Shown here piece after piece: positions 1 through 64,000 of a stretch of DNA of 64,000 nt. A program made the translations under genes and the position numbers. The DNA lies in the UHGV virus genome UHGV-2031204. One strand, written 5' to 3'. Numbering within the stretch: the stretch's first letter is position 1; the number at the start of each line of letters is the position of its first letter. The notes under the pieces were generated by a model. That model searched no databases, was not told where the DNA came from, and saw only the letters and a list, made by a program, of their open reading frames with translations. Source of the stretch: a virus.

Positions 1-53
1 GCTTTACCACGAGCGTCACGCCGTAGAATTAGTATAACTATAGAGGGTGATTA

Positions 54-78
54 GGGGACTATACGTCCCCTTTTTTTT
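54..78 (+). terminator. rho-independent terminator
   Basis: Hairpin GGGGAC-tatac-GTCCCC followed by T8 (71..78). Confidence 0.6.
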
Positions 79-119
79 GATTTTTACGGTACTGGTATGT
101 ATTTATAGGAGGTGGTACC

Positions 120-524
120 GTGAACGTCGAAGAACCACATTACGATTTTTATAGTTTGTTAGAGAACAACATCTTTCCAGAACGGATTTTAGTTCGCAGT
201 CGTTTAGACGATTTGATTCTGTATACGCTCTTGCCTATATTGGCAAATCACCCTGAGTTTAAAGCATGGCTTAGTGAAATGAAATCCATTGACGAACCTG
301 CTTTGCTACTAAACGATGAGGTTCCGGTAATACGCACGAATTACCACCTTACGAGAACGGAGGTCCATGCGATTACCCCGAAACTAGTTAATTCGTTTAT
401 GTGTGAATTAGCCAACGGGATAAAACGTCAACAGATACCGTTAGTTGAAGCTTTCTCTGTGTTATTGGATGCGGTATATAGTTTCCAGTACCAGGCAACC
501 AATAAGCTGTCAAATATCCATTGA
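120..524 (+). CDS. hypothetical protein (134 aa)
   Basis: ORF with GTG start 6 nt after AGGAGG (108..113); follows the terminator at 54..78. Confidence 0.55.
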   Translation: MNVEEPHYDFYSLLENNIFPERILVRSRLDDLILYTLLPILANHPEFKAWLSEMKSIDEPALLLNDEVPVIRTNYHLTRTEVHAITPKLVNSFMCELANGIKRQQIPLVEAFSVLLDAVYSFQYQATNKLSNIH

Positions 525-543
525 GTTATAGTGGGAGAGAAAA

Positions 544-924
544 ATGAATACTACACTGCGTCCACTGGACGTGATTTTGGTGCATCCGGACGCATTGAGT
601 AAAATTAAGATTCGGAGCCAGCTCGACGAGAAGCTGCTTTCGTCTCTGGAATGGGGTTTTGTGATGCACCCCGGTGAGTATAAAAACACACGATACAATG
701 ATGTTCCAGAAGGTAGTGTGATTGATTGGTCTGTGCCGGAAGGGTTTGAAGATGTCGTTCAGTACATGGCTGAAATGACGGTGCCCTACACGTTACCGAT
801 TGCGGGACCTGCGGAGAATATCATTAGCCTACGCAGATTGGTGAATGCACAACCTGAAAACATCCGTAATGGGGTGGCGTGGACGACAGGAACGGCATGT
901 CATTTGAAGAATATGTTGCAGTGA
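544..924 (+). CDS. hypothetical protein (126 aa)
   Basis: ATG ORF with GGGAGAG upstream; tightly packed after the previous gene. Confidence 0.55.
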   Translation: MNTTLRPLDVILVHPDALSKIKIRSQLDEKLLSSLEWGFVMHPGEYKNTRYNDVPEGSVIDWSVPEGFEDVVQYMAEMTVPYTLPIAGPAENIISLRRLVNAQPENIRNGVAWTTGTACHLKNMLQ

Positions 925-934
925 AAGAATAGTA

Positions 935-978
935 CCCACTACTCGTTTCTGAGTAGTGGGTAGGTTTTCTTTTTTTTG
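935..978. terminator. terminator hairpin between convergent genes
   Basis: Stem CCCACTACTC / GAGTAGTGGG with loop gtttct, then a T-rich run (965..978); lies between + gene ending 924 and - gene ending 979. Confidence 0.55.
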
Positions 979-1791
979 TTACGATTTGAAACGACCGCCT
1001 GACATGTAGTTGTAACGGTTGCCCGAGTCGTCGTTGTGCACCATCGCGCGTTGTAGACGTGGTAAATTGTCGTTGAACATTTCACCCGCATCGGAATAGC
1101 CTTCGATGACATTTTTAAACGCACCGAACTCCATACCGTTTTCGAGACGACCAGAATCCATATCGAAAATCATTTTGTTGTAGATATACTGTTTTGTGGC
1201 GTAAAGTGCCATATCTGCAACAACCGGATAGAAGGCCGGTTTGATTTCGTTTAAGTCTTCAGACATTTCGAATTTAACCTGGAGTTTGGTCGCATAAACG
1301 AACATGCCAGGGTCTTTGATTTTAATCGTGTTAGGTCCAAGCTTTTTCACCTCAGGTGAAGAAATGCGTGGCATTGCAGATTGACTATCCACAACAAATT
1401 GGGTAGAGGCTAGTACACCGGACGTTGCACCATCTAAATAAGACCCAGCAGGCGGTAAAGTATAGGCTTGCCCTGCTACGGGTGTGACGGCCATATGGAC
1501 ATCAAGTATTGGACGTCCACCAGTTTTCATGTCGTCCAGGTAATAGATGCGTGAGTAGTAATCCTGGGTGTCGTTTTCAAAAGGGAGACCCTGTAAATCG
1601 ATCTCTGTGTACTGACCTAAACGAGAGACTTCAGGAATTAAGTATTCCCGAAAAACCTTTTGAGTGATTTCATTGTCCAGCGAACTGGCAACACCAAAGT
1701 TGCGAAGATTTTGAGGTACAAAAGCCGCACGAAGAATCGGTTCGGGAATTTCGCGACGTATTCTCCGTAGACAGTAGTCGATGACGCTCAT
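979..1791 (-). CDS. hypothetical protein (270 aa)
   Basis: Long minus-strand ORF; AGGAG present upstream of its ATG on the minus strand; isolated minus-strand gene among + genes. Confidence 0.55.
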   Translation of the reverse strand: MSVIDYCLRRIRREIPEPILRAAFVPQNLRNFGVASSLDNEITQKVFREYLIPEVSRLGQYTEIDLQGLPFENDTQDYYSRIYYLDDMKTGGRPILDVHMAVTPVAGQAYTLPPAGSYLDGATSGVLASTQFVVDSQSAMPRISSPEVKKLGPNTIKIKDPGMFVYATKLQVKFEMSEDLNEIKPAFYPVVADMALYATKQYIYNKMIFDMDSGRLENGMEFGAFKNVIEGYSDAGEMFNDNLPRLQRAMVHNDDSGNRYNYMSGGRFKS

Positions 1792-1900
1792 TGCGTGCTC
1801 CTAATAGGCTCTGTAAAACGGTTCATAGGATCGGGTAATAGTCCAACCCTGCCTTACTAAAAAATACACTCTGTGCCCTTCCTGTGCGCACTATACTCGA

Positions 1901-1930
1901 ATAATTTTTGTATAGATATTATCTTAATGA
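1901..1930 (+). promoter_or_regulatory. conserved promoter-like motif, copy 1 (TAGATATTATCTTaATGA)
   Basis: AT-rich stretch plus TAGATATTATCTT core, about 45 nt upstream of the ATG at 1958; one of 7 similar copies in the window. Confidence 0.45.
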
Positions 1931-1957
1931 TGTTCCCTTAAAGGAGTATTAACGTTA

Positions 1958-2281
1958 ATGACGCGCGTGCTATTTGGTTTTCTGCTAGACTCTAGCCATT
2001 CAGTTCGCTATCGTCCTGAGGAGATTTTAGAAGCGATACAAGAACTGATTTTTCCGGGTGTTCACAATTTACCTGGAGATCGGTTGAAGGTGGCAGAAAG
2101 ATATTTTGGTTCGGATGCGTGGTTTATGATCAGTGCGTTGGGTCGTGACCACAGTAGTCCTTTCTCTTATAAAAATGGAGTTGTGCAAACGTGGTCAAAA
2201 TACACTTCAATCCAGCTACAGTTTATCATAACTTCTGGGCAGCGATGGAAAAAACATCCTACGCTTCCGCTTTGCGGATGA
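1958..2281 (+). CDS. hypothetical protein (107 aa)
   Basis: ATG ORF with AAGGAG (1941..1946) upstream. Confidence 0.5.
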   Translation: MTRVLFGFLLDSSHSVRYRPEEILEAIQELIFPGVHNLPGDRLKVAERYFGSDAWFMISALGRDHSSPFSYKNGVVQTWSKYTSIQLQFIITSGQRWKKHPTLPLCG

Positions 2282-2817
2282 CAGTAAAAGAAAAACAGGC
2301 CGTTACTGTACAACTGATACACACAGCATTAGAGGATATTTTTCACTCAATCCCCAGAATGCCGAATAGTCGGCTGCCGGATTTTTTAGACCAGTTCACG
2401 GATGCTTACACCCTAACGAATTTACTGGTTGCAGATGGTCGTGTAAAACCACCTAAAACCATGAAGTGTCGTCAGGTTCTTGTCCATCGTTCAGCGTTTG
2501 GTGAAGTTGCAACAGAACAAGAACGTGAGGTTTGTGTCCTACGTTCGAAGACATATCTCCTGGGGTTGGCGTTTGATGACTGTTACGACGGTTTGTTGTG
2601 TGATGTCGAATCTTTAGTTAGGGAAGGGTTTGAGGCTGTCGGGGAAGTTTTCAATCCTTATTTAACGGTTGAGATTGAACCACACCTTACACCGAGAGGT
2701 CAAATTGCGATGATGGAGCTTCGTCTTGGAGAAGATATCCGATTTATCCACTACCGGAACTGTTTCCCGGATAAAAGATACGATCCGGATTACCTTACTC
2801 GATCACGTGACGTATAA
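2278..2817 (+). CDS. hypothetical protein (about 179 aa)
   Basis: Track ORF 2191..2817 trimmed to the ATG at 2278, which forms an ATGA overlap with the upstream stop (2279..2281). Confidence 0.5.
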   Translation: MTVKEKQAVTVQLIHTALEDIFHSIPRMPNSRLPDFLDQFTDAYTLTNLLVADGRVKPPKTMKCRQVLVHRSAFGEVATEQEREVCVLRSKTYLLGLAFDDCYDGLLCDVESLVREGFEAVGEVFNPYLTVEIEPHLTPRGQIAMMELRLGEDIRFIHYRNCFPDKRYDPDYLTRSRDV

Positions 2818-3157
2818 GGCGTACCAGCGTATACTCGCGGACGAAAGGTTGTCATCGTATTCAGGGACAGATGCTGAACAGTTAAAATATGTCATACTGT
2901 CCCTACTGGAGTATCTCATTCCTAATTTTACGGAATCGGGAATGTGGGATGCTAACTGTGCTGCAACGATAGTACGGTCTTATCGACCTCGGTCTACAGA
3001 GGAAGATGTTCGTCTGATAACATCTTACGTCCGTGGTGCACTATGTGAGGAAATGGGCATTCCTCCCAAAGGGTGGCGTTTTTATTATCGGATAGACGGA
3101 CATTTTCTTCGTTTTATTCCAAAGAAGGTAACGGATGTTTATGACGATCTTTATTGA
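2807..3157 (+). CDS. hypothetical protein, start uncertain
   Basis: Track ORF 2726..3157; no ATG lies after the upstream stop, so an in-frame GTG at 2807 is proposed. Start is uncertain. Confidence 0.4.
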   Translation: MTYKAYQRILADERLSSYSGTDAEQLKYVILSLLEYLIPNFTESGMWDANCAATIVRSYRPRSTEEDVRLITSYVRGALCEEMGIPPKGWRFYYRIDGHFLRFIPKKVTDVYDDLY

Positions 3158-3542
3158 GTTTCCGTGGACAACTGCAGAAATTCTGAAGGTAATAAAACGC
3201 GCCGCGTATCTTCAATACCTGGATGTTTCGGATACAGTAGATTATTACGTAGAACAGCTCGTTAGGCTGGAGGTATTACGTCGAAAGTATTGCATCGACG
3301 AACTTACAGTACGTGAGCTGTTTGCGGACATTATTCGGCGGTATCCGATTGTAGAATCGGAGAGTCCGAACAGTTACTGTATTAATCATGTTATTGAAGT
3401 TGAGCTTCTGAATTCAGTGTCGTTATGGGCGCGACTTGAAGAAGAAGTGGTGGTTTTACCGAATGAAGGTTTTCTTCTGTTCCACACAGGTTCTGGCGTT
3501 TGGCGAATGTTTACAACAGGAGGGGTAGCGTATGGTGCGTGA
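3135..3542 (+). CDS. hypothetical protein (135 aa)
   Basis: ORF in the tightly packed + strand block; short overlap with the upstream gene. Confidence 0.5.
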   Translation: MFMTIFIEFPWTTAEILKVIKRAAYLQYLDVSDTVDYYVEQLVRLEVLRRKYCIDELTVRELFADIIRRYPIVESESPNSYCINHVIEVELLNSVSLWARLEEEVVVLPNEGFLLFHTGSGVWRMFTTGGVAYGA

Positions 3543-4041
3543 GAGTTATTTTATCATACCTGACTATCAATTTATTTGCGGACCGCTGACGGAGTTTGAT
3601 CCGAACGCGATATTGCGCGAAGTCTGTACCGATTTAAATACGGTACTGAATTATGTTTGGGAGTATGCGTTAACGGGGCACTTCCCGAAGTTAAATCGTT
3701 ACGCGTTACAAGGAACGTTTGATTTTATTGGACGGGAACTTAACAGCCACGGCGTCTTGTTGGAGGGTGAGCGTGCGTTAGAGTATGTAAGAGCGACGCA
3801 GGAGGTAGCGAAGGCTTTTGTGACAGCGGTGTCGACAGAGCCGTACTGGTTTACACGATACGGCCAGTGGATAGGTGCACGTTATTGTGCACAAAAGCCT
3901 GGCGCGGTAGAGTTCCTTGTAAGGTACGAAGAGGTGAAGTATCCTGAATACGAGGAACCCGCTTTGTTACAACAACTCACCCCAAAAATACAAACGCTTA
4001 CAGAAATGTTGCTGGGTAATCTGGCTGGGAAGGTCTTATAA
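3532..4041 (+). CDS. hypothetical protein (169 aa)
   Basis: ORF with ATG at 3532, overlapping the upstream stop by 11 nt. Confidence 0.5.
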   Translation: MVRESYFIIPDYQFICGPLTEFDPNAILREVCTDLNTVLNYVWEYALTGHFPKLNRYALQGTFDFIGRELNSHGVLLEGERALEYVRATQEVAKAFVTAVSTEPYWFTRYGQWIGARYCAQKPGAVEFLVRYEEVKYPEYEEPALLQQLTPKIQTLTEMLLGNLAGKVL

Positions 4042-4547
4042 TGCAGTATGTTTATTACGTCGCGCAAGAGGTACAAAGTTACGGTAGAACCCGTTTTTAC
4101 GAAGCAGTACGTGATGTGTTGGTGGACGTTTTAGAAACGAATCGTTTAGACGTTTTCGAACACGATATTCGTCGACTCTATGAAGACTTCGGTACCGCAT
4201 ACATTATCGCGGCGAAGTCCCATAATCCCGAGTTGTTAAAAGAACTGCTTACTGTTACTGCATACGACGAAAATGCTATTCCTGGCGAAACCGTAGAAAG
4301 TATCACCTTCCTTTCTACGATAGGTGATGAAGACAGTCATCTTGCGGCAATTTGTCACGCGGCGGATATTCTACAGCGTGAGCTCCAGTCGCAGACAGGA
4401 TTGGCTGCGTTAATTAATTCTATGTTTCCTGGTTCATTGACGCGTTGGATTGGGGAAACATTCAGCGATCTGGTGTTGGTCTGCTATGAAACTGTTTATG
4501 GAAATTTCGGAAGTGTATCTCCCGGAACGCCTACATTCGCGGGTTGA
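4041..4547 (+). CDS. hypothetical protein (168 aa)
   Basis: TAATG stop/start overlap with the upstream gene, suggesting translational coupling. Confidence 0.55.
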   Translation: MQYVYYVAQEVQSYGRTRFYEAVRDVLVDVLETNRLDVFEHDIRRLYEDFGTAYIIAAKSHNPELLKELLTVTAYDENAIPGETVESITFLSTIGDEDSHLAAICHAADILQRELQSQTGLAALINSMFPGSLTRWIGETFSDLVLVCYETVYGNFGSVSPGTPTFAG

Positions 4548-4917
4548 GAATGCGGATATTGGTTCGGTAGCACCGTATATGGCGTACTGGTTCCTGGCGA
4601 AGTATGCAGAAGAATCTGTACGTTCAGTGGTACGTCGTTTGGGTGAGGGTGAAACGTTTCTGACGTTCATCCCACCCAACCATCAATTTATTTTCACACA
4701 ACTAGCACAACTGTTCTCAGTCGATGAAGTGCGTATATTCTCCCATTCTTTGTTGCAGTTTGAAATAGAAAAGGATGTGGACTATTTTCGTATCCGTAAT
4801 TTGGTGGAAACACTCTGGCGACAGTCTGGGTTAACGCCGGAAGAAGGATCGAAGAAAACCAAAGTATCTTTGTTTATGAATGAGATTGGGAGTGGTTTTA
4901 TTTGCATAGAGGTTTGA
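4486..4917 (+). CDS. hypothetical protein, start uncertain
   Basis: Track ORF 4450..4917; candidate starts are ATG 4486 or ATG 4579, neither with a clear Shine-Dalgarno sequence. Confidence 0.4.
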   Translation: MKLFMEISEVYLPERLHSRVENADIGSVAPYMAYWFLAKYAEESVRSVVRRLGEGETFLTFIPPNHQFIFTQLAQLFSVDEVRIFSHSLLQFEIEKDVDYFRIRNLVETLWRQSGLTPEEGSKKTKVSLFMNEIGSGFICIEV

Positions 4918-5532
4918 ATGTACAAAGTACGGGGTGATCATTTCATCCGTCCGAACTTAGGGTTACTGGAATACGCCACAGGTGGCGATTTCTATAAAGA
5001 TAAGTTAGTAAGAACCCTAATGCGCTTTCGCTGTATGCGAGTGTCTTTTCCTGCAACGATAGAGACGACGGATGAAGCAACGCGATATATCAATACCGCG
5101 ATTAGCGAGTTATCGAAAGCGTGTAACTTTCCTGGCAATAAAAGGGAACTGAAAGAGTTAGACAGTTACCTGAAACGGTTAAACGATGAATACCGGCAGT
5201 GGGAATTTAACTCAATGATGGAAACCAGTTATACGGAAGACATGATTGAGGATATGCGACCCCTCCTGGAAATCTATGAGTTATGTAAAATACAAGGCGG
5301 GTCTTCTTGGGATGTGTTGCGTGAACACGCGATAGAAATTCTTCGCGATAATATTCTCCAGATTTACGAGAATGATTGCGAACCCGTTATCCAGCTCTTT
5401 CGTACCGCACACAAATGTGGTATTGAGGGCCTGTGTTTAAACTTATCGTTACACGATGACTTAGGTACCGTTTCAGGTGTTTACGCTACGTTCCATCTGG
5501 ACATCACAATGTTGAGGAGTGATAATGTTTGA
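4918..5532 (+). CDS. hypothetical protein (204 aa)
   Basis: ATG immediately after the upstream TGA (4915..4917). Confidence 0.55.
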   Translation: MYKVRGDHFIRPNLGLLEYATGGDFYKDKLVRTLMRFRCMRVSFPATIETTDEATRYINTAISELSKACNFPGNKRELKELDSYLKRLNDEYRQWEFNSMMETSYTEDMIEDMRPLLEIYELCKIQGGSSWDVLREHAIEILRDNILQIYENDCEPVIQLFRTAHKCGIEGLCLNLSLHDDLGTVSGVYATFHLDITMLRSDNV

Positions 5533-5938
5533 TTTTAGTAACATTGAACCAGGGTCTATCGTAAATATTGTTTACGATACCCCGTTAAAAGGTAATGAAA
5601 CGCGAGTGCGTGTACTCGCGTCTAAAGTCGGCTATGAGTTTGCAAAAACCGCAGGCGAAGATCTGGCTGCTATCCAGAAGAACATTTATTCGTCGTTAGT
5701 AGCACAACCTTCAAATGACCTCACTGCGTATAACTATATGCTGTTCCGCGATTCTACAGGTAAAGTAGGCGTTGCGGCAGATGCATGGGTACGCGAAGTA
5801 AGGGTAATTACCAGTTTGACAGCACGTTTTGTTGTACAGCTCGATAACAAGCAGGAGAAAGAAGACCTGGAAGCTGCGTTGGCAGCACGTGGGTTTAATG
5901 ATGTGGAAATCGAGATCATTGAAAACGCGGCAGGTTAA
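5519..5938 (+). CDS. hypothetical protein (139 aa)
   Basis: GAGGAG upstream of the ATG; followed by the terminator at 5945..5986. Confidence 0.55.
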   Translation: MIMFDFSNIEPGSIVNIVYDTPLKGNETRVRVLASKVGYEFAKTAGEDLAAIQKNIYSSLVAQPSNDLTAYNYMLFRDSTGKVGVAADAWVREVRVITSLTARFVVQLDNKQEKEDLEAALAARGFNDVEIEIIENAAG

Positions 5939-5944
5939 TCGAAA

Positions 5945-5986
5945 ATGTCCTCTCTTCGGAGAGGACATTCTTCTTTCTTTTTTTTC
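5945..5986 (+). terminator. rho-independent terminator
   Basis: Stem GTCCTCTC / GAGAGGAC with loop ttcg, then a T-rich run ending in T8. Confidence 0.6.
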
Positions 5987-6039
5987 ACGTTACCCACCCT
6001 CCTTATAGCCGAGTTAAACTGCCTTTTTAGAGGACAGCC

Positions 6040-8352
6040 GTGGAATACATTTCTCCTTTTCGTTTAACGGTAGATGAATACCATCGTGATATCGATGTCA
6101 ACGATGCCTACCGCGAACAAGTCGCGTTATACATTCATAACGTGACAGCACAAAAATACCCTTTAGAGTTTTGTCGTCAGGAAGTTGATGCTCTTATTGC
6201 ACCTGGCGGTGAGTTAGCAACTGAATCTCCTGTGTGTAAGATGTGGGTGCGTAATCAGAAAACGGGCGATCGTGAGGAAAAATACACAACCGTCGATAAG
6301 TTATTTAAAACCGTCATTGACAAACAGATTATCTCCGCACCTTCGTTAACTTTTTATTTGCCCGAACACGTCAAACGTTCTAAGTTATCTGAATTCACAG
6401 CAGCTAACGTAGCGAAACGTGCCGCGGTAAAAAAGGAAATGTTTGCTGCTGCAGCAGCAGGCAATGAAGTATTAAAGATCAACAAAAAGAACGAACAGAA
6501 CGCGGTCAAGACGCTGAATAACGGAATGTCGGGTGCATTTTCCTCTCCGTACACGATTATTTTCAACCAGTCTTCACACTCCGTACTAACGTCCACTTGT
6601 CGTACTGCAACTTCGTTCGGCAATGCTGGTAATGAACGTTTATTAGGCGGTAATCGGCATTACGATACCCCGTCGCGTATTATCGATCATTTCTTATCTA
6701 TCGGTACCTTAACCGATTGGAATAGCTTTAAGAAATGTATGGAGACGTATGAGCTTCATTACCCGTCGGTAGAAGAGGTGATGGAAGTTATTCATTATTC
6801 TGCCGATTTCTACTTTAAGAGCGAAGCGGGGATGGAGTTCGTTGAGCATTACGTTAGTAATGTATCGCCGTTGACGCGTGCCGCGTTTGTTTACATGGGT
6901 GATTTTTTCCACCTGGCGAAATACAACGATAAGTTCATGCGCGACTTTATTGGCGCATTGATTACCCCTGATGTGCGTGTTGATACTGAGGGCTGGACTG
7001 ATACGGACTGGGTTGCTGCTGAGAAGACCATCGATGGTGATATGCAGATTATTATCTCACAGTTCCGTACCGACGTAGTACCGATGGGTAAGGCGTTCAG
7101 TGACGTTAAGAAATTTGACGGTAATAAAAAACCCTTGCCGTGGGATCAGCAGGACGGTTATAAAGAACTAATTCGTTCCGCGTTGTTCTTACAGAAAACG
7201 ATCGGTAAATACGCACTACTGATTCGCAATATTCTTACCACGAAAAATTTACCGATCAATATTGCCCGAATGCCGGATGTGGTTCGTCGTGTAGGTGTAG
7301 TGTCTGATACTGACTCTACAATGATGACTGCGCAATGGTGGGCAATCTGGTACACCGGTAAACATTACGGTGAAGTAGCGACCCGTGTTTCCAATGCGAT
7401 GATCTATATTGCGACACAGCACTTACGACATTTGATGGCGAGCATGTCAGCAAACATCGGTGTGGCGAAGGAGCGTTTGTTCCTGTATGCAATGAAGAAC
7501 GAATTTAAGTTTGATTCGTTTGCACTGACTACCAAAGCAAAACATTACTTCTCGTTGATTACCGGACAGGAAGGCCAGCTGAAAAAAGATCCCGAGCTGG
7601 AAGTAAAAGGTGTGTCTTTACGTACATCTAACATTCCTCCGATTATCATGAAGGAGTTTAAGAACACCATCAAAGGGTTATGTGAAGTTGTTGCCCGTGG
7701 TGATCAGATCGAAATCATTCCGTTGCTGGAAAAGGTTGCCCAAATCGAACACACGATTATGGATTCTATTCGTTCTGGGAATCCAGGGTATTTGAAAACG
7801 ACTAACATTAAGGAACGTAGCGCTTATAACGAGAAGGATGAAAAGAACTACCATTACCACCGAATGTATAATGCTATCTTTGGTCCGAAGTTTGGTTATT
7901 TGGAAGAACCGCCCTACGATGCTGTGAAACTTCCGGTAACGTTGGAAAACAAAACGAAGATTAAAGAATGGATTGACAGTATCGAAGATCCGATTATCAA
8001 GAACGGTGCATCGGCGTGGTTTGAGGAGACAAATTTCCGTAAATATAAAACGTTGATTCTACCAGAGCATTTGGTGGAAAACTACGGTATTCCTAAAGAA
8101 CTGATCGATATCGCAGATATCCGTCGTACTGCTTTCTCTACGGTTGAACCGTATTATCACATTCTTGAATGCTTAGGTGTGTTCATGATGGATAAGAATA
8201 GGATGAGACTGTTATCAGATTTCTACGATAGAGTCGAGGAAGAAGACGAGCTGTACAAGGAATTAGCAGAAGTACAATACGTTAAGAAATCGGAGAGGGC
8301 AGGAGATGACGAAGAAGATGAAGACGAAGAAGAGGTTTTTGACGACGAGTGA
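6040..8352 (+). CDS. family-B DNA polymerase, polymerase part (motifs B and C), with acidic C-terminal tail
   Basis: 770 aa; GTG start after AGAGGA. Contains VVSDTDS (resembles motif C YGDTDS) and K-x3-NNG-x-SG (resembles motif B K-x3-NS-x-YG). No exonuclease motifs; C-terminus is ...DDEEDEDEEEVFDDE. Confidence 0.6.
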   Translation: MEYISPFRLTVDEYHRDIDVNDAYREQVALYIHNVTAQKYPLEFCRQEVDALIAPGGELATESPVCKMWVRNQKTGDREEKYTTVDKLFKTVIDKQIISAPSLTFYLPEHVKRSKLSEFTAANVAKRAAVKKEMFAAAAAGNEVLKINKKNEQNAVKTLNNGMSGAFSSPYTIIFNQSSHSVLTSTCRTATSFGNAGNERLLGGNRHYDTPSRIIDHFLSIGTLTDWNSFKKCMETYELHYPSVEEVMEVIHYSADFYFKSEAGMEFVEHYVSNVSPLTRAAFVYMGDFFHLAKYNDKFMRDFIGALITPDVRVDTEGWTDTDWVAAEKTIDGDMQIIISQFRTDVVPMGKAFSDVKKFDGNKKPLPWDQQDGYKELIRSALFLQKTIGKYALLIRNILTTKNLPINIARMPDVVRRVGVVSDTDSTMMTAQWWAIWYTGKHYGEVATRVSNAMIYIATQHLRHLMASMSANIGVAKERLFLYAMKNEFKFDSFALTTKAKHYFSLITGQEGQLKKDPELEVKGVSLRTSNIPPIIMKEFKNTIKGLCEVVARGDQIEIIPLLEKVAQIEHTIMDSIRSGNPGYLKTTNIKERSAYNEKDEKNYHYHRMYNAIFGPKFGYLEEPPYDAVKLPVTLENKTKIKEWIDSIEDPIIKNGASAWFEETNFRKYKTLILPEHLVENYGIPKELIDIADIRRTAFSTVEPYYHILECLGVFMMDKNRMRLLSDFYDRVEEEDELYKELAEVQYVKKSERAGDDEEDEDEEEVFDDE

Positions 8353-8584
8353 GATTAATTCGATCCCGTGTAACGAACGTTGGTTCCGACTAAAGCCTGT
8401 TGTCAGTTTCGAAATCTACTACGACGATCCGTTAAACGGGTGGTTAGCACACGTAACCGGGCAGAATGTTTTTGTCATGGGATACGGATTACGGTAAAAA
8501 GAAAGTAAACGTTGCACCAAAGTGCAACGTTTTAACTCTATTATATGGGGATTCGAAAGAATCCTCAGCGGGGGAGAGTAAGTC

Positions 8585-9646
8585 TTAATTTTCTAATGCC
8601 TGATATAATGGTAAAATTAACTCGTGTCGATAGTAATTTCTAGCCGACCGTGTAAGTTTTTCCAATATCTTCGCATCTTCGAATCTGGCTATACGCACCA
8701 TTAAATTGGATTTGTATTTGCTCATACTCGAGTTGTCGAACTGTAAGCAGAACAACGCCCAATACCAGTTCACGATGTTTCGATGCCAACTACCCTGAAT
8801 GGTTGAGCCTGGGTCTTTAAAAAGGATGCGGTCTACCGCAGTGGTAGGGTGTGCCGGATCATCAAAGAACTGTGGAATGTGTGCCATGACCACACCAGGT
8901 AAAGGTTTACCTGCACGAAGTGCTTTACACACTTGCGTTGCGTGTTTAATTGAAAGTTCACGTAAAGGCGGTGTAGGGACAACACGAAGTGGTGTTTCGG
9001 GTTCGACTTCTTTACCTGTTGCGACAGCGCGATGAATATTTAAAAATGCGATATTCATGTAGCTGGGTAGCATACGGTAAATGATGTGTCGCTGCGCGTA
9101 AACTACACGGTTAATCGGTTCGGATTGCGTTCGGTAATATTGTTCTGCAAGAACGTATTGCCATAGCAGTGCAACCAGATTAATTTCAATAATACTGATG
9201 CCACGGGGTTTGCCGTTCCCGAGACTCCAGTTAAGATTCGTGTACTCGTGATAAAGATAAACTGCAGGTGTGTAGTCACGAAAAGACAGTTCAGGATCAA
9301 TAGGACGTGCGACGAGTGAAATAATCTCATCTTGCCCTTCGATAAAGATCCCATTGAAAACTTGACCATACTCCCCCACAGAAGTTAGGTGTAGTGCATT
9401 ACCGATATCGGAAAGTTTGCGTCGACATGCCCACTCGATCTCTTCGTAGCTGGGTTCACCCGCATATCCGATAGCCGCTAAGATTTTGAGTACCAGATGG
9501 CCTGAAACAACACGGGTTTGAATGGACTCTAAATAGTTGCGAATGCGCTGATTATTATTTTTTACGGCACTGACCAATTGTATAGCGGAAGGGTCTTCGA
9601 ATTTACCCTTTATGGCTGCTTGGTTTAACTCGGCTTGACTGAACAT
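8585..9646 (-). CDS. hypothetical protein (353 aa)
   Basis: Minus-strand ORF with AAGGAG upstream of its ATG; divergent from the 9855 gene. No motif recognised. Confidence 0.55.
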   Translation of the reverse strand: MFSQAELNQAAIKGKFEDPSAIQLVSAVKNNNQRIRNYLESIQTRVVSGHLVLKILAAIGYAGEPSYEEIEWACRRKLSDIGNALHLTSVGEYGQVFNGIFIEGQDEIISLVARPIDPELSFRDYTPAVYLYHEYTNLNWSLGNGKPRGISIIEINLVALLWQYVLAEQYYRTQSEPINRVVYAQRHIIYRMLPSYMNIAFLNIHRAVATGKEVEPETPLRVVPTPPLRELSIKHATQVCKALRAGKPLPGVVMAHIPQFFDDPAHPTTAVDRILFKDPGSTIQGSWHRNIVNWYWALFCLQFDNSSMSKYKSNLMVRIARFEDAKILEKLTRSARNYYRHELILPLYQALEN

Positions 9647-9700
9647 GACTTACTCCTTGGGGTTACACATAGGAAACGGTCACAGTCTCACTCACATTGA

Positions 9701-9731
9701 AAAATATCTGAGAAAGATATTATCTATGTGA
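9701..9731 (+). promoter_or_regulatory. conserved promoter-like motif, copy 2 (AAGATATTATCTATGTGA)
   Basis: One of two tandem copies, 80 bp apart, upstream of the strongly codon-optimised gene at 9855. Confidence 0.5.
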
Positions 9732-9780
9732 TGGTTCGGTAGTTAATCATTTTAAGCTATGTGTGTTTTACGTGTATTCT

Positions 9781-9811
9781 AAAATATCTTAGCTAGATAT
9801 TATCTACGTGA
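9781..9811 (+). promoter_or_regulatory. conserved promoter-like motif, copy 3 (TAGATATTATCTACGTGA)
   Basis: Core ends about 45 nt upstream of the ATG at 9855. Confidence 0.5.
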
Positions 9812-9854
9812 ACCAACACTACAATTGTATTAAACCTTATAAGGATTAAGTAAA

Positions 9855-11702
9855 ATGGCTAAAGAGTTTATTGACAATCAAAACGACGTTGTGACTGGTG
9901 CTGCTGGTTCCGCTGCAGATCCAATTCCGTCTTTCGGTGGCGCGGGAGCTGCTACTGTGGATAATACCAATGCGGCCAACGCTTTTGGTGGGATGTCTAA
10001 AAACATCTCTACTTTCGATAAAGCTTTCGGATACATGTCTTTCGTGTCCACTGCTTCTCAGTTCACCAGCCTGATTGAGAAGATGGCGGAGAAGAATACA
10101 TACCTGCGTAACTTCCGTTGGGGTGTTATTGACGGCATCAACTCTGAAATGGGTTCTGCTGCATACGTGGCTGGTCCGTCTGGCGATAACCATAACGAAT
10201 GGCTCTACGGCATCCTGTTCTTTGAACATGGCCAGTCCATCCGTTTCTACGAAATCAACGGTAAAGAAAACTACTACACCCTGGCGCAGCTGTTCAGCCA
10301 AGAAGGTGTGATGAACAACATCACTAACCAGATTGCAACTCAGCACAACCTGCCAAGCGTACAGTTCATGGTAATGAACTGCGTACCGGAACTGGGTAAA
10401 ACCATGAACGAAGAATGGGCTAACCAGCTCATGGGCCAGATTGCACTGGGTATCTTCGGTCGTCATTCCGGCTACCTGGGCTACCTGAAAATGACCCGTT
10501 CTGATCGCTTCACCGCGCAAGTCAGCGTAGTTGAAGAAGGTTCTGTAACTGATGTTAACGGTTCTGCACAACGTGCTGACCTGATGGTTGTGGTTGACCA
10601 TACTCGCACCGGCAACAACGATAATAACCCGACGCTGTTCTCTTCTGAACGCCTCCAGAATTATCCGAGCGTTGCAGGTGTTGGTTACATCAACCTCCGC
10701 CATAAAGGTAAACCTCAGACCCTGACTAACGGTACTCAGGACCTGCGTCAGCTGGAAGCCGAAGTGGTTGTTTCCCTGATGGATTCTCAGTCCTCTGGGG
10801 CAATGGCACCTATCGAGCGTCAGCTGATTGAACTGGCCGCGTTCGCACAAATCGCCACTATCGGTGGCTGGCGTGAACGTTTCATGCAGTCGCTGAACAA
10901 AACCGATCGCCGCTTCTCCCGCGTTCTGGAGTATGTAGAATGGGGCAGCGAAAAACCTGACCTGAGCAAAATCGACGGTAACCGTGAAGTTATCGAGAAA
11001 TGCCTGGACACCTTCGCTAACCCGACTGCGGCCCTGGTGGTGAACCATCGTGCAGGTAACGGTATCGGTGGTCTGTCTACTCTCCTGAGCGAAATCGGGA
11101 TGGGTAACACCAACGCACTGTACACCCTGTTCAATATCCTGGATAACATGGCCAGCAACGGCGCGACTAAGTTCAGCACTCGCTTCAAAGCACTGCTGGG
11201 CAATGTCACCAACTTCGAGTGCAAACACGTTGTTATTGCCGGTTGCCCGACCATCTCTGGCCAGTATTTCAGCAACAGCCAGAAACGCAGCTTCCAGGAT
11301 ATGGACTTGGTTTCCGCTCTGACTAAAGTGGGTGATAACCAACGCGATGCGATCGACTACATCAGTGCACAGTCCTACTCTCACCGCTATCTGAATGCGC
11401 GTGACCAGCGTCTGTACCTGCTGAAAATGGCTGCGTCCATGTTCGGTAGCAAACAGCCGCAGGTAACGGGTGAAGCGTCTGACCTGGCGATCAATCCGCT
11501 GTTTGGTAAAGCACTGGTGGAATACATTACTGAAAACTGCAACTTCCAGGTGAATGGTGTTACCGCAGCGAACAGCCTCACTCACTCTGTGTTTGTTAAC
11601 ACGGGTAATGAGAACTTCGCGCTGTCTGGTAGCGGTCCTAACGCATTTGGTAGCGATTTCGGTATGTCCTTCGCTGCAACTGACTGGCGTCCGACTTTCT
11701 AA
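9855..11702 (+). CDS. putative phage-nucleus shell protein (chimallin-like); alternatively another very abundant protein
   Basis: 615 aa with AAGGA upstream; strong bias to high-expression codons (CTG, CGT, GGT, AAC); Gly/Ala-rich N-terminal segment. Sits directly upstream of the RNAP beta-prime N gene, as phiKZ gp54/gp55 does (recalled, not searched). Size matches known chimallins (about 600-700 aa). Confidence 0.6.
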   Translation: MAKEFIDNQNDVVTGAAGSAADPIPSFGGAGAATVDNTNAANAFGGMSKNISTFDKAFGYMSFVSTASQFTSLIEKMAEKNTYLRNFRWGVIDGINSEMGSAAYVAGPSGDNHNEWLYGILFFEHGQSIRFYEINGKENYYTLAQLFSQEGVMNNITNQIATQHNLPSVQFMVMNCVPELGKTMNEEWANQLMGQIALGIFGRHSGYLGYLKMTRSDRFTAQVSVVEEGSVTDVNGSAQRADLMVVVDHTRTGNNDNNPTLFSSERLQNYPSVAGVGYINLRHKGKPQTLTNGTQDLRQLEAEVVVSLMDSQSSGAMAPIERQLIELAAFAQIATIGGWRERFMQSLNKTDRRFSRVLEYVEWGSEKPDLSKIDGNREVIEKCLDTFANPTAALVVNHRAGNGIGGLSTLLSEIGMGNTNALYTLFNILDNMASNGATKFSTRFKALLGNVTNFECKHVVIAGCPTISGQYFSNSQKRSFQDMDLVSALTKVGDNQRDAIDYISAQSYSHRYLNARDQRLYLLKMAASMFGSKQPQVTGEASDLAINPLFGKALVEYITENCNFQVNGVTAANSLTHSVFVNTGNENFALSGSGPNAFGSDFGMSFAATDWRPTF

Positions 11703-11731
11703 TAAGTTGGTAAGTAGTAAGCAGTAGTTGA

Positions 11732-11772
11732 GGGACAGGGGAAAACCCCCTGTCCCTTCCCTCTCTTTTTTT
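11732..11772 (+). terminator. rho-independent terminator
   Basis: Stem GGGACAGGGG / CCCCTGTCCC with loop aaaa, then a T-rich run. Confidence 0.65.
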
Positions 11773-11786
11773 GTTGAGGATTCGGC

Positions 11787-13394
11787 GTGGAACATAAACT
11801 AGAATATTACGGGATTTCGGGGCGACTAATTAGTCACGACAAGATGTTACGTGACTGTATACAAGAAGCGGAGGAAAAAGGCTACAAACCACCGATTATT
11901 ATCAATGACGTTGCTGCAACGATGGATACCATCGAAGCGTCGGAGATGATTAACCAAATACTCCAAAACCGAATCGTTGATGAAACACTCAACTCGGCTC
12001 CTATTTGCAGTCTGACCTGCGAATCACCTATTACCCATCGTTATAATCTTGGGCTACGTTGCCCACATTGCGGACATGTTGTTTCTGAACATCGGATTAC
12101 GTCCGATGTCTGGTTACGCGCCCCCGATGAGATGGGTAACTTTATCAATCCACGTTTTTGGTCTCTCTTTAATGCCTTCTTTGGCTCTAAGCTGAAAAAA
12201 TTTAATCGTAACAAAGTGACGGTAGAGCGCGGGTCTGATTTACTGCTGTGGCTAATCGATCCGTACTACCATCCAGAAAAGGACGAAGGAACACGTGCTC
12301 GCGTGGTGAAAAGAATACTCGGCGAACATGGCTTCGAACGGGGAATTCGAAACTTTATCGACCACCATCGAACCGTCTTTAATATCCTTACGTCCCCGGA
12401 AGCTTGGAAGGAGATTTATCCGCCAACGAAAAATAACCGTTATGAGAGTGAGCGCGTACGCTTAGAATGGCGTGAGTTCTTTCAGGAACAATCGTTCTCA
12501 TTCTTTCCAAGACACCTTCCGATTATTTCATCAAAACTGATCGTTACGGAGGAACGTCGACAAGGTATTTTTATCGATCCGGTTTATACCAGCGCTATCG
12601 ACGCAGTAAAAAATGTGGCGTTGTTGTACACGAATGCACGTCGTATCGAACCACGATTTATTATTCGTCGCGCAATCAAAGCGAATCGACAGCTTGCGTA
12701 TTTCTATATTGACCATCGTCAGGAAGTGATGGAAGGTAAACCTGGGTTCTATCGGGCAAAACTCGGGTCAACACACGTACCGTGGGGCGGACGTGTGACT
12801 ATCTCTCCTATCTCTGAACCTCACGATGCGTTGAAAGTTATTGCGCCTTGGCGTTGGTTGGTTCCGTTGGCGAGTGTTCACATCGAGAACAAGTTAGGTC
12901 GTCGTGATTATACACCTCGACAATGTGAGCGCATTATTGCATTTGCGGCAATGCAGTATGTACCGCTGGTACATGAAATTATTAATGAGTTGATTAAAGA
13001 ATCCCCCGGCGGATTCGGCTTAATGTTGGAAGTTCTGCGTAACCCAACATTGGTTCAACTTTCTATTCAGACATTGTTCATCTCAGCGGTACTGACAGAT
13101 GTAACACAATGTTCTCTGCGTATTTCTGATCGTGTCATCAAAGCGCCTAACGCTGATTTCGATGGCGACCAGTTACAATGCAGATTGGCAATCGACCAGA
13201 TTGAAATGGAACTGGGCATGGCTTATCGCCCAGACAACGGGTTTATGTCAAGCACGAATGTGGACGAGGTTTCGAGTTGTATGATTCTCCATAACGAGAA
13301 TATCAGCAACATAAACAGTTTCTTCCAGGATACTGAAGAGGACTTGGAAGCCGGTATCGCGCTTGACTCTGAATTATTAAAATTGGCGGGGTAA
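11787..13394 (+). CDS. multisubunit RNA polymerase beta-prime-like subunit, N-terminal fragment
   Basis: 535 aa; contains NADFDGDQ (the beta-prime catalytic Mg-binding motif) and an N-terminal C-x-x-C ... CPHC zinc-finger-like cluster; GTG start after GAGGA. Confidence 0.8.
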   Translation: MEHKLEYYGISGRLISHDKMLRDCIQEAEEKGYKPPIIINDVAATMDTIEASEMINQILQNRIVDETLNSAPICSLTCESPITHRYNLGLRCPHCGHVVSEHRITSDVWLRAPDEMGNFINPRFWSLFNAFFGSKLKKFNRNKVTVERGSDLLLWLIDPYYHPEKDEGTRARVVKRILGEHGFERGIRNFIDHHRTVFNILTSPEAWKEIYPPTKNNRYESERVRLEWREFFQEQSFSFFPRHLPIISSKLIVTEERRQGIFIDPVYTSAIDAVKNVALLYTNARRIEPRFIIRRAIKANRQLAYFYIDHRQEVMEGKPGFYRAKLGSTHVPWGGRVTISPISEPHDALKVIAPWRWLVPLASVHIENKLGRRDYTPRQCERIIAFAAMQYVPLVHEIINELIKESPGGFGLMLEVLRNPTLVQLSIQTLFISAVLTDVTQCSLRISDRVIKAPNADFDGDQLQCRLAIDQIEMELGMAYRPDNGFMSSTNVDEVSSCMILHNENISNINSFFQDTEEDLEAGIALDSELLKLAG

Positions 13395-13400
13395 TGAAAC

Positions 13401-13988
13401 ATGGGCATGTGGAACTTAGGCGGAACCATCTGGACGCGACAAACTGAAAATAGCGGGATGTATCGCTATTTCAGAGACAATTTCGATATTAACGCCTTTG
13501 CTCCCGACATGATCGAAAGCGTTAAACGAAAATGTAATGAGTTAATTTCATTAGAGCGTTTCCGTGAGATGTATGCAGCCGCACGCAAAGTACAGCACAG
13601 CGATGCGACTGACGTTGTACGACAATTGGAGAAGATAGGACAATTCCAGTTTGCAAACGCAACTTTACAGCCGTTGCTGATGGCATTGCCAGAATATCGA
13701 CAATTGTACAATAACAACATGGCGACCGGTTACGAGAACGGGTATTCGAAAATCGATAACTTCCGTGGTTCGGCGTATATGCATACGGACGATAACTTCC
13801 GCGAAGTAACGTCGGGTATGTCCAACGAGTACGATGAAGATCGTATTTGGAACTGGGTATCCAACGAAGATCGATCCAACAAACTCACGCGTGTAGAGCA
13901 AGTTGACATGCAAATCAACTGGGCACGTATGCGGAGTTTTGATTGGGAAGACGAAGATCCGTGTTCTGAACTCGGCGCTTCGTGTTAA
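13401..13988 (+). CDS. hypothetical protein (195 aa)
   Basis: ORF followed by the terminator at 13994..14026. Confidence 0.55.
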   Translation: MGMWNLGGTIWTRQTENSGMYRYFRDNFDINAFAPDMIESVKRKCNELISLERFREMYAAARKVQHSDATDVVRQLEKIGQFQFANATLQPLLMALPEYRQLYNNNMATGYENGYSKIDNFRGSAYMHTDDNFREVTSGMSNEYDEDRIWNWVSNEDRSNKLTRVEQVDMQINWARMRSFDWEDEDPCSELGASC

Positions 13989-13993
13989 TCGAA

Positions 13994-14026
13994 AAGAAGG
14001 GGATTGGGCACCCCCTTCTTTTTTCT
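13994..14026 (+). terminator. rho-independent terminator
   Basis: GC-rich hairpin (AGAAGGGG ... CCCCCTTCT) followed by a T-run. Confidence 0.55.
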
Positions 14027-14065
14027 TATTTACAGCAGCAGCTATCAATGTGATAGGAGTAGAGA

Positions 14066-14449
14066 ATGGCGATTGCAGTAGGCACGGTTTCTACACGCGG
14101 CTGGGCAAAAACTCCCCGTGAACGTATTCGTGAGATGATGAATCATTACACGGAAGCGGGGTATAGCCAATCGCAAATTTATCAAGGCAATGTCCGGTCA
14201 CTTGCGAAAGCAAAGCAAATGTTTGCTCAAGATCCCGACGGCTTAGCCAATCGGGTGAAAACAGACTTAACCACGCTTTACGAACATATTTTTCCTGAGG
14301 GGGTTGAAGTAGAGACAACCTGGGAATATTTGCCGGATACCGATGTACGCTACCGTATCATCATTCAAGCTCGCGTTATGTCGGGTGGGGTGTGGTATGA
14401 TGTGGAACGTTACGTTGAAACTGAATCATCAGTCATTGAGGATGAGTAA
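14066..14449 (+). CDS. hypothetical protein (127 aa)
   Basis: AGGAG upstream of the ATG. Confidence 0.55.
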   Translation: MAIAVGTVSTRGWAKTPRERIREMMNHYTEAGYSQSQIYQGNVRSLAKAKQMFAQDPDGLANRVKTDLTTLYEHIFPEGVEVETTWEYLPDTDVRYRIIIQARVMSGGVWYDVERYVETESSVIEDE

Positions 14450-14451
14450 GG

Positions 14452-15120
14452 ATGGATCAAGAACCGGGAAAATTTAATGGTGTACCCATTGAAGAACTTT
14501 CTGGCCGTGCTAAGTTTGAGTTTGAGAAACTTCTTGAAATGGAAGAGATGCTTAAACAGGGCCAGGGTGTGTGCAGCGTGTTTACTGAATCGATGTTCCG
14601 TCGACAAGGTTTGCCGTTGTTGTCGGGGATGTTGGACGGTACGTTTAACGAAGATACCTGGACGGATTATGTAGGTAGTGCTTTCGTTCCGTTACAGATT
14701 GTTTCGGATTCGGATAATTCAAAACTACTCTTTACGATCCCGCCTCTGCTTAATACTGGTCGGTCACTCCAACACGTCGATGGCCAACCGTCGCTCACTG
14801 AAGAAACAGAGATGATTCGGCAACAAGCCGATATCATTTCCGAGGTCGGTGAACGGCAGATGTATCAGATGATCGACTATACGTTGGACGGTATCGAACA
14901 GTTGTCGTACGAAGAAAATGCACTTCGTGCGAAACAGACTATCGATCTGTTAAACTGGATCTTCCGTCGTTATAACGTGTCAGGACAATTACCTTATCCT
15001 GAAGGACTTGAAGAATTGTGCAATCGTATCCAGGGACAAAAGAAACCTATAACGGCGGCACAACCTGAACAGTCCTCCCCTGCTAAGGGAAGAAGAATCA
15101 TCGATGAAGAGGATTACTAA
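14452..15120 (+). CDS. hypothetical protein (222 aa)
   Basis: ATG 3 nt after the upstream stop. Confidence 0.55.
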   Translation: MDQEPGKFNGVPIEELSGRAKFEFEKLLEMEEMLKQGQGVCSVFTESMFRRQGLPLLSGMLDGTFNEDTWTDYVGSAFVPLQIVSDSDNSKLLFTIPPLLNTGRSLQHVDGQPSLTEETEMIRQQADIISEVGERQMYQMIDYTLDGIEQLSYEENALRAKQTIDLLNWIFRRYNVSGQLPYPEGLEELCNRIQGQKKPITAAQPEQSSPAKGRRIIDEEDY

Positions 15121-16252
15121 TCCGCCACCGAAACCAGTTGGCGTTAAGCGCATTTTCTCAACGGGCGATGTACATTTATTGCACCGTCGTGTACCGACGT
15201 GGCATATTGTTAACGTGCTCAAGGAAACCTTAGAACGGTTCGATAATACGATTGACGCTATTTATATAGCTGGTGATTTATTTGATGATTCCCGGCATTT
15301 GCGGCAAGAAGATTCTCAGGAAGCCATAGGGTTTTTAACTTGGTTATTGCTCTGGGCCAAACAGACGAATACTGCTATTCGTGTCTTGGAAGGAACACCC
15401 TCCCACGATCACAAACAATCGAAAATCGTCGAAGAGTTAAATCAGGCGGTGGGTGCAGATTGTTTGTATCTGGATAAGATTGGCGTGTTTTACGACGAGG
15501 CGTTAGAAGCGACAGTCGGTTGGGTCCAGGACGAGTATAAAGCCCTGGGTTCCGAATCCATTGATGCTGCCGCAACAGAACAGGAAATGGCTGAATTATT
15601 AGCCACGCGTGGTATACAGCAGATGGATTTCTGCTTTATGCATGGCTGCTTTCAGTTCCAAGTTCCCGTTGAGTCTACCCGCTTTTTCCATACGGATTTT
15701 TGGGAACCGTTAGTCAAGCATTTGATTATCATCCATCACGATCATCGTAGGAAACAATTGGGTAAGATTCGTGTACCAGGCAGCCCTGATCGCCTGGCAA
15801 TGGGTGAAGAAGAGGACAAAGGCTTTGCTATTGTCGATTTCACTCCTGATTTAGCCAGAGATTATTTCTTGGTTAATGAACGCGCTTGCCCGCAGATTAA
15901 AATTGCTGCGGAGGAGGACTATGAATCGCAGTACGCGAAATGTCTCTCTGCGCTTGAGTACATCGATACTCATCCGTCCTCAGTGATAGGACGATTGGAA
16001 ATTGAATATTACCCTGATTCTCCATTGGCGGAAGCCATCACTCGTTGGAAATCACAATATTCATTCCATATTTCAGGTACGCGTATACGTACGCCTGAAG
16101 AGGAGCAAATTCTCGCAGCCGGTTTTGCCATCGACGCAGAGGTCGAGGAAACCATCTCTGAAGAGAATGTTGAAGCGATTTTGTTAGAAGCATTAGTGCC
16201 GTTTAAATACGATGCACAAATTGTCACTGACATTATCAGGAGCATCAAATGA
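15104..16252 (+). CDS. calcineurin-like metallophosphoesterase (possible Mre11/SbcD-type nuclease)
   Basis: 382 aa; N-terminal GDVHL and AGDLFDD fit phosphoesterase motifs I and II (D-x-H, GD-x-x-D). Confidence 0.45.
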   Translation: MKRITNPPPKPVGVKRIFSTGDVHLLHRRVPTWHIVNVLKETLERFDNTIDAIYIAGDLFDDSRHLRQEDSQEAIGFLTWLLLWAKQTNTAIRVLEGTPSHDHKQSKIVEELNQAVGADCLYLDKIGVFYDEALEATVGWVQDEYKALGSESIDAAATEQEMAELLATRGIQQMDFCFMHGCFQFQVPVESTRFFHTDFWEPLVKHLIIIHHDHRRKQLGKIRVPGSPDRLAMGEEEDKGFAIVDFTPDLARDYFLVNERACPQIKIAAEEDYESQYAKCLSALEYIDTHPSSVIGRLEIEYYPDSPLAEAITRWKSQYSFHISGTRIRTPEEEQILAAGFAIDAEVEETISEENVEAILLEALVPFKYDAQIVTDIIRSIK

Positions 16253-17085
16253 CCCCAATCAGTGTTGATCGCACGTTTGGGTTTTATCAAATGTCAATTG
16301 CTACATCGTTGGCTTTTGAAGGGCTTCTCCATGAAGGAGAATATGCCGATTGGAAGGGTCCAGTCCCTATCCACAAGTATCAGGATATTTACCTGAATCT
16401 ACGGACGTTGTTCCGTAACGCGTTTTACGCGTTTGAAACGAATCGTGAACGATTAACACCTGAAGTGTTGCTGGCATCGATTGAAGAAGATATTGCTTCT
16501 ATTAACGCTACCGCGAAAGCGGTAGCGCCTTCGGTGCTATGTGTCCCCTATATCTGTACGTATAAAAGTGCGAACAGAATCTTCCCCGAAGCAGCGTTCC
16601 GTACGATTGCGGGAGGGCAGGAAAAGATGACACCTAACCAGCACCACTTTAATGCGTTAGAACATGATACGTTAAAGTTATACGGTGAAAAATACCCTGA
16701 GCAATTCAAAAGCTTTGATGTGTTTCCGAAAGGGCAGCATGACACATTGATTTTAACCCATTACCCCGCCGATCTGTTGGCCTACAAAGATTTCCCGCTG
16801 TTGAATCTGTTAGAATCACACACGGGCAAGATTAAAGGTCGGTTAGAATGGTACACGAAGCTTTACGGTAAACCCGAACAGATCCCGTTTAACAAGGCGT
16901 TTCTAACGCTATTTGGCGATGGGTATATGTTCTCCCCACTTGACAGAAAGGTTCGTAAGGTGGTGTTGAATACCGCCGAGAAATACCACTGGCGACAAGA
17001 TACGACCATGGATCGTATTTACAGTTGCTTGAAGTTGGTTAACGAGCCCTTTGTCATTGAGTTCCTTCGTAGATTGTCTCGCTAA
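16249..17085 (+). CDS. hypothetical protein (278 aa)
   Basis: ATGA overlap with the upstream gene. Confidence 0.55.
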   Translation: MTPISVDRTFGFYQMSIATSLAFEGLLHEGEYADWKGPVPIHKYQDIYLNLRTLFRNAFYAFETNRERLTPEVLLASIEEDIASINATAKAVAPSVLCVPYICTYKSANRIFPEAAFRTIAGGQEKMTPNQHHFNALEHDTLKLYGEKYPEQFKSFDVFPKGQHDTLILTHYPADLLAYKDFPLLNLLESHTGKIKGRLEWYTKLYGKPEQIPFNKAFLTLFGDGYMFSPLDRKVRKVVLNTAEKYHWRQDTTMDRIYSCLKLVNEPFVIEFLRRLSR

Positions 17086-17143
17086 TTTTACAGATCGTTT
17101 TGTTAGTTTGAGCACTCCGAAAATGTAAAAATAGGATAAGTAA

Positions 17144-17788
17144 ATGGTCAATAAAAACTTCCTTAAAGAGAAATGGCTTTACCCGCAGACTGAGCCGGAT
17201 CAACAGGGCCGTACTCGTAAACTGGGCATTGAATTGAACGAGTTCAATGGTGATGTGGAACTGATGAAATTCCACTATTCCTTTGGTAAAGGCGAAGGTC
17301 TTTATTTCACCGCAGGCTATACTGTCTGTGTTGATATCTTTGAAACCCTGCGTACGGTGATGCAGAAACCCGAAAAAGTTGTTTTCAAATGGGAAGATAC
17401 AAAAGGTAAGAAGGCACCGGTTAGCTTACACGTAGGTCGTGATGAAAATCTGACACCGTTCTTTGCACTGAGCGGTGAGATCCCAGGGGTTGGTGCGCGT
17501 CAGAAGAAATTCTATTTCACCTATCCGAAAGGTTATCGTGTTTTCCGTAATGGACAACTGGTCTCCGATCTGGAACTGGCAGAGCGTCAGCTACGCGCGT
17601 TCCTGAAAAATGCAGATGTATTCCTGGAAGATTTCCGTGACAACTACAAACCGCGTGAGTTTAATAATGCGGCTGGTGGTAGTTACGGTCGCGGCGGTTA
17701 CAATAACGGCGGCAACGGCGGCGGTTATAACAACCAATCTGCCGCAAAAGCCCCAACACCAACTAACGATTTTGACGATATTATCTAA
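17144..17788 (+). CDS. putative ssDNA-binding-like protein with Gly/Asn-rich linker and acidic C-terminal tip
   Basis: 214 aa; strongly codon-optimised; C-terminus GGSYGRGGYNNGGNGGGYNN...NDFDDII resembles the disordered linker and acidic tip of SSB proteins (E. coli SSB ends DFDDDIPF). Confidence 0.4.
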   Translation: MVNKNFLKEKWLYPQTEPDQQGRTRKLGIELNEFNGDVELMKFHYSFGKGEGLYFTAGYTVCVDIFETLRTVMQKPEKVVFKWEDTKGKKAPVSLHVGRDENLTPFFALSGEIPGVGARQKKFYFTYPKGYRVFRNGQLVSDLELAERQLRAFLKNADVFLEDFRDNYKPREFNNAAGGSYGRGGYNNGGNGGGYNNQSAAKAPTPTNDFDDII

Positions 17789-17808
17789 ATAATGTAAAAC
17801 TATAACAT

Positions 17809-17836
17809 AGCCCCAGGATATCCTGGGGCTCTTTAT
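17809..17836 (+). terminator. terminator-like hairpin
   Basis: Stem AGCCCCAGGA / CCTGGGGCT with loop tat, then a weak T-tract. Confidence 0.45.
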
Positions 17837-17860
17837 CGTGTATGTGTGTAGAATACAGTC

Positions 17861-17895
17861 GAAGTTATCTGAGATAGATTTTATCTTAGTGGACG
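17861..17895 (+). promoter_or_regulatory. conserved promoter-like motif, copy 4 (TAGATTTTATCTTAGTGG)
   Basis: Lies inside the 5' end of track ORF 17838..19550, which argues for the later start at 17922. Confidence 0.45.
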
Positions 17896-17921
17896 ACTAT
17901 GTTATTCCTGGAGATTTTAAA

Positions 17922-19550
17922 ATGCGCATTGAAAAGAATCGTGACCGTTTAGTGATAAAGTACGGCGAAAAAGAGGTCGCGTTTAATGGTTTCCGAAATG
18001 GACGTAAAGACGTGAATGTGCCAGACGTACGCGATAGTTTCGGACAGATCGTAACGCACGATAAAATTATGTTCATGGAAATCGAGCGTTATTGGTCAAC
18101 TTTAACACCCGAAGAGAAAAGCGAACTGTTTTCAGTTTACGAAGAATTAGAGTTGTTAGCTAATGAACCCCCAGAAGTTATTCGTGAACACGTCCCCACG
18201 CTCGTCGCGAGAATTGCTAAATTTCATCACGCAGATAGATTCCGCCAGCTTTATCCACACGGTTCGGTGTGGATTCCTCAAAACGTCCACGAAACGTACG
18301 AAGAGATGTCGTCGAATTATCCAAAAGAGATGACGTATATCGTACAAGATTATTACGAATTGGTGATTTTGTCTTTGATGACAAAACCGTTTATTCCCGT
18401 ATTCTTGATTTTGGACGCTTTTCCTGCAACACGTGCTTCTGTTGAGTCGAAGCGCAAAAGTGTTTATAACCTGACCTACTGCATGGAACTGTTGTCCGAT
18501 ACCGAGATTGCTACACTGCCAGCCATTACAAAGTTGCGTGAGTTTTTAGTGTCGGTGATTTCGAAAGTTCAGGACGGGGGGAGTAAAGGACCCAATACTG
18601 CAAACCTTACCGTCCTGGCATCTATCTGTGGCTACGGTACGGATATGGTAGAGGAATACATCATAGCGTTCGCTGTTATCCGATTAATTGCGATGAAGTT
18701 AATCGGTGCCGAACTACCACCAGGTACGATGGTTGAAAACAACATCGTGGCGGGGATGTATTTCAATATTCGACAAGAAATTGAAACGGGCTTCGCGGGA
18801 AAAATTTCCGGTCAAAACGTGATGCTAAAAGCGAATCCTGAGAAAATCATGTTCAACGGCGAGAAGGGGAAAACTTCGTCGATTGACCTGGTTCAAGCTC
18901 GGACTAAAGCACCAATGAAGGAATTCGTTCGTACTCAAGAATTCTTTAATGACTATCGTCGTGCGGTGCGTGCTTTGAATCTCGATATTGCTCCCGCTGA
19001 TGTGAAAGTGTTGATAGATTCCATCAACATTAACCATCAATATCCTTTCTACGAACTCTACGAATGGTTGGTGGCGGCAGTGATGCACCGATTTGCAGAT
19101 CGTCGTACATACAAGGAAATCGACGCAGAAGCGTTTAAGAATGCGATGGGTATATCCCAAGCCGTTTACATCTATTACGGAATGGCTGAGATTGCACAGT
19201 TGTTAAGTTGTGAAATGATCCGGGCACCGCTAAATGGCGGGTATCCCATCGAGCCAATCGATAATGAGATTAAAATAAAAACGGATAGATATTATCCACA
19301 AGCATACCGTAAGCATCGTAATACTTACGAACAATCAACATTGAAGGATTCTCTCAGCTTGTTGGTTCGTGAACATATCGCGCCGTTCAACTTCAATCTC
19401 AGGGCAACACCGGAAGCAGCCAGAATGTTACGGTGTGGGACAGTGATGTTGGACTATTCACCTCATCCGCGACTTCAGAACATGTTAGCAGAATTTCTGT
19501 TAATTCAAAACAGAAAGAAATGCGAAGAAGTAGCATGGTTTAATCAATAA
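17922..19550 (+). CDS. hypothetical protein (542 aa)
   Basis: Track ORF trimmed to the ATG at 17922 (GGAG 8 nt upstream), placing the promoter motif and terminator outside the gene. Confidence 0.55.
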   Translation: MRIEKNRDRLVIKYGEKEVAFNGFRNGRKDVNVPDVRDSFGQIVTHDKIMFMEIERYWSTLTPEEKSELFSVYEELELLANEPPEVIREHVPTLVARIAKFHHADRFRQLYPHGSVWIPQNVHETYEEMSSNYPKEMTYIVQDYYELVILSLMTKPFIPVFLILDAFPATRASVESKRKSVYNLTYCMELLSDTEIATLPAITKLREFLVSVISKVQDGGSKGPNTANLTVLASICGYGTDMVEEYIIAFAVIRLIAMKLIGAELPPGTMVENNIVAGMYFNIRQEIETGFAGKISGQNVMLKANPEKIMFNGEKGKTSSIDLVQARTKAPMKEFVRTQEFFNDYRRAVRALNLDIAPADVKVLIDSININHQYPFYELYEWLVAAVMHRFADRRTYKEIDAEAFKNAMGISQAVYIYYGMAEIAQLLSCEMIRAPLNGGYPIEPIDNEIKIKTDRYYPQAYRKHRNTYEQSTLKDSLSLLVREHIAPFNFNLRATPEAARMLRCGTVMLDYSPHPRLQNMLAEFLLIQNRKKCEEVAWFNQ

Positions 19551-19580
19551 TTTTCGGCTTGACCTAAAGGAGCATTTACA

Positions 19581-21287
19581 ATGGCAATGAAACTTTTGAA
19601 ACTACAAATGTATCCAGTGTACGAAATCCCAGAGCAGATTCGTCGTCGCATTGGGTTCTTTGAATCGCAGCACGCTTTGGATGAGTTAGTGGATGTGGTT
19701 GCAGAACACGGTGATAAAGCAACAGGTTCTCGGGCTTATCAAGAAGCCTTGGGGCAGATTGTGGGTTTCGACAACACCCCAACTGGCATTGAACGTCCAT
19801 TCATTAACGTGAGTGATAACGAATCGCAACCAATCCATTTTGCGTATAATTCTCGCGATACTGGTGTGTATAACTTCGTGGCGATTATTGTTTCGAACTC
19901 GTTAAATGACACACGGACTCAAGAAACACGTTATGTTGTTTCCGGGTATACGTCCCAGGCAGAACGATCCATGTTTAATCACCTGCCGGATGACATGGTT
20001 CTGTATATCAACGAAATATACGGGTTACAATGTACGTATATCACCGATGCGTTTGGTGGACGTCGTATCAACCCGGATTCCTTCCGTTTGATAGACAACT
20101 ATGTGTTGTCCAAGACATTAACCGCAGACAGTTATGTAGAGCACACCATTGACGTTATTTCTACCGCGAAAGCAGCTGATATGGTGCGTAAAGTGGTGAA
20201 AGCTGGTGAGCAGATTGAGCTGGATAACAACACTGTTATCTCTGCTAATTGCCAGCGTGCACCACAGTTGATGTCTAGTCAATTAACACGACCAGAATCT
20301 TTCGTGACAGCTATCTCCAATTCCTTCATTAATACCATGGGGATTGAAACGGAGTTGAGTGCAGTGGACAGTTTCTTCGCAGGAGATCATTCTCTTGGGG
20401 TAGAATCTGAACTTAGCCAGATCGGGGTGATGCGTAATTTCAATAGTTACGAATTGGTGAAGGCTTTTAGAACCGCCATATCCAACGCCACGTCCGATAT
20501 GACTAGCGGTTGGAACGTTGCGAACCGTGCAGCATTCAAACTGTGCGACCTGCGTAACGCGGTGATTAATCCCGAAGACGTAGATGCTGCAATTGCGCAC
20601 TCACTGGCTGTCGCAGCCCGTCGCGGTTTTGGTGAAATTGAACGCACCGATGATTGGGTAGGACGTAACAACTATTCTACTCAGGGTTCGTTGGTGGCAT
20701 TTGATTTAGCCATGTTACTGGGGCCTGTGGTCACTCGTAACCTTATCGGCGAAGTGACTTTCTTCTACGATAACCGTATGGCGGATATTGCAACACCTCC
20801 TCTGCTGCAAGTGTCAAAACACAACGTTGGGGCATTAACTGAAGACGGATTACCGGATGTGTTAGCACGTCGCTTCTTAAGTGACTTACAAGGCGTATTC
20901 TTGCAAGTGACTAAACACAACCGTATTCGTTGTAAGATGACCGTAACGTGTATCGTTGGGGTGGTTTCACGTATTGAAATCGAAATCGATGGTGAGCTGC
21001 CTGAGTATTATACTCATGCGTCGTTCATGAAAGCACGTCTGCATTGTGGTACAACGACTGACCTTCAGTACACGAACCAGTTAGCTGCAGAAACAGCGCA
21101 GCTGATGAACAAAGTGGAAGAAGGGTACCAAGAATTCAACCGTGGTCAGAACCGTTCGAATATCCTGTCGAATATTCCAACTGCCCCTGTGTCTGCACCT
21201 ACGAGCCTGGGTAGCTTCGGTAGCTTTGGTGGTGGCGATATGTCAACCTCTGCGCCAGTGTCTGGCTTTGGTGCATTCGGCGAGTAA
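19581..21287 (+). CDS. hypothetical protein with FG-motif C-terminal tail
   Basis: 568 aa; AAGGAG upstream; C-terminus ...SLGSFGSFGGGDMSTSAPVSGFGAFGE. Confidence 0.6.
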   Translation: MAMKLLKLQMYPVYEIPEQIRRRIGFFESQHALDELVDVVAEHGDKATGSRAYQEALGQIVGFDNTPTGIERPFINVSDNESQPIHFAYNSRDTGVYNFVAIIVSNSLNDTRTQETRYVVSGYTSQAERSMFNHLPDDMVLYINEIYGLQCTYITDAFGGRRINPDSFRLIDNYVLSKTLTADSYVEHTIDVISTAKAADMVRKVVKAGEQIELDNNTVISANCQRAPQLMSSQLTRPESFVTAISNSFINTMGIETELSAVDSFFAGDHSLGVESELSQIGVMRNFNSYELVKAFRTAISNATSDMTSGWNVANRAAFKLCDLRNAVINPEDVDAAIAHSLAVAARRGFGEIERTDDWVGRNNYSTQGSLVAFDLAMLLGPVVTRNLIGEVTFFYDNRMADIATPPLLQVSKHNVGALTEDGLPDVLARRFLSDLQGVFLQVTKHNRIRCKMTVTCIVGVVSRIEIEIDGELPEYYTHASFMKARLHCGTTTDLQYTNQLAAETAQLMNKVEEGYQEFNRGQNRSNILSNIPTAPVSAPTSLGSFGSFGGGDMSTSAPVSGFGAFGE

Positions 21288-21309
21288 AAGATTAATCAAG
21301 GACTCTTAA

Positions 21310-22689
21310 ATGAAAATTATTGAATTCTACAAATCGTTTCTTAAATCACAAGGATTCGATTTTGAAAACGATTTACTCACTCGTGACGGTGGTGAACCGG
21401 CAGAGTTTACGTATAACAAAGTGAAGCGCCGTTTGGCGCTTCCTACCCCAGCGATGATTAAGCGTGGCATGGAAGACGACGATGGTCGTGAATGTCAAGC
21501 ATTTCATCCACTGTGTGAATCGGTACTGGCAGGTGAATCAGGGACAATTCGTTTCCTGAAGAAATCCATTAATGCGAACCTGTTCATTCGTTCCTTTGCA
21601 TTAATCGACGCGATTCTGGAAACGGGGGCAAGTGGTAAAGCAGTACGTTCAGCTTCCTACAAGAAGTTCTTAACAGAACAGATTTGCGAAGGGATGAAAG
21701 ATCCGACGTTCGATGAGCGTTTGGTAAAATCCTGGGAAGCGGTTAAGGCGTTCGTTTACGCACAATTGGAAAAAGATAAAAAGCACAAGATCACCCAGCT
21801 TTTTATCGCATCTGATTTAGTTATCGATGGTGTGAAGTTTAACCGCGTAGCTAATTATCGGAATATGTTCGAAGAAGAATCGTTAGATGGTACCGCAATG
21901 TACTTCTCTGCGAAGCTTCAACGTAAACAAGACAAAATCATTATCCACCGTTTACTGACCACCGTGTTCGGTTGGTATCCGAGCGTAACGGGGTCTAATG
22001 ATTCGCGTCCGTATTTCGGTTGCTTAGCGCGTGGTTGGGCGCAGTACGTTGTGAATTATAACAACGTCGTTAAGGGATTGCGCGACCACACTTCTTTACG
22101 TCCGTTGGAAGATGAATGGATTTCTCAGCTGGACAATATGGATATTTACGATAACGTCATTCAGACCTTACCGTATAACACCGGCCCACGTTCTGACAGC
22201 CCTGAACGTGATACCACGGCGCATGACTTCCGTATTGATCGTGCACAGGCACCGCAGCAGATCCCACAAAAACGTGCATCGGATGCAGATAAAGCAGATA
22301 AGTCCGATCCGATGGAATTCTTCCGCGCTCGTGAACGTAACATGGCCGCGCATAGTCCTTATGGGAATTTGACGCCAGCGATGCAACGTTACGCTGAGCA
22401 GCACGGAACAACTAACCCCGCCAACGGTATGGTAAGTCGAATTTCTGTTGTGGATGCGTTTGGTGGTGAGCGCAAGGTTTCACCTTTCGGTGGTCAGAGT
22501 AACTTCGGTGTAGGGAATACTGGAGGTTCTTTGGCAAGCACCTTTGGCGGAGGGAATAATTCTTTCGGCGGGAATGTAGGGGGGACTAGCGCATTTAGCA
22601 CAAGTTCAGCATTTGCATCGAATAGCAGTTTTGGCGGGCAGCCGCAAAGCAGCTTCGGCGGATTTGCAACTTCGGCATTTACGCGTTAA
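21310..22689 (+). CDS. hypothetical protein with long FG-repeat low-complexity C-terminal tail
   Basis: 459 aa; the last ~80 aa carry at least 8 FG dipeptides (AFGG, PFGG, NFGV, TFGG, SFGG x3, GFAT) spaced by S/T/N/G/Q-rich linkers. Confidence 0.6.
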   Translation: MKIIEFYKSFLKSQGFDFENDLLTRDGGEPAEFTYNKVKRRLALPTPAMIKRGMEDDDGRECQAFHPLCESVLAGESGTIRFLKKSINANLFIRSFALIDAILETGASGKAVRSASYKKFLTEQICEGMKDPTFDERLVKSWEAVKAFVYAQLEKDKKHKITQLFIASDLVIDGVKFNRVANYRNMFEEESLDGTAMYFSAKLQRKQDKIIIHRLLTTVFGWYPSVTGSNDSRPYFGCLARGWAQYVVNYNNVVKGLRDHTSLRPLEDEWISQLDNMDIYDNVIQTLPYNTGPRSDSPERDTTAHDFRIDRAQAPQQIPQKRASDADKADKSDPMEFFRARERNMAAHSPYGNLTPAMQRYAEQHGTTNPANGMVSRISVVDAFGGERKVSPFGGQSNFGVGNTGGSLASTFGGGNNSFGGNVGGTSAFSTSSAFASNSSFGGQPQSSFGGFATSAFTR

Positions 22690-22700
22690 GTGAAGTATAA

Positions 22701-22728
22701 AAGAAGGGACCGTGTCCCTTCTTTTTTT
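22701..22728. terminator. bidirectional terminator hairpin
   Basis: Stem AAGAAGGGAC / GTCCCTTCTT with loop cgt, then T7; between convergent genes. Confidence 0.6.
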
Positions 22729-23050
22729 AATCATTACCGATGGTGCTAATAATCTCACTGACCGTTCCGACGTCGGGTACGATTAGTTGCGTGATTTCAG
22801 GGGTGAAATTCATGGGGTCTTCTAGCCCGTTTAATAGCATCATCGGATAGATAATGATATCGGCGTAACCTTTGAGTTTACAGTAGGCGTAGAAATTGTG
22901 GACCTCAGGCCAACTGTAGCGTGGGTCAACATTTTCTATTTTAGTTTTCGGGTGTTTACGCAGATAGTCTGTGTAATCGTGCATCACTTTCCATGTCGTG
23001 GTGTAAGGCGCAGGTATGAATTCTTCTAGGGTAATAAAATTGTCTAACAT
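22727..23050 (-). CDS. hypothetical protein (107 aa)
   Basis: Small minus-strand ORF between a terminator and a divergent promoter region. Confidence 0.45.
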   Translation of the reverse strand: MLDNFITLEEFIPAPYTTTWKVMHDYTDYLRKHPKTKIENVDPRYSWPEVHNFYAYCKLKGYADIIIYPMMLLNGLEDPMNFTPEITQLIVPDVGTVSEIISTIGND

Positions 23051-23060
23051 AATCGTTCCT

Positions 23061-23093
23061 AAAATAAGTGAGATAGATATTATCCTACTGAAT
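23061..23093 (+). promoter_or_regulatory. conserved promoter-like motif, copy 5 (TAGATATTATCCTACTGA)
   Basis: About 35 nt upstream of the RNAP beta-like gene at 23114. Confidence 0.45.
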
Positions 23094-23113
23094 CAACCTA
23101 AAGGAGCATTAAA

Positions 23114-25351
23114 ATGAAAACGCCAGTAGAGCTAATGAGCAGTGTGGCTGACCGTGAGATTAATATCACCGAAGTATCAGGTGCAAGGGCATCGATGGTA
23201 GGCAACCATATGAAGTCTGCGGTCCCTATCGACAATCCTGAACCATCGCCACATTTTACAGGGGCAGATATAAACTACCACGATTTTCTGTTCAATGACG
23301 TTGTAGAAGATCCCGGTAGCATCTGCCACTATATGACCAAAGACGGTCGTCAGCGCCGCGCGACGTTTACACGTTATGGTCGTCGTGGGGATTCTAAAGC
23401 GTTGGAACATGCTATCTTCTTCCGCCGTGCAGAAATGAAGGGCGGTAAAACCATGATAGATGTGCTGGAGATTAACTTCTATACTAACCACGACAACATC
23501 TTCTCATCTGAGAAACGTGAGTCGATGAAACTGCGTAGTATTTTACGTGGCGAAACCGATCAGTTGGAAAAGGATGAAATCCTTACAACGATGTCGTGTA
23601 TGGTGGAAGGCGAGTACGCCGATAGCGTCGTGTTACCAACCGTTACGATTTCGCATCCTGATATCATCGAGGATTCTTACACCATCTCTGAGTACGCCGC
23701 CCAAAAACTCCACGGTTATGGTTTGAAAATCGTTGAAAAGACGCTACGTGAAGACGAGTTTTTACTGGATACTTACGGTTATATCGATCCGAACGGTAAT
23801 CGCGTCCCACGGTATTTCCCGGATGTGGGGGAGGCTATTCGTGACGATGGGTTGGTCATTGCATCGCGTCGTTTCGATGAGCTTTACGGTGCAATTGATG
23901 CGTCGCTTGGGGAAACCCAACACGTCTCTCCGTTCTTTGATAGTTGCGAATATGTGGATGCCGATCCCGTCCATTATAAAGCACGTCTTGCAGGCGACAA
24001 AGAACTGATGGAACGTAGCGGTACACGTATCGTCGATATCCAGGTGTGGCGTGATGAAACGTCTTGCGCGAATGGTGCTAACAATATTTCTTGTACCGAA
24101 GAGAACAAACGAGAACTGGATAAATACGCATTAGCATTGAAAGACTATTACAATGCCATCGTACGATTCTATTTCTCAATGTCCCGTGACAAAAATATTA
24201 TCTGGTCGCCGAAAGCGTGCGTGTTGTTGGAAAAAGCGTTCGCTTCTGAAACATACGAGGTCTATCACGAGTTTCGTGAAGAGATACGCGTGGTGATTGA
24301 TGAAGCAATTCGTCGTGGTGAATACGGTAAAGAAAATGTCAGTCAGCAGATTCTTTCTAAGTTGACCTCGCCAGTACAACGTGGACTCAGCGATCCCATC
24401 AACACGTATACCATTCGTATTGCTGTTCGTTATCCGATCCCGGTAACGGTGTCGTCTAAGATTACCGACCGCTCGGGTACGAAAGGGATTGTTGGGCGTG
24501 TATTGCCCGTTGAGCAGATGCCGATTAACGAATTCGGTGAACGTGTTCACGTTTTACGTTCGATGAACGCTGTAATTCGTCGCTCGACTTATGCAGCATT
24601 ATTCCACATGTATTGGTCAGCTGCGTCTGAACAGTTGAAAATGCGTCTTAAACCATTGCTGGATGAAGGACGTATCAGCGAGAGCTGGGAAATCCTGATG
24701 GATTATCTATCACGCTATAATCCAGAATGGGCCAATACACTACAGGCAACGCATCCTACGGAGGATTTACAACGCGAACTTTTCAAAGAGATTTACGATT
24801 TTACAATCCGTATTTACTTACCACATGAACTTGACGACACGCCAGTCGATATCAGTGAACGGTTGGGTGAATTTAAACCGCGTAAATCCAAACTCCTGAT
24901 TACTAATTTCGATGGTAAACAGGAATGGACAAAAAATGAGTTTTACGTAGGTGGTGTGGAAACATTACGTCTGGATAAAACAGGTCGTGAGTTTTCCAGC
25001 ATCTCGTCAATGTATCTGAATTATCTGGGTACGATAGATGCGTCTAACCAAGGCCGTGGTTCGTATCCGATAAACTATAAAACGCTAAAATGGGCTGGTC
25101 CTTCGGAAGAACGACTGTTAGCGGGTTATGGTCCAGGTAACTACGAAGAAGTTCACGACAGGGCAAATAACCCTGCGGTGCATCGTGAGATTTTAGTAGG
25201 GCTTTATCGATCTCAAACCCCGTCTAATCCGGGTCCACTGGTAGACCGGAATAAATTCCCGTTAGGGGATTCACAGATTGACAGGATGATGAAAAACATC
25301 CACAGCTGTGAAGGGTTTGAATTGGTGAAAATGAAAAGGGGCGATGAATAA
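23114..25351 (+). CDS. multisubunit RNA polymerase beta-like subunit (C-terminal region)
   Basis: 745 aa; DRSGTKGIVGRVLPVEQMP...RSMN parallels E. coli beta [20 protein letters not shown]...SRMN; AAGGAG upstream. Confidence 0.6.
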   Translation: MKTPVELMSSVADREINITEVSGARASMVGNHMKSAVPIDNPEPSPHFTGADINYHDFLFNDVVEDPGSICHYMTKDGRQRRATFTRYGRRGDSKALEHAIFFRRAEMKGGKTMIDVLEINFYTNHDNIFSSEKRESMKLRSILRGETDQLEKDEILTTMSCMVEGEYADSVVLPTVTISHPDIIEDSYTISEYAAQKLHGYGLKIVEKTLREDEFLLDTYGYIDPNGNRVPRYFPDVGEAIRDDGLVIASRRFDELYGAIDASLGETQHVSPFFDSCEYVDADPVHYKARLAGDKELMERSGTRIVDIQVWRDETSCANGANNISCTEENKRELDKYALALKDYYNAIVRFYFSMSRDKNIIWSPKACVLLEKAFASETYEVYHEFREEIRVVIDEAIRRGEYGKENVSQQILSKLTSPVQRGLSDPINTYTIRIAVRYPIPVTVSSKITDRSGTKGIVGRVLPVEQMPINEFGERVHVLRSMNAVIRRSTYAALFHMYWSAASEQLKMRLKPLLDEGRISESWEILMDYLSRYNPEWANTLQATHPTEDLQRELFKEIYDFTIRIYLPHELDDTPVDISERLGEFKPRKSKLLITNFDGKQEWTKNEFYVGGVETLRLDKTGREFSSISSMYLNYLGTIDASNQGRGSYPINYKTLKWAGPSEERLLAGYGPGNYEEVHDRANNPAVHREILVGLYRSQTPSNPGPLVDRNKFPLGDSQIDRMMKNIHSCEGFELVKMKRGDE

Positions 25352-27450
25352 TGAAGGGCACTCCAGTTCACGTGCGTGATCTGTGTAAACTGAACTCGGA
25401 TCAGGTGTGGCTATTGCGCGGCAGATATGAAGTGACGTTCGATGACGGGATAACCTTAAACATGTCAGGACGCCACATTAAAATCAGTTGGCCTTATTGG
25501 GGGCTAACACGATTTTATCCGCAGATCCCAATCAGTTCGCAAATGGCGTATAAACATGGCGACACCGCTACAGATGACGCACATCTGAAGTTTATGTCAT
25601 TGGCAGCTGTGGCAGCACGTAAAGCGGGTGTGGATTTAGCAGATACCCGCTATTTATTGCAGCAGCACGTCTATGCGGATGCGTTTAACTTATCGGTGAA
25701 AAATCTGTTGTCGTATTGTGTCACGATTGACTACGATACGATGATGGAAATTTACCAACACCGAAATTTTACGCAGATTCATCAGTGGGCACAAATGTAT
25801 CCTACTGGGTACGACGAAGAAGGTCGGGATATGATCGAAGAAGCGTATCTTCTTATCGAAGATATCTTCAAAGACCCACAACTTCGTTTAAACCCTGTGG
25901 TGATGTCGGTCTTGGATAAAACCATCAAAATGAACCAGGTTCTCCAGGCGTATATACGCGGGAAAACGTCAGAGATTGATTCTCGCGTTTATTCTAACCA
26001 GGTATGGGAAGGTTTCTTTACGGGCCTACATTCTGTAATTAGCCGTCTGAAAGAAGCGGGAGCGACGTCACGTTCTCACCTGTATAATACCGATAAAATC
26101 GCCGATGCGGAATATGCGTCACGTAAGCTACAGTTAGCAGCCAACGTGTTAATGTATTTCGAATACGACGATTGCGGTACGCATCATGTTCACCGCCACA
26201 CGTTTACAGAAAGTAAACTGGAGCGTAAGAAGTACGATGCGATGGTAGGGATGCGTTATCGTTTTGAAGGCGTGGGAGGCCCGTGGCTACGATTCGAGAA
26301 AGGGGAGTTTGAGAAAGTCTTAGGTAAACCTATTGAGTTTCGTACCGCGATGTGCTGTAAGGGGATGGCACGTCAAAGCATTTGTGCAACGTGCATGGGT
26401 GATTTGATTTATAACCTTTCGCCGGGAACGTCCCCAGGTCACTTGGCTTCAACCTCGATATCTGAAAAGGGTACGCAGGGGATTCTCTCAACGAAGCACT
26501 TGGACTTCTTACGTTATCTGCTGAATCTGGTACTGACTCCGAGAATGCGGGATTATCTTGGGGAGTATAAACACAACTCCGTAAAAGGGTTGAGTTTACG
26601 GGAGAAACCGCAGTACGGTAATTGGGATGAATACCAACTCGTTATTTCTGATGAAGTCTATTCTGAAATCAGCCAAATCGCGTATCATGACGATTTGGAA
26701 GTGATCGACGAAACGGCATTGCCGGAGATTAACGAACTGACCTTTTTGCGGTTGGATGAAGCTGGGAATGTGTTGGCTGAAGATCCCATTGACGTCCGTA
26801 TGGGGGTTTGTGGTAACTTCTCGAAAGCCTTCTTGCATTTCTTCCTGAAACAGCGCGATAACATTACCTTCCCGTCGAAGAAGCTGGTACGGATTCCCCT
26901 GAAAGGATGGAAACCGAGTTGGCCGATACTAATTTATACGAATCGGTCTGAATCTATGGCGGAGTTTGTAGCAGGGTTAGAATTGAAACTTCGTTCGGTT
27001 GCGTCTGATAAATCGGATACTTTCGAACAGTTCTCTGATGACTCAATGCGTTTGAGCAAGAAGTCGGGTAAGGTAAAACCAACGACTCTGGTTCAGATGC
27101 GCGGTGCTACGGAGAAACAATGTACGCACGCGTTATTTGATGTGTTTAAATATATCCAACGTAAGCTCGGTGGTATTCCGATGACACACATCGCGATTAT
27201 GCTGGCGATATCACGCGTTGAATCACCGACCAATCCTTTCCCGGCGGTTGGGTTTGATAGTGAAGATGCTGATGTGATGGATGGCAAACGTTTCGAGGAT
27301 CACAATACGTTGATTGCGATGCGTTCAGCTGTACCGATGTTGTTATTCGAAGGCCAACAGAAAAACCTGGACAACGTGCGTTTCTACACGTCGCGTAAAC
27401 GTCCGGCGTCGTTATACGACAATACGGTGGCCGCGACTATCATTGAGTAA
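25351..27450 (+). CDS. possible RNA polymerase beta-prime-like subunit, C-terminal part
   Basis: 699 aa; TAATG overlap with the beta-like gene; Cys cluster CCKG...CATC and GTQGILSTKHLD weakly resembling the beta-prime bridge-helix motif SGYLTRRLVD. Weak evidence. Confidence 0.4.
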   Translation: MKGTPVHVRDLCKLNSDQVWLLRGRYEVTFDDGITLNMSGRHIKISWPYWGLTRFYPQIPISSQMAYKHGDTATDDAHLKFMSLAAVAARKAGVDLADTRYLLQQHVYADAFNLSVKNLLSYCVTIDYDTMMEIYQHRNFTQIHQWAQMYPTGYDEEGRDMIEEAYLLIEDIFKDPQLRLNPVVMSVLDKTIKMNQVLQAYIRGKTSEIDSRVYSNQVWEGFFTGLHSVISRLKEAGATSRSHLYNTDKIADAEYASRKLQLAANVLMYFEYDDCGTHHVHRHTFTESKLERKKYDAMVGMRYRFEGVGGPWLRFEKGEFEKVLGKPIEFRTAMCCKGMARQSICATCMGDLIYNLSPGTSPGHLASTSISEKGTQGILSTKHLDFLRYLLNLVLTPRMRDYLGEYKHNSVKGLSLREKPQYGNWDEYQLVISDEVYSEISQIAYHDDLEVIDETALPEINELTFLRLDEAGNVLAEDPIDVRMGVCGNFSKAFLHFFLKQRDNITFPSKKLVRIPLKGWKPSWPILIYTNRSESMAEFVAGLELKLRSVASDKSDTFEQFSDDSMRLSKKSGKVKPTTLVQMRGATEKQCTHALFDVFKYIQRKLGGIPMTHIAIMLAISRVESPTNPFPAVGFDSEDADVMDGKRFEDHNTLIAMRSAVPMLLFEGQQKNLDNVRFYTSRKRPASLYDNTVAATIIE

Positions 27451-27453
27451 ACG

Positions 27454-27480
27454 AGAGGGGCCTGCGCCCCTCTTTTTTTG
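27454..27480 (+). terminator. rho-independent terminator
   Basis: Stem GAGAGGGGC / GCCCCTCT with loop ctgc, then T7. Confidence 0.65.
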
Positions 27481-27492
27481 TAAGAGGGGAGC

Positions 27493-29202
27493 ATGTACGA
27501 ATTCCACATGACCTTTACGAGTATGGGCGTGAGGGTCGAAGTCCCTTGTCGACCTATAGAGTCGGCGATCCTAAAGTGGGCAGAAGAGAATATGCACGCC
27601 CCGAAAATGGGTAAACAATACGGAAGAATCATCACCGAACGTGGCGATCCGTATTACGCGCATATACCTTCTATCCGTACCTTTATATTCCACCGGAATT
27701 TTTCCGAACGTTTACGAATCATTATTAACCGAACTGCCGCTGAGTTTGCGATTGACTTTAAACTCTACGAGCATCACTTAACCCAGGGAACACCTTACCG
27801 CTGTACGTTTGAAAACTACGGCTTTAACATGATAGAAGAAGATGAGTCGTCACGCTTCTTTTATCAGAATGGCGTTGTAGAAACAGCGTGCCAGCCTAAC
27901 CGCTTACAAACCATCTTTGAGATTGGTACAGGGATGGGTAAGTCGAAGACGAACATGAAAGTGATGGTTCGTAAAGGGGTAAGAACGTTATTGATTCATC
28001 GACCCACGTACATCTCTAAATGGTTATTCGACTTAACGGAAGACCCTACTGGACTTCGTGAATCGAAAGAGGACGTCTTGGTTATACAGGGCGTACAAGC
28101 GGTCTACGAAGCGCTAGAAATGGGTGAAAGTGGTGAGTTGGATAAACGTGGCATCAAAGTTATTATCGTCTCTACAGTGACGTTACAGCGGTTTTTGAAA
28201 GAATATATCAACACCGCTGCGACTAACCCGGTGAACATCGATGATTTCTATAACACGCTAGGTGTTGGGTTTTTATCGATGGATGAAGTGCACGAACATT
28301 TCCACTTGGTGTACATGGCTGGAATTATGTTGAATCCGCCGCCCTCTGTTGAAATGTCAGCCACACTCCAACCGGGTGAATCGAAAGCGTTCTTGGCAGA
28401 ACGGTATAAAGAACGTTTCCCACAAGAGGCACGCATCACCATTCCGATTATTCCTGCGGTACACGTGAAAGCGTTGTATTACCGAATTGAGAATAAACGG
28501 TTTGCGTGGTGGGCAACGAAGATGACCCCGTATAACCACAAACTGTTTGAAGGGAAGCTGATTAGCGAAAACCTTCATCAGTCGTACGCGGATATGGTCT
28601 GGGATGTAATAGAACGGACGTATCTGGCAGGTTATCAACCTGGTCAGAAAGTGTTGGTGTTGTTTGCAACCGTCGCAATGTGTGAGTTCTTTACGGATTA
28701 TGTGCGAGAGAAGCTTGCACAATCTGATAAGTTCCACGCTTTGATGGTTGCGAAATATAACGCAGGAGATTCGTATGACGACTTCATTCAAGCGGATTTC
28801 TCTATTTCAACACCAGGGAAAGCGGGTACTGCGGTTGACAAACCGGGGTTGGTTCACATGTACATTACCACCCCTGTGGAAGACCAGCAGTTAAACCGTC
28901 AGATGGCCGGACGCCCACGTAAGATCCTCCACAACGACTGGGGTGAACTCGATCCCGTTGTGTGGTTATTCCATTCTTATTCGATACCGAAGCATTGCAA
29001 TTACTTGAATGCGCGTCAAAAATCACTGAGTGATTCTGTGTTGTCGTTTAAGATAGCCACCTCACCGTATATTGTAAGGAAAGCTGATGTTACTACCGCC
29101 GCAGCCAACAGAGCCAACCGCGCCGTATGCCGGTCTGAACTTAGCAAGTTTTCTCGAAAAAGTTTTAAAGGCGTATCCCGACGTTTTAGACGTCGTAAAT
29201 AA
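27493..29202 (+). CDS. superfamily-2 DExH-box helicase
   Basis: 569 aa; Walker A-like GTGMGKSKT and DEVH (helicase motif II). The C-terminal ~40 aa are basic and low-complexity. Confidence 0.55.
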   Translation: MYEFHMTFTSMGVRVEVPCRPIESAILKWAEENMHAPKMGKQYGRIITERGDPYYAHIPSIRTFIFHRNFSERLRIIINRTAAEFAIDFKLYEHHLTQGTPYRCTFENYGFNMIEEDESSRFFYQNGVVETACQPNRLQTIFEIGTGMGKSKTNMKVMVRKGVRTLLIHRPTYISKWLFDLTEDPTGLRESKEDVLVIQGVQAVYEALEMGESGELDKRGIKVIIVSTVTLQRFLKEYINTAATNPVNIDDFYNTLGVGFLSMDEVHEHFHLVYMAGIMLNPPPSVEMSATLQPGESKAFLAERYKERFPQEARITIPIIPAVHVKALYYRIENKRFAWWATKMTPYNHKLFEGKLISENLHQSYADMVWDVIERTYLAGYQPGQKVLVLFATVAMCEFFTDYVREKLAQSDKFHALMVAKYNAGDSYDDFIQADFSISTPGKAGTAVDKPGLVHMYITTPVEDQQLNRQMAGRPRKILHNDWGELDPVVWLFHSYSIPKHCNYLNARQKSLSDSVLSFKIATSPYIVRKADVTTAAANRANRAVCRSELSKFSRKSFKGVSRRFRRRK

Positions 29203-29470
29203 ACTCTGTACCGATCCTGTGATGGGCGTTGCATTTCACTATTACATGGTGAATGAACACTATGCAGGAATGCAGATTTTCCAACGTGGTAAATGCTATT
29301 ATATCACACGTAACTCCAGTATTCGTAATACTTCGTCTTATGAATTGTACAGTTGGGTTCTGTGGTCTGAAAACCCCGCAGGTAATGTAGACCAAAACCC
29401 GAAAGTGGCCTATCGGTTATACTCCGAGAAATGGCACAGTTGGGTAACCGTTCCTCATGATAACGGTTAA
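29087..29470 (+). CDS. hypothetical protein overlapping the helicase 3' end in another frame
   Basis: 127-aa ORF; ATG at 29087 with AGGAAAG upstream; overlaps 27493..29202 by 116 nt. Could be real or a sign of a frameshift. Confidence 0.3.
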   Translation: MLLPPQPTEPTAPYAGLNLASFLEKVLKAYPDVLDVVNKLCTDPVMGVAFHYYMVNEHYAGMQIFQRGKCYYITRNSSIRNTSSYELYSWVLWSENPAGNVDQNPKVAYRLYSEKWHSWVTVPHDNG

Positions 29471-29482
29471 AAAGAACAGAAC

Positions 29483-29515
29483 GGGTGTATATTGTGTACA
29501 CCCTTTCTTTTTTTG
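29483..29515 (+). terminator. rho-independent terminator
   Basis: Stem GGGTGTA / TACACCC followed by a T-rich run. Confidence 0.55.
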
Positions 29516-29531
29516 CTAAAGGAATATAAAA

Positions 29532-30104
29532 ATGTCACGTCGTAAAAAGAAACCCGCTTATAATCCACGTGCTCTGGCGAAGAAAACCCTTCGTGATAGC
29601 GTGAAGAACGTGTATAAACTGGTCATTCTGTTCGAAGACCAAATGAAGATTTTGGCTGAGCGTATCGACAAAGAACGCGAGATTCTGGACGCGCTGCAAG
29701 AACCAGAATACAAAGAGTTTGCCATTAACGCGTTAGACGAAGCGAAAGCGGCTTTCGTGGGACTGATGGCAGAGGGGAAAGAAAAGCTGGGTGCTAAATT
29801 GATTGCGATCGATGAAGTGGCAACCAAAACCAAAACGATGTTGGAAAGCACAAATTGGGCCAATGTCAAAGAGCAATACGAGCTGGATACTCTGCTGGTG
29901 ACTAACCTGGAAACCGATGCGATCTTCCTGGGCAAAGATATTCAGGGTGCCGCGATTGAAATCTTGTCATTGTACAATAGTCGCGCGGATTTTGTAAAAC
30001 GTGCAATGCAGCAAGGCAGCACGTTCGCCGAAGCGTACGAACTTCTACAGCAGGCTGAGCAGGCTGTAAAACAACCAGACACCGTCGTTGAAGCAGAGGG
30101 TTAA
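29532..30104 (+). CDS. hypothetical protein (190 aa), basic N-terminus
   Basis: ATG ORF with AAAGGA upstream; N-terminus MSRRKKKP. Confidence 0.55.
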   Translation: MSRRKKKPAYNPRALAKKTLRDSVKNVYKLVILFEDQMKILAERIDKEREILDALQEPEYKEFAINALDEAKAAFVGLMAEGKEKLGAKLIAIDEVATKTKTMLESTNWANVKEQYELDTLLVTNLETDAIFLGKDIQGAAIEILSLYNSRADFVKRAMQQGSTFAEAYELLQQAEQAVKQPDTVVEAEG

Positions 30105-30107
30105 TTA

Positions 30108-32066
30108 ATGTCAGATACTTTAGACCAACGCCCAGGCAATGGGCGTCGTCGGGTTCAGGAAGACACACCTCATGTCGTCGTGCCTGAGGCTGACTTGTCT
30201 ACGATGTCCGCCGACGATGGGATTATGGCAATCAAACGCAGTAATCCCCATTTTTCATTTGCTCAAGCAGAAGAGATGTATCACAACCTCGTAAAAGCGA
30301 AACCTGCTGAAGAACCCGTTTTACCTAAACCGGTTTATGAGGAAGAACCTGCTCCGGTAGTAACGATTGCTGAGCCAGAACCCGTTGTCGTTGAGCCGGT
30401 TATTCAGCAACCTGATCCTGCCCCTGTCGCAGACAAACCTGCGCCGGTGGTAGAGAAGAAAGCCGAAGAACCTTACGTTCCTCAAGCGATCGAAGGTTCA
30501 CAGATTGCCGCTGATCATGAACCTGAAGCATCCCCGGCAGTGAAAGAACAACCAGCTGAGCACCATGTGAATTTTGGTACGCAAGCACCACATGAGGAAA
30601 TCAGCGAATTGCCCGAAGACGATCCAGGTCGAGTTCTGACGGAGTTCAACACACTGATTGGTTTACGTGAAGACCCGAACCTCATTGGTAGCGAACTGAA
30701 GAAATTCTTTTCCAGTGTTCCGCGCGGTAGTGACGGTCGGCTCCTGTTTAAATCGGAAGAACAGCGTGACCTGTACGAGCGTTTGTATCGTGCCCTGAAC
30801 ATGATGCCACCGCGTTTACAAAACCAGCAGCAAGCATTCGATGGTGCATTGTCTCGTGAAGATACCGCCTGGGAACAGCGTGTACAGTTGCCGGGAATGT
30901 CTAAGCCGGTTGGCTTCATTACACCACGTAACAGTCAGCACACCGGTGCTATTGCGGCACTTCGTCGTCGCCGTAAGTCAGGTATCCCTAACTGGGTATG
31001 GTTACCCGCAACGGGTATCTTTGTAGGCTTCCGTGCACCGTTAGAACGCGAAATCTGTGATTTTGATATTCAGCTGACCCTGGAAACTGCAAAAATCGGT
31101 ATGCAGACCTACGGTCTGATGTTATCCGCATCTTCGGGTATCTATTTAAGCCATATGGTTGAATTTGCGTTACGCTTCGTTACTGACTGCACGTTGGATT
31201 GCGAAGGGAACGACATGAAGACCGTGCTGTTGGATACTATCGATCTTGCGGATTATTGGCTGTTGCTGATTGGTGTGATGCAAGCGAAATATCCCGGCGG
31301 TTTGCCGTGGACGTTAATCTGTGGCCATGAGGGATGTGGTTATCAAGAAGATATTCGTCTGAACCTGGCCCGTTGTATCCGTATGGGGACGTCACTTTAC
31401 ACCGATATGCAGCGTAGCCTGTGGGCTCAGCAGCGTGGTAAAGAAGACGTTACGATCAGTCGTTTGGAACAACGTAAGTTTGTTGAAGAACACCTGAAAG
31501 ATCCGTCTGCGACATTCGTAAGCGACGGGATTACCGTTAAATTCGGTCGTTCGACGTTAGGTAAGTTCTTTGATAATACAGAACGTTGGGTGGAAGAGAA
31601 CAACACCGCGTCTACATCTGCGTTGGCTGAGAAAGGCACCGAGCGGGAGCGTGAAGATCACCTTCGTCTCATTACCGAAGCACGTCGCTTAACACGTTAT
31701 GCGTATATGGTGGAATCCATTACGGTAACTGAAGAAGTTATGCAGGACGATGAAATTCGTGAGGTAAGCACCACAGAAACGGATACCGATAAGATTATCC
31801 AGATTCTGGAGGAGCTGTCTTCCGATCGTCACTATGTGTACGAGTTTGAGGCGGCTGCGGCGAACTATAACGAACGTAGTCGTTTGGCGGTGTTCGGATA
31901 TATGGGTCAGAAATGTCCGTCTTGCGGTAAAACCCATGAGGGCGAAAAAGAAGGTACTTACCGTGGTATCGTGACGATCTCACCGGACCGCGTTTTTTTC
32001 GAGCTATCTCGAGTGGTGTCCGAGATTCAGCGGTATCTGAGGGATCAATACGCCGTTATTGGCTAG
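30108..32066 (+). CDS. hypothetical protein with Pro/Val/Glu-rich N-terminal region and C-terminal CxxC motif
   Basis: 652 aa; residues ~65-125 are PAEEPVLPKPVYEEEPAPVV...; near the C-terminus GQKCPSCGKTHEGE. Confidence 0.55.
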   Translation: MSDTLDQRPGNGRRRVQEDTPHVVVPEADLSTMSADDGIMAIKRSNPHFSFAQAEEMYHNLVKAKPAEEPVLPKPVYEEEPAPVVTIAEPEPVVVEPVIQQPDPAPVADKPAPVVEKKAEEPYVPQAIEGSQIAADHEPEASPAVKEQPAEHHVNFGTQAPHEEISELPEDDPGRVLTEFNTLIGLREDPNLIGSELKKFFSSVPRGSDGRLLFKSEEQRDLYERLYRALNMMPPRLQNQQQAFDGALSREDTAWEQRVQLPGMSKPVGFITPRNSQHTGAIAALRRRRKSGIPNWVWLPATGIFVGFRAPLEREICDFDIQLTLETAKIGMQTYGLMLSASSGIYLSHMVEFALRFVTDCTLDCEGNDMKTVLLDTIDLADYWLLLIGVMQAKYPGGLPWTLICGHEGCGYQEDIRLNLARCIRMGTSLYTDMQRSLWAQQRGKEDVTISRLEQRKFVEEHLKDPSATFVSDGITVKFGRSTLGKFFDNTERWVEENNTASTSALAEKGTEREREDHLRLITEARRLTRYAYMVESITVTEEVMQDDEIREVSTTETDTDKIIQILEELSSDRHYVYEFEAAAANYNERSRLAVFGYMGQKCPSCGKTHEGEKEGTYRGIVTISPDRVFFELSRVVSEIQRYLRDQYAVIG

Positions 32067-32182
32067 ACCCGAACGAGATCCCTTCGGATCATGTCATTAA
32101 TACGCTTAAGCTTGATACCACCTCTCTGTTCAAACAACGTAGCACGCGCCCGATAACTTATCAGGAAGCTCACGATGAGCTT

Positions 32183-32488
32183 TTGGGTGCGTACGATTTA
32201 TCGGTCGGTCTAGACACCGGGACGAGACATGTTGGCTTATCAGATTTCGAAAACCCCGAATATGGGAGTCTGTATGAAATCTGGATGGAAGTGTATCTGC
32301 GTGAGCAGATAGGCGAGCATTTCAGAATGACCTTCGACGAGTGGTTAAATCGACCACGGTGGGAGATTATGATGATGCTCCGTGTGCTTAATCGTCGTAA
32401 AGCTGCGATTAAGAAAGTCATGAGTGATGTTACTTCCGGTGACCCAGAGCTACAAGGTTTGGAGAAAGAACTTAAGCTGAAAAATTAA
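32183..32488 (+). CDS. hypothetical small protein, start uncertain (TTG 32183 or ATG near 32285)
   Basis: Frame open from 31940; first canonical start is TTG at 32183; followed by the terminator at 32493..32535. Confidence 0.3.
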   Translation: MGAYDLSVGLDTGTRHVGLSDFENPEYGSLYEIWMEVYLREQIGEHFRMTFDEWLNRPRWEIMMMLRVLNRRKAAIKKVMSDVTSGDPELQGLEKELKLKN

Positions 32489-32492
32489 GTGT

Positions 32493-32535
32493 AAGGGAGT
32501 CGTAAAGACTCCCTTAGCTTTTTTCTTTTTTTTTC
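32493..32535 (+). terminator. rho-independent terminator
   Basis: Stem AAGGGAGTC / GACTCCCTT with loop gtaaa, then a long T-rich run. Confidence 0.65.
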
Positions 32536-32569
32536 GCTTTGGTATGAACCCCCTGTATTGGAAAAGGCT

Positions 32570-33424
32570 ATGATTGACATTTATACCGATTACGCCGCCG
32601 TTCTTACCGTCAATCGTGCGGAAGAACGTGCTGCGCCTTTCCTGGACTTAGTAACGCTGTGCATGGATTACGGTTACGATGTTGCGTTAAGCGATGTGTA
32701 TTGGCAACCGTCGTCTGATCCTGCCGACGAAACAGTAAGACTGGAAGGGATTATTGTAAAATGCGCCGTGGCGTTAGGCAACCGTTTAGGCGTTGCTTTA
32801 AACCCACAAGAAGTTTTCCGTAAACCGAAAGAGACCGTACGTATTCTAGATGGTATTACGTCTAAATTCGAAGAGTTCGAAGACACTGATACGTTATACG
32901 GTCTCGTGATGTCTGGAGAAACGCCAGAGTTTATCCTGGAAAGTATCTGCCGTTACGTATACGGTGATGACAATATCCATTTTGAAGATTTGGTCATTCG
33001 TGTTTCACCCCGTGTAATGACGGTGATGCGCAACTATCTTTCAGCTATGGTTGTGGATGAACAGCTTGCTGTAGGTAACGATGCGCGTCTGACGCGTATT
33101 GCAGAATACTTGCGTCTTTATCCGCAAAACCCTTCTGCGTTCGTATTCCTAAACCTACCTGAAGATCCCGATTTGACGGTTGTCCAACAATCGTTAGTGT
33201 TTGACGTCGAAGATTACAGCGAAACAGAATTACTCGAGATGTATACGGTAGGGCTTTCGATTATCGATAACGATGACTTCGATGACGCGTATGCCGATCT
33301 TTCGACGAACTTAGAGAAACTTAATAATGATGGGTTACAACCCATTACTGTTTTACAACCTGCATTAAAAAGCCTACGGCTGATTTATCAGGTTGAGGAG
33401 GCAGAGCACGATGACGAGGTTTGA
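32570..33424 (+). CDS. hypothetical protein (about 284 aa)
   Basis: Track ORF trimmed to the ATG at 32570 (AAAGG upstream). Confidence 0.55.
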   Translation: MIDIYTDYAAVLTVNRAEERAAPFLDLVTLCMDYGYDVALSDVYWQPSSDPADETVRLEGIIVKCAVALGNRLGVALNPQEVFRKPKETVRILDGITSKFEEFEDTDTLYGLVMSGETPEFILESICRYVYGDDNIHFEDLVIRVSPRVMTVMRNYLSAMVVDEQLAVGNDARLTRIAEYLRLYPQNPSAFVFLNLPEDPDLTVVQQSLVFDVEDYSETELLEMYTVGLSIIDNDDFDDAYADLSTNLEKLNNDGLQPITVLQPALKSLRLIYQVEEAEHDDEV

Positions 33425-34712
33425 GTTCTTAGTAGCGGCATGTAAAGCAGAGGCATGGCGACGTCTGGTCTGGCGCATTGCTATTTTTAACATGTCGGTA
33501 TTTCCAACAGGGCGCGAAGAACCCGAAGCGTTTGATATAACGTATATCGACGGCTTACCGCATTATTACGCTGTAGAAGACGGCAAGGGCAGTTGGGAAC
33601 CGATTACTGACGGCGTAAAGGACCAGGAGCTGTTTGTCCCTGAAGAACAGTTCGAGCTACGCCCTGACGATTATCCCGGTTTAGACGGTCCTATTCCCAC
33701 GACAGTAGGACGATACGTTTTTAACTGGATTGTTATCTGGTATGCATTTGGTACACGCTTACCCTATCTGGCGATTTCACAAAACCCGTTGGAATATCGC
33801 AAAGAGATGCATCGGCGTTGTTTAGACCATGAAACCGATGAGCCAGAAAACGAAGGTGCAATTCGACCGAGTATGATTGAGCGCTTTGTAAGCGGTTTAC
33901 ACGAACTCGCGCCACTTACGTCAGGGATTGCACCAACCGGTACGTTACGAAGTCTCACAGTGCATCCTGATGCGTATAAAATCCGCGATGCGTTACTGTT
34001 GAAGCACAAAGACGAGTTAGACGATCCTGCCGTTATCGTTAAGATTGAAAAAGCGTTGGATGAGTTAGACAAAGAATGGTTGTCGGGTGACCAATCTATT
34101 GAGTTTTATAACTCGCCGAAATCGCGGATGCGTCGACGTAAATTAATGCTGATGTACGGTATCGAATCGTCTTTTCAGGAAGGGGGTCATTACACGCTCA
34201 TTCCGAACGCGTTAGTTGAAGTTGATAAGGCGGGGATGGAAAACCTGGTTGCGAAATTCAACTCTATCCGTGAAGGTTCATTCTCTCGTGGTGCGGAAAC
34301 AGCGAAAGGGGGTGAGCAGGTACGTATTATCCAGATGATTTTCCAGAACCACCGAATCGTCCCTGGTGACTGCGGAACGAAACTAACGTACCCGGTTGTG
34401 ATTACCGAAGATAACGTAAAACGTTACGTTGGGATGAATGCGATGGTTAATGGTAAACTGACACCATTGACTGAGGAATATTTAAAACAACAGTTAGGTA
34501 AGGTGGTGCGGTTACGCCGACCCATCTTATGTCAGTATGGCCACATCGACACCTGCACAGCGTGTTCGTCTGCGAATAAAGGGGAAGAACCTCGCGCAAT
34601 CGCTGCGGATATATCCTCGGCGTTCTCTAACGTTATGTCCGTGGCAATGGCCGCGATGCATGGTAAAGAGACAGTGGTACACGAATTTAATCCATCGATC
34701 CACATTACGTAA
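33411..34712 (+). CDS. hypothetical protein (about 433 aa)
   Basis: Track ORF trimmed to the ATG at 33411 (GGAGG upstream); C-terminal Cys cluster CQYGHIDTCTACSS. Confidence 0.55.
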   Translation: MTRFEFLVAACKAEAWRRLVWRIAIFNMSVFPTGREEPEAFDITYIDGLPHYYAVEDGKGSWEPITDGVKDQELFVPEEQFELRPDDYPGLDGPIPTTVGRYVFNWIVIWYAFGTRLPYLAISQNPLEYRKEMHRRCLDHETDEPENEGAIRPSMIERFVSGLHELAPLTSGIAPTGTLRSLTVHPDAYKIRDALLLKHKDELDDPAVIVKIEKALDELDKEWLSGDQSIEFYNSPKSRMRRRKLMLMYGIESSFQEGGHYTLIPNALVEVDKAGMENLVAKFNSIREGSFSRGAETAKGGEQVRIIQMIFQNHRIVPGDCGTKLTYPVVITEDNVKRYVGMNAMVNGKLTPLTEEYLKQQLGKVVRLRRPILCQYGHIDTCTACSSANKGEEPRAIAADISSAFSNVMSVAMAAMHGKETVVHEFNPSIHIT

Positions 34713-34725
34713 GGATTATTAGCCA

Positions 34726-35235
34726 ATGGCAACTAAAGATATTTCGACACAAGATGAGCGCCCGGCAGCTGTAAGACGCGCTGAGGAAAATGCGGTAAAT
34801 TACAGCCAAGATGACGCGTACCAGGTGCGACTTATTGCTACTCAGCTCGATGAGGCTGGCGGGGCAATTAGCCAAAATAAACCGAAAGATACCCCAGAAG
34901 CTGACGACGCTTTCCGTAAGTTACATCAATCGTTCCGTACGTTGTTTGAACTTCGTGGTCAGGCATTCATTGATGCGTTCAATGTGTTCGTTGAGGCTGC
35001 AATTAAACACAAGCGTGGTATCTTCTACTATCCTAATGTGAACTACCATTTAGATTGGTTTTACGATTCTGCTGAACGTGAAACATATGTCGTGTTTATC
35101 AACATGTTAGTACGCTTCGCAAATTCTCAGGATAAAGCAAACTTTGCTCAGCGTGACAACGTTGGACGTTTGGTACAACGTGTGACCGATCCAGAGCTGC
35201 AACACTTGCTGGCTTACTGCTTCAACGCGGCATAA
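34726..35235 (+). CDS. hypothetical protein (169 aa)
   Basis: ORF followed by the terminator at 35241..35281. Confidence 0.55.
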   Translation: MATKDISTQDERPAAVRRAEENAVNYSQDDAYQVRLIATQLDEAGGAISQNKPKDTPEADDAFRKLHQSFRTLFELRGQAFIDAFNVFVEAAIKHKRGIFYYPNVNYHLDWFYDSAERETYVVFINMLVRFANSQDKANFAQRDNVGRLVQRVTDPELQHLLAYCFNAA

Positions 35236-35240
35236 AAGTA

Positions 35241-35281
35241 TTACCCTACTCCCGAAGGAGTAGGGTAACGTTTATTTTTTT
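35241..35281. terminator. bidirectional terminator hairpin, near-identical to 40599..40642
   Basis: Stem TTACCCTACTCC / GGAGTAGGGTAA with loop cgaa, then a T-run; between convergent genes. Confidence 0.65.
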
Positions 35282-37061
35282 ACCGTGCAGCTTTGATGTA
35301 TTCAAAAGGATCGGTAATCGTTTCTCCTTGTCTACGTAGAAAAGCTTCTAAGACGACATTTTTATCGGGCAATAGGAAGAAATCTGTCGCGATTTCCATT
35401 GCATTGACGCGCCCCGCAGTAAGGTTAATACCGACACGACGCCGTACCTCTTCAGGAACACCGTGAATGCTCAGTAGCTCGATTAACGTTGTTTCACGAG
35501 ACTGGTTCATCATGTTCGTTGCAGATGGGTATGCCTGGGTTAAGTCAGCATCCGCAGTTTGCCCACGGAAAGCCGTGTAGAAATCATCAACTTCTTTGAT
35601 GATGTTTCGTAGCCCATTCTCTGCGTTCATACACGCAGTCAATGTAACAATCCAACCATCCGTCCCAATGACTTCATTGTCGAAATCGTTACGCATCGCG
35701 CTACCCACACAACCGATAACCAGGCCCTGTTCATAGAGGTAATACGTGTATGCAATACAGATTCGCTTCGGCAGAGAAGGGAAAATATCATACATCGAAT
35801 AACCCGCCAAAACTGAAATAGCAGAAGACAGATCGTTCGTCTTTTTATCGAGCAGAACAATCATCAAGTTATCGAAGATGTTATAAACGCAGTATTCTAA
35901 CGGGAAATCTTTCTGCGCCTTTAAGTGCCATTCCAACTTCTCCTCGTAGGGCAGTTCCGGTAAGTCCAACTTGTTTAAACCCAACTCGGTTTCCAGTATC
36001 GCGTTAAGTTTGTAAGAGGGGCGTTGTCCCTCGTGTACACGCAATGAACGGAATAGACACATTGCATCTACACAGTAGAATGACGCCGTACAATAAAGAA
36101 TGTGCCACTGTTGCGAAGGCGCTTTTGTTAATGACTTTGATTCCGTTTTCTTCGATGCTTCGTCTTTCTTAAAGTAGACACGACGGTACTGTTTTGGCAC
36201 GTCAGGATGACAGAAGACGTCTTCCGGTGGAATCCCCGCAGCTTCTAAAGCTTCCAACATACGTGAAATATCGAACTCGTGGTTCCATGCGACGAGTAAG
36301 TCAGGAAGCCGAGGATGGATTTCCTCAAACATCCGTTGAATGCAACAACCTGAATTGAGGCATTCGTAAACGAAGATTTTGTAACCATCGATAACGTTTT
36401 TGTATTTAACGATAGGATTGTCGTTCTCGTCTTTTCCACGAAAAGCGATTTTAGAAAGCAATTCCTGAGCACGTTTGACGAGTCGCGCTTCAAAGTTTTC
36501 ACGCCCACAACGGGTGACGTAGTCTTTCGTAGCAAAGAAATGAATTTCGTCGTCTAAAACAAAACTCATAATCCAGGGGTCTCGAGACTTGTCTTCTTCT
36601 CGAGTTTCCACGTCGTATACACAGATGCGGTTAGGTGAAACAGCATTAGGCCATTTACGTATGTACTTTTCTTTAATCCAGCTAGTAATGGGCAAATCAG
36701 CCCAGTAAACATACGGTGAAGTACAAACCTGACGGAGTGGTTTCTTTTTATCGGGAAAACGAATCCCCAGACCCATCTGTATGGTTGAGGACATCATTAC
36801 GTCCGTTGTTAAATATTCCTGGCACTTACTACGTTCTTCGTATTCTTTCTTTTCCTTGTGATTACGATGTTGTGGTAAAGTAATGTAGATGGGCCGTTTC
36901 AGATTTTCACGCATGACAATTCGTGGGATATATCTGCCATCTTTAGTATGGACGACCTCCTTTATGAGCACGAAGTCGTTTTCTTTCTGCTGATCGGTTG
37001 CGTAAGAAACAAACTTGCACTCCTTGGCAATAACGTCTTCCGGTGCGTAATAGTTATTCAT
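35280..37061 (-). CDS. family-B DNA polymerase, N-terminal part (3'-5' exonuclease domain plus motif A)
   Basis: Minus-strand ORF, start trimmed to the ATG at 37061 (594 aa). Contains VYDVETRE (Exo I, D-x-E), WNHEFD (Exo II), YNIFD (Exo III-like) and DADLTQAYPS (resembles motif A D-x-x-SLYPS). Confidence 0.55.
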   Translation of the reverse strand: MNNYYAPEDVIAKECKFVSYATDQQKENDFVLIKEVVHTKDGRYIPRIVMRENLKRPIYITLPQHRNHKEKKEYEERSKCQEYLTTDVMMSSTIQMGLGIRFPDKKKPLRQVCTSPYVYWADLPITSWIKEKYIRKWPNAVSPNRICVYDVETREEDKSRDPWIMSFVLDDEIHFFATKDYVTRCGRENFEARLVKRAQELLSKIAFRGKDENDNPIVKYKNVIDGYKIFVYECLNSGCCIQRMFEEIHPRLPDLLVAWNHEFDISRMLEALEAAGIPPEDVFCHPDVPKQYRRVYFKKDEASKKTESKSLTKAPSQQWHILYCTASFYCVDAMCLFRSLRVHEGQRPSYKLNAILETELGLNKLDLPELPYEEKLEWHLKAQKDFPLEYCVYNIFDNLMIVLLDKKTNDLSSAISVLAGYSMYDIFPSLPKRICIAYTYYLYEQGLVIGCVGSAMRNDFDNEVIGTDGWIVTLTACMNAENGLRNIIKEVDDFYTAFRGQTADADLTQAYPSATNMMNQSRETTLIELLSIHGVPEEVRRRVGINLTAGRVNAMEIATDFFLLPDKNVVLEAFLRRQGETITDPFEYIKAAR

Positions 37062-37132
37062 GATTTCACTCTCAAATCTAGCGGCTGCTATACTGATTTG
37101 TGGGTAATGTAATTTCTCAAAAGGAAACACAA

Positions 37133-38467
37133 ATGGGATATTGGCAAAATCACATTGCATCAGTTGCGGATGCAAAGGTTGTAGCCGCAGAATCGATTAA
37201 ATTCCAAGACAAAAAGAAGCTGGCAGAATTGGCTGATATTATTGCTAAGTTTCGTGGAGCAGGCGATTTCAGTCCTGCTGGCTACGAAAGTGCCGGGGTT
37301 TCGGATTGGGTATTTAAGAATATCGGCATTACGATTCACTTTAAGAACGGTGGTGAACTGGGTCTTGCTGACGTTGCTTTTGCAGGTGTGGAACCACCGA
37401 AATTGGATGCAAACAGTCCAATCATCGCATCGATGACTCGTGCGCTGTACGCAGGTAACAAAGACCTGGATATGTACAGTAAGTTCATCAAAGAAAACGA
37501 GCTAAACTCAACAATCGATGACAGCAGTGCAAAAATCAGTGGCGATCTGAGCAAAGTGGGTTCTCCGCTTTATCTTACCCCGGTGCTGTTGGAAAAATTA
37601 AATTTGACCGATCTGGAAATCGCCTCGGTGATTCTTCACGAAGTCGGGCACATCTACTATTATTTCCGCACTCTGATGCGCACTGTGGTGACTGATTTGC
37701 TGGCGGATGCTGCGGCTAACCGCATCATGGAAACGGAAGACCAGAATGTCCGCTTGCGTATCGTTAAAGACGTAGAGAAGATGCTGAACACGAAAGTGAA
37801 TCAGCCAGAAACGATTTGTACTGAGTACAAAAAAGAAAACGTCTACATGCACTTGGTCACACAGCTGTTATTAGATCGTCCGTTTATTAGTGGCAGTCAA
37901 GGCTTTGCTAACAGAACGTGGGAACGTGCTGCGGACGATTTTGCTTCCCGTTTCGGAGGCGCTCCTTATCTGGCTTCCGCACTGTATAAAATGGAAACCA
38001 GTTCGTTCTATTTGCTGCGGAACTCAGCGTATATGAACATGGGTGTCCATTTGACAGTAGAACTTTTCCGCGTGACTGCGCTGATAGTCTCTTCTACGAT
38101 TCCAATCATTCCGGTGATCTCCGTGACGTTCGGAATGATCTTAAATGACCCGGATAACACCATTTACGATCCGCCACAGCAGCGTTTTGAGGCAATGCGA
38201 CGTACACTCGTTGAAGAACTCAATACGATTAAAGACAAAAATACGAAAGCTGCTAACGAGCAACGTAAACGTATTTTAGATGGTATTGCGGTTATCGACA
38301 AGTTATTAGAAACCGTAAAAGATAAAGATAACTTGTACCAGTTTATCTGGAATACTTTAACGCCGAAGGGTCGTCGCTCACGTGCTGCAGTTGATTACCA
38401 GCGCGCGATTGGGAAGTATATGTCGAACGATCTTCGTATTGCTTCAGCCATGTTTAATGTCGAATAA
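37133..38467 (+). CDS. HExxH-motif protein (possible zinc metallopeptidase) with hydrophobic segment
   Basis: Track ORF trimmed to the ATG at 37133 (AAGGA upstream); contains VILHEVGHIYY and a likely membrane helix VTALIVSSTIPIIPVISVTFGMIL. Confidence 0.45.
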   Translation: MGYWQNHIASVADAKVVAAESIKFQDKKKLAELADIIAKFRGAGDFSPAGYESAGVSDWVFKNIGITIHFKNGGELGLADVAFAGVEPPKLDANSPIIASMTRALYAGNKDLDMYSKFIKENELNSTIDDSSAKISGDLSKVGSPLYLTPVLLEKLNLTDLEIASVILHEVGHIYYYFRTLMRTVVTDLLADAAANRIMETEDQNVRLRIVKDVEKMLNTKVNQPETICTEYKKENVYMHLVTQLLLDRPFISGSQGFANRTWERAADDFASRFGGAPYLASALYKMETSSFYLLRNSAYMNMGVHLTVELFRVTALIVSSTIPIIPVISVTFGMILNDPDNTIYDPPQQRFEAMRRTLVEELNTIKDKNTKAANEQRKRILDGIAVIDKLLETVKDKDNLYQFIWNTLTPKGRRSRAAVDYQRAIGKYMSNDLRIASAMFNVE

Positions 38468-38481
38468 GTAAAGGTAAAATC

Positions 38482-38925
38482 ATGACGCATAAAGTTTCTT
38501 TAAATTCCCTGGTTCTGGACTTTAAACGTACGAACGAGGGTAAAGGTGTACAGGCACAACGCGCACTGACTGGCCTGGTCGCATTCGCATTGGCTTATAA
38601 TACCGATATGCCCGATAATGGTCCGTTTGGGTCGAATGAAGTGTCGCAGCTAAAGCTTCGCCCGCTGATGAAAAATGTTGTTTCGGACGTAAACGAGCTT
38701 TATTGTGTCGATCTGGGCAGTATTGAAGATTTGACAGTGGCACTGTTTTGTAACCGCTACGATAGCGCTTGGGGTGGTCGTCGCGCTATTGAAAACTTCT
38801 CTGTCCGTGAGATTTTCAATGAAGCCTTGGGCGACGATGTATGGGATACCGTTAATCTGTGGCTGGAACGTTTCATGGAAACGGTGAAATTCTATATGGA
38901 AGAAACGCGAGGCGAGCTGGTATGA
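38482..38925 (+). CDS. hypothetical protein (147 aa)
   Basis: ATG ORF 14 nt after the upstream stop. Confidence 0.5.
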   Translation: MTHKVSLNSLVLDFKRTNEGKGVQAQRALTGLVAFALAYNTDMPDNGPFGSNEVSQLKLRPLMKNVVSDVNELYCVDLGSIEDLTVALFCNRYDSAWGGRRAIENFSVREIFNEALGDDVWDTVNLWLERFMETVKFYMEETRGELV

Positions 38926-40592
38926 GTATGGAGATGACAGCAAACATTGCGCAACCGCAGTGGAAACTCGATGAACTTCCTGCACTGTTAGAACAGCGTA
39001 TGGAAGAACGCATCGATTCTGTTAGCCAACTCAATCTCTACATGCAACGTAATGAAGCAGACCTGATTTACGGTTCTCGCCTTATCGCGCAAATTGAAGC
39101 GATCTTACGGGAAATACGTAATGCAGGGTTGAACCGTGATGTTGCTGTGGCGACTGAATCGTTGCGTCCTGGCACAATCCCGAAGGCGGTACAAAGTGTT
39201 CTGACGTCGAATTATTCCAAAACACACCAGAAAGAAACGGTGGTGGCATTAGAGTCTTACGCTAATTTTGGTAAGATTAGCCTTATCGTGATGGTGATGA
39301 TGGGGATAATGAAAATCCTCAGTTGGATTATCAGCAACGCCGTTCCTTTTGCAGGTGCTGCGAATATTGACGGGAACGACTATCGTGAGAAACTGGAAGA
39401 GAAGTTGGCCGATGTTCCTTTCACAGAGCGCCTGAAAACAACCGTACTGAAAGAAGTTTATCTGGTACTGTCAAAAGGTTTGAAAGACAGCGAGTTAAGC
39501 AACCTGGAGTTATCTCTTTCGCTGGCCGACGACGTTTTCGTGAACATGGAAGCTGAAGAGTTTCTAAATAAACTCGCCGCTGCGTTAGGTAAATCACCGT
39601 TTATCGATACGTTTAAGAACCATCTTAAACGTCGGCAGAATGAGTTGCAGGTTATTCAGGATCTGCTCGATACGCTGCTTCGGACGAATATCGGTTACGG
39701 TGTATTTGACTTCGGGGTTGCTGAGGAAGTCTATAACGGTTTGCCGCCTGATGTGAAACGTGCTGGAGTGAACATTCCGTCAGATATTCAGTTCAACTTA
39801 ATGAGCACGCTTCTTGACAGTTTTGCCGGTGCGCTTCAGGACTTAGACCAGTCGCTGAAAGACATCAAAACGTATTACCTGTCGAATAATCCGAAGGTAG
39901 GCACATCGCAAGAGAACCAAGTCGCCGCTGTGCATCTGGTTCGTGCGTTAGGCGAGATCAATGGCCGAATTGAATATACTGCCACGGAATTTGGACGACA
40001 GAAAGGTAGCCCGGGTCCAATTTTGCGTGTAAAAGACAAGGTTGAGCTTCTCGGCTATACCACACGTGAATTAGACAACGGTTGGATGATTGCGTCGATC
40101 GGTGCTAACTCTTTCTTTGGCTCCACAACAAATCTGGAGATGATGCGCCAGGAGTTGAGCTTAAGTAACGGGGATTACCGTGAGCTGTTGGCATGTCTGA
40201 TTACACTGGCACGTAGTGGTATCTCGGATGGTGTGGCGAACACCGCACTAGACAAGTATAAGGTGTTGGAGAAACGTGTCGATCAGGTTGTAAAAACCTT
40301 GAAAGATATGGCGCGCCAATCACGTTCTGGCGTCGACAGTCAGAAATGGCAGGCGATGGAACAGGCGTTTAAAGACCAGGTGACGCGAGGGGAGAACTTT
40401 AACCTTCATGGTCGTGAGCTGACCACGATGATGGTGTTAAACCCTGACCGTAATGTCTGGGATTCTGTTGCGCACAGTGCAAACATGATTAACATGTGGT
40501 GCAAGGCCGCAGGGTCTATGGCAACGGTGTTGAAGCGTGCCAAGTCCAACCCACTTGTGAAAGGCGGGAAGTTCAATAAATTGATTGATTAA
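38922..40592 (+). CDS. hypothetical protein with one hydrophobic helix (about 556 aa)
   Basis: Track ORF trimmed to the ATG at 38922 (ATGA overlap with the upstream stop); segment ISLIVMVMMGIMKILSWIISNAVPF. Confidence 0.55.
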   Translation: MSMEMTANIAQPQWKLDELPALLEQRMEERIDSVSQLNLYMQRNEADLIYGSRLIAQIEAILREIRNAGLNRDVAVATESLRPGTIPKAVQSVLTSNYSKTHQKETVVALESYANFGKISLIVMVMMGIMKILSWIISNAVPFAGAANIDGNDYREKLEEKLADVPFTERLKTTVLKEVYLVLSKGLKDSELSNLELSLSLADDVFVNMEAEEFLNKLAAALGKSPFIDTFKNHLKRRQNELQVIQDLLDTLLRTNIGYGVFDFGVAEEVYNGLPPDVKRAGVNIPSDIQFNLMSTLLDSFAGALQDLDQSLKDIKTYYLSNNPKVGTSQENQVAAVHLVRALGEINGRIEYTATEFGRQKGSPGPILRVKDKVELLGYTTRELDNGWMIASIGANSFFGSTTNLEMMRQELSLSNGDYRELLACLITLARSGISDGVANTALDKYKVLEKRVDQVVKTLKDMARQSRSGVDSQKWQAMEQAFKDQVTRGENFNLHGRELTTMMVLNPDRNVWDSVAHSANMINMWCKAAGSMATVLKRAKSNPLVKGGKFNKLID

Positions 40593-40598
40593 AAAAGA

Positions 40599-40642
40599 TT
40601 ACCCTACTCCCGGAGGAGTAGGGTAACTTTTATTATTTTTTC
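40599..40642. terminator. bidirectional terminator hairpin, near-identical to 35241..35281
   Basis: Stem TTACCCTACTCC / GGAGTAGGGTAA with loop cgga, then a T-run; between convergent genes. Confidence 0.65.
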
Positions 40643-43597
40643 TTAATCGGCGGTAGTATCGTGACGGTTATAGACAATAACGATATCGTCTTTAAGTCCG
40701 ATGTCACCGCTGGCCTCAATGTCCAGCTTTTTACCTATAGTTGCTCTTGATGCTTCCGAAACAACGGTAAAGAGACGCATGTCTTTATCTGGTCCCATAG
40801 CATCGAGTTCAACACCGATAATAGACGCATCGAGGGTTTCACTCAACGCATTACCGATTTCTGTTGCAGAGATTGTTAGATGACTACCCAAGTAATCATT
40901 GATAACCTGAGACGTTTTCTTACGAATCTGCGTTAAGAGCTCGGTGTTATTACGGTTAGCAGCTGTTAGGTAATAACGCACGGTGAACTGGTTTTCCGCA
41001 GGGACAGGCGTCACTACCCCGTCCTCGGTACGGGCGTCGATATACCCCATTGTTGTAATCGGCACAAAGTAACCTTCGGTACGTTCTAACAACATAGGCT
41101 TCAAAGTTGGCAATATTACCGTAACGTAGTTAACGATGTTTTCGATAACTTCATTCAGATACGATTTTGCAGAAGGTGTCGTCGCGAATTTATATCGCGC
41201 ATCGAATACCGCCATCTCACTACGGAATTTGATAGAACGCGATTTCGCAATCTTCGGATTGCCGAATTCGTCTTTAACTAAGTCTCCTTCACGATGTAGG
41301 ACGATCTGTTGTCCAGCCTCGTCGAGTTTTGGATCACCTTTACGATGCTCGTACGTAATCTGAAGTGGTGGCGTGCGACCTGCGTCGTAGGTGTAGATTG
41401 GTACACCGTTCTCATCGCGTTTAACCACATCGATTTCCCACGTTGCCATCACGTCTTTTTCGTAATACTGGTAGTTAATGCTGTCAGTAACAGCACGCGC
41501 TTTACGCCAGTAGTACGTCATTGCTTTACCCAATTCGATTTTGAAAATCTCGTGAGTAATACCAATCGCATCGCGTGACGGGGCAGTGATTAACGCATCC
41601 ATTTCCGCACGTTCGTAATTACCAGGATAATAACCGGTGCAGCCGTAGAACAGGTTGAAGTCCGTCATCAACGGTACAGGCGTTTCCGTGGGTGTGCTAC
41701 TACTAATGCGTGTATTCGTTAGCATTAATTCGTCGTTACGGTCAACGTCTAGGTTGGTTTCCAGCAGGAATTCCCATACGCGCTCACTACCCTGTTTACC
41801 GACTAACGTACCGTTGATATACGCTAAAGTGTTGTCTGCGTTACGTGGACGGAACGATAGCTGTGCAAAAACTTGATCGTCAGTCAGTGCTTGATAAGGT
41901 GCCTCTGACTTCGTTACGGTACGCAATACATAACCGGCCTCGGTCTTTTCGATAGTGTAGTCGGCTGTTACCACACTGAGTTCCGTGCTTACGTTAGTGG
42001 CAATAAAGCGTTTGGAGTTTAACGTCGGTTTATCTAATTGATAAATACGAACGTCAATGGCTTTATTGTTGATATCCACAACGTAATGGAATGGTGTAAA
42101 GAGATAACGATTAGCGTTGGCCGCGTTAATCAAATCTTCTTTACGCATGGTTTTTGCCAAGACCGTCATCTCCGCATCAACCGTCAGGCTGGTGTCGGTG
42201 AACCGATAAAGTGTGTCAGGAAGAATCGTCAGGCGATTACCGTTAACCTTTACCGTCGGTAGATTAACCAATTCATTCCAGGAGAAATAGAACGGTGCCG
42301 TGATCGTCCCGATGGGAGAACTGACATTGGGAATTGTCGATTCGAGCATCGGTGCCGTTAAGAAGTATGTACGGCTAGTAACATAGTCGTTTGGCTTCGA
42401 CAACGTTAGACCGTAATCAGAAACCGTTGCTTCTAATTGTTTCTCCGTTACAGGGAGTTTTCGTGCACCTACAGCGTTATTGACTACACGTGTACGCAAA
42501 TCTTCGAACGTGAGCTGGCTACGACCACCTGACAACATTTTACCTGCTTTTGCAGCCATCTGTTTGATGGAAAAACTCTTAATCGGGTTAACGTAGTTTT
42601 CGTCGTATTCACCGTTTAAATCACGCAATGTAAACGTGTATTCGTCAGACGGATAAGCCGAGATATCGACACTTAAAGGTCCTAAGGTCGTGTAGATATC
42701 CATACGAATTTCACCACTGACCAAATTCTTCGCCATGTAGATCGAGGGGATAGTACACCGTATAACACCGTCACCGACCTGGATTAACGCGGTTGGGGTG
42801 TTGGGGTCGTAAACGTCACGACTGTGCGTATGCTGAATTTCAACCCACTTGTTATCGTTGGTTGATTTCATCCACACCCTTACGTAGAAAAATTTGTTAG
42901 TGTAATGGCGGGTCATGACAAAGGTATTTTTCCCTGCAACGGTGTCACTTTCGTTCTTCACCGCATACTGCATGACCGGGATATGGATTGCCAGTAGTTG
43001 CGAGGCCGTGGTGTTAGACGACGTCAACTCCCAATCCAGCGCATTCGTCGACACAGGAGAAATCGGTGACTGTGTTTCGGTAATCCAAAGAACTTGAAAC
43101 GCTGGGTTTTCATTGGTACCGTAAGGAAGTACCCTGATTTCAATCGGGTACTGGATGGCAAAGGTGTAACCTGACACCGTGAAAACTGTGTCACGTGGGA
43201 TAACAACCTTACGCACACCCGCAATCTGTAAAGGGTACGCCTTGGAGATTAAACTATCAACATCGATTAATAACAACAACTCGGTGGTTGAAGGTTGGGC
43301 GAACACATCAACGTAGTCCACATCGGACATATGTCGGAACAGGTCATCGTACGTTTGCGCCATCGATGGAAATGTCTTTGGCACTGATTCTTGCAACCCC
43401 ATAAGCGTTGCATGGCCCAACATTGTCCCCATTTCCGCCAAATAAACAACAGGGTCTGTTGGGTCACGTAACACTATTTGGCCTTCGGCGTCTTCTACAT
43501 CCAGAAGCTGATTCAAGAGCAGTGTTTGCATCGCTGCCGGATGGTGGGCAAACAACAATATGTTCTTTGCCAAAGTATCGTAAGTCGTAGAACTCAT
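40643..43597 (-). CDS. large hypothetical protein (984 aa), possibly structural
   Basis: Long minus-strand ORF; 1-nt stop/start overlap with the upstream minus gene. No motif recognised. Confidence 0.6.
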   Translation of the reverse strand: MSSTTYDTLAKNILLFAHHPAAMQTLLLNQLLDVEDAEGQIVLRDPTDPVVYLAEMGTMLGHATLMGLQESVPKTFPSMAQTYDDLFRHMSDVDYVDVFAQPSTTELLLLIDVDSLISKAYPLQIAGVRKVVIPRDTVFTVSGYTFAIQYPIEIRVLPYGTNENPAFQVLWITETQSPISPVSTNALDWELTSSNTTASQLLAIHIPVMQYAVKNESDTVAGKNTFVMTRHYTNKFFYVRVWMKSTNDNKWVEIQHTHSRDVYDPNTPTALIQVGDGVIRCTIPSIYMAKNLVSGEIRMDIYTTLGPLSVDISAYPSDEYTFTLRDLNGEYDENYVNPIKSFSIKQMAAKAGKMLSGGRSQLTFEDLRTRVVNNAVGARKLPVTEKQLEATVSDYGLTLSKPNDYVTSRTYFLTAPMLESTIPNVSSPIGTITAPFYFSWNELVNLPTVKVNGNRLTILPDTLYRFTDTSLTVDAEMTVLAKTMRKEDLINAANANRYLFTPFHYVVDINNKAIDVRIYQLDKPTLNSKRFIATNVSTELSVVTADYTIEKTEAGYVLRTVTKSEAPYQALTDDQVFAQLSFRPRNADNTLAYINGTLVGKQGSERVWEFLLETNLDVDRNDELMLTNTRISSSTPTETPVPLMTDFNLFYGCTGYYPGNYERAEMDALITAPSRDAIGITHEIFKIELGKAMTYYWRKARAVTDSINYQYYEKDVMATWEIDVVKRDENGVPIYTYDAGRTPPLQITYEHRKGDPKLDEAGQQIVLHREGDLVKDEFGNPKIAKSRSIKFRSEMAVFDARYKFATTPSAKSYLNEVIENIVNYVTVILPTLKPMLLERTEGYFVPITTMGYIDARTEDGVVTPVPAENQFTVRYYLTAANRNNTELLTQIRKKTSQVINDYLGSHLTISATEIGNALSETLDASIIGVELDAMGPDKDMRLFTVVSEASRATIGKKLDIEASGDIGLKDDIVIVYNRHDTTAD

Positions 43598-44895
43598 CAG
43601 TTATTACCTGTCGGTAGTGAAGCGGCATTAGCGTTATCCAGTAATCCCGCTTTCTTGAGAATATGTTGGTAGTCTGCCTGGTAAACATACCAGGTAAGTT
43701 TGCGTCGTACGGAATCGATGTGTGGATAACCGTAATAGTTAAACAACGGTAGCAATTGTGGCGCGATGGGTACTAATTGGTCACTAGCAATCGGGATGAA
43801 GTTGCCCGATTGAATAGAGCCTGGTTGCGGGAGCATATCGGGATTAAAAATGGAAACGGTGCGGTTAAACATTTCCATGTATAATGGATCGTTAAACCGC
43901 GCACCGATAGCTTGCCAGTTAATAGTAATCGTAACATCGTCGTTTAACTGCGGTTTGGAGTTATCAACGTTCGCCATTTGTCCCGCGTTATCGTTCATCG
44001 GCCATGCGACACAAATCGTCCAGAAACGGGTGATGTTCCCTAAGGCATCGTAACGCATCCCGTAGATTCGCGATTGATAATCGATTCTGCGTTGAATGGA
44101 GTTACGCATTTTCGGACGGAACTTACCCATCTTCACACCAGACATATACTCCAGCCACACCCCCATCATTTTCATTAATGGGTCGCCATAGGGGTTGTTT
44201 AATGACATGCTGATGGAAAAGCTGTTGTTAACTTCATGGGTAGAGTCAACCATCCCCCACTGTTCACGCATTAAACCTTCACTTGCCATCCAGTTATCAA
44301 TAGATTGATCGGGTGCACCACTAAGGCTAATCAGCTGCGTACTGAGTATTGGTATGAACGCTTGTAGATTATCGAATTTTACTTGAGGCATAAACGGCGT
44401 ACCTAAGCGATTCTTCCGCCTACCGTTTTCCATAGGTGCGTCTGTAAACCCGAGTTCAAAATCAGGGTCAAGCGCAGCTAAAATCGAATAATCTATAGAG
44501 TCCTTTGGCTGCATTGCCATGTTCGACATTTTACGAGACTTAGCAATGTTGTCGTAACACAGGTTAAAATCGGGCCGGGTAATAAAAGTTAGTCCACCGT
44601 ATTCTCGGTTGATTGGCGTGGGGTTAGACGCCATCATATGGTTGAACCCCATGTAGGGGTTGGTCAAACGCTGCGCAGCAAGACCCAAACCTACAGTAAG
44701 ACGGATACGATCGTTCCATGCCGTAAGTTCAGTATTAGCGTCGTAAGGTGTCGGGGGGTTAGCATTACTAATCCGTCCGTCGAAATACCCTGCGACCGAA
44801 GGCACTGCGTCCGCATTATTCGGATTGTGGAGAGAATCGTCGTAATCAGTATTCGGGTCATACCCCGGATCGTTCTTATCTGTCTCGTCACTCAT
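43597..44895 (-). CDS. hypothetical protein (432 aa)
   Basis: Minus-strand ORF with GGAG 6 nt upstream of its ATG; acidic N-terminus. Confidence 0.6.
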   Translation of the reverse strand: MSDETDKNDPGYDPNTDYDDSLHNPNNADAVPSVAGYFDGRISNANPPTPYDANTELTAWNDRIRLTVGLGLAAQRLTNPYMGFNHMMASNPTPINREYGGLTFITRPDFNLCYDNIAKSRKMSNMAMQPKDSIDYSILAALDPDFELGFTDAPMENGRRKNRLGTPFMPQVKFDNLQAFIPILSTQLISLSGAPDQSIDNWMASEGLMREQWGMVDSTHEVNNSFSISMSLNNPYGDPLMKMMGVWLEYMSGVKMGKFRPKMRNSIQRRIDYQSRIYGMRYDALGNITRFWTICVAWPMNDNAGQMANVDNSKPQLNDDVTITINWQAIGARFNDPLYMEMFNRTVSIFNPDMLPQPGSIQSGNFIPIASDQLVPIAPQLLPLFNYYGYPHIDSVRRKLTWYVYQADYQHILKKAGLLDNANAASLPTGNN

Positions 44896-44921
44896 CTTTA
44901 ACTCCGGAGTTCATTAGGAAA

Positions 44922-46028
44922 ATGTTAGAAAAAACGTTTGAGACAAGCGTTGTCTCTTTCCTCTCCAGACTTCCCATGCTGTTTCGTTCGCGTGCGGAGT
45001 CGATGGAGGAATTTAACTCAGTGCTCTATAACGAGCACATTACCTTAGTCGAACAAAGCCTGCTGGGTTTAGATTACCTTCCGGGAATTCTGGAGAAAAT
45101 CCAAATTTTGCTGGCAGGAAACCAATTAACGGCTATCTCACTGTTAACCGGTGTACCGGATGTTGACATTATCGGTACCCTGGATCAGGTCAGCACACGT
45201 CGTAGTGCGCTTGATAACGCAGTCCGCACCGGTTCCCGCTTAGCAGCGCTTGCAGTCGGCGAATCTGCCCGTTATGGTTTACCATCATACGATAAAATCG
45301 GCATTGCAGTCGGCGAATCTGCCCGACGGGTCGCCCAGGAATCAAAAGGTTCGGTCAGTGGCGGGAAAGGTGATCCGATTAAACAGCTTTTCGATCAAGA
45401 AGGGTTGTCCAACGGGAAAATGTTCTCAGTAACATTCGAACGTGACGGTAATAAAGTCGAACTCCCAATGCGTTTACGTTTGGATGTGAAATCCTTACCG
45501 ACCGAACAAATTGAAACACTGATTGCGTTCAGTGACCAGACGAAAACATTCTGGGAACGTTGGCTGCGTGCACGCGTTGGCGCGTTGAGTTACGTAAAAG
45601 ACATTGCGTTCTGTAACGACCTGGTAGAAGAATATCGTAAGAACCGTTATCGCGATAAGTCCGGTTATTACCGTAAGATGATGGAGAAGAAGAACGGTAA
45701 CTGGTTGTCTGGCCTGCTGTCTTTGGCACCGTCTATCAATAACGCCTCTTCCGTTATGGTGGTTTCTCAAGACACCATTGACGGCTTGACCGCACAACTA
45801 GGTGGTGAATTTGACGATTTCAATATCCGTCAGCGTGTGTTCAAAGACACCTTGACTGTCTACTATGTTGTTGTGGACACCACCTGGAATCGTGTCACTA
45901 TTTATACCCGTGGTCAGAACGGCTCTCAGGAACTCGATAAATCTGACTTTAGTAAATCGAAGTCTGGTAGCGCCGATGTAAATAAAATCATCGAAGCGTA
46001 TCGCTCTGGCGCTCAGCCAGTTCTTTAA
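44922..46028 (+). CDS. hypothetical protein (368 aa), start uncertain
   Basis: + ORF starting 26 nt from the divergent minus gene; poor RBS spacing at 44922. Confidence 0.45.
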   Translation: MLEKTFETSVVSFLSRLPMLFRSRAESMEEFNSVLYNEHITLVEQSLLGLDYLPGILEKIQILLAGNQLTAISLLTGVPDVDIIGTLDQVSTRRSALDNAVRTGSRLAALAVGESARYGLPSYDKIGIAVGESARRVAQESKGSVSGGKGDPIKQLFDQEGLSNGKMFSVTFERDGNKVELPMRLRLDVKSLPTEQIETLIAFSDQTKTFWERWLRARVGALSYVKDIAFCNDLVEEYRKNRYRDKSGYYRKMMEKKNGNWLSGLLSLAPSINNASSVMVVSQDTIDGLTAQLGGEFDDFNIRQRVFKDTLTVYYVVVDTTWNRVTIYTRGQNGSQELDKSDFSKSKSGSADVNKIIEAYRSGAQPVL

Positions 46029-46038
46029 GGGGTAAGGC

Positions 46039-46974
46039 ATGGCAATCCCGAATATGCTCGCTATGTTGTTGCCGAGCTTTGAAGCAACAAACTTGAAAAA
46101 CCAACTCTCATCAAACTGCGATGCGATTGGTGAACAACTTTTACCGCGTTTCCAGTCTCTGCAAGAGCTGGTAGCGTCGAAAGAAGGCAAGCCGTTTAAA
46201 TCGAAAACGGTGCAGGACATGTCGGATGATTTGGTTAAATACCTGCGGAATTCCGGTCTGGAAGCCAAAGGTCTCCGTAATCCTTCGATGCTGGAATACA
46301 TCGTTGCCTCGATGGAAAACACGCTACAATTGCGTTCTTTCTTAGACCAATGTATTACGCGTGACATTGGTAAAGCGTTAGTCACGTCTTCAATGACGTT
46401 TAATAAATTAACGGTGCTCAGACTGCTTGACCTGATTGACTTCTTTACAGGTTACAGTGCCACCTTACTTAACTACGTAACCGCAGAAGAAATAGCCGCC
46501 GTAGAAGGCTCGAATATTGAAGTAAAAGGCGTCGGTCCGAATGACCTTCAATACCTCAATACTCGTTCTATTTCTTACTGCATTGCTGTCCGTGTGCTGG
46601 CAACGCCGCTGAATAAACTGAAAGCGGATTATGCGGAAATTCCTGAAGCGATCTTTAACGACGAAACTTACGGTGAGTTGGCGCAACAGTTCGGTTCGAG
46701 CTCCGTTGACCCACTGGGAATGAGCAGTGTACCGTTCCCAATCTCACTGATATTGCGCGTACGTTTGAATATCGCTGAACGGCAGATGGATAAGTACGAC
46801 GAGTGTGTAGAAGCGGCGAAAGCGGCGGAACTGCGTATCTTACTTTACAAAAAGCAAGTCGCAGAAGGTAAGGGTGATGCCCACATTGAGAAACTGATTG
46901 AAATCAGTGAAAAGCATCTGATGGAACTCAAGCACAAGCGTGAGCGTCTTGAAAAGAAATACGGTTTAGCGTAA
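46039..46974 (+). CDS. hypothetical protein (311 aa)
   Basis: ATG ORF with AAGG upstream. Confidence 0.55.
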   Translation: MAIPNMLAMLLPSFEATNLKNQLSSNCDAIGEQLLPRFQSLQELVASKEGKPFKSKTVQDMSDDLVKYLRNSGLEAKGLRNPSMLEYIVASMENTLQLRSFLDQCITRDIGKALVTSSMTFNKLTVLRLLDLIDFFTGYSATLLNYVTAEEIAAVEGSNIEVKGVGPNDLQYLNTRSISYCIAVRVLATPLNKLKADYAEIPEAIFNDETYGELAQQFGSSSVDPLGMSSVPFPISLILRVRLNIAERQMDKYDECVEAAKAAELRILLYKKQVAEGKGDAHIEKLIEISEKHLMELKHKRERLEKKYGLA

Positions 46975-46991
46975 ACCGTTAGGAGAGGCGA

Positions 46992-47552
46992 ATGTTTGAG
47001 CACGATAGTCCTGAATTTAATGTTGCTGTAGAGCGCATTAAATCCTACATGTCGATTTTATCGAAAAACCCAATCGACACACACGATGACGAGGTTATTC
47101 ACAAAACACTGGAAGCCGCCGCCGTTATTTTACCGTACTTTCGTCTGATGGCTGCGGATTCTTTGCAGCAAGTATTATATGACGAATATCCGCAGGTCGG
47201 ATTTACCTTTAATACGTTTTATAACGAAAGTGTAGATTTCTTGCTGGATGGTAAGCGACGTAATGTGACGTTAGGGCAGTGGTCGACTTTGCTGTCGTCG
47301 TATATGAACGATGTTCGTAACACGAAGAATGTTGAACAGACGGGTGCATTAGGCTCGCGTCTATTAGCTGCTGCGTTTGGTCGCCGAGGTACTGTACGTA
47401 ATATGGGCTCTGCTCACCAATCCGTTGAGTGTAGCAAACGTCTTTTATCTTATGCAGACCATGAACTGCTGGCACGCTGGATGACGCGCCCGAACGGGTT
47501 GTCCGACATGATCTCGTCGTTAGCAGTGTTTTTGAAAATCGCACGTCCCTAA
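46992..47552 (+). CDS. hypothetical protein (186 aa)
   Basis: ATG ORF with AGGAGAGG upstream. Confidence 0.55.
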   Translation: MFEHDSPEFNVAVERIKSYMSILSKNPIDTHDDEVIHKTLEAAAVILPYFRLMAADSLQQVLYDEYPQVGFTFNTFYNESVDFLLDGKRRNVTLGQWSTLLSSYMNDVRNTKNVEQTGALGSRLLAAAFGRRGTVRNMGSAHQSVECSKRLLSYADHELLARWMTRPNGLSDMISSLAVFLKIARP

Positions 47553-47611
47553 GGGGGCCCCTCATTCTAGGGGCGTGTAATTGGGTTATATAACCAAAGG
47601 AAATAAACGAA

Positions 47612-48883
47612 ATGGCAAATTTCGCAAAAACTCGCGCCGCTCGTGAATCGATGGAAGCGGCCGATGAAGTAATCGACGGTATCAGCAACGTTGAACCGGC
47701 AGAAGAGAACCTGGACGTCCAACTTGCGGACGTAGCATCTATCGACGGTCAGCTCGATCAGCTGGAAACCGACGGTGAAACCCTGGCTGCCGATACCGAG
47801 CGTACTGAAGACGCTATCGAACAGGCGGAAGAAGCCGTTGCTAACGGTGAAGAAATGCCGGAAGAAGCGGTTGCCCTGCACGAAGTGGCACAGGAATCCA
47901 TCGCACGTCGTTGGTGCCTGGAACGTACTAAACTGGCACGCGAATCCTATCGCCGTGGTCGTGGTATGACTGCTGCTGCCCAGGAAGGTTGGAAAGAAAC
48001 CCTGAAAGATCTTTACGATCGTTTCATTCAGTTCTGTAAAGAAGTGATTGCGAAGATCAAAGACCTGAAACTGAAATATTTCAACGTCGGTAAGACCGCA
48101 CAGAAACGTGCGAAGAAATATCAGGAAATGCTGCGTAAGCTGGGCAAACAGAAGAAAGATGAGATCTCTGGTGGCTTTATCACCAAGCTGTCTATCGAAG
48201 GTAAATTCGATGCCGCTGGCTCTATCGCTATTGCGAAAGAAGTTACCGCAGGTAAAGCTAAAGGTTCCATCGCTGTTCTGGAAAAACAAGCTGGTGAAGC
48301 TGTGACTGCCGTTACCAAAGGTGACGATGACGCATTCAAAGCAATGCGTGGCGATCAGCCGGTAGAACTGTTTGGTAAAGCTGCTTCTAAACTGCACACT
48401 CTGCCGAACTTTGAAAAAGGTGATGCGTCTAAACTCCTGGCTCTGCCGGGCAACGCTTACGTTCAGGCTGGTACTAAAGAACTGGCTGGCGGCCACAAGT
48501 TCACCGCAATTGCTTTCATGAGCACCGGTGACGCTTCTGACGATAAAGACGTGAAAACTCCGTCTGTTTCTGAAATGGCTGGTGCTGCTTCTGCTCTGGA
48601 AGCGATCGGTAAAGGTTTCGAAGCCGTACTGAAAGATTTCCGTGCTTACGATTCTGAAATCGTGAAGCTGCAACAGGCTGCTGAGAATGCTGCTAAGGCG
48701 CTGAACAACGAAAAAGACGATAGCAAGTGGGATGGCCTGCGTAACGCACGTCAAGCTGCCGATTGGTCTGTTAAGAACTACCAGACCCTGAACCGCGCAG
48801 TTAGCTATGTTGCTAACACCGTTATTAGCGGTCTGAATGGCTACCTGGGTGCTGGTATCGGTGCTTACGAAAAATCTAAATAA
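47612..48883 (+). CDS. highly expressed protein, tandem paralog A (possible head internal protein)
   Basis: 423 aa; strongly codon-optimised; starts MANFAKTRAARESME, acidic N-terminal region, ends GYLGAGIGAYEKSK; paralogous to 48966..50231. Confidence 0.8.
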   Translation: MANFAKTRAARESMEAADEVIDGISNVEPAEENLDVQLADVASIDGQLDQLETDGETLAADTERTEDAIEQAEEAVANGEEMPEEAVALHEVAQESIARRWCLERTKLARESYRRGRGMTAAAQEGWKETLKDLYDRFIQFCKEVIAKIKDLKLKYFNVGKTAQKRAKKYQEMLRKLGKQKKDEISGGFITKLSIEGKFDAAGSIAIAKEVTAGKAKGSIAVLEKQAGEAVTAVTKGDDDAFKAMRGDQPVELFGKAASKLHTLPNFEKGDASKLLALPGNAYVQAGTKELAGGHKFTAIAFMSTGDASDDKDVKTPSVSEMAGAASALEAIGKGFEAVLKDFRAYDSEIVKLQQAAENAAKALNNEKDDSKWDGLRNARQAADWSVKNYQTLNRAVSYVANTVISGLNGYLGAGIGAYEKSK

Positions 48884-48965
48884 TCATTTAGATTCGTAGT
48901 TCCGTACAGTTCTTGAAATAAATCATCAGGGGAACAATACGTTCCCCTTAGAGGAAAAGCTTAAA

Positions 48966-50231
48966 ATGGCGAATTTCTACAAAAACAAAATTGCTCGTGA
49001 GTCTATGGAGTCTACTTCTACTGTAGTTCCAGACGGCATCGAACTGCCAGCAGAATCCGTAGAAGGCACTCTGGCCGATATCGAGCATGACACCAAACCG
49101 ATCGAAGCTCTGGACGCTGACGCTGAACTGCTGGCAGAAGACGGCGACGAAACTGACGCTCAGCTGGATGTTCTGGATGAAGCTCAGGCTGCTGCTGACG
49201 GTGAAGGTGCAGGCGAAGACGGTGAAGAACCGATGGATGCCGAAGAAGATATGCCGGACGACGCTGCGACTGCGCTGGACGTTGCTCAGGAATCTATCCG
49301 TTCTCGTTGGAACTTCGAACACCGTTCTTCTGTTGCACACGAATCCTACGGTTCTCGTAACCGTCGTCAGGTTGCTCGTGAATCCCTGTGGGAAGACATC
49401 AAAGCCTTCCTGGGCCGTATTCTCGATTGGCTGAAAGAACAAGGCCGCAAACTGAAAGATCGCTGGCTGAAATTCCACAACCAGGGTAAATCTATTCAGG
49501 CACGTGCTAAGAAATACGATGAAGTTATTCGTAAGCTTGGCAAACAGAAGAAAGATGAGATCTCTGGTGGCTTTATCAAGTCTCTGTCTATCGACGGCAA
49601 GTTCGTCGGTGATAATATTCCGAAACTGAAAGGTATCCTTAACCAGGTCTCCTCGTTCTATAGCGCTAAGATGCCTGCCATGGCCGCTAAAGCTGCTGAA
49701 GTGGTTTCCGATGTTACCAAAGGTAATGGCGTTAAAGTTGAAAAACTGAAAGCCGACTTTACCGAACTGTCCAAACAAGACAGTCTCCAAAACTTCAAGC
49801 TCGGTAACATGGCGGTGAAAACCGAGTATGACAACGAAGGCGGCTTCAGCTCCACCTTTGTTGAAGCTGAAAACAGCGTTGAAACTAGCGTGAAAACTCC
49901 GTCTGTTGGCGAACTGGCCAAAATCAATGCTCTCTTCAACGAAGTGGGTAAACAGATTGAGAAGAACGTTCAGGATTATCGTAAAGTCGAAAGCGCGCGG
50001 AAAACCTTTGAAGATAATATCGATAAGCTCCTGAAAGAAGTCGATAAAGTTAAGATCGACGAAAAACCGGAACTGACCGAAGGTGTACGTGCTGCCCGTC
50101 GTTTCATCACCAGCGTTAACCAGGGTCTGTCTCTGGGTGAGAAGGTTATTGCTTCTACTCAGAAACACCTGGCCGGTGGTCTGAACGGTTACCTGAGTGC
50201 CGGTATCGGCGCTTACGAAAAATCTAAATAA
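48966..50231 (+). CDS. highly expressed protein, tandem paralog B (possible head internal protein)
   Basis: 421 aa; starts MANFYKNKIARESME, ends GYLSAGIGAYEKSK; shared central block RKLGKQKKDEISGGFI and about 80-90% DNA identity to paralog A in conserved stretches. Confidence 0.8.
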   Translation: MANFYKNKIARESMESTSTVVPDGIELPAESVEGTLADIEHDTKPIEALDADAELLAEDGDETDAQLDVLDEAQAAADGEGAGEDGEEPMDAEEDMPDDAATALDVAQESIRSRWNFEHRSSVAHESYGSRNRRQVARESLWEDIKAFLGRILDWLKEQGRKLKDRWLKFHNQGKSIQARAKKYDEVIRKLGKQKKDEISGGFIKSLSIDGKFVGDNIPKLKGILNQVSSFYSAKMPAMAAKAAEVVSDVTKGNGVKVEKLKADFTELSKQDSLQNFKLGNMAVKTEYDNEGGFSSTFVEAENSVETSVKTPSVGELAKINALFNEVGKQIEKNVQDYRKVESARKTFEDNIDKLLKEVDKVKIDEKPELTEGVRAARRFITSVNQGLSLGEKVIASTQKHLAGGLNGYLSAGIGAYEKSK

Positions 50232-50249
50232 TCCCTGATTGTTTAGTAA

Positions 50250-50295
50250 GAGAACCACCCTGTAATGGGGTGGTTCTCTCTTTTCTTTTTTTTTC
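50250..50295 (+). terminator. strong rho-independent terminator
   Basis: Stem GAGAACCACCC / GGGGTGGTTCTC with loop tgtaat, then a long T-rich run ending in T9. Confidence 0.7.
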
Positions 50296-50300
50296 GATTA

Positions 50301-50336
50301 AAATAATTTTCAGATATATATTACCTAGGTGAGATT
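50301..50336 (+). promoter_or_regulatory. conserved promoter-like motif, copy 6 (TTCAGATATATATTACCTAGGTGAGA)
   Basis: 26-nt stretch identical to the copy at 58563..58588; about 50 nt upstream of the ATG at 50385. Confidence 0.5.
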
Positions 50337-50384
50337 ACACAGTAATCTCTTTACGACTTGTTTATTACGTTTAGGAGAAATATC

Positions 50385-51026
50385 ATGAGCCGCATTAATT
50401 TAACTGATTTTGTTGATGGTGTTGTGTCTACGGATAAAGGTGTTGTTACGATGGTGGCACCGAATAGTAAAGTTGTTACTTTAAATCCGGTAGAACTGAT
50501 TTCTATTTCTACCTGGTTGCGCTTACTTTCTGGTAAGAAACCTAAAGACCAAGCGAAGGGTGGCCTATTAGTTGGTACACGTGAGTTTGTTTTCAAAGAC
50601 ATAACCCAAGATAAACTGGACAGCATTGCTAAAGAACTGAACGGCAAGCATAAAACTCGCGACATCGGGTGTGCCGAATATGACGGAGTAACGTACCATG
50701 CGTTTCTTGATAGTCACGTAGCATTGCGTGAAAAAGAAAATGGGATGTACGATTCAGTTTGTTTCTTTCACTTAATCGCACCAACAGAAAACGAAGCTGT
50801 GTATGAAACCGTTGAAAAATCGGCGGAAGCTGTTATGGAAACGGTGTCAGAACTTATAGAAGGGATGAAAAGAATCCCACGTGTGTTGAAAGTTACTGAT
50901 GGGGCTTTCGATTGTTTTAAATTATTACCCCTAATAGCTAGTAAAGAATACGAAGATGAGAACACCTTCGGACTATTCGAAATTAGTCTTTCGGAAGCAG
51001 TTGTTACTTTCTTTGAAGATTTATGA
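50385..51026 (+). CDS. hypothetical protein (about 213 aa)
   Basis: Track ORF trimmed to the ATG at 50385 (AGGAG upstream), placing the promoter motif outside the gene. Confidence 0.55.
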   Translation: MSRINLTDFVDGVVSTDKGVVTMVAPNSKVVTLNPVELISISTWLRLLSGKKPKDQAKGGLLVGTREFVFKDITQDKLDSIAKELNGKHKTRDIGCAEYDGVTYHAFLDSHVALREKENGMYDSVCFFHLIAPTENEAVYETVEKSAEAVMETVSELIEGMKRIPRVLKVTDGAFDCFKLLPLIASKEYEDENTFGLFEISLSEAVVTFFEDL

Positions 51027-51032
51027 GATAAA

Positions 51033-51061
51033 AAACCCTCTACGGAGGGTTTTATTTTTTC
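51033..51061 (+). terminator. rho-independent terminator
   Basis: Stem AAACCCTC / GAGGGTTT with loop tacg, then a T-run. Confidence 0.65.
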
Positions 51062-51080
51062 GACCTTTAGGAGAATAGAA

Positions 51081-51632
51081 ATGAATAAATTTAATATCTT
51101 AGACGCTGAAGTCGTATCTGAAACCAGTTTACAGCAGGAAATCTTTCGTATTCAGTTTGGCGATAAAACCATTATCGTCCCACGTCCGGTAATGATTGGA
51201 CTGGCTATTTTTATTAACTGTGCGCATTGTAATGGTTCTCAACTCTCCACGCTCACTTACAACAATTACGAATTCTATATTCCAGAACACCTGGAATACG
51301 ATCGCTTCATTGCTTCACGTCCGTTCTACAAGTTTATGTTAGACGCAGGTTATTCTACGCTGACGAAAACGTACATTCGTGATTATTCGAAGCTGGAAAC
51401 CTTTTACCGTCGTCGTGGTTATCGCGTTCCTGAGCCTATTGACGGTTTTCAAACCCGCGTTGTATTACTTAAACCGCTAGAAAAAGAACTGGCTTGTTAT
51501 AAACTTGATATCGAGCAGAAGTTACTGCGTGAAGATTTGTTGAATTTATACAACCAGCTTTCAGTTGTACCGAAAAACACAGTAGAAAACATTCTACCTG
51601 ATTACGGAATTAGACAATACCAGGAAGGTTAA
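51081..51632 (+). CDS. hypothetical protein (183 aa)
   Basis: ATG ORF with TAGGAGA upstream. Confidence 0.55.
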   Translation: MNKFNILDAEVVSETSLQQEIFRIQFGDKTIIVPRPVMIGLAIFINCAHCNGSQLSTLTYNNYEFYIPEHLEYDRFIASRPFYKFMLDAGYSTLTKTYIRDYSKLETFYRRRGYRVPEPIDGFQTRVVLLKPLEKELACYKLDIEQKLLREDLLNLYNQLSVVPKNTVENILPDYGIRQYQEG

Positions 51633-51634
51633 AA

Positions 51635-51940
51635 ATGAAACTCAAAGCCGATGCGATATGTGTTGTTAAGTTGCCGGAAAGTAATGTGGTGTACTGCGTA
51701 AAACGGCTAGACATTCGATTACTGATACCGAGACTTAATGAACCTGGTTGGAATGGGGATTTGATGATTCCTCTGATCAGACCACTCCCTACGAACGATG
51801 GCAATATAACGCATTTGCATATGGAAGCCAAAGGGCGGTACGTTACCGTTTACCATTTAGCCGATCAGTACAAAACGAGTCGGTATACCCGAAAAGATTT
51901 TATACGCCATTTAAGAGGCTCACTGGAGATAAAGAAATGA
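51635..51940 (+). CDS. hypothetical protein (101 aa)
   Basis: ATG 2 nt after the upstream stop; its TGA overlaps the DHFR start (ATGA). Confidence 0.5.
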   Translation: MKLKADAICVVKLPESNVVYCVKRLDIRLLIPRLNEPGWNGDLMIPLIRPLPTNDGNITHLHMEAKGRYVTVYHLADQYKTSRYTRKDFIRHLRGSLEIKK

Positions 51941-52473
51941 CAATTACAGTTTCGATGATAGCTGCTGCTGGGTTGAATAACGAAATTGGGAAAGACAATA
52001 AACTACCGTGGCGTATTCCTGATGACTTAAAGAATTTTAAGGCACTTACATCAGGTAAGGTTATCGTGATGGGAAGCAAGACATGGGAATCGTTAGGGTA
52101 TAAACCCCTGCCTAATCGTCACCATGTCGTGTTGACGAGAAGACCTGGCGGTGTGCCCGAAATCGATGGGGTGCTTAACCTTAAGGGTGAAATGGGGTCG
52201 ATTATTGAGTTCCTCAAAACTGAGGTTGAGAAAAAGGGTTATCCTAAAGAAATCTTTATTATCGGTGGTGCAGAAATTTACCATCAGGCGTTACCTTACG
52301 TGGATAAGATTTACTTGTCACGCGTAGAAGTTAAAGTCGATGGTGCAGATGCGTTCTTTCCTGAAATCGATCGTAACAAGTTTAGACTGGTTTATAACTT
52401 AACGCACGCTTCCAAACCGGATAGTGATGTTCCACGTTGGCATTATCAAATTTGGAAAAGAGATGGGCACTGA
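51937..52473 (+). CDS. dihydrofolate reductase
   Basis: 178 aa from the ATG at 51937: MIAAAGLNNEIGKDNKLPWRIPDDLKNFKALTSGKVIVMGSKTWESLG...PLPNRHHVVLTR...IFIIGGAEIY matches the conserved DHFR pattern. The track ORF 51748.. is the same frame with an earlier, less likely start. Confidence 0.9.
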   Translation: MTITVSMIAAAGLNNEIGKDNKLPWRIPDDLKNFKALTSGKVIVMGSKTWESLGYKPLPNRHHVVLTRRPGGVPEIDGVLNLKGEMGSIIEFLKTEVEKKGYPKEIFIIGGAEIYHQALPYVDKIYLSRVEVKVDGADAFFPEIDRNKFRLVYNLTHASKPDSDVPRWHYQIWKRDGH

Positions 52474-52759
52474 GTTTGTAACCTTAGAAAAGCTCTTTTT
52501 AGGTAGAGTTGCGAAAGGGAAAATAGCGCGCTTCACCTGGTGTCCTTCCCCTGTAAAGCACGCGTTTATACGCCGTTTACATCAAGAGAAAAGCGTCAGG
52601 TTGGTCTTGATAGTGTTGTTCGAAAACGACCGTGGGCTGTTGATTAACAATCAGCGTTTTGCGGCAGAGATTTGGGCAACCACATCTGGGGGTGAGGAAG
52701 CGTCTGTTGGCTTCGCTAACGATGAGATTATCTTTGAAGGTATACCTTATCTGTTATAG
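52463..52759 (+). CDS. hypothetical small protein, start uncertain
   Basis: Track ORF 52424..52759 trimmed to the ATG at 52463; followed by the terminator at 52775..52812. Confidence 0.35.
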   Translation: MGTEFVTLEKLFLGRVAKGKIARFTWCPSPVKHAFIRRLHQEKSVRLVLIVLFENDRGLLINNQRFAAEIWATTSGGEEASVGFANDEIIFEGIPYLL

Positions 52760-52774
52760 GTAGGTTAAACGTAA

Positions 52775-52812
52775 AAGGGGACTTCGGTTCCCTTTTATTT
52801 TTTTTTCATTTC
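52775..52812 (+). terminator. rho-independent terminator
   Basis: Hairpin GGGGAC-ttcg-GTTCCC followed by a T-rich run ending in T9. Confidence 0.6.
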
Positions 52813-52848
52813 GCGCCTGTGATATGACTATAACGAAGGAACAAGCCA

Positions 52849-54357
52849 ATGCAACAGTATTTTGAAATTCCGTCGTTAGACGCGACCATTCGCAAACCAA
52901 TAATCGATGGCGTTATACAACGTGTACTTAATGAGTCCGGTATTGATACAGCAGCGGTTGTTTTCCTCGATGAATTCAATAGCGCCCATCAACCGGATTC
53001 TACTCTAGGTGACGGTACTGAAGTAGAGTACAGTTCACCTGAAAAGGTTTACGTTGAAGTAGAAGAAGAACGTGATGAGTGGGCAAGAATCAACCGTCAG
53101 GTTGGTCAGCAGGCTGAACCGTACTTCTTTGAAAACTCCGTCGATCAGGTACGCGCCTGGCCCGTTAGAACGATGTATAACGTAACAGTAACGTTACGAC
53201 GTACCAGTGCCTCACGTGATGAGTTATTGCGCTGGACGAACCGTTTAGACTCATTAGTGGACATGGGCCGTTATTCGACCATGACAGAGTCAGAAGCGTT
53301 CTATTATATCCCTAAACCCGCGTTAAAGTTGTTGAATGCCTGCTACGTTGCTGCAGGAACACGAGTACCAACGTTTGACGATTTTAAAGCCTATTTGAAA
53401 GCGTATTTTACGCCCGACGTATTTCGTGCAGCCAATGTTGCCGGGGGGCAGGAAACCATTGCGGTACGTTACGCACCTACGCGTTTAGAAACGGTATATG
53501 ACGTTCAAACACCGGCCTGGGATAAAGATGAAAACCACTGGGAGGCAACGTTCGTTATCCGTTTCTCTTATCAGCGCCCTGAAGAGATTGTGGTTTCGTA
53601 TCCGTATATCATCAATCAGACACCACTGCCTGATGAATATTGGCCGGAGATAGACCCACCGTGGGTATCTAACGAGGAGTTAGTTTACCGCCACCCACAA
53701 CAGAAGAATCTCGATTCAACCTGGTGGATTAACGAAACTCGTCAGTATATTCGTCTCCCGTATTTGTTATCTCCCACGGAACAGTTCCATCGTACGCACT
53801 CCCCGCTTAAAGATAAGCTCTTACCGATTTTCGGTACAGATGTTGTTTTTGAACCGGACAACATGTTATCGCCGAAGGTGATGTCTACGGAAGATTTACC
53901 TTACGAATGGAACGAAGCGTTGCTACCGTATATCGAACATTGTCGTGCGATTGACCCGACAGGACAGACGGGTGTTTTCCGTATCGAGTTGTTCGAAGAG
54001 GGACAGATTATCGAACCGCGTTTCTACCATTGGGAAGGAAATACGTTTTCGCTTAAAGGTCGTGACCTGAAAGTAAATAAGGGTTATTACTTAACCGAAT
54101 CGGTCATGTTTGACTGGCGTGGAATGAACCTCTGGCCATTACAGTTATATCCACAGGCAGCGAAAGTATTAATTGAGTGGTTGTTCCCGAAATGGGACGT
54201 TCCTGATTGGTGGTGGGATAAGCCGGTGTTACCGCCGAGTGTTATCGATGACATTAATAAACTGATTCCGAACGTAGAAGCCCGTGTGTTATTGACGGTG
54301 CTGAACTCGACCATTATTACCATGCGAGGAACAGAGAATGCTCAAAGCGAAGCGTGA
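52849..54357 (+). CDS. hypothetical protein (502 aa), possibly structural
   Basis: ATG ORF with AAGGA upstream. Confidence 0.6.
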   Translation: MQQYFEIPSLDATIRKPIIDGVIQRVLNESGIDTAAVVFLDEFNSAHQPDSTLGDGTEVEYSSPEKVYVEVEEERDEWARINRQVGQQAEPYFFENSVDQVRAWPVRTMYNVTVTLRRTSASRDELLRWTNRLDSLVDMGRYSTMTESEAFYYIPKPALKLLNACYVAAGTRVPTFDDFKAYLKAYFTPDVFRAANVAGGQETIAVRYAPTRLETVYDVQTPAWDKDENHWEATFVIRFSYQRPEEIVVSYPYIINQTPLPDEYWPEIDPPWVSNEELVYRHPQQKNLDSTWWINETRQYIRLPYLLSPTEQFHRTHSPLKDKLLPIFGTDVVFEPDNMLSPKVMSTEDLPYEWNEALLPYIEHCRAIDPTGQTGVFRIELFEEGQIIEPRFYHWEGNTFSLKGRDLKVNKGYYLTESVMFDWRGMNLWPLQLYPQAAKVLIEWLFPKWDVPDWWWDKPVLPPSVIDDINKLIPNVEARVLLTVLNSTIITMRGTENAQSEA

Positions 54358-55708
54358 TAAACCGTCTTCTTTCGAACCGGTGGAACGCCCGATACCTGAG
54401 TTGAATAAACCGCAAGACGGTGTGAAGGAAACCACGAACGTGGTGACACAACCGACACGTACAACGGTGACGGATTTAGAACGTATACCGAAACAGTACC
54501 TGATGAAATACCTGGAAGGGTCTTCCTGGACAGTGGATTTCTTTAATTTCCTGAAAGGGCGTAACGACGCGAAGAAATTCTTCGATTCGAAGGTACTTAC
54601 GCCTGACCAGCAAGTAGAGAAAATCATCGGGTTAGAATTGCGGGTTACCACACCGCTAGATCGTTCTCAGGATACAACGAACAAAACATTCACCATGTCC
54701 GGTGCCGCAACAATGGCGAACTCGGTGATTCCCAACGAAGGGTGTTTTTTCGTTGCCCCGATTGGAGACGGACGGTTCGCGTTGTTCAATGTCACGAACG
54801 TCGTACGGATGTCCAATAACAAAATTGCAACGTATAACATTGAATATACGCTGTTGTTTGAAGTTGATCCAGAAGTTGCAGAAACCATTCGCCGGTGTAC
54901 GGTCCGTGAGTATTATTACGTTTCTGAACGTGCCTGGACGGGCGGTGATACGTTACTGACACCGAAAGAATACCGTGCGTTTTTGAAGGTTGTTGATGCG
55001 ATTGCCGACATTGAACAGACTTACGTAAAACGGTTTTACGATGGGGAAACGGCAACGTTGCTTTTCCCGCACGATCGGCACAGCGATGGGCTGCGTAGTC
55101 GCGCGTACTACGACGTGTTCTTAGCACAGTTCGTACGCTCTGTAGGCTTACGGACCGTCGGCAAAGATATTCAAATCTATCCGCACCCACCAACGCGTGT
55201 GGAAGATATTGAAACGGTCTGGACAGCGTTGTTAAATCAATCGCCAACGTTCTTAGCGGATTACAAACGCGATTCCAGTGTCTGGCAGGTAAAAACCTTC
55301 CGTACGATGCAGCATCGGAATTCTGTGACCTGGTCATTAATTTCGGATACCCGTTTCTTTACCGATGAATTAAAACCGGGCTATGGGATGGCGCAACGTT
55401 TCCCTGGACAGTGGCCGAAGTGGACGGAGTTTGAACCGGTTGAAGTGGAGAACTATCGGGGTAATGAAGGTGAATCTATCCCTGCATTTCTACCACTGAC
55501 CTACGAACCGTATTTGTTAAGCCCAACGTTCTACGAGGGCTCGTACAGTTCGTTATTAGAATACGGTTTATATCTCTATCTGAATAAACGCCCACTGTCA
55601 ACGGTAATTGCATTACGGTTGTTTGAAGAAGTTTACCGTTTACCGAAGGATGCGCAATTCTATTATATTCCGATGGTGTATTTGTTGTTACGGTATGCGA
55701 GGGATTAA
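54338..55708 (+). CDS. hypothetical protein (456 aa), possibly structural
   Basis: Overlaps the upstream gene by 20 nt. Confidence 0.6.
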   Translation: MLKAKRDKPSSFEPVERPIPELNKPQDGVKETTNVVTQPTRTTVTDLERIPKQYLMKYLEGSSWTVDFFNFLKGRNDAKKFFDSKVLTPDQQVEKIIGLELRVTTPLDRSQDTTNKTFTMSGAATMANSVIPNEGCFFVAPIGDGRFALFNVTNVVRMSNNKIATYNIEYTLLFEVDPEVAETIRRCTVREYYYVSERAWTGGDTLLTPKEYRAFLKVVDAIADIEQTYVKRFYDGETATLLFPHDRHSDGLRSRAYYDVFLAQFVRSVGLRTVGKDIQIYPHPPTRVEDIETVWTALLNQSPTFLADYKRDSSVWQVKTFRTMQHRNSVTWSLISDTRFFTDELKPGYGMAQRFPGQWPKWTEFEPVEVENYRGNEGESIPAFLPLTYEPYLLSPTFYEGSYSSLLEYGLYLYLNKRPLSTVIALRLFEEVYRLPKDAQFYYIPMVYLLLRYARD

Positions 55709-56249
55709 CGTGGCTGAAAAACGTAGCGCAGCATTTATGCTGTTTCACAAGTGGGTGGGATGGCGTGTTCCTGAATGGACGACGATTTCAACGTACATGT
55801 CCCAGGAACATGGGCTGTTCTTACCGGAAGACGAGAAAAAAGCACGCGCGATACTACTCAATAAAAAGACTGTATACATGCGACCTTTCGAAGTTGCGGT
55901 TTATGCAGAATCGGGCGCGGCGTTAGACGTCCACGACCCACATGACGGGATCATTGTGTACGGGTATATCATGGAACACTTAGCTGATTGGCTAAATTAC
56001 ATGCAGACCCCACACCTGACAACACGTAAAGTCCCTATGGAGGGCTTGCGTCAGTTTAATGCGTTAGCGCGTAAACTGTTCCCGGTAGCGAACCGTTACG
56101 GTTACTTTAAGAAACCCGAAGTAACAATGGCGGTTTCCGTACAAGCGTTATTTGGCGAAGTTCGATTGGAAACAGAACGGCATCAGTTCAACGATACGAT
56201 TATGCACCGTATTGAACAGATATACCGTAGACGTGGAGGAATTCTGTAA
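55695..56249 (+). CDS. hypothetical protein (about 184 aa)
   Basis: Track ORF 55608..56249 trimmed to the ATG at 55695; a GTG at 55710 is an alternative start. Confidence 0.5.
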   Translation: MRGINVAEKRSAAFMLFHKWVGWRVPEWTTISTYMSQEHGLFLPEDEKKARAILLNKKTVYMRPFEVAVYAESGAALDVHDPHDGIIVYGYIMEHLADWLNYMQTPHLTTRKVPMEGLRQFNALARKLFPVANRYGYFKKPEVTMAVSVQALFGEVRLETERHQFNDTIMHRIEQIYRRRGGIL

Positions 56250-57568
56250 TGTCGTTTGGTCGGTTACAGAACATAGCAAACGTGCACATTGCACAGGCGG
56301 CGGGATTACCGGCCATCGACTACGTACCCCTTATCACGGTTCGTGGGGTGACGATTGACGTTTACAAAACCATGTCGATAATCCATGCCAGTAATTTCGC
56401 TCAGGATTTAACGACCATCACGCACCTCAGTGTGGTGATTCCACTGAGCCAGCAACGTATTCTTACGTCGTCGGCAGAAGGGGATTTATCAGTTAAAATC
56501 CTGATGCGGACAATGAACAAGAAAACCATTGCGCAACTGAACTACCGAGGAATTGTGGTTAACAACCACGATCCTGATATGGAATCACCTACAATGTTTT
56601 TGGGTGAATCTGACCAAAAAGGGTTGGGTGTGGTAACGTTGGAACTGATGGACGAATCGATGTGGTTCCTTCGTTGTCGCCAGGTAGGCGGGATTTACCA
56701 CGAAACTGACGGGTTAAGTGTCGTTCGTGCATTACTTGCTGACACATTACCTACCGGGGATGCACCAGAAGGTCAGTTGGTTGGTGTTGAATACGAGGAA
56801 GAGGAACAACAACCTTATCGCGACATTTTGATTCCCGATTCGCAAAGTTTTCTTTCGGTTTTCGATTTCATTCAGAACCGCTACGGTGTGTATAGCCAAG
56901 GATTAGGTGTCTTCTTGTATAAACACCGTTGGCATATCTTTCAACCGTGGGATTCTAAGAAATTCTCTACGGCAAAAAAGAAACTGGTGGTAATTAACCT
57001 TCCAAGAGAGAAAGTTGCCTATTTAGATAAAACGTGTCACATTGCAGGTGACGTCATTTATCTGATTTGTGGTGGCGATGTTCACACCTTCGAAGACAAA
57101 GACGCTCTTGCGCTAAATCAGGGAACGGGTTACCGCGTGGGTTCAATCCGTGCCTTAGATGGACGTGCAAGTTCTTTCTCTCCAGGCGACGTTTCAGCAA
57201 CGACGTCAGATTCGTTTGTTTCGGCAGCAGACCCTACACAGTACCCCGGCGGTGTTGTTAATGCACCTATTGATCCAAACGAGCACTTCAGCGACACGGA
57301 TAAGCCTCGTCGTTCTAAGTTGGCTGCCGCCAGAGGGACACTGACCGCAACGACCTGGAACCGTTCAGCGTACGGTTTATTGCAGCCGGGTATGGCAGTA
57401 AAATATCTGTATGCGAATAATTACGGTGTATACACTCGTTATGGGACGTTGGTTGGTGAAGTTTTCCAAGCTGCCGTTGACGGTGGTTCGATGGCGTCCC
57501 CACAATTTAATACCATTAGTCAATTGACGTTGTGGTTGACTAATGAAAAATTTACAACCGCTACGTAA
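56249..57568 (+). CDS. hypothetical protein (439 aa)
   Basis: TAATG overlap with the upstream gene. Confidence 0.6.
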   Translation: MSFGRLQNIANVHIAQAAGLPAIDYVPLITVRGVTIDVYKTMSIIHASNFAQDLTTITHLSVVIPLSQQRILTSSAEGDLSVKILMRTMNKKTIAQLNYRGIVVNNHDPDMESPTMFLGESDQKGLGVVTLELMDESMWFLRCRQVGGIYHETDGLSVVRALLADTLPTGDAPEGQLVGVEYEEEEQQPYRDILIPDSQSFLSVFDFIQNRYGVYSQGLGVFLYKHRWHIFQPWDSKKFSTAKKKLVVINLPREKVAYLDKTCHIAGDVIYLICGGDVHTFEDKDALALNQGTGYRVGSIRALDGRASSFSPGDVSATTSDSFVSAADPTQYPGGVVNAPIDPNEHFSDTDKPRRSKLAAARGTLTATTWNRSAYGLLQPGMAVKYLYANNYGVYTRYGTLVGEVFQAAVDGGSMASPQFNTISQLTLWLTNEKFTTAT

Positions 57569-57600
57569 ATTATGTCGTCCGTAACCTAAAGGATTTGTTA

Positions 57601-58401
57601 ATGAGTAATCTACTTACTTTCAGAATGTCTGGTCAAACGTTAATCCAAATCGACAAGTTCGAAGAAGAGAATTTTTCGAAACCGTCGAAGTTGTTAGAAC
57701 GTTGCCTTAATGTTATTCCTGGTGGCGAACAACGCCAGTTGGACTACATCATGGCGTCCAGTGCTGACAAAACGATTTCTGTTATCTATACCGTAGACGG
57801 TGTACAGAATTGTCGCTTATTACCAATCGAAGAAAAAGGGACGTTAGGTCATTTGTTGTTCCTGCACGCGATCACAACCGCCGTGGTGTCTGGTGCTTTA
57901 GAAGCGCAATACGGCTTTGCTTATTGTTACTTCTATGCTCAGAAATTAGCTGCAGCGGTTGTTCCAGGGCAACAAGAAACCTATCCTCAGTATATTGAAC
58001 GTATTCTCCCTTCACACTTTAGTGAGTCGGAAGACTACGACTTCAATGCGTTTCGTTTTACCGTGGTGGGTGAAGCCCGCGATCCTGAATACACAACAGC
58101 GGTTCGTGCGGTGGTGCGCTATTCTGTTATTTCTACAGACAGCGGTACATCAAATAACTTTAATGAAGTGTATCCGGTCTTGCAGTTAGGTCCTTATGTG
58201 ACTTTCAACAGCTATGTGCCATTCAGTTGCCAGCTTGTGGGTCCGCAGGATAACGATTCTATTCTCCCTGTTGCGGAAGAAAAGTCATTGTTTATTCGCG
58301 AATCTGTAGAAGCTATTAGCGATAAGCGCTTTATGATTTCTTCGAAGACGGGCATTAACGATCCTGAAATCGCTGTAATGGATAAGATGCAAGGTCTGTA
58401 A
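57601..58401 (+). CDS. hypothetical protein (about 266 aa)
   Basis: Track ORF trimmed from its TTG to the ATG at 57601 (AAAGGA upstream). Confidence 0.55.
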   Translation: MSNLLTFRMSGQTLIQIDKFEEENFSKPSKLLERCLNVIPGGEQRQLDYIMASSADKTISVIYTVDGVQNCRLLPIEEKGTLGHLLFLHAITTAVVSGALEAQYGFAYCYFYAQKLAAAVVPGQQETYPQYIERILPSHFSESEDYDFNAFRFTVVGEARDPEYTTAVRAVVRYSVISTDSGTSNNFNEVYPVLQLGPYVTFNSYVPFSCQLVGPQDNDSILPVAEEKSLFIRESVEAISDKRFMISSKTGINDPEIAVMDKMQGL

Positions 58402-58560
58402 AAACTTCCCGTTACCTCTATGGGTAACGGGAATACCTTTTATTTATTCCTAAACGACACGCAGAAGTCATTTAACCGTTAAGACGACTAATTACCCTTT
58501 AAAAAGAAAATTGCGTCAGAATGCGTTTTAGAGCGTTCTAGAGGGTATATGGATTCAAAA

Positions 58561-58590
58561 AGATTTCAGATATATATTACCTAGGTGAGA
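58561..58590 (+). promoter_or_regulatory. conserved promoter-like motif, copy 7 (TTCAGATATATATTACCTAGGTGAGA)
   Basis: Identical over 26 nt to the copy at 50311..50336; about 50 nt upstream of the small gene at 58637. Confidence 0.5.
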
Positions 58591-58636
58591 GTTTACGTAA
58601 TACTCATTTATCGAATACCTAATTAGGAGTTATATC

Positions 58637-58780
58637 ATGATTTCTGTAAAACACAAAAAAGCTATCTTCGCTGTTGTTATCGCTGTTGTTCTGGGTTGCC
58701 TGTATCTGGACATCGACAAAGGCTACGACACTTGCATCGACAACGGTAATTCCGTTGCACAGTGCACTGGTCGTGGTTAA
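58637..58780 (+). CDS. small (47 aa) highly expressed membrane or lipoprotein-like protein
   Basis: Not in the ORF track (under 60 aa). ATG after AGGAG; MISVKHKKAIFAVVIAVVLGCLYLDIDKGYDTCIDNGNSVAQCTGRG has a signal-like hydrophobic core, a lipobox-like VLGC and 3 Cys; strongly codon-optimised; own promoter motif and terminator. Confidence 0.55.
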   Translation: MISVKHKKAIFAVVIAVVLGCLYLDIDKGYDTCIDNGNSVAQCTGRG

Positions 58781-58787
58781 TGTATAA

Positions 58788-58815
58788 GGCACCTTCGGGT
58801 GCCCTTAATTTTTTT
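58788..58815 (+). terminator. rho-independent terminator
   Basis: Hairpin GGCACC-ttcg-GGTGCC followed by a T-run. Confidence 0.65.
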
Positions 58816-58834
58816 ATTAATTGGAGCATAAAAG

Positions 58835-59650
58835 ATGATTACCATTAAAGATTATTTTCCGCGTGGACTGAGCAATGAAAACTTCGTTCCAACTGAAGAC
58901 ATTGCCATCGTAACAGAGTCTAGTGATAAGTCTTTTAAACTCTACTTGAGTACGGCAGCAGGAAAATCCACTCTTATCCTTCGCGAACCTGAAGTGATAA
59001 GCATCTGCTCGTTTGGGGGTGGTGTAGAAGGAACGATTAATTGGTTGAAATCCAGAATGCATCGTTTGCTTATCGTGAACACCGATCCTGTGATTCGTTT
59101 ACAGCAATTGAAATCGTTGAATGAAGTTATCGTCGGATTATTGGAACATGAAACGTTCGGTAATGCAGCGATTGCGGAAGAGATTAAATCTGTAGAACTA
59201 ATCGAGTGGAGTGATATCGAATACGAACGTGCTGCGTTATTCGCAATGTACGGTGACGATAATCCTGTTGTGTTTGCACAAACATTAGATAACGTTACAG
59301 TAACAGCGCGCGTATTGTTTGGCTTACAGCGTGTTGAGTTTGAACTGAAACACGTTTATGTAAGTAATACTCCAGAGATGGTGGAAACGTTGACTCGTGC
59401 GTTCGCTTACCCGTTAGACGGAGAATGGGAACAGCAGATTAATGAAGCGTTAGGCGCGATGCTGTTCTTAGCAGGCACACTAAGGAAAGAAGAGAAATTA
59501 GAAGGTCGTGTTTATCCAGAATACGATTTTGTTTGTGAAGAATGTGGAGCACAGTATCAAATACGTGTTCCTTTAACCGGCCTGACAATCCCGAAAGCCA
59601 ACGTGCAATGTAAGGAATGTGGCCATGTTCAATACGTAGCGACTAAATAA
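58835..59650 (+). CDS. hypothetical protein with C-terminal zinc-ribbon-like motif
   Basis: 271 aa; GGAG upstream; C-terminus CEECG...(21 aa)...CKECG. Confidence 0.55.
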   Translation: MITIKDYFPRGLSNENFVPTEDIAIVTESSDKSFKLYLSTAAGKSTLILREPEVISICSFGGGVEGTINWLKSRMHRLLIVNTDPVIRLQQLKSLNEVIVGLLEHETFGNAAIAEEIKSVELIEWSDIEYERAALFAMYGDDNPVVFAQTLDNVTVTARVLFGLQRVEFELKHVYVSNTPEMVETLTRAFAYPLDGEWEQQINEALGAMLFLAGTLRKEEKLEGRVYPEYDFVCEECGAQYQIRVPLTGLTIPKANVQCKECGHVQYVATK

Positions 59651-59656
59651 AAGCAA

Positions 59657-59700
59657 CCCCTAATCCCGAAAAGGATTAGGGGTACACTTTATTTATTTTC
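59657..59700 (+). terminator. rho-independent terminator
   Basis: Stem CCCCTAATCC / GGATTAGGGG with loop cgaaaa, then a T-rich run. Confidence 0.6.
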
Positions 59701-59707
59701 GCAAATT

Positions 59708-59791
59708 CAACAACTTGGATTAAATAAAAGGCTTAAAGCCACTAACAATCATCGAGTACAGATCTTCACCGAAAGGAGAAGTAACTACTAA
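59708..59791 (+). pseudogene. 5'-truncated remnant of the small-ORF family
   Basis: Reads in frame as QQLGLNKRLKATNNHRVQIFTERRSNY*, clearly related to the C-terminus of the 59948 ORF (SQLGMDKRLKPSTNRFTQIFTEKRSEHY*), but has no start codon and runs in frame straight from the upstream gene's stop. Confidence 0.35.
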
Positions 59792-59947
59792 ATAAAATAA
59801 AGGGGTGTGACAGCACCCCTTATCAAAGCTTTAACTTTTCGAAAAGAGAAGTTAAAGCAGGGTACGCTGTAGCACCAGCGTACCCTTTACAGCACCACCA
59901 CGTTTCCGTAGTGGATTTCTTTAATCACCCTACAAAGAGGGCTTACC

Positions 59948-60121
59948 ATGAACAATGGTTACTACTTTACTGACAAAATGCTTGCAGAACAGAGTGCAGC
60001 AAAGACCAATTTACAGCAACGTATCTACAAGTATAGTCAGCTCGGCATGGATAAACGGTTAAAACCGTCTACCAACCGTTTCACGCAGATATTCACCGAA
60101 AAGAGGAGTGAACACTACTAA
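59948..60121 (+). CDS. small hypothetical protein (57 aa), repeat-family member
   Basis: MNNGYYFTDKMLAEQSAAKTNLQQRIYKYSQLGMDKRLKPSTNRFTQIFTEKRSEHY; paralogous to the 60346 ORF and the remnant at 59708. Confidence 0.4.
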   Translation: MNNGYYFTDKMLAEQSAAKTNLQQRIYKYSQLGMDKRLKPSTNRFTQIFTEKRSEHY

Positions 60122-60345
60122 CAAATAAAGAGGAGGCGTGTCAGCGCCTCCCCTCCTCGTACAGTAACCTGCCGAGATGGTGGTCGTAGGTATAATAAAA
60201 AGGGGTGCACCACCACCCCTTTTCTTAGCTTTAACTTTTCCGAAGAGAAGTTAAAGCAGTAGAGACTGTTCCATCAGTCTCTACTGTACGGTGACAACGC
60301 ATAAAGTTGTTGACGTTTTTACAACATTACAAAAGGTAATGAAAA

Positions 60346-60507
60346 ATGAACGAATATCAAATACAGATGTTCAATACCGCGATGCGAAATCGTGAAAAAC
60401 AAATTCAGTTTAACCAACGCATGGACGAATATGTTCGTCTCGGCCTCGTTGCGGCACCGAAAACGGTTAACAATCACAATGTTCACCAACCACCTGTAAG
60501 GAGATAA
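60346..60507 (+). CDS. small hypothetical protein (53 aa), repeat-family member
   Basis: MNEYQIQMFNTAMRNREKQIQFNQRMDEYVRLGLVAAPKTVNNHNVHQPPVRR; the stop appears premature relative to the family 3' end (GATAAG versus GAAG). Confidence 0.4.
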   Translation: MNEYQIQMFNTAMRNREKQIQFNQRMDEYVRLGLVAAPKTVNNHNVHQPPVRR

Positions 60508-60650
60508 GTTACTAACTAATAAAGGGGGTGGCAGCAACACCCCCTACTTAGTTCAGTAGTTGTTTCCCGTTCATAATTAATAGCCTTCTGTTTTTTTTTG
60601 TTTTTCGAGACGCATAAGGGGTCATAAGGGGGAGCCGAAGCTCCCCAGAC

Positions 60651-62213
60651 TCAAAAGAGTTCGTCACCCATGCCGCCGGTAAATACGTTAATCGACGAGG
60701 CTGTTACAGTTTCTTCTTTATCACAATCCCATGGCAAAATGCCAACATCACGGAAAGGTATTACAGTATAATGATAAGCTTCTTTGGTATCAATAATGGT
60801 ACGGTGTTTACCGCGTTGTACTTCTAAATAGCTGTGTCCGCTGACGACACGTTTGTTAAAATACATCTCACCGTCAGCTTCGTTGTCTAAGCTAGAGCAG
60901 TTGTCGTAAAGACCACGACCAGGTAAGCTCTTACAGAAACTTGCTGGGTCGAGTGCTTTTAATTTTTTGCCTTCTGGTGAGATTTGGTGTGGTGCTAAGA
61001 GGAAACCACGATTACGTACCACTTGGATGTTTCGCGCGATACGATAAATTTCTTTAATGTCACTACCCGCAATACCGTTACCGTGCCCTGCTTTGCTGAT
61101 AGTACCGAAATAGTCTCCGCGTATTCCAGCTACATGATAACCTCGACGTTTTAGATCTAAAATCAAATCATTCAAATAGTGAATTTTAAAATCGGAGTTT
61201 GTGTGTTTTTGGAAAATATACTCCCAACCGTTTGCCCGCATTTTACTACAGAGGTAATCTGACATTTGTGCATTGTGTAGCGCTTTTTCTTCGTCAGTTG
61301 CCGTTTCAGGTGCAACCATTACCGGAGCTGTACCTTCAAAGTGTCCGTAAAGTGCTTGATACGCGTAAGCCAAGTTAACATCTAATTCGTTTTCTAAACT
61401 TAAATCCAGAATAACCGGTTGTAAGTCACCTTTAACATTTGCCATCACCTTTTCTGGGGTGTTGAATACAGGAATGCTAATAGAGAGCAATAAACTGAAT
61501 AATGACTTACAGTTAAAGGGTAGTGCGGGCATTAGCCAGAGTTCTTCGGTGATCCCTTTGTTACAGCCAAGCATTTGGTTAATTGCTTTCCACCCCGTAC
61601 GTAACCCATTACCTGCCGCTTTCTTACTGATAGAGTCGAATACATGTACGAAGGGTGCTTTATTGTCAGTAATCAATTCCCCTACCAGAGAAGGAATCTT
61701 ATTATGAGAGCGTTCACTGAACGTGGATAAGGTATCCTTAAGGTCGTTGAGCGCCGTTTGTAAATCAACACGCGTTTCAGTGCCGTTCAGTGCGCCTAAC
61801 GTACGACCCAATTTTTGTTTCAGTTGTACGCCTTGAATAGCTTGACGTAACTGAAAGTAGTATTGTGCTACTTGGCGATTAAGATGCTCGATGCGTGCTT
61901 CTGGTTCTTCTGGAATATCATCTTCCAGGAATTTGGTAATCGTATCGTATAGAGGACGTATTTGCGTAGTGGCCAGTTTCAAACGTTTCATGACGTTTGT
62001 GTGGTCGTAAGGCATACCGCCGTCTATGATGGATGTGATGATATCCTTGATTTCGACGAGGGCGGCACGTTCGTCACCTTCTTCTGCGTAATCAGGAAGC
62101 TTAGCCTCTAACAGCACTTTTCTTATGATGTCGTGGTCCTTTTCAGGATCGGTCAGAAGACTTTCAGCGTATAATGTGGCTAAGGCGGTTATCAACATCA
62201 TTTTGTTATTCAT
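60651..62213 (-). CDS. hypothetical protein (520 aa)
   Basis: Minus-strand ORF with AAGGA 6 nt upstream of its ATG; no motif recognised. Confidence 0.6.
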   Translation of the reverse strand: MNNKMMLITALATLYAESLLTDPEKDHDIIRKVLLEAKLPDYAEEGDERAALVEIKDIITSIIDGGMPYDHTNVMKRLKLATTQIRPLYDTITKFLEDDIPEEPEARIEHLNRQVAQYYFQLRQAIQGVQLKQKLGRTLGALNGTETRVDLQTALNDLKDTLSTFSERSHNKIPSLVGELITDNKAPFVHVFDSISKKAAGNGLRTGWKAINQMLGCNKGITEELWLMPALPFNCKSLFSLLLSISIPVFNTPEKVMANVKGDLQPVILDLSLENELDVNLAYAYQALYGHFEGTAPVMVAPETATDEEKALHNAQMSDYLCSKMRANGWEYIFQKHTNSDFKIHYLNDLILDLKRRGYHVAGIRGDYFGTISKAGHGNGIAGSDIKEIYRIARNIQVVRNRGFLLAPHQISPEGKKLKALDPASFCKSLPGRGLYDNCSSLDNEADGEMYFNKRVVSGHSYLEVQRGKHRTIIDTKEAYHYTVIPFRDVGILPWDCDKEETVTASSINVFTGGMGDELF

Positions 62214-62226
62214 GGAGCATCCTTAA

Positions 62227-62751
62227 ATGCAAATTCGTTTTAGTCCACCGTGGGAAGTTCAACCTAACATAGATAAAGGCGCTGCCGTTAAAAGTATAGA
62301 ATTGCTCCAGGCAGGGTTCTTTAACTGGTTATATGACTGTCCGAATGGTTTCAGTTCTATTATCTTACCTGAAGTAAGTCGTTCTGCTATTTATAAAGCG
62401 TTAATGGCTCCGCCTGTGCTTCCAGGTAAATATTATGATCAGGTGTTACGTCTGGTCGAATCAGGCGAAAAGGTTTCCCTTGACGATTTATATGGGGAAA
62501 CAATTCCTTGTCGCGTACGTTGGGTGTTTACTCAACGTGGTGATACGATTGTGGCGTCATTTGCAGAAGCGAAGTCCGGTTCGGGTTTTTCTTCGGGTGA
62601 AGACCACGCTGCGAAAAAGATGTTCTGCGCAGAACTTTTTAAATATATGCGTACCAAGACTCGCGTCGTGGATGACTGCTTCAGTACCTCAACGCAGTTT
62701 GCCGCTAACGAAGTGCTGACGCAATTATACGCATGTCATTTATCTCATTAA
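62227..62751 (+). CDS. hypothetical protein (174 aa)
   Basis: + ORF whose start lies only 13 nt from the start of the divergent minus gene. Confidence 0.5.
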   Translation: MQIRFSPPWEVQPNIDKGAAVKSIELLQAGFFNWLYDCPNGFSSIILPEVSRSAIYKALMAPPVLPGKYYDQVLRLVESGEKVSLDDLYGETIPCRVRWVFTQRGDTIVASFAEAKSGSGFSSGEDHAAKKMFCAELFKYMRTKTRVVDDCFSTSTQFAANEVLTQLYACHLSH

Positions 62752-62763
62752 GGTATTAAACAA

Positions 62764-64000
62764 ATGAAAGATACCCGAATCTCTAATCTGGAGAAACTCG
62801 TACAAGCTGGTAACTCGCTGGTACAAAGCGTCATTAGTAACAACAGTGCTGGCGAAATGTGGAACACCATCGTTGCTGGTGAGTCTGTACGTAGCAACAC
62901 GAAAGTTTTTGGTACCCTGCGTGACGATGCTGCACAGCACTACGCAAACGCGTTTGCTGGCGGTAAGAAAATGTCCCACGCTGCGGAAGTTGCTTCTGCA
63001 ATGATTCTGGGTGCTGCTGGTCACGGTATGGACCTGCAAGAAAAAGTAGCGCAAGAATACGCTAAGCCAGAATTCCATAGCCGTTTTAACCTGGACGTTG
63101 CGATTCCTGGTTCCCAAGCTGGTAACGGCGACTGGGGCAAAGAGCGTATGGTTGTTGCTCAGGAATACTACACCAACAAAGATTACGACAAAAACCTGGG
63201 TCTGACCTGGACGCTGAACGTACGTGCTCTGGAAACTCAGTCTCGTTTTGCTGAGACTCTGTTCCCGACCATCACCGTTGACACCAACGATGTTGGTATT
63301 ACCGTACGTACCAAAGTGACCACCGTTTCTCGTGGTGTCATGCACGCGTTACTGACCAAAGACGTTGTTGAAGATCATCGTCGTAACCTGCACGAAGCGC
63401 TGACTGACCACACCGTTCTTCAGGACGAAGCGATCAACATCGTTCCTTACGTAATGGAAACCGGTGAAAACGCTGAATACTTCGTAAGCGAAGATCTGGT
63501 ACCGAACGAATCTGTTCGTCTGGGCCGCGTACCTCCGTACCCGACTAACTACCTGAGCTTTGCTAAAGACACTCTGAACCTGTTCCAGCTGTCTGCGCAT
63601 CCGGGTATCGTTCAGGAAGGTTACGACGAAACTGATGAAATCGCACCGGGTTGTGCTCTGGGCAGCCTGCTGATTTCCGTACGTAAACCGACCGAAGAAG
63701 CGAAAGCAGGTAAATTCATCAAACTGCACGTTCGTGACATGCAGTTCGCAACCTTCCAGCGTCCTGCTGAAGGTGATGGTCGTGAGCTGGTACTGCAATT
63801 CCGTCGTACTGCGTTCTCTCTGAATGCGAAAACTACCGACTGGAAAGGCGAAGCTATTCCGGCACTGAAATCACTGGAACAGAACTCCTACACCCTGCGT
63901 TATGTGATCACCATCAACATGTCTCTGTTCACTACCGGTCAGTTCGGTGGCAAAGTTGACATCGCTGGTCACAAACTGGAAATCGAAGGTCTGTACGACG
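62764..64000 (+). CDS. highly expressed protein, 3'-truncated by the window end; candidate major virion structural protein
   Basis: ATG at 62764 (AAGG upstream); frame open for over 412 codons to the window edge, so absent from the ORF track; very strong bias to high-expression codons. The track's minus ORFs 62740..63345 and 63349..63798 are its antisense shadow. Confidence 0.75.
   Translation, partial: MKDTRISNLEKLVQAGNSLVQSVISNNSAGEMWNTIVAGESVRSNTKVFGTLRDDAAQHYANAFAGGKKMSHAAEVASAMILGAAGHGMDLQEKVAQEYAKPEFHSRFNLDVAIPGSQAGNGDWGKERMVVAQEYYTNKDYDKNLGLTWTLNVRALETQSRFAETLFPTITVDTNDVGITVRTKVTTVSRGVMHALLTKDVVEDHRRNLHEALTDHTVLQDEAINIVPYVMETGENAEYFVSEDLVPNESVRLGRVPPYPTNYLSFAKDTLNLFQLSAHPGIVQEGYDETDEIAPGCALGSLLISVRKPTEEAKAGKFIKLHVRDMQFATFQRPAEGDGRELVLQFRRTAFSLNAKTTDWKGEAIPALKSLEQNSYTLRYVITINMSLFTTGQFGGKVDIAGHKLEIEGLYD

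Follow-up and report, generated by a model that had tools for sequence, protein, structure and literature searches.

A compact transcription unit of an SPN3US-like jumbo phage encodes an apparently abundant 47-residue microprotein, most likely a tiny inner-membrane protein

Small membrane proteins are routinely overlooked or stay annotated as "hypothetical." One that has been described is MgrB of Escherichia coli (PF13998), a 47-residue membrane peptide that inhibits PhoQ and needs both of its periplasmic cysteines for activity. Phage T4 makes two early superinfection-exclusion proteins that act at the envelope: Imm, which has two transmembrane segments, and Sp (spackle), which is cleaved and soluble in the periplasm. 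Llp of phage T5 and Cor of lambdoid phages are small lipoproteins of the outer membrane, made early, and block the receptor of the phage; the disulfide of Llp is functionally important. We know of no account of what nucleus-forming jumbo phages do to the host envelope during the first minutes after they infect a cell.

The early promoters of these jumbo phages, read by the virion RNA polymerase (vRNAP), are their only promoter class that bioinformatics can detect by a long, conserved, AT-rich motif, and they sit upstream of operons of hypothetical proteins (PMC7598289, PMC11512511). The gene chmA is part of the early programme transcribed by vRNAP (PMC10541120).

The locus described here lies in a 64,000-nucleotide stretch of the virus genome UHGV-2031204, the whole of which is called the window below. 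Its parts are as follows.

58523-58552, plus strand: two tandem GCGTTnTAGAG units (GCGTTTTAGAGCGTTCTAGAGGG), directly upstream of the promoter motif.
58564-58590, plus strand: promoter motif TTTCAGATATATATTACCTAGGTGAGA, a putative early vRNAP promoter, recognized by two exact copies, core conservation and placement.
58591-58636, plus strand: 5' untranslated leader, with the ribosome-binding site AGGAG at 58625-58629, 7 nt before the ATG, as read from the sequence.
58637-58780, plus strand: coding sequence of the 47-residue microprotein, ortholog of SPN3US gp66 (phrog_8574), translated as MISVKHKKAIFAVVIAVVLGCLYLDIDKGYDTCIDNGNSVAQCTGRG; residues 1-8 form the predicted basic cytoplasmic end, residues 9-24 the hydrophobic anchor and residues 25-47 the periplasmic tail with Cys33 and Cys43.
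58788-58815, plus strand: intrinsic-type terminator, GGCACC-TTCG-GGTGCC followed by seven T, from the terminator scan.

The initial annotation had proposed a self-contained unit of promoter motif, gene and terminator at this site, with a strong ribosome-binding site ahead of the gene, and all of these elements were found at the positions listed. The locus is a compact promoter-gene-terminator unit and probably a nearly monocistronic one.

As judged from its genes and nucleotide similarity, the source of the window is an undescribed SPN3US-like, nucleus-forming jumbo phage. The 20 kb around the unit show approximately 76% nucleotide identity over 44% of their length to genomes of Salmonella SPN3US-type and Erwinia jumbo phages, a similarity to known phages that is patchy. 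The gene order is that of SPN3US, running from the internal head proteins (PF12699) to the gp55-type operon, the structural genes and the helicase. The window also holds an ortholog of ChmA, the ORF at 9855-11702, whose product shares 50% identity with SPN3US gp22 along its entire length. YP_009153316 is tabulated as the SPN3US nuclear-shell protein ChmA (PMC10643120), and we equated this accession with gp22 through the numbering offset. The microprotein gene follows the orthologs of gp64 and gp65 and precedes a DnaB-like helicase gene, which is the place of SPN3US_0066. The identical 47-residue protein is encoded by three IMG/VR contigs, and a 98% identical one by a Logan contig.

The microprotein matched the phrog_8574 profile, whose PHROG annotation is function unknown, over the full length (residues 1-47 against positions 1-47, E = 3.4e-23). 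Its SPN3US ortholog is gp66 (SPN3US_0066 / YP_009153360), annotated as hypothetical and 53% identical over the full length. By tblastn the gene was located in 61 phage records, all from SPN3US-like jumbo phages of Salmonella, Erwinia, Escherichia or Proteus. Profile searches, which gave 30 family proteins by themselves, together with exhaustive HMMER searches yielded 36 distinct homologs, every one from SPN3US-like phages; over 1.84 billion cluster representatives, the exhaustive search returned only six family clusters and a weakly matching repeat protein, P0007. No homolog was found among 185,579 bacterial and archaeal species, each covered by one representative genome, and a match in an Undibacterium MAG, out of frame inside a 751-residue ORF, was set aside as chance. 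Pfam, NCBIfam and PADLOC gave no significant family for the microprotein, a profile search of PDB sequences gave 0 matches at E ≤ 10, and Foldseek comparison of an AlphaFold2 model with the PDB returned nothing beyond meaningless helix matches (E > 6). Other nucleus-forming phages, phiKZ and Goslar among them, lack the family, which is therefore not a core function of the nucleus-forming lifestyle. A literature search turned up no mention of SPN3US gp66 and no transcriptome for any SPN3US-like phage, and the main text of the SPN3US proteomics paper does not have it among the virion proteins named there. On the evidence of these matches, what is new is this gene as a member of a phage family that is already catalogued and uncharacterized.

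The metagenomic protein P0007 (381 residues) contains four repeats of the form Y-x-x-C-I-G-[NS]-G-x-[ST]-x-x-Q-C that resemble the C-terminal loop of the microprotein. Its match is weak (E = 9e-4) and it was not counted as a demonstrated relative; the repeats may represent a small disulfide-loop module of independent origin, or the resemblance may be due to chance.

Conservation in the family is concentrated in the C-terminal part, DYxxCxxNGNSxxxCTGRG. Residues C33, G37, S39, C43, T44, G45 and R46 are invariant in the 36 homologs, and I10, Y30, N36, N38 and G47 are nearly so. Over the last 22 codons, synonymous differences between ortholog pairs are about as numerous as non-synonymous ones. 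So many synonymous differences over a conserved peptide form a pattern of purifying selection and thus identify the 47-codon ORF, as first annotated, as a real coding gene. The window protein shares its length, position and upstream motif with SPN3US gp66 and with the phrog_8574 orthologs of Seoulvirus, Machinavirus and related Erwinia and Salmonella jumbo phages, as well as the invariant CxxNGNSxxxCTGRG and the elevated codon adaptation of the gp66 family. It differs from SPN3US gp66 in having a cysteine in the anchor and a hydrophobic span of 16 rather than 19 residues, and in standing alone in its unit, where SPN3US has gp66-gp67-gp68 and ChrisDB has gp80-gp83.

The codon usage of the gene was explored using the codon adaptation index (CAI), with the E. 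coli relative adaptiveness values of the Sharp and Li table as weights. At 0.84, the microprotein gene has the highest CAI in the window, where the 46 long ORFs average 0.31 ± 0.10 with a maximum of 0.69; the next-best values belong to two genes for internal head proteins (0.69 and 0.64) and to the ChmA ortholog (0.61). Of 16,076 segments of 46 codons taken from the long ORFs, 63 (0.4%) reached 0.84. The signature is conserved, with CAI values of 0.54-0.74 for the orthologs versus 0.21-0.39 for the downstream SPN3US genes gp67-gp72, and 0.84 in the window copy is the most extreme codon adaptation seen in the family. SPN3US gp66 ranks 6th of 220 genes by CAI, and above it stand only the major capsid protein gp75, the internal head proteins gp53 and gp54, ChmA (gp22) and one other gene. 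Of these, gp53 and gp54 are present in more than 600 copies per capsid (PMC5694885). The agreement of high CAI with proteins of known abundance validates the index as a measure in this phage group. The optimal codons proposed by the initial annotation are thereby borne out, and, with expression read from the conserved codon signature, this is very likely a real and highly expressed gene.

The promoter-motif copy proposed upstream of the gene is one of two: within the 64 kb, exact matches to the 18-mer AGATATATATTACCTAGG stand at 50312 and 58568 and nowhere else, against a shuffled expectation of 0.00. From each exact copy of the motif it is approximately 50-55 nt to a downstream start codon, which has a strong ribosome-binding site. 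Seven upstream regions, from five phages of four genera, were aligned (the two window copies, the SPN3US regions upstream of gp55 and gp66, and regions from Caitlin, ChrisDB and Huxley); the 23-nt core TCAGATATATATTACCTAGGTGA is invariant in all seven and is followed downstream by a semi-conserved TAATC...TTTTA. In the complete SPN3US genome, 16 plus-strand relatives of the motif were found at up to 7 mismatches. All 16 are intergenic, 25-232 nt upstream of the next start codon and co-directional with that gene, and one of them is upstream of gp22, that is, ChmA, next to which lies gp23, annotated as an RNA polymerase beta subunit. The motif was found upstream of the microprotein gene at 14 of 14 loci checked, at a distance of 50-900 nt and with zero to about three genes in between. 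A search for a sigma-70-type host promoter at this site found none.

These observations show a long, conserved, AT-rich motif that is intergenic, co-directional and located upstream of chmA-type early genes. Because of the intergenic co-directional placement, the site upstream of chmA and the published traits of vRNAP promoters, we read the motif as an early-class promoter; by analogy with phiKZ and 201phi2-1 and from its gene context, it is probably read by the virion RNA polymerase of the phage. The early promoters of phiKZ and 201phi2-1 likewise have a long conserved AT-rich motif in intergenic regions before operons of small hypothetical genes; they differ from the present putative one in that TCAGATATATATTACCTAGGTGA is specific to the SPN3US-like clade. 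The two GCGTTnTAGAG units directly upstream are kept ahead of the gp66-type operon in SPN3US, Caitlin, ChrisDB and Huxley and are absent from the gp55-type promoter copies, and they may be an operator or an upstream promoter element specific to the gp66-type operon.

Other copies of the motif occur in the window. The second exact copy (50308-50332) is upstream of a gene for a 213-residue protein (ATG at 50385), the ortholog of SPN3US gp55. This gene opens an operon that is inserted between head-protein genes and that includes dihydrofolate reductase in SPN3US. Two tandem variant copies, with the core AGATATTATCT...GTGA, lie at 9707-9731 and 9787-9811, upstream of the ChmA ortholog.

At the other end of the unit, the clean terminator of the initial annotation was recovered as a GC-rich hairpin with a U-tract just past the stop codon, which is the form of an intrinsic terminator. 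The hairpin begins 8 nt after the stop codon, with the stem at 58788-58803 closed by a TTCG loop and the T-run at 58809-58815, and it has a folding energy of -11.6 kcal/mol (z = -2.6 versus shuffles). A similar GCCACCTTCGGGTGG hairpin ends the corresponding unit of ChrisDB, and in SPN3US the closing hairpin sits after gp68. The content between promoter and terminator varies, from the microprotein gene alone here to gp66-gp68 in SPN3US and gp80-gp83 in ChrisDB, and the microprotein is the sole gene common to all three units whose ends were examined (the window, SPN3US and ChrisDB).

The initial annotation had described the product as lipoprotein-like, on account of a hydrophobic N-terminus with a lipobox-like VLGC and two further cysteines. 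All of these features are present: the hydrophobic segment spans A9-L24, VLGC occupies residues 18-21, and Cys33 and Cys43 follow. The VLGC is, however, lipobox-like only by a permissive PROSITE-type rule, which 15 of the 36 homologs pass, the window protein included; the canonical lipobox [LVI][ASTVI][GAS]C occurs in none of the 36, and in the variants that carry the cysteine, leucine is at -2 and not at -3. The cysteine is itself present in 17 of the 36 homologs and is replaced by V, S, A, T, I, L or W in the others, with V at the Cys21 position in SPN3US and S in Huxley; it is also missing in Asesino. Thus, neither a canonical lipobox nor a +1 cysteine conserved among orthologs, as bacterial lipoproteins have, was found in this family.

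The homologs have 2-4 Lys/Arg residues before an uncharged span with a median of 18 residues (range, 13-22), a length that suggests a signal-anchor helix; the hydrophobic span of the window protein, with 16 residues, ends in VLG-C, and that of SPN3US has 19. AlphaFold2 predicted a continuous helix from residue 4 to residue 35, an NGNS turn and a second helix at 40-44 (mean pLDDT, 80), with Cys33 and Cys43 on opposite sides of the hairpin, from an alignment of only 7 sequences and with a program that is prone to over-extended helices. Taken together, the cysteine found in 17 of 36 homologs, the lack of a canonical lipobox, the 18-residue span and the continuous helix argue for an uncleaved N-in/C-out anchor as the family trait, and the lipoprotein-like label is not upheld. 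The trait is best described as an N-in/C-out signal anchor followed by a 20-residue periplasmic hairpin, probably stapled by a disulfide. The wider proposal of a small envelope-targeted protein agrees with the basic N-terminus, the hydrophobic segment and the two invariant cysteines, as predicted from sequence. Anchoring in the membrane with the C-terminus in the periplasm is the likely topology, and the microprotein is most likely a tiny inner-membrane protein with a presumably disulfide-stapled periplasmic loop rather than a true lipoprotein.

The window protein is a variant in which processing deserves separate consideration, since a 16-residue span that ends in VLG-C makes cleavage by signal peptidase II or I possible in this phage, and lipidation is possible for the cysteine-bearing variants, this one among them. 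Processing by Lgt and signal peptidase II between VLG and C21 would leave a 27-residue lipopeptide, which in the outer membrane could mask a receptor in the way of T5 Llp and Cor. Both the true lipoprotein and its sorting to the outer membrane, which would follow from a +2 residue that is Leu and not Asp, appear rather unlikely. The n-region and the 12-residue h-region before Cys21 do resemble a lipoprotein signal peptide, the permissive rule is passed as described above, and early abundant expression would fit an Llp-like role; the Erwinia phage Kwan homolog has been auto-named "Lipoprotein" in UniRef, presumably because it passes the permissive rule. As with Llp and Cor, this is a small, presumably exported phage protein with a cysteine after a signal-like segment. 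In contrast with them, the candidate lipidation cysteine is missing in half of the family (19 of 36 homologs, including SPN3US, Huxley and Asesino), the lipobox is non-canonical, with leucine at -2, and searches of PHROGs, Pfam and NCBIfam showed no resemblance to Llp, Cor or any lipoprotein family. Moreover, the invariant C-terminal loop is difficult to explain if lineages differed in whether the product is a lipopeptide of the outer membrane or an anchor in the inner one. Less probable still is a soluble, disulfide-bonded periplasmic peptide of approximately 27 residues, released by signal peptidase I after a small-x-small site at about residues 18-20. Many homologs have A or V at -3 and A or G at -1 just before position 21 (AFA in SPN3US, ALA in ChrisDB and VLG in the window protein), and the residues that follow are hydrophobic and polar by turns (LSITVT, LYLSVS), a pattern less usual within the core of a membrane helix. 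Small-x-small is, however, not universal, with FLA/L in homolog P0004 and T at -1 in P0021 and P0030, the uncharged span (median, 18) extends well beyond the putative site, and the AlphaFold2 helix is unbroken.

With the uncleaved inner-membrane anchor as the preferred topology, the overall best explanation, which we favor by a modest degree, is a strong early unit that makes an abundant type II inner-membrane microprotein acting at the envelope. The injected virion RNA polymerase would initiate within reach of the conserved motif, at a point a few nucleotides past TATATTAC, and the leader of approximately 45 nt would supply the consensus ribosome-binding site. With nearly all of the 47 codons host preferred, very large amounts of the peptide could be made within minutes of infection, and the hairpin terminator would end most transcripts, giving a small mRNA in excess over the downstream genes. 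The product would be a type II (N-in/C-out), single-pass inner-membrane microprotein with its basic HK[KR] end in the cytoplasm and approximately 18 uncharged residues crossing the membrane. Its invariant DYxxCxxNGNSxxxCTGRG would form a small helical hairpin in the periplasm, stapled by a Cys33-Cys43 disulfide. On the periplasmic face of the inner membrane, this loop would bind a single conserved partner, which could belong to the host envelope or to the penetration apparatus of the phage itself. The microprotein could then remodel or block the envelope right after infection, for superinfection exclusion or for protection against tail penetration machinery, in the manner of T4 Imm and Sp.

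The function is placed in the loop because the anchor sequence drifts freely, whereas phages of Salmonella, Erwinia, Escherichia and Proteus have kept the loop nearly invariant. This makes the loop the likely functional part, and its near invariance points to what is probably a single conserved partner that it binds on the periplasmic side. Synthesis that is both early and very abundant suggests, in turn, a stoichiometric action on the envelope in the first minutes. Among known behaviors, superinfection exclusion or envelope protection fits best, as a tentative proposal by analogy. Small size, presumed early expression and envelope targeting in a virulent myovirus are shared with T4 Imm and Sp and make a functional analogy plausible, but no similarity to them in sequence or fold was found, neither came up in PHROGs at E ≤ 1, and no homology to any exclusion protein was found. 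A more specific version, in which the disulfide loop, facing the periplasm and hence the vesicle lumen, blocks the step on the inner membrane where an incoming jumbo phage makes its early infection vesicle, or in which the microprotein conditions that membrane for the phage's own early compartment, is speculative and improbable as it stands. If the vesicle-blocking version were true, it would amount to a clade-specific superinfection exclusion.

Two other roles for such a protein were weighed. An MgrB-like regulator would use the periplasmic loop to bind a particular protein of the host inner membrane, for instance a sensor kinase, a transporter or a stator, and inhibit it, and would serve takeover rather than exclusion. 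The architecture matches, with 47 residues, a basic N-terminus, a single transmembrane segment with a cysteine in an xLxC context (VLAC in MgrB and VLGC here) and a short tail with two cysteines 10-11 residues apart, and phages of different enterobacterial hosts share the invariant loop. On the other hand, the periplasmic sequences are unrelated, the transmembrane sequence is not conserved, and the microprotein is phage encoded and bears the marks of very high expression; a regulator of a low-abundance target would not usually be made in the amounts of a structural protein. Homology to MgrB was rejected, as there was no match to Pfam PF13998 at E ≤ 1 and hhalign gave a probability of 20% over the transmembrane segment only, with an MgrB sequence serving as the control and confirmed by its own PF13998 match at 2e-18. 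We regard MgrB-like regulation as unlikely. Far less likely is a lysis factor, whether holin, antiholin or spanin component, despite the small membrane protein format and a weak match to phrog_4297 (Rz-like spanin; E = 0.042). This match is limited to the hydrophobic segment (residues 4-37). An i-spanin would need a periplasmic tail far longer than the 23 residues present here, an o-spanin gene to partner it is lacking, and the SPN3US ortholog is approximately 110 kb from the putative endolysin gene gp198. With the domain length, the partner and the cassette context all lacking, the spanin identity was rejected. The promoter class shared with chmA, which implies early expression, together with the distance from gp198, makes a lysis role unlikely altogether.

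With low probability, the microprotein could be among the most abundant early products of the whole clade and act by a mechanism undescribed for nucleus-forming jumbo phages. The gene joins the strongest version of the promoter of this clade, a codon usage like that of the capsid and nuclear-shell genes, and a near-invariant and presumably periplasmic loop across phages of several enterobacterial genera. It is a cheap and well-defined target for functional work in SPN3US, for which genetics exist, and could reveal a mechanism of exclusion or of host takeover.

Downstream of the unit, at 58835-59650, lies a gene for a 271-residue protein with a C-terminal zinc-ribbon-like CxxC...CxxC motif, which matched phrog_10180 (E = 2e-6) and gave weak, sub-threshold Pfam matches. 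No promoter motif was found between the terminator and this gene, and its expression therefore probably depends on read-through. Long perfect hairpins with T-runs on both strands, at 58406-58433 and 59656-59683, score as bidirectional terminators and enclose a block made of the microprotein gene and the 271-residue gene. A second family of proteins of 47-48 residues, with the C-terminal sequence [I]KGLGG[ED]I, adjoins the helicase gene and is duplicated in SPN3US. Its members are SPN3US gp71 and gp72 (locus L001, 4905-5051 and 5164-5310) and Huxley gp84 (locus L004, 2870-3013), and in the window the equivalent position is occupied by a 57-residue ORF at 59948-60121.

Follow-up and report, generated by a model that had tools for sequence, protein, structure and literature searches.

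The locus described here is a fast-changing hot-spot for the shuffling of accessory genes, not a new RNA machine. It lies in the 64,000-nucleotide stretch of viral DNA that we analysed (referred to as the window), which comes from an uncultured jumbo phage of the SPN3US/phiEaH2-like type, a giant E. coli virus. Positions 59656–60646, between a 271-aa zinc-ribbon gene and a convergent gene for a DnaB-like helicase (60651–62213, minus strand), hold an array of three genes from a single small-protein family, two of them intact and one truncated; the repeats, ORFs and hairpins described earlier are all present there and occur far above chance. We consider it reasonably probable that these are autonomous micro-gene cassettes bounded by terminator-type hairpins, which would also provide the homology for shuffling.

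The helicase protein is 85% identical to that of phiEaH2, and genes neighbouring the array match the PhiKZ-type major capsid protein and divDNAB families; apart from the helicase and the major capsid gene, the genes nearby are unknowns. A megablast search of the locus against isolated phages returned no match. On the left the array is bounded by the predicted terminator hairpin of the upstream 271-aa gene (T0; 59656–59683, plus strand; ACCCCTAATCC cgaaaa GGATTAGGGGT, followed by a T-rich tail) and on the right by the hairpin predicted to terminate the convergent helicase gene (60629–60646, minus strand). The 271-aa gene upstream is itself fast-evolving.

Searches of the six-frame translation of the window with an HMM of the small-protein family retrieved only three places: a 57-aa ORF (type A; 59948–60121), a 53-aa ORF (type B; 60346–60507) and a start-less relic (type C; 59703–59791; E = 5e-11) that ends with QQLGLNKRLKATNNHRVQIFTERRSNY and a stop codon, all on the plus strand. 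The tandem array of small paralogous ORFs put forward in the original prediction is therefore real. A gene of type D is represented by a 31-nt relic of its 3' end (60159–60189, plus strand; GTACAGTAACCTGCCGAGATGGTGGTCGTAG), which matches the aligned tails of type-D ORFs. The full-length counterpart of the type-C relic is the protein P0042, and alignment of the relic to the related locus L039 revealed a deletion of ∼330 bp between two TTCAACA microhomologies. By BLASTP the 57-aa and 53-aa ORFs are only weakly similar (E = 0.025), and their paralogy follows from profile searches, which, like the family HMM, recognise type B and which join types A–F with the phrog_18219 proteins of SPN3US. When PHROG phrog_18219 was searched, the window's own types gave no direct match and types E and F gave weak ones (E = 0.09–0.11); a joint profile retrieved both the cassette family and the phrog_18219 group, with E-values down to 1e-22 and 1e-9. 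The cassette genes also occupy the same genomic slot as the phrog_18219 proteins (SPN3US gp194/gp195, RefSeq numbering).

The pN/pS ratios were 0.16 for type A, 0.17 for type E and 0.39 for type D, the three types that could be judged; in types B, C and F the number of differing sites is too small. Purifying selection acts on the small ORFs, which are genuine genes belonging to one family, in agreement with the earlier reading of a duplicating small-gene cassette. The family is confined to two clades (63 clusters in one search and 14 representatives in another), and neither Pfam, PHROGs nor an exhaustive HMM search assigned a function to its members. AlphaFold returned a single helix only (pLDDT 70), the helix of the type-A protein being predicted at residues 3–35; the protein would consist of one long amphipathic helix and a disordered basic tail. 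It is probably a dispensable host-interaction or accessory protein.

Two families of direct repeats (49 nt at 82% identity and 35 nt at 77%) recur in the array at a spacing of 400/399 nt, and the spacers fold considerably better than their dinucleotide shuffles (z = −8.7 and −8.8). A covariance model of the hairpin module found exactly two copies in the 64-kb window, scoring 100 and 99 bits. The module is present at one locus per 220–225-kb IMG/VR contig, and one strong match was obtained in a phage of this clade, the complete genome of which measures 221,873 bp. A search for the small proteins and the hairpin module elsewhere, as had been suggested earlier, yielded no further copies in pattern, covariance-model and HMM scans of the window, the IMG/VR contigs and the complete relative genome, leaving a single locus. 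No tRNA or tmRNA was detected at the locus with ARAGORN, confirming the previous impression that no tRNA is present.

Every ORF, including the last one, is followed by H1, a GGGGTG/CACCCC hairpin located at 59800–59821, 60198–60223 and 60523–60545. The pattern GGGGTG-N4-10-CACCCC occurs three times in 64 kb, always at this locus, against 0.02 occurrences expected. H2 (59828–59858 and 60228–60257, plus strand) has a 13-bp AT-rich stem, the arms of which, GCTTTAACTTTTC/GAGAAGTTAAAGC, are found in the window only at these two places, and an A-rich loop. It is directly abutted by H3, which has an 11-bp stem AGGGTACGCTG/CAGCGTACCCT in the first copy (59859–59886) and AGTAGAGACTG/CAGTCTCTACT in the second (60258–60286); six stem positions differ between the two copies and all of them are compensated. 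The original prediction placed three hairpins after each ORF, the third with a 10-bp stem. The stem is in fact 11–12 bp long and there is a fourth, leader hairpin, specific to type A at 59895–59914 (H4; plus strand; CCACCACG tttc CGTAGTGG, with one C.A mismatch in the window) and to type B at 60292–60312 (plus strand; TGACAAC gcataaa GTTGTTG). Moreover, only H1 follows every ORF: H2, H3 and the leader hairpin are found solely upstream of a following cassette or between T0 and the first cassette, and neither H2 nor H3 comes after the terminal H1. They are therefore linkers or leaders and not 3' appendages. The GGGGTG hairpin thought to lie within a few nucleotides of the 57-aa ORF is actually 81 nt downstream, with an additional GC-rich hairpin (60130–60154; GAGGAGGCG..CGCCTCC), located directly 3' of the type-A stop codon, and the type-D relic intervening.

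Homologous units are by no means missing from related genomes, a possibility raised with the original prediction: ∼40 related loci contain one to four cassettes each, of at least six paralog types and in differing orders. The window carries the C relic, A and B, whereas the cassettes of other loci are F, C, D and A (L008), E, D and A (L004), E and A (L006), B only (L021), E and B (L038) or E', C and A (L039); Seoulvirus phages possess one or two. The junction of the indel distinguishing L004 from L006 is at the ORF end/H1. The cassette that comes after one and the same upstream gene may be A, B, C or D, and the linker variants re-assort, the type of H3 tracking the downstream cassette. Chimeric genes are found in the form of P0043 (C/A), P0044 (E/D tail) and the SPFM4 ORF, while chimeric H2 hairpins, with the 5' arm of one variant, the 3' arm of the other and an A/A mismatch, are present in L007 and L042–44. 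Both kinds of chimera show that recombination joins cassettes inside H1–H2. Because this segment of ∼60 nt is nearly identical between cassettes, it could act as portable homology by which phage recombination would insert, delete, reorder and fuse them.

Crossovers inside H1–H2, including those between the two arms of H2, could also be expected if the palindromes were DNA-level recombination sites, at which a phage enzyme recognised hairpins or cruciforms and excised and inserted cassettes in an integron/attC-like or hairpin-nuclease-driven manner. As in integrons, small and largely promoter-less-looking cassettes form a tandem array, the content of which differs between strains, and the palindromes flanking them are conserved in structure and variable in sequence. 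The arms of H2, GCTTTAAC/GTTAAAGC, loosely resemble the attC boxes, RYYYAAC/GTTRRRY, and are box-like only with one extra base per arm. The reverse-complemented loops described below would be footprints of such an enzyme; they are frequent in the array and at T0 and absent from the two flanking terminators sampled, although these are the only two non-array hairpins serving as control. We nevertheless regard enzyme-recognised sites as highly improbable. No integrase (of the IntI type or other), recombinase or transposase is annotated among the 225 features of the complete 221,873-bp genome of the clade, and the stems, perfect or with one wobble, are palindromes devoid of the extrahelical bases that define attC. 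All junctions fit ordinary homologous recombination between 60-nt repeats or paralogous ORF ends, and the relic in the window arose by a deletion between 7-bp microhomologies, at a distance from all hairpins.

Base pairing in the hairpins is maintained. Across 27 distinct modules pairing is intact in 98.1% of cells, and both sides have changed in 13 pairs, a level that none of the 500 shuffles reached; broken stem intermediates are very few. Furthermore, a three-hairpin layout (T0'-H2'-H3') persists before the first cassette in Seoulvirus phages, the core-gene DNA of which is ∼79% identical to that of the window, and has undergone compensated changes in pEa_SNUABM_29. The loops of T0, H1, H3 and H4 are often reverse-complemented between near-identical phages. 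The T0 loop reads cgaaaa in 15 related loci and ttttcg in nine, that of H4 gaaa in ten and tttc in another ten, and the tgacag loop of the first H1 copy is flipped to ctgtca in L020. Such flips number 1–3 per 5 kb between phage genomes that are ∼1% different. An assembly artefact was rejected as their source, since the hairpins (≤28 nt) are far below k-mer and read length and flips are found in independent NCBI, ENA and Logan assemblies. Minute loop inversions that leave stems intact are also known from chloroplast spacers.

The repeated reverse-complementing of loops between near-identical phages indicates that palindrome-templated mutation contributes to the evolution of the hairpins. In a single step, template switching can give rise to a perfect stem, to compensated changes of several bases and to an inverted loop (PMC8794818). 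All three patterns are seen here, and the process operates at a high frequency. Since it yields compensated stems on its own, covariation across relatives cannot alone establish that selection acts on RNA. The earlier claim of selection for RNA structure rather than sequence consequently holds in part: pairing is kept through many double changes, but the loops bear the mark of DNA-level mutation and H2 is conserved in sequence. Taken to the extreme, H2–H4 might be without function, having arisen neutrally as template switches and repeated duplications accumulated in a dispensable spacer, with only H1 and the genes being of importance. The replacement of whole hairpins by unrelated ones at the same position, as in L014, L027 and at 60130–60154 of the window, is what would be expected in this case. 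However, near-complete pairing with few broken intermediates, the layout retained in Seoulvirus together with its compensated changes, and the invariance of the H2 sequence and its wobble make neutrality of H2–H4 very unlikely.

Judging from its sequence, H1 looks like an ordinary jumbo-phage terminator, that is, a GC stem followed by a TTAT/T-rich tail. The hairpins were earlier considered as possible ordinary terminators of unrelated genes; H1 has this appearance, but the genes that it follows are related. The general layout is TAAATAAAATAAA-GGGGTG..CACCCC. The first copy, preceded by an A-rich tract and followed by TTATCA, appears bidirectional; the second is followed by TTTTCTTAG, whereas the terminal one is almost without a T tract, and all these plus-strand tails are far poorer in T than the 8–10-T runs of the other terminators of the window. 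On the minus strand TTTAT-type tails are found at all three copies, the third being followed by TTTATTAG. Both H1 and H3 were flagged in a terminator consensus scan, which gave 11 terminator-like sites within 3 kb versus 2.4 expected, and in Seoulvirus both tails are TTTTAT, immediately after T0' on the plus strand and after H3' on the minus strand. The terminators of phiKZ are likewise GC stems followed by TTAT; this phage has bidirectional termination regions and produces short RNAs in abundance, the 3' ends of which are set by terminators within 5' UTRs (PMC10914365). A GC stem with a TTAT or T-rich tail directly after the stop codon, paired and opposed termination sites in a convergent region and terminators within 5' UTRs would be features shared with phiKZ. 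Unlike in phiKZ, the plus-strand tails are weak, hairpins stand in series between co-directional genes and the middle one, H2, is conserved in sequence.

On the favoured explanation, the locus would be a hyperplastic array of micro-gene cassettes, each made up of an individual leader (with hairpin and Shine-Dalgarno sequence), a gene of 48–61 aa from one diversifying family, and a stop-codon-rich A tract leading into H1. H1 would act as an intrinsic terminator on both strands and H3, which has a T-rich tail on the minus strand, as a second stem, while H2 would result from the pairing of a T-rich and an A-rich tail located between the two. Acting together, the three hairpins may shield the cassettes, situated as they are in a convergent zone, against read-through from either side. 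Stem complementarity would be kept by selection for hairpin formation as well as by template switching, the latter also flipping the loops. What the sequences show directly is the gene family, the variability of the cassettes, where the crossovers lie, the upkeep of pairing, the flipping of loops and the restriction to a single locus; we infer the terminator and insulator activities of the hairpins, and likewise the function of the proteins. Several observations do not sit easily with this explanation. The T tails following H1 on the plus strand are weak, a single hairpin suffices for most other genes of the window, and no promoter was found in the spacers, although one for the phage RNA polymerases may exist. 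Sigma-70-like promoters are at the level of chance (5 sites versus 6.0 expected), with no site falling in the conserved module. The spacers contain neither TATG nor the candidate early motifs AGATATTATC and CAGATATATATTACC, and an AGATAT-type candidate early motif is matched only partially, in ORF A. Non-coding DNA is enriched in TTTACAR (7 versus 1.9 expected), which occurs in the leaders of types A and B, though not C or D; it may simply be a terminator tail. In the literature library searched, nothing relevant turned up on transcription in SPN3US, on these genes or on intergenic hairpins, nor did a transcriptome of SPN3US or of this clade.

A further difficulty is H2, the most sequence-conserved part of the module. 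Nine of its 13 pairs are invariant, as is one U.G wobble across the 27 distinct modules, and its plus-strand loops are always A-rich (gaaa, cgaa, caaa, gaaaa) and never flip. This conservation exceeds what a mere pair of U and A tails would need and hints at a sequence-specific, strand-specific role. H2–H3, with the leader hairpin, might be a functional plus-strand RNA element, such as an attenuator in the 5' UTR, an element for RNA processing or stability, or a structured small RNA produced from every spacer; selection would then act on the RNA, cassette shuffling being incidental. The abundance of phiKZ short RNAs ended by 5'-UTR terminators (PMC10914365) and the correspondence of H3 type to the downstream cassette are compatible with such an element. 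The covariance model also scores ∼100 bits on the plus strand compared with 33–48 on the minus strand, a preference that is partly circular as the model was built on the plus strand, and uncompensated pairs in H2/H3 are mostly plus-strand G.U (about 8 versus 1–2 minus-strand G.U), an asymmetry that is only suggestive (roughly p = 0.05–0.1). On the other hand, the minus strand folds nearly as well (z = −7.3), and the loops of H1, H3 and H4 invert freely, evenly so in H4, so that none of them can be read sequence-specifically. In addition, no Rfam family came near its gathering score at a permissive threshold, the best being McaS (E = 0.27), which scored 24.2 bits where 42 would be required. We therefore view an RNA element as unlikely, albeit a possibility of some weight. 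It is decidedly unlikely, too, that nucleus-forming jumbo phages possess in H2–H3 a strand-specific element dedicated to one of two tasks, namely to be recognised by an as yet unrecognised phage-encoded activity of cassette exchange (an integrase-free, hairpin-based analogue of the integron) or to act as an RNA processing, stability or export signal that allows newly captured micro-genes to be expressed; the frequent loop flips would then be a by-product of hairpin extrusion.

The closest analogue of the cassette array is the PeSL (promoter-early stem-loop) system of T4-like phages (PMC2839356; PMC4122927). In both, short conserved intergenic modules consist of upstream stop codons in an AT-rich tract and a stem-loop of a G-run and a C-run, after which come the Shine-Dalgarno sequence and start codon belonging to a small gene without assigned function; both are situated in a hyperplastic region, and the indels and replacements that distinguish close relatives are accounted for by recombination between copies. 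However, PeSLs carry a strong early sigma-70-like promoter, whereas our scan found none and transcription in the phages considered here relies on RNA polymerases of their own. A PeSL has one hairpin and is present in ∼50 dispersed copies per genome; the module described here has three to four hairpins and occupies one locus in a genome of ∼220 kb. Its cassettes, moreover, are paralogs of one family rather than unrelated ORFans. The array is also reminiscent of phage morons, autonomous promoter-gene-terminator units, in that small dispensable genes with their own boundaries are inserted between core genes. Morons, though, are typically single, mutually unrelated and found mainly in temperate phages, as opposed to a tandem array of paralogs in a jumbo phage of the lytic type.

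Modular shuffling mediated by regulatory cassettes, so far a feature of T4-like phages, is hereby extended to phiKZ-related jumbo phages with their own RNA polymerases. The hairpins provide a natural example of compensated stem changes occurring alongside frequent loop inversions, and a warning that covariation in perfect palindromes alone does not prove selection for RNA structure. For the phages themselves, the locus represents a compact, naturally variable slot near the helicase and capsid genes, in which small genes are gained, lost and fused; it could house micro-proteins directed against the host or its defences and might be a possible site for engineering.

The array (59656–60646) is as the original prediction described it, with its direct repeats, inverted repeats and open reading frames (ORFs) all present. 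Two direct-repeat families recur at a spacing of 400/399 nt, accompanied by inverted repeats. The GGGGTG..CACCCC hairpin (H1) is found three times in 64 kb, every copy being at the array locus (0.02 expected), and the arms of H2, a 13-bp AT-rich stem, are found only there within the 64-kb window. Folding z-scores of the array spacers are -8.7 and -8.8. Searching the six-frame translation of the window with an HMM of the small-protein family resulted in three matches only: the 57-aa ORF (type A, 59948–60121), the 53-aa ORF (type B, 60346–60507) and a start-less type C relic (E = 5e-11). No tRNA was found at the locus, as had been stated, and no Rfam family matched it. Some details had to be corrected. 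The GGGGTG hairpin, said to lie within a few nucleotides of each ORF end, is 81 nt downstream of the 57-aa ORF; between the two lie a different hairpin (60130–60154) and then a 31-nt relic of the 3' end of another paralog. The stems of H3, which abuts H2, are 11–12 bp rather than 10 bp, and the module had been miscounted as comprising three hairpins, a fourth being present ahead of each ORF.

The 520-aa ORF at 60651–62213 (minus strand) encodes a DnaB-like helicase (phrog_3213, E = 9e-199) sharing 85% and 83% protein identity with the homologues from Erwinia phage phiEaH2 and Salmonella phage SPN3US, respectively. At the DNA level, identity of core genes to these phages (Erskinevirus, Seoulvirus) is only ~79%, and the array locus had no megablast match among isolated phages. 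The same lineage (loci L004–L029 and L038–L049) recurs as 215–228-kb contigs in assemblies of clinical Escherichia coli and Shigella isolates and in metagenomes, as well as in the form of a circular 221,873-bp 'plasmid' of E. coli strain 98232 (NZ_CP173450.1). The window therefore belongs to an uncultured phage within the SPN3US/phiEaH2 group, which is related to phiKZ; the phage collection holds no isolated representative of its lineage. The contigs in isolate assemblies and the circular 'plasmid' suggest a jumbo phage carried in bacterial cultures.

Several features of the surroundings deserve mention. The 271-aa gene upstream of the array (58835–59650) evolves very fast, being 27% identical to its phiEaH2 counterpart versus 85% for the adjoining helicase, and its product displays a weak C-terminal zinc-ribbon match (CxxC...CxxC). 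The major capsid protein, encoded downstream of the helicase, is predicted at different lengths by gene calling in near-identical relatives (683 aa, with a start ~235 nt later, versus 761–764 aa; L004–L013, ~4960–5213), a hint that the start region varies or that the 5' end of the gene carries a small insertion. Just beyond the window, seven AT-rich palindromes cluster within a ~2-kb stretch without annotated genes, next to tRNA-Ile (L048 2652–2987; NZ_CP173450.1 152,652–152,987), and may mark an origin of replication or some other site acting in cis.

Homologous units were sought in related genomes and found there, one to four cassettes in different sets. The distance from the upstream gene to the helicase ranges from ~530 to 1345 bp among phages otherwise ~99% identical. 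The window and locus L020 contain the C relic, A and B; the commonest arrangement (L039) is E', C, A; and other loci carry F, C, D, A (L008), E, D, A (L004), E, A (L006), D, A (L014), E, B (L038) or B only (L021), while Seoulvirus phages possess one or two cassettes. H1 follows every ORF, the last one included, in agreement with the original prediction. The complete module does not: the last unit has H1 only, and H2-H3 are confined to positions ahead of a following cassette or between the first cassette and T0, the terminator hairpin of the 271-aa gene. The fourth hairpin (H4) tracks the type of the downstream gene, with A, B, C and D each having their own version. The H1-H2-H3-leader module is therefore an inter-cassette linker plus leader and not a 3' appendage.

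Cassette boundaries bear the marks of recombination. The L004/L006 indel has its boundary at the ORF end/H1, a single upstream gene type can have A, B, C or D behind it, and the H1-H2 linker has three variants that re-assort relative to the neighbours on both sides. Hybrid H2 stems, with arms from different variants and an A/A mismatch, are present in L007 and L042–44. Crossovers also occurred in the conserved ORF ends and account for two chimeric proteins (P0043 and P0044) as well as the lone chimeric ORF in SPFM4. The C relic of the window has a different origin, a ~330-bp deletion between two TTCAACA microhomologies. Integron-like exchange is unlikely, since no recombinase was found in the annotation of a complete genome of the clade, the stems, unlike integron sites, are perfect palindromes, and homology explains the junctions.

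At least six paralog types (A–F) are present in the related loci, and SPN3US adds two more, both belonging to phrog_18219 (no assigned function). All share an N-terminal helix, the core motif F-x-x-R-hydrophobic-x-acidic and a basic tail; AlphaFold predicts a single helix (residues 3–35) followed by disorder (pLDDT 70). The pN/pS ratios of types A (0.16), E (0.17) and D (0.39) are low, and these are therefore real coding genes, which bears out the idea of a duplicating small-gene cassette; types B, C and F have too few differing sites to be judged. Several alleles are truncated or frameshifted, suggesting that the cassette genes are dispensable. The family is limited to the lineage of the window and the SPN3US group (63 clusters in 5.8 billion proteins; 14 representatives from the same two clades in an exhaustive HMM search), and in a complete genome of the clade it is present at the array locus only. 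CTTCACC GAAA GGAGAAG codes for the conserved C-terminal peptide ..IFTERRSN (59762–59785 and 60089–60112; also at the ends of type C, E and A ORFs in related loci). Since this coding sequence is hairpin-like in its own right and similar to the top of H2 (CTTTTC GAAA GAGAAG; repeat family D3), part of the apparent protein conservation may reflect conservation at the nucleic-acid level or a trace of past duplication.

Selection for RNA structure had been proposed for the hairpins. In an alignment of 27 distinct modules 98.1% of cells are paired, a level reached by 0 of 500 shuffles and falling to 42–57% in slid controls, and 13 of the 31 pairs changed on both sides. Variation in H3 is compensated at 8 of 11 pairs; 9 of the 13 H2 pairs are invariant, including a U.G wobble in 27/27 modules. 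Pairing is kept. However, at T0, H1, H3 and H4 the loop in one relative is time and again the exact reverse complement of that in another (cgaaaa/ttttcg, 15 loci versus 9; gaaa/tttc, 10 versus 10; tgacag/ctgtca, caccaa/ttggtg, cctata/tatagg and cggtaa/ttaccg), with one to three flips per genome pair differing by 40–60 single substitutions in 5.2 kb, and Seoulvirus shows the same type of flip (ctgtaa/ttacag). Replication template switching is known to produce inverted loops, perfect stems and compensated changes of several bases (PMC8794818), and covariation here is therefore not by itself readable as evidence of RNA-level selection. H2 is never flipped and in every case has a loop rich in A on the plus strand, and uncompensated H2/H3 pairs are mostly G.U on that strand (about 8 versus 1–2); this is no more than suggestive of a plus-strand role for H2/H3. 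Folding of the minus strand is almost as strong (z = -7.3).

Other genes in the window are followed by a single GC hairpin and a long T run. Mapped phiKZ terminators have a GC stem with TTAT behind it; regions of bidirectional termination are common in this phage, as are terminators within 5' UTRs (PMC10914365). H1 is preceded by an A-rich, stop-codon-rich tract and followed by TTATCA or TTTTCTTAG, and reads as a putative terminator on both strands. H3 resembles a terminator on the minus strand, where an H2 arm supplies the T-rich tail. The layout is explicit in Seoulvirus, where the counterpart of T0 (T0') is followed by TTTTATATTTATTTTCC and, on the opposite strand, that of H3 (H3') by TTTTATTTTCTTTTCGG, the two tails pairing to form H2'. 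Judging from these tails and the T0'-H2'-H3' layout, H1-H2-H3 would represent face-to-face terminators with complementary tails, which would insulate each cassette in a zone of convergent transcription. This reading does not fully explain the strong sequence conservation of H2.

Elsewhere, the stem TTACCCTACTCC/GGAGTAGGGTAA serves two different convergent gene junctions (35241–35268 and 40599–40626; loops cgaa and cgga), and the phiEaH2 homologue of the 271-aa gene terminates in its core CCCTACTCC/GGAGTAGGG, there with the loop flipped to ttcg (L001 ~5655–5680); terminator hairpins seem to be reusable sequence families in these phages. By the helicase stop, a non-coding T-run...GACGCATAA...GGGGAGC-nnnn-GCTCCCC stretch is kept in the window (60570–60646), Seoulvirus and Erskinevirus (L002 5575–5660; L001 5575–5640). 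On the minus strand it presents a stem and CTTATG...TTATGCGTC, resembling the phiKZ stem + TTAT terminator motif (PMC10914365).

No promoter was found in the array spacers. Two AT-rich motifs in the window are candidates for early (virion RNA polymerase) promoters: CAGATATATATTACCTAGGTGAGA, with two plus-strand copies upstream of small ORFs (50312 and 58568), and AGATATTATC, with five copies mostly just upstream of genes (1914, 9715, 9795, 19287 and 23075). TTTACAR is enriched in non-coding DNA (7 versus 1.9 expected), usually 26–62 nt upstream of a start codon and often directly after a hairpin (59886, 60318, 14029, 17087 and, on the minus strand, 1817), and may belong to a promoter or to the tail of a terminator.

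The feature is real, well delimited and supported by comparison across relatives: a locus-specific array of paralogous micro-gene cassettes shuffling at conserved multi-hairpin linkers. Its closest analogue is the promoter-early stem-loop (PeSL) of T4-like phages (PMC2839356, PMC4122927), in which, as here, an AT-rich stop region and a G/C stem-loop lie ahead of a small accessory gene with its Shine-Dalgarno sequence and start codon, and recombination between copies drives modular shuffling. The array works like a PeSL region, yet it is not a member of the PeSL family, because two defining features of the latter, a sigma-70-type early promoter and dispersed copies, are not found at the array. 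It provides an unusually clear case of loop flips beside compensated stems and widens the range of PeSL-type modular shuffling to include jumbo phages that use RNA polymerases of their own.
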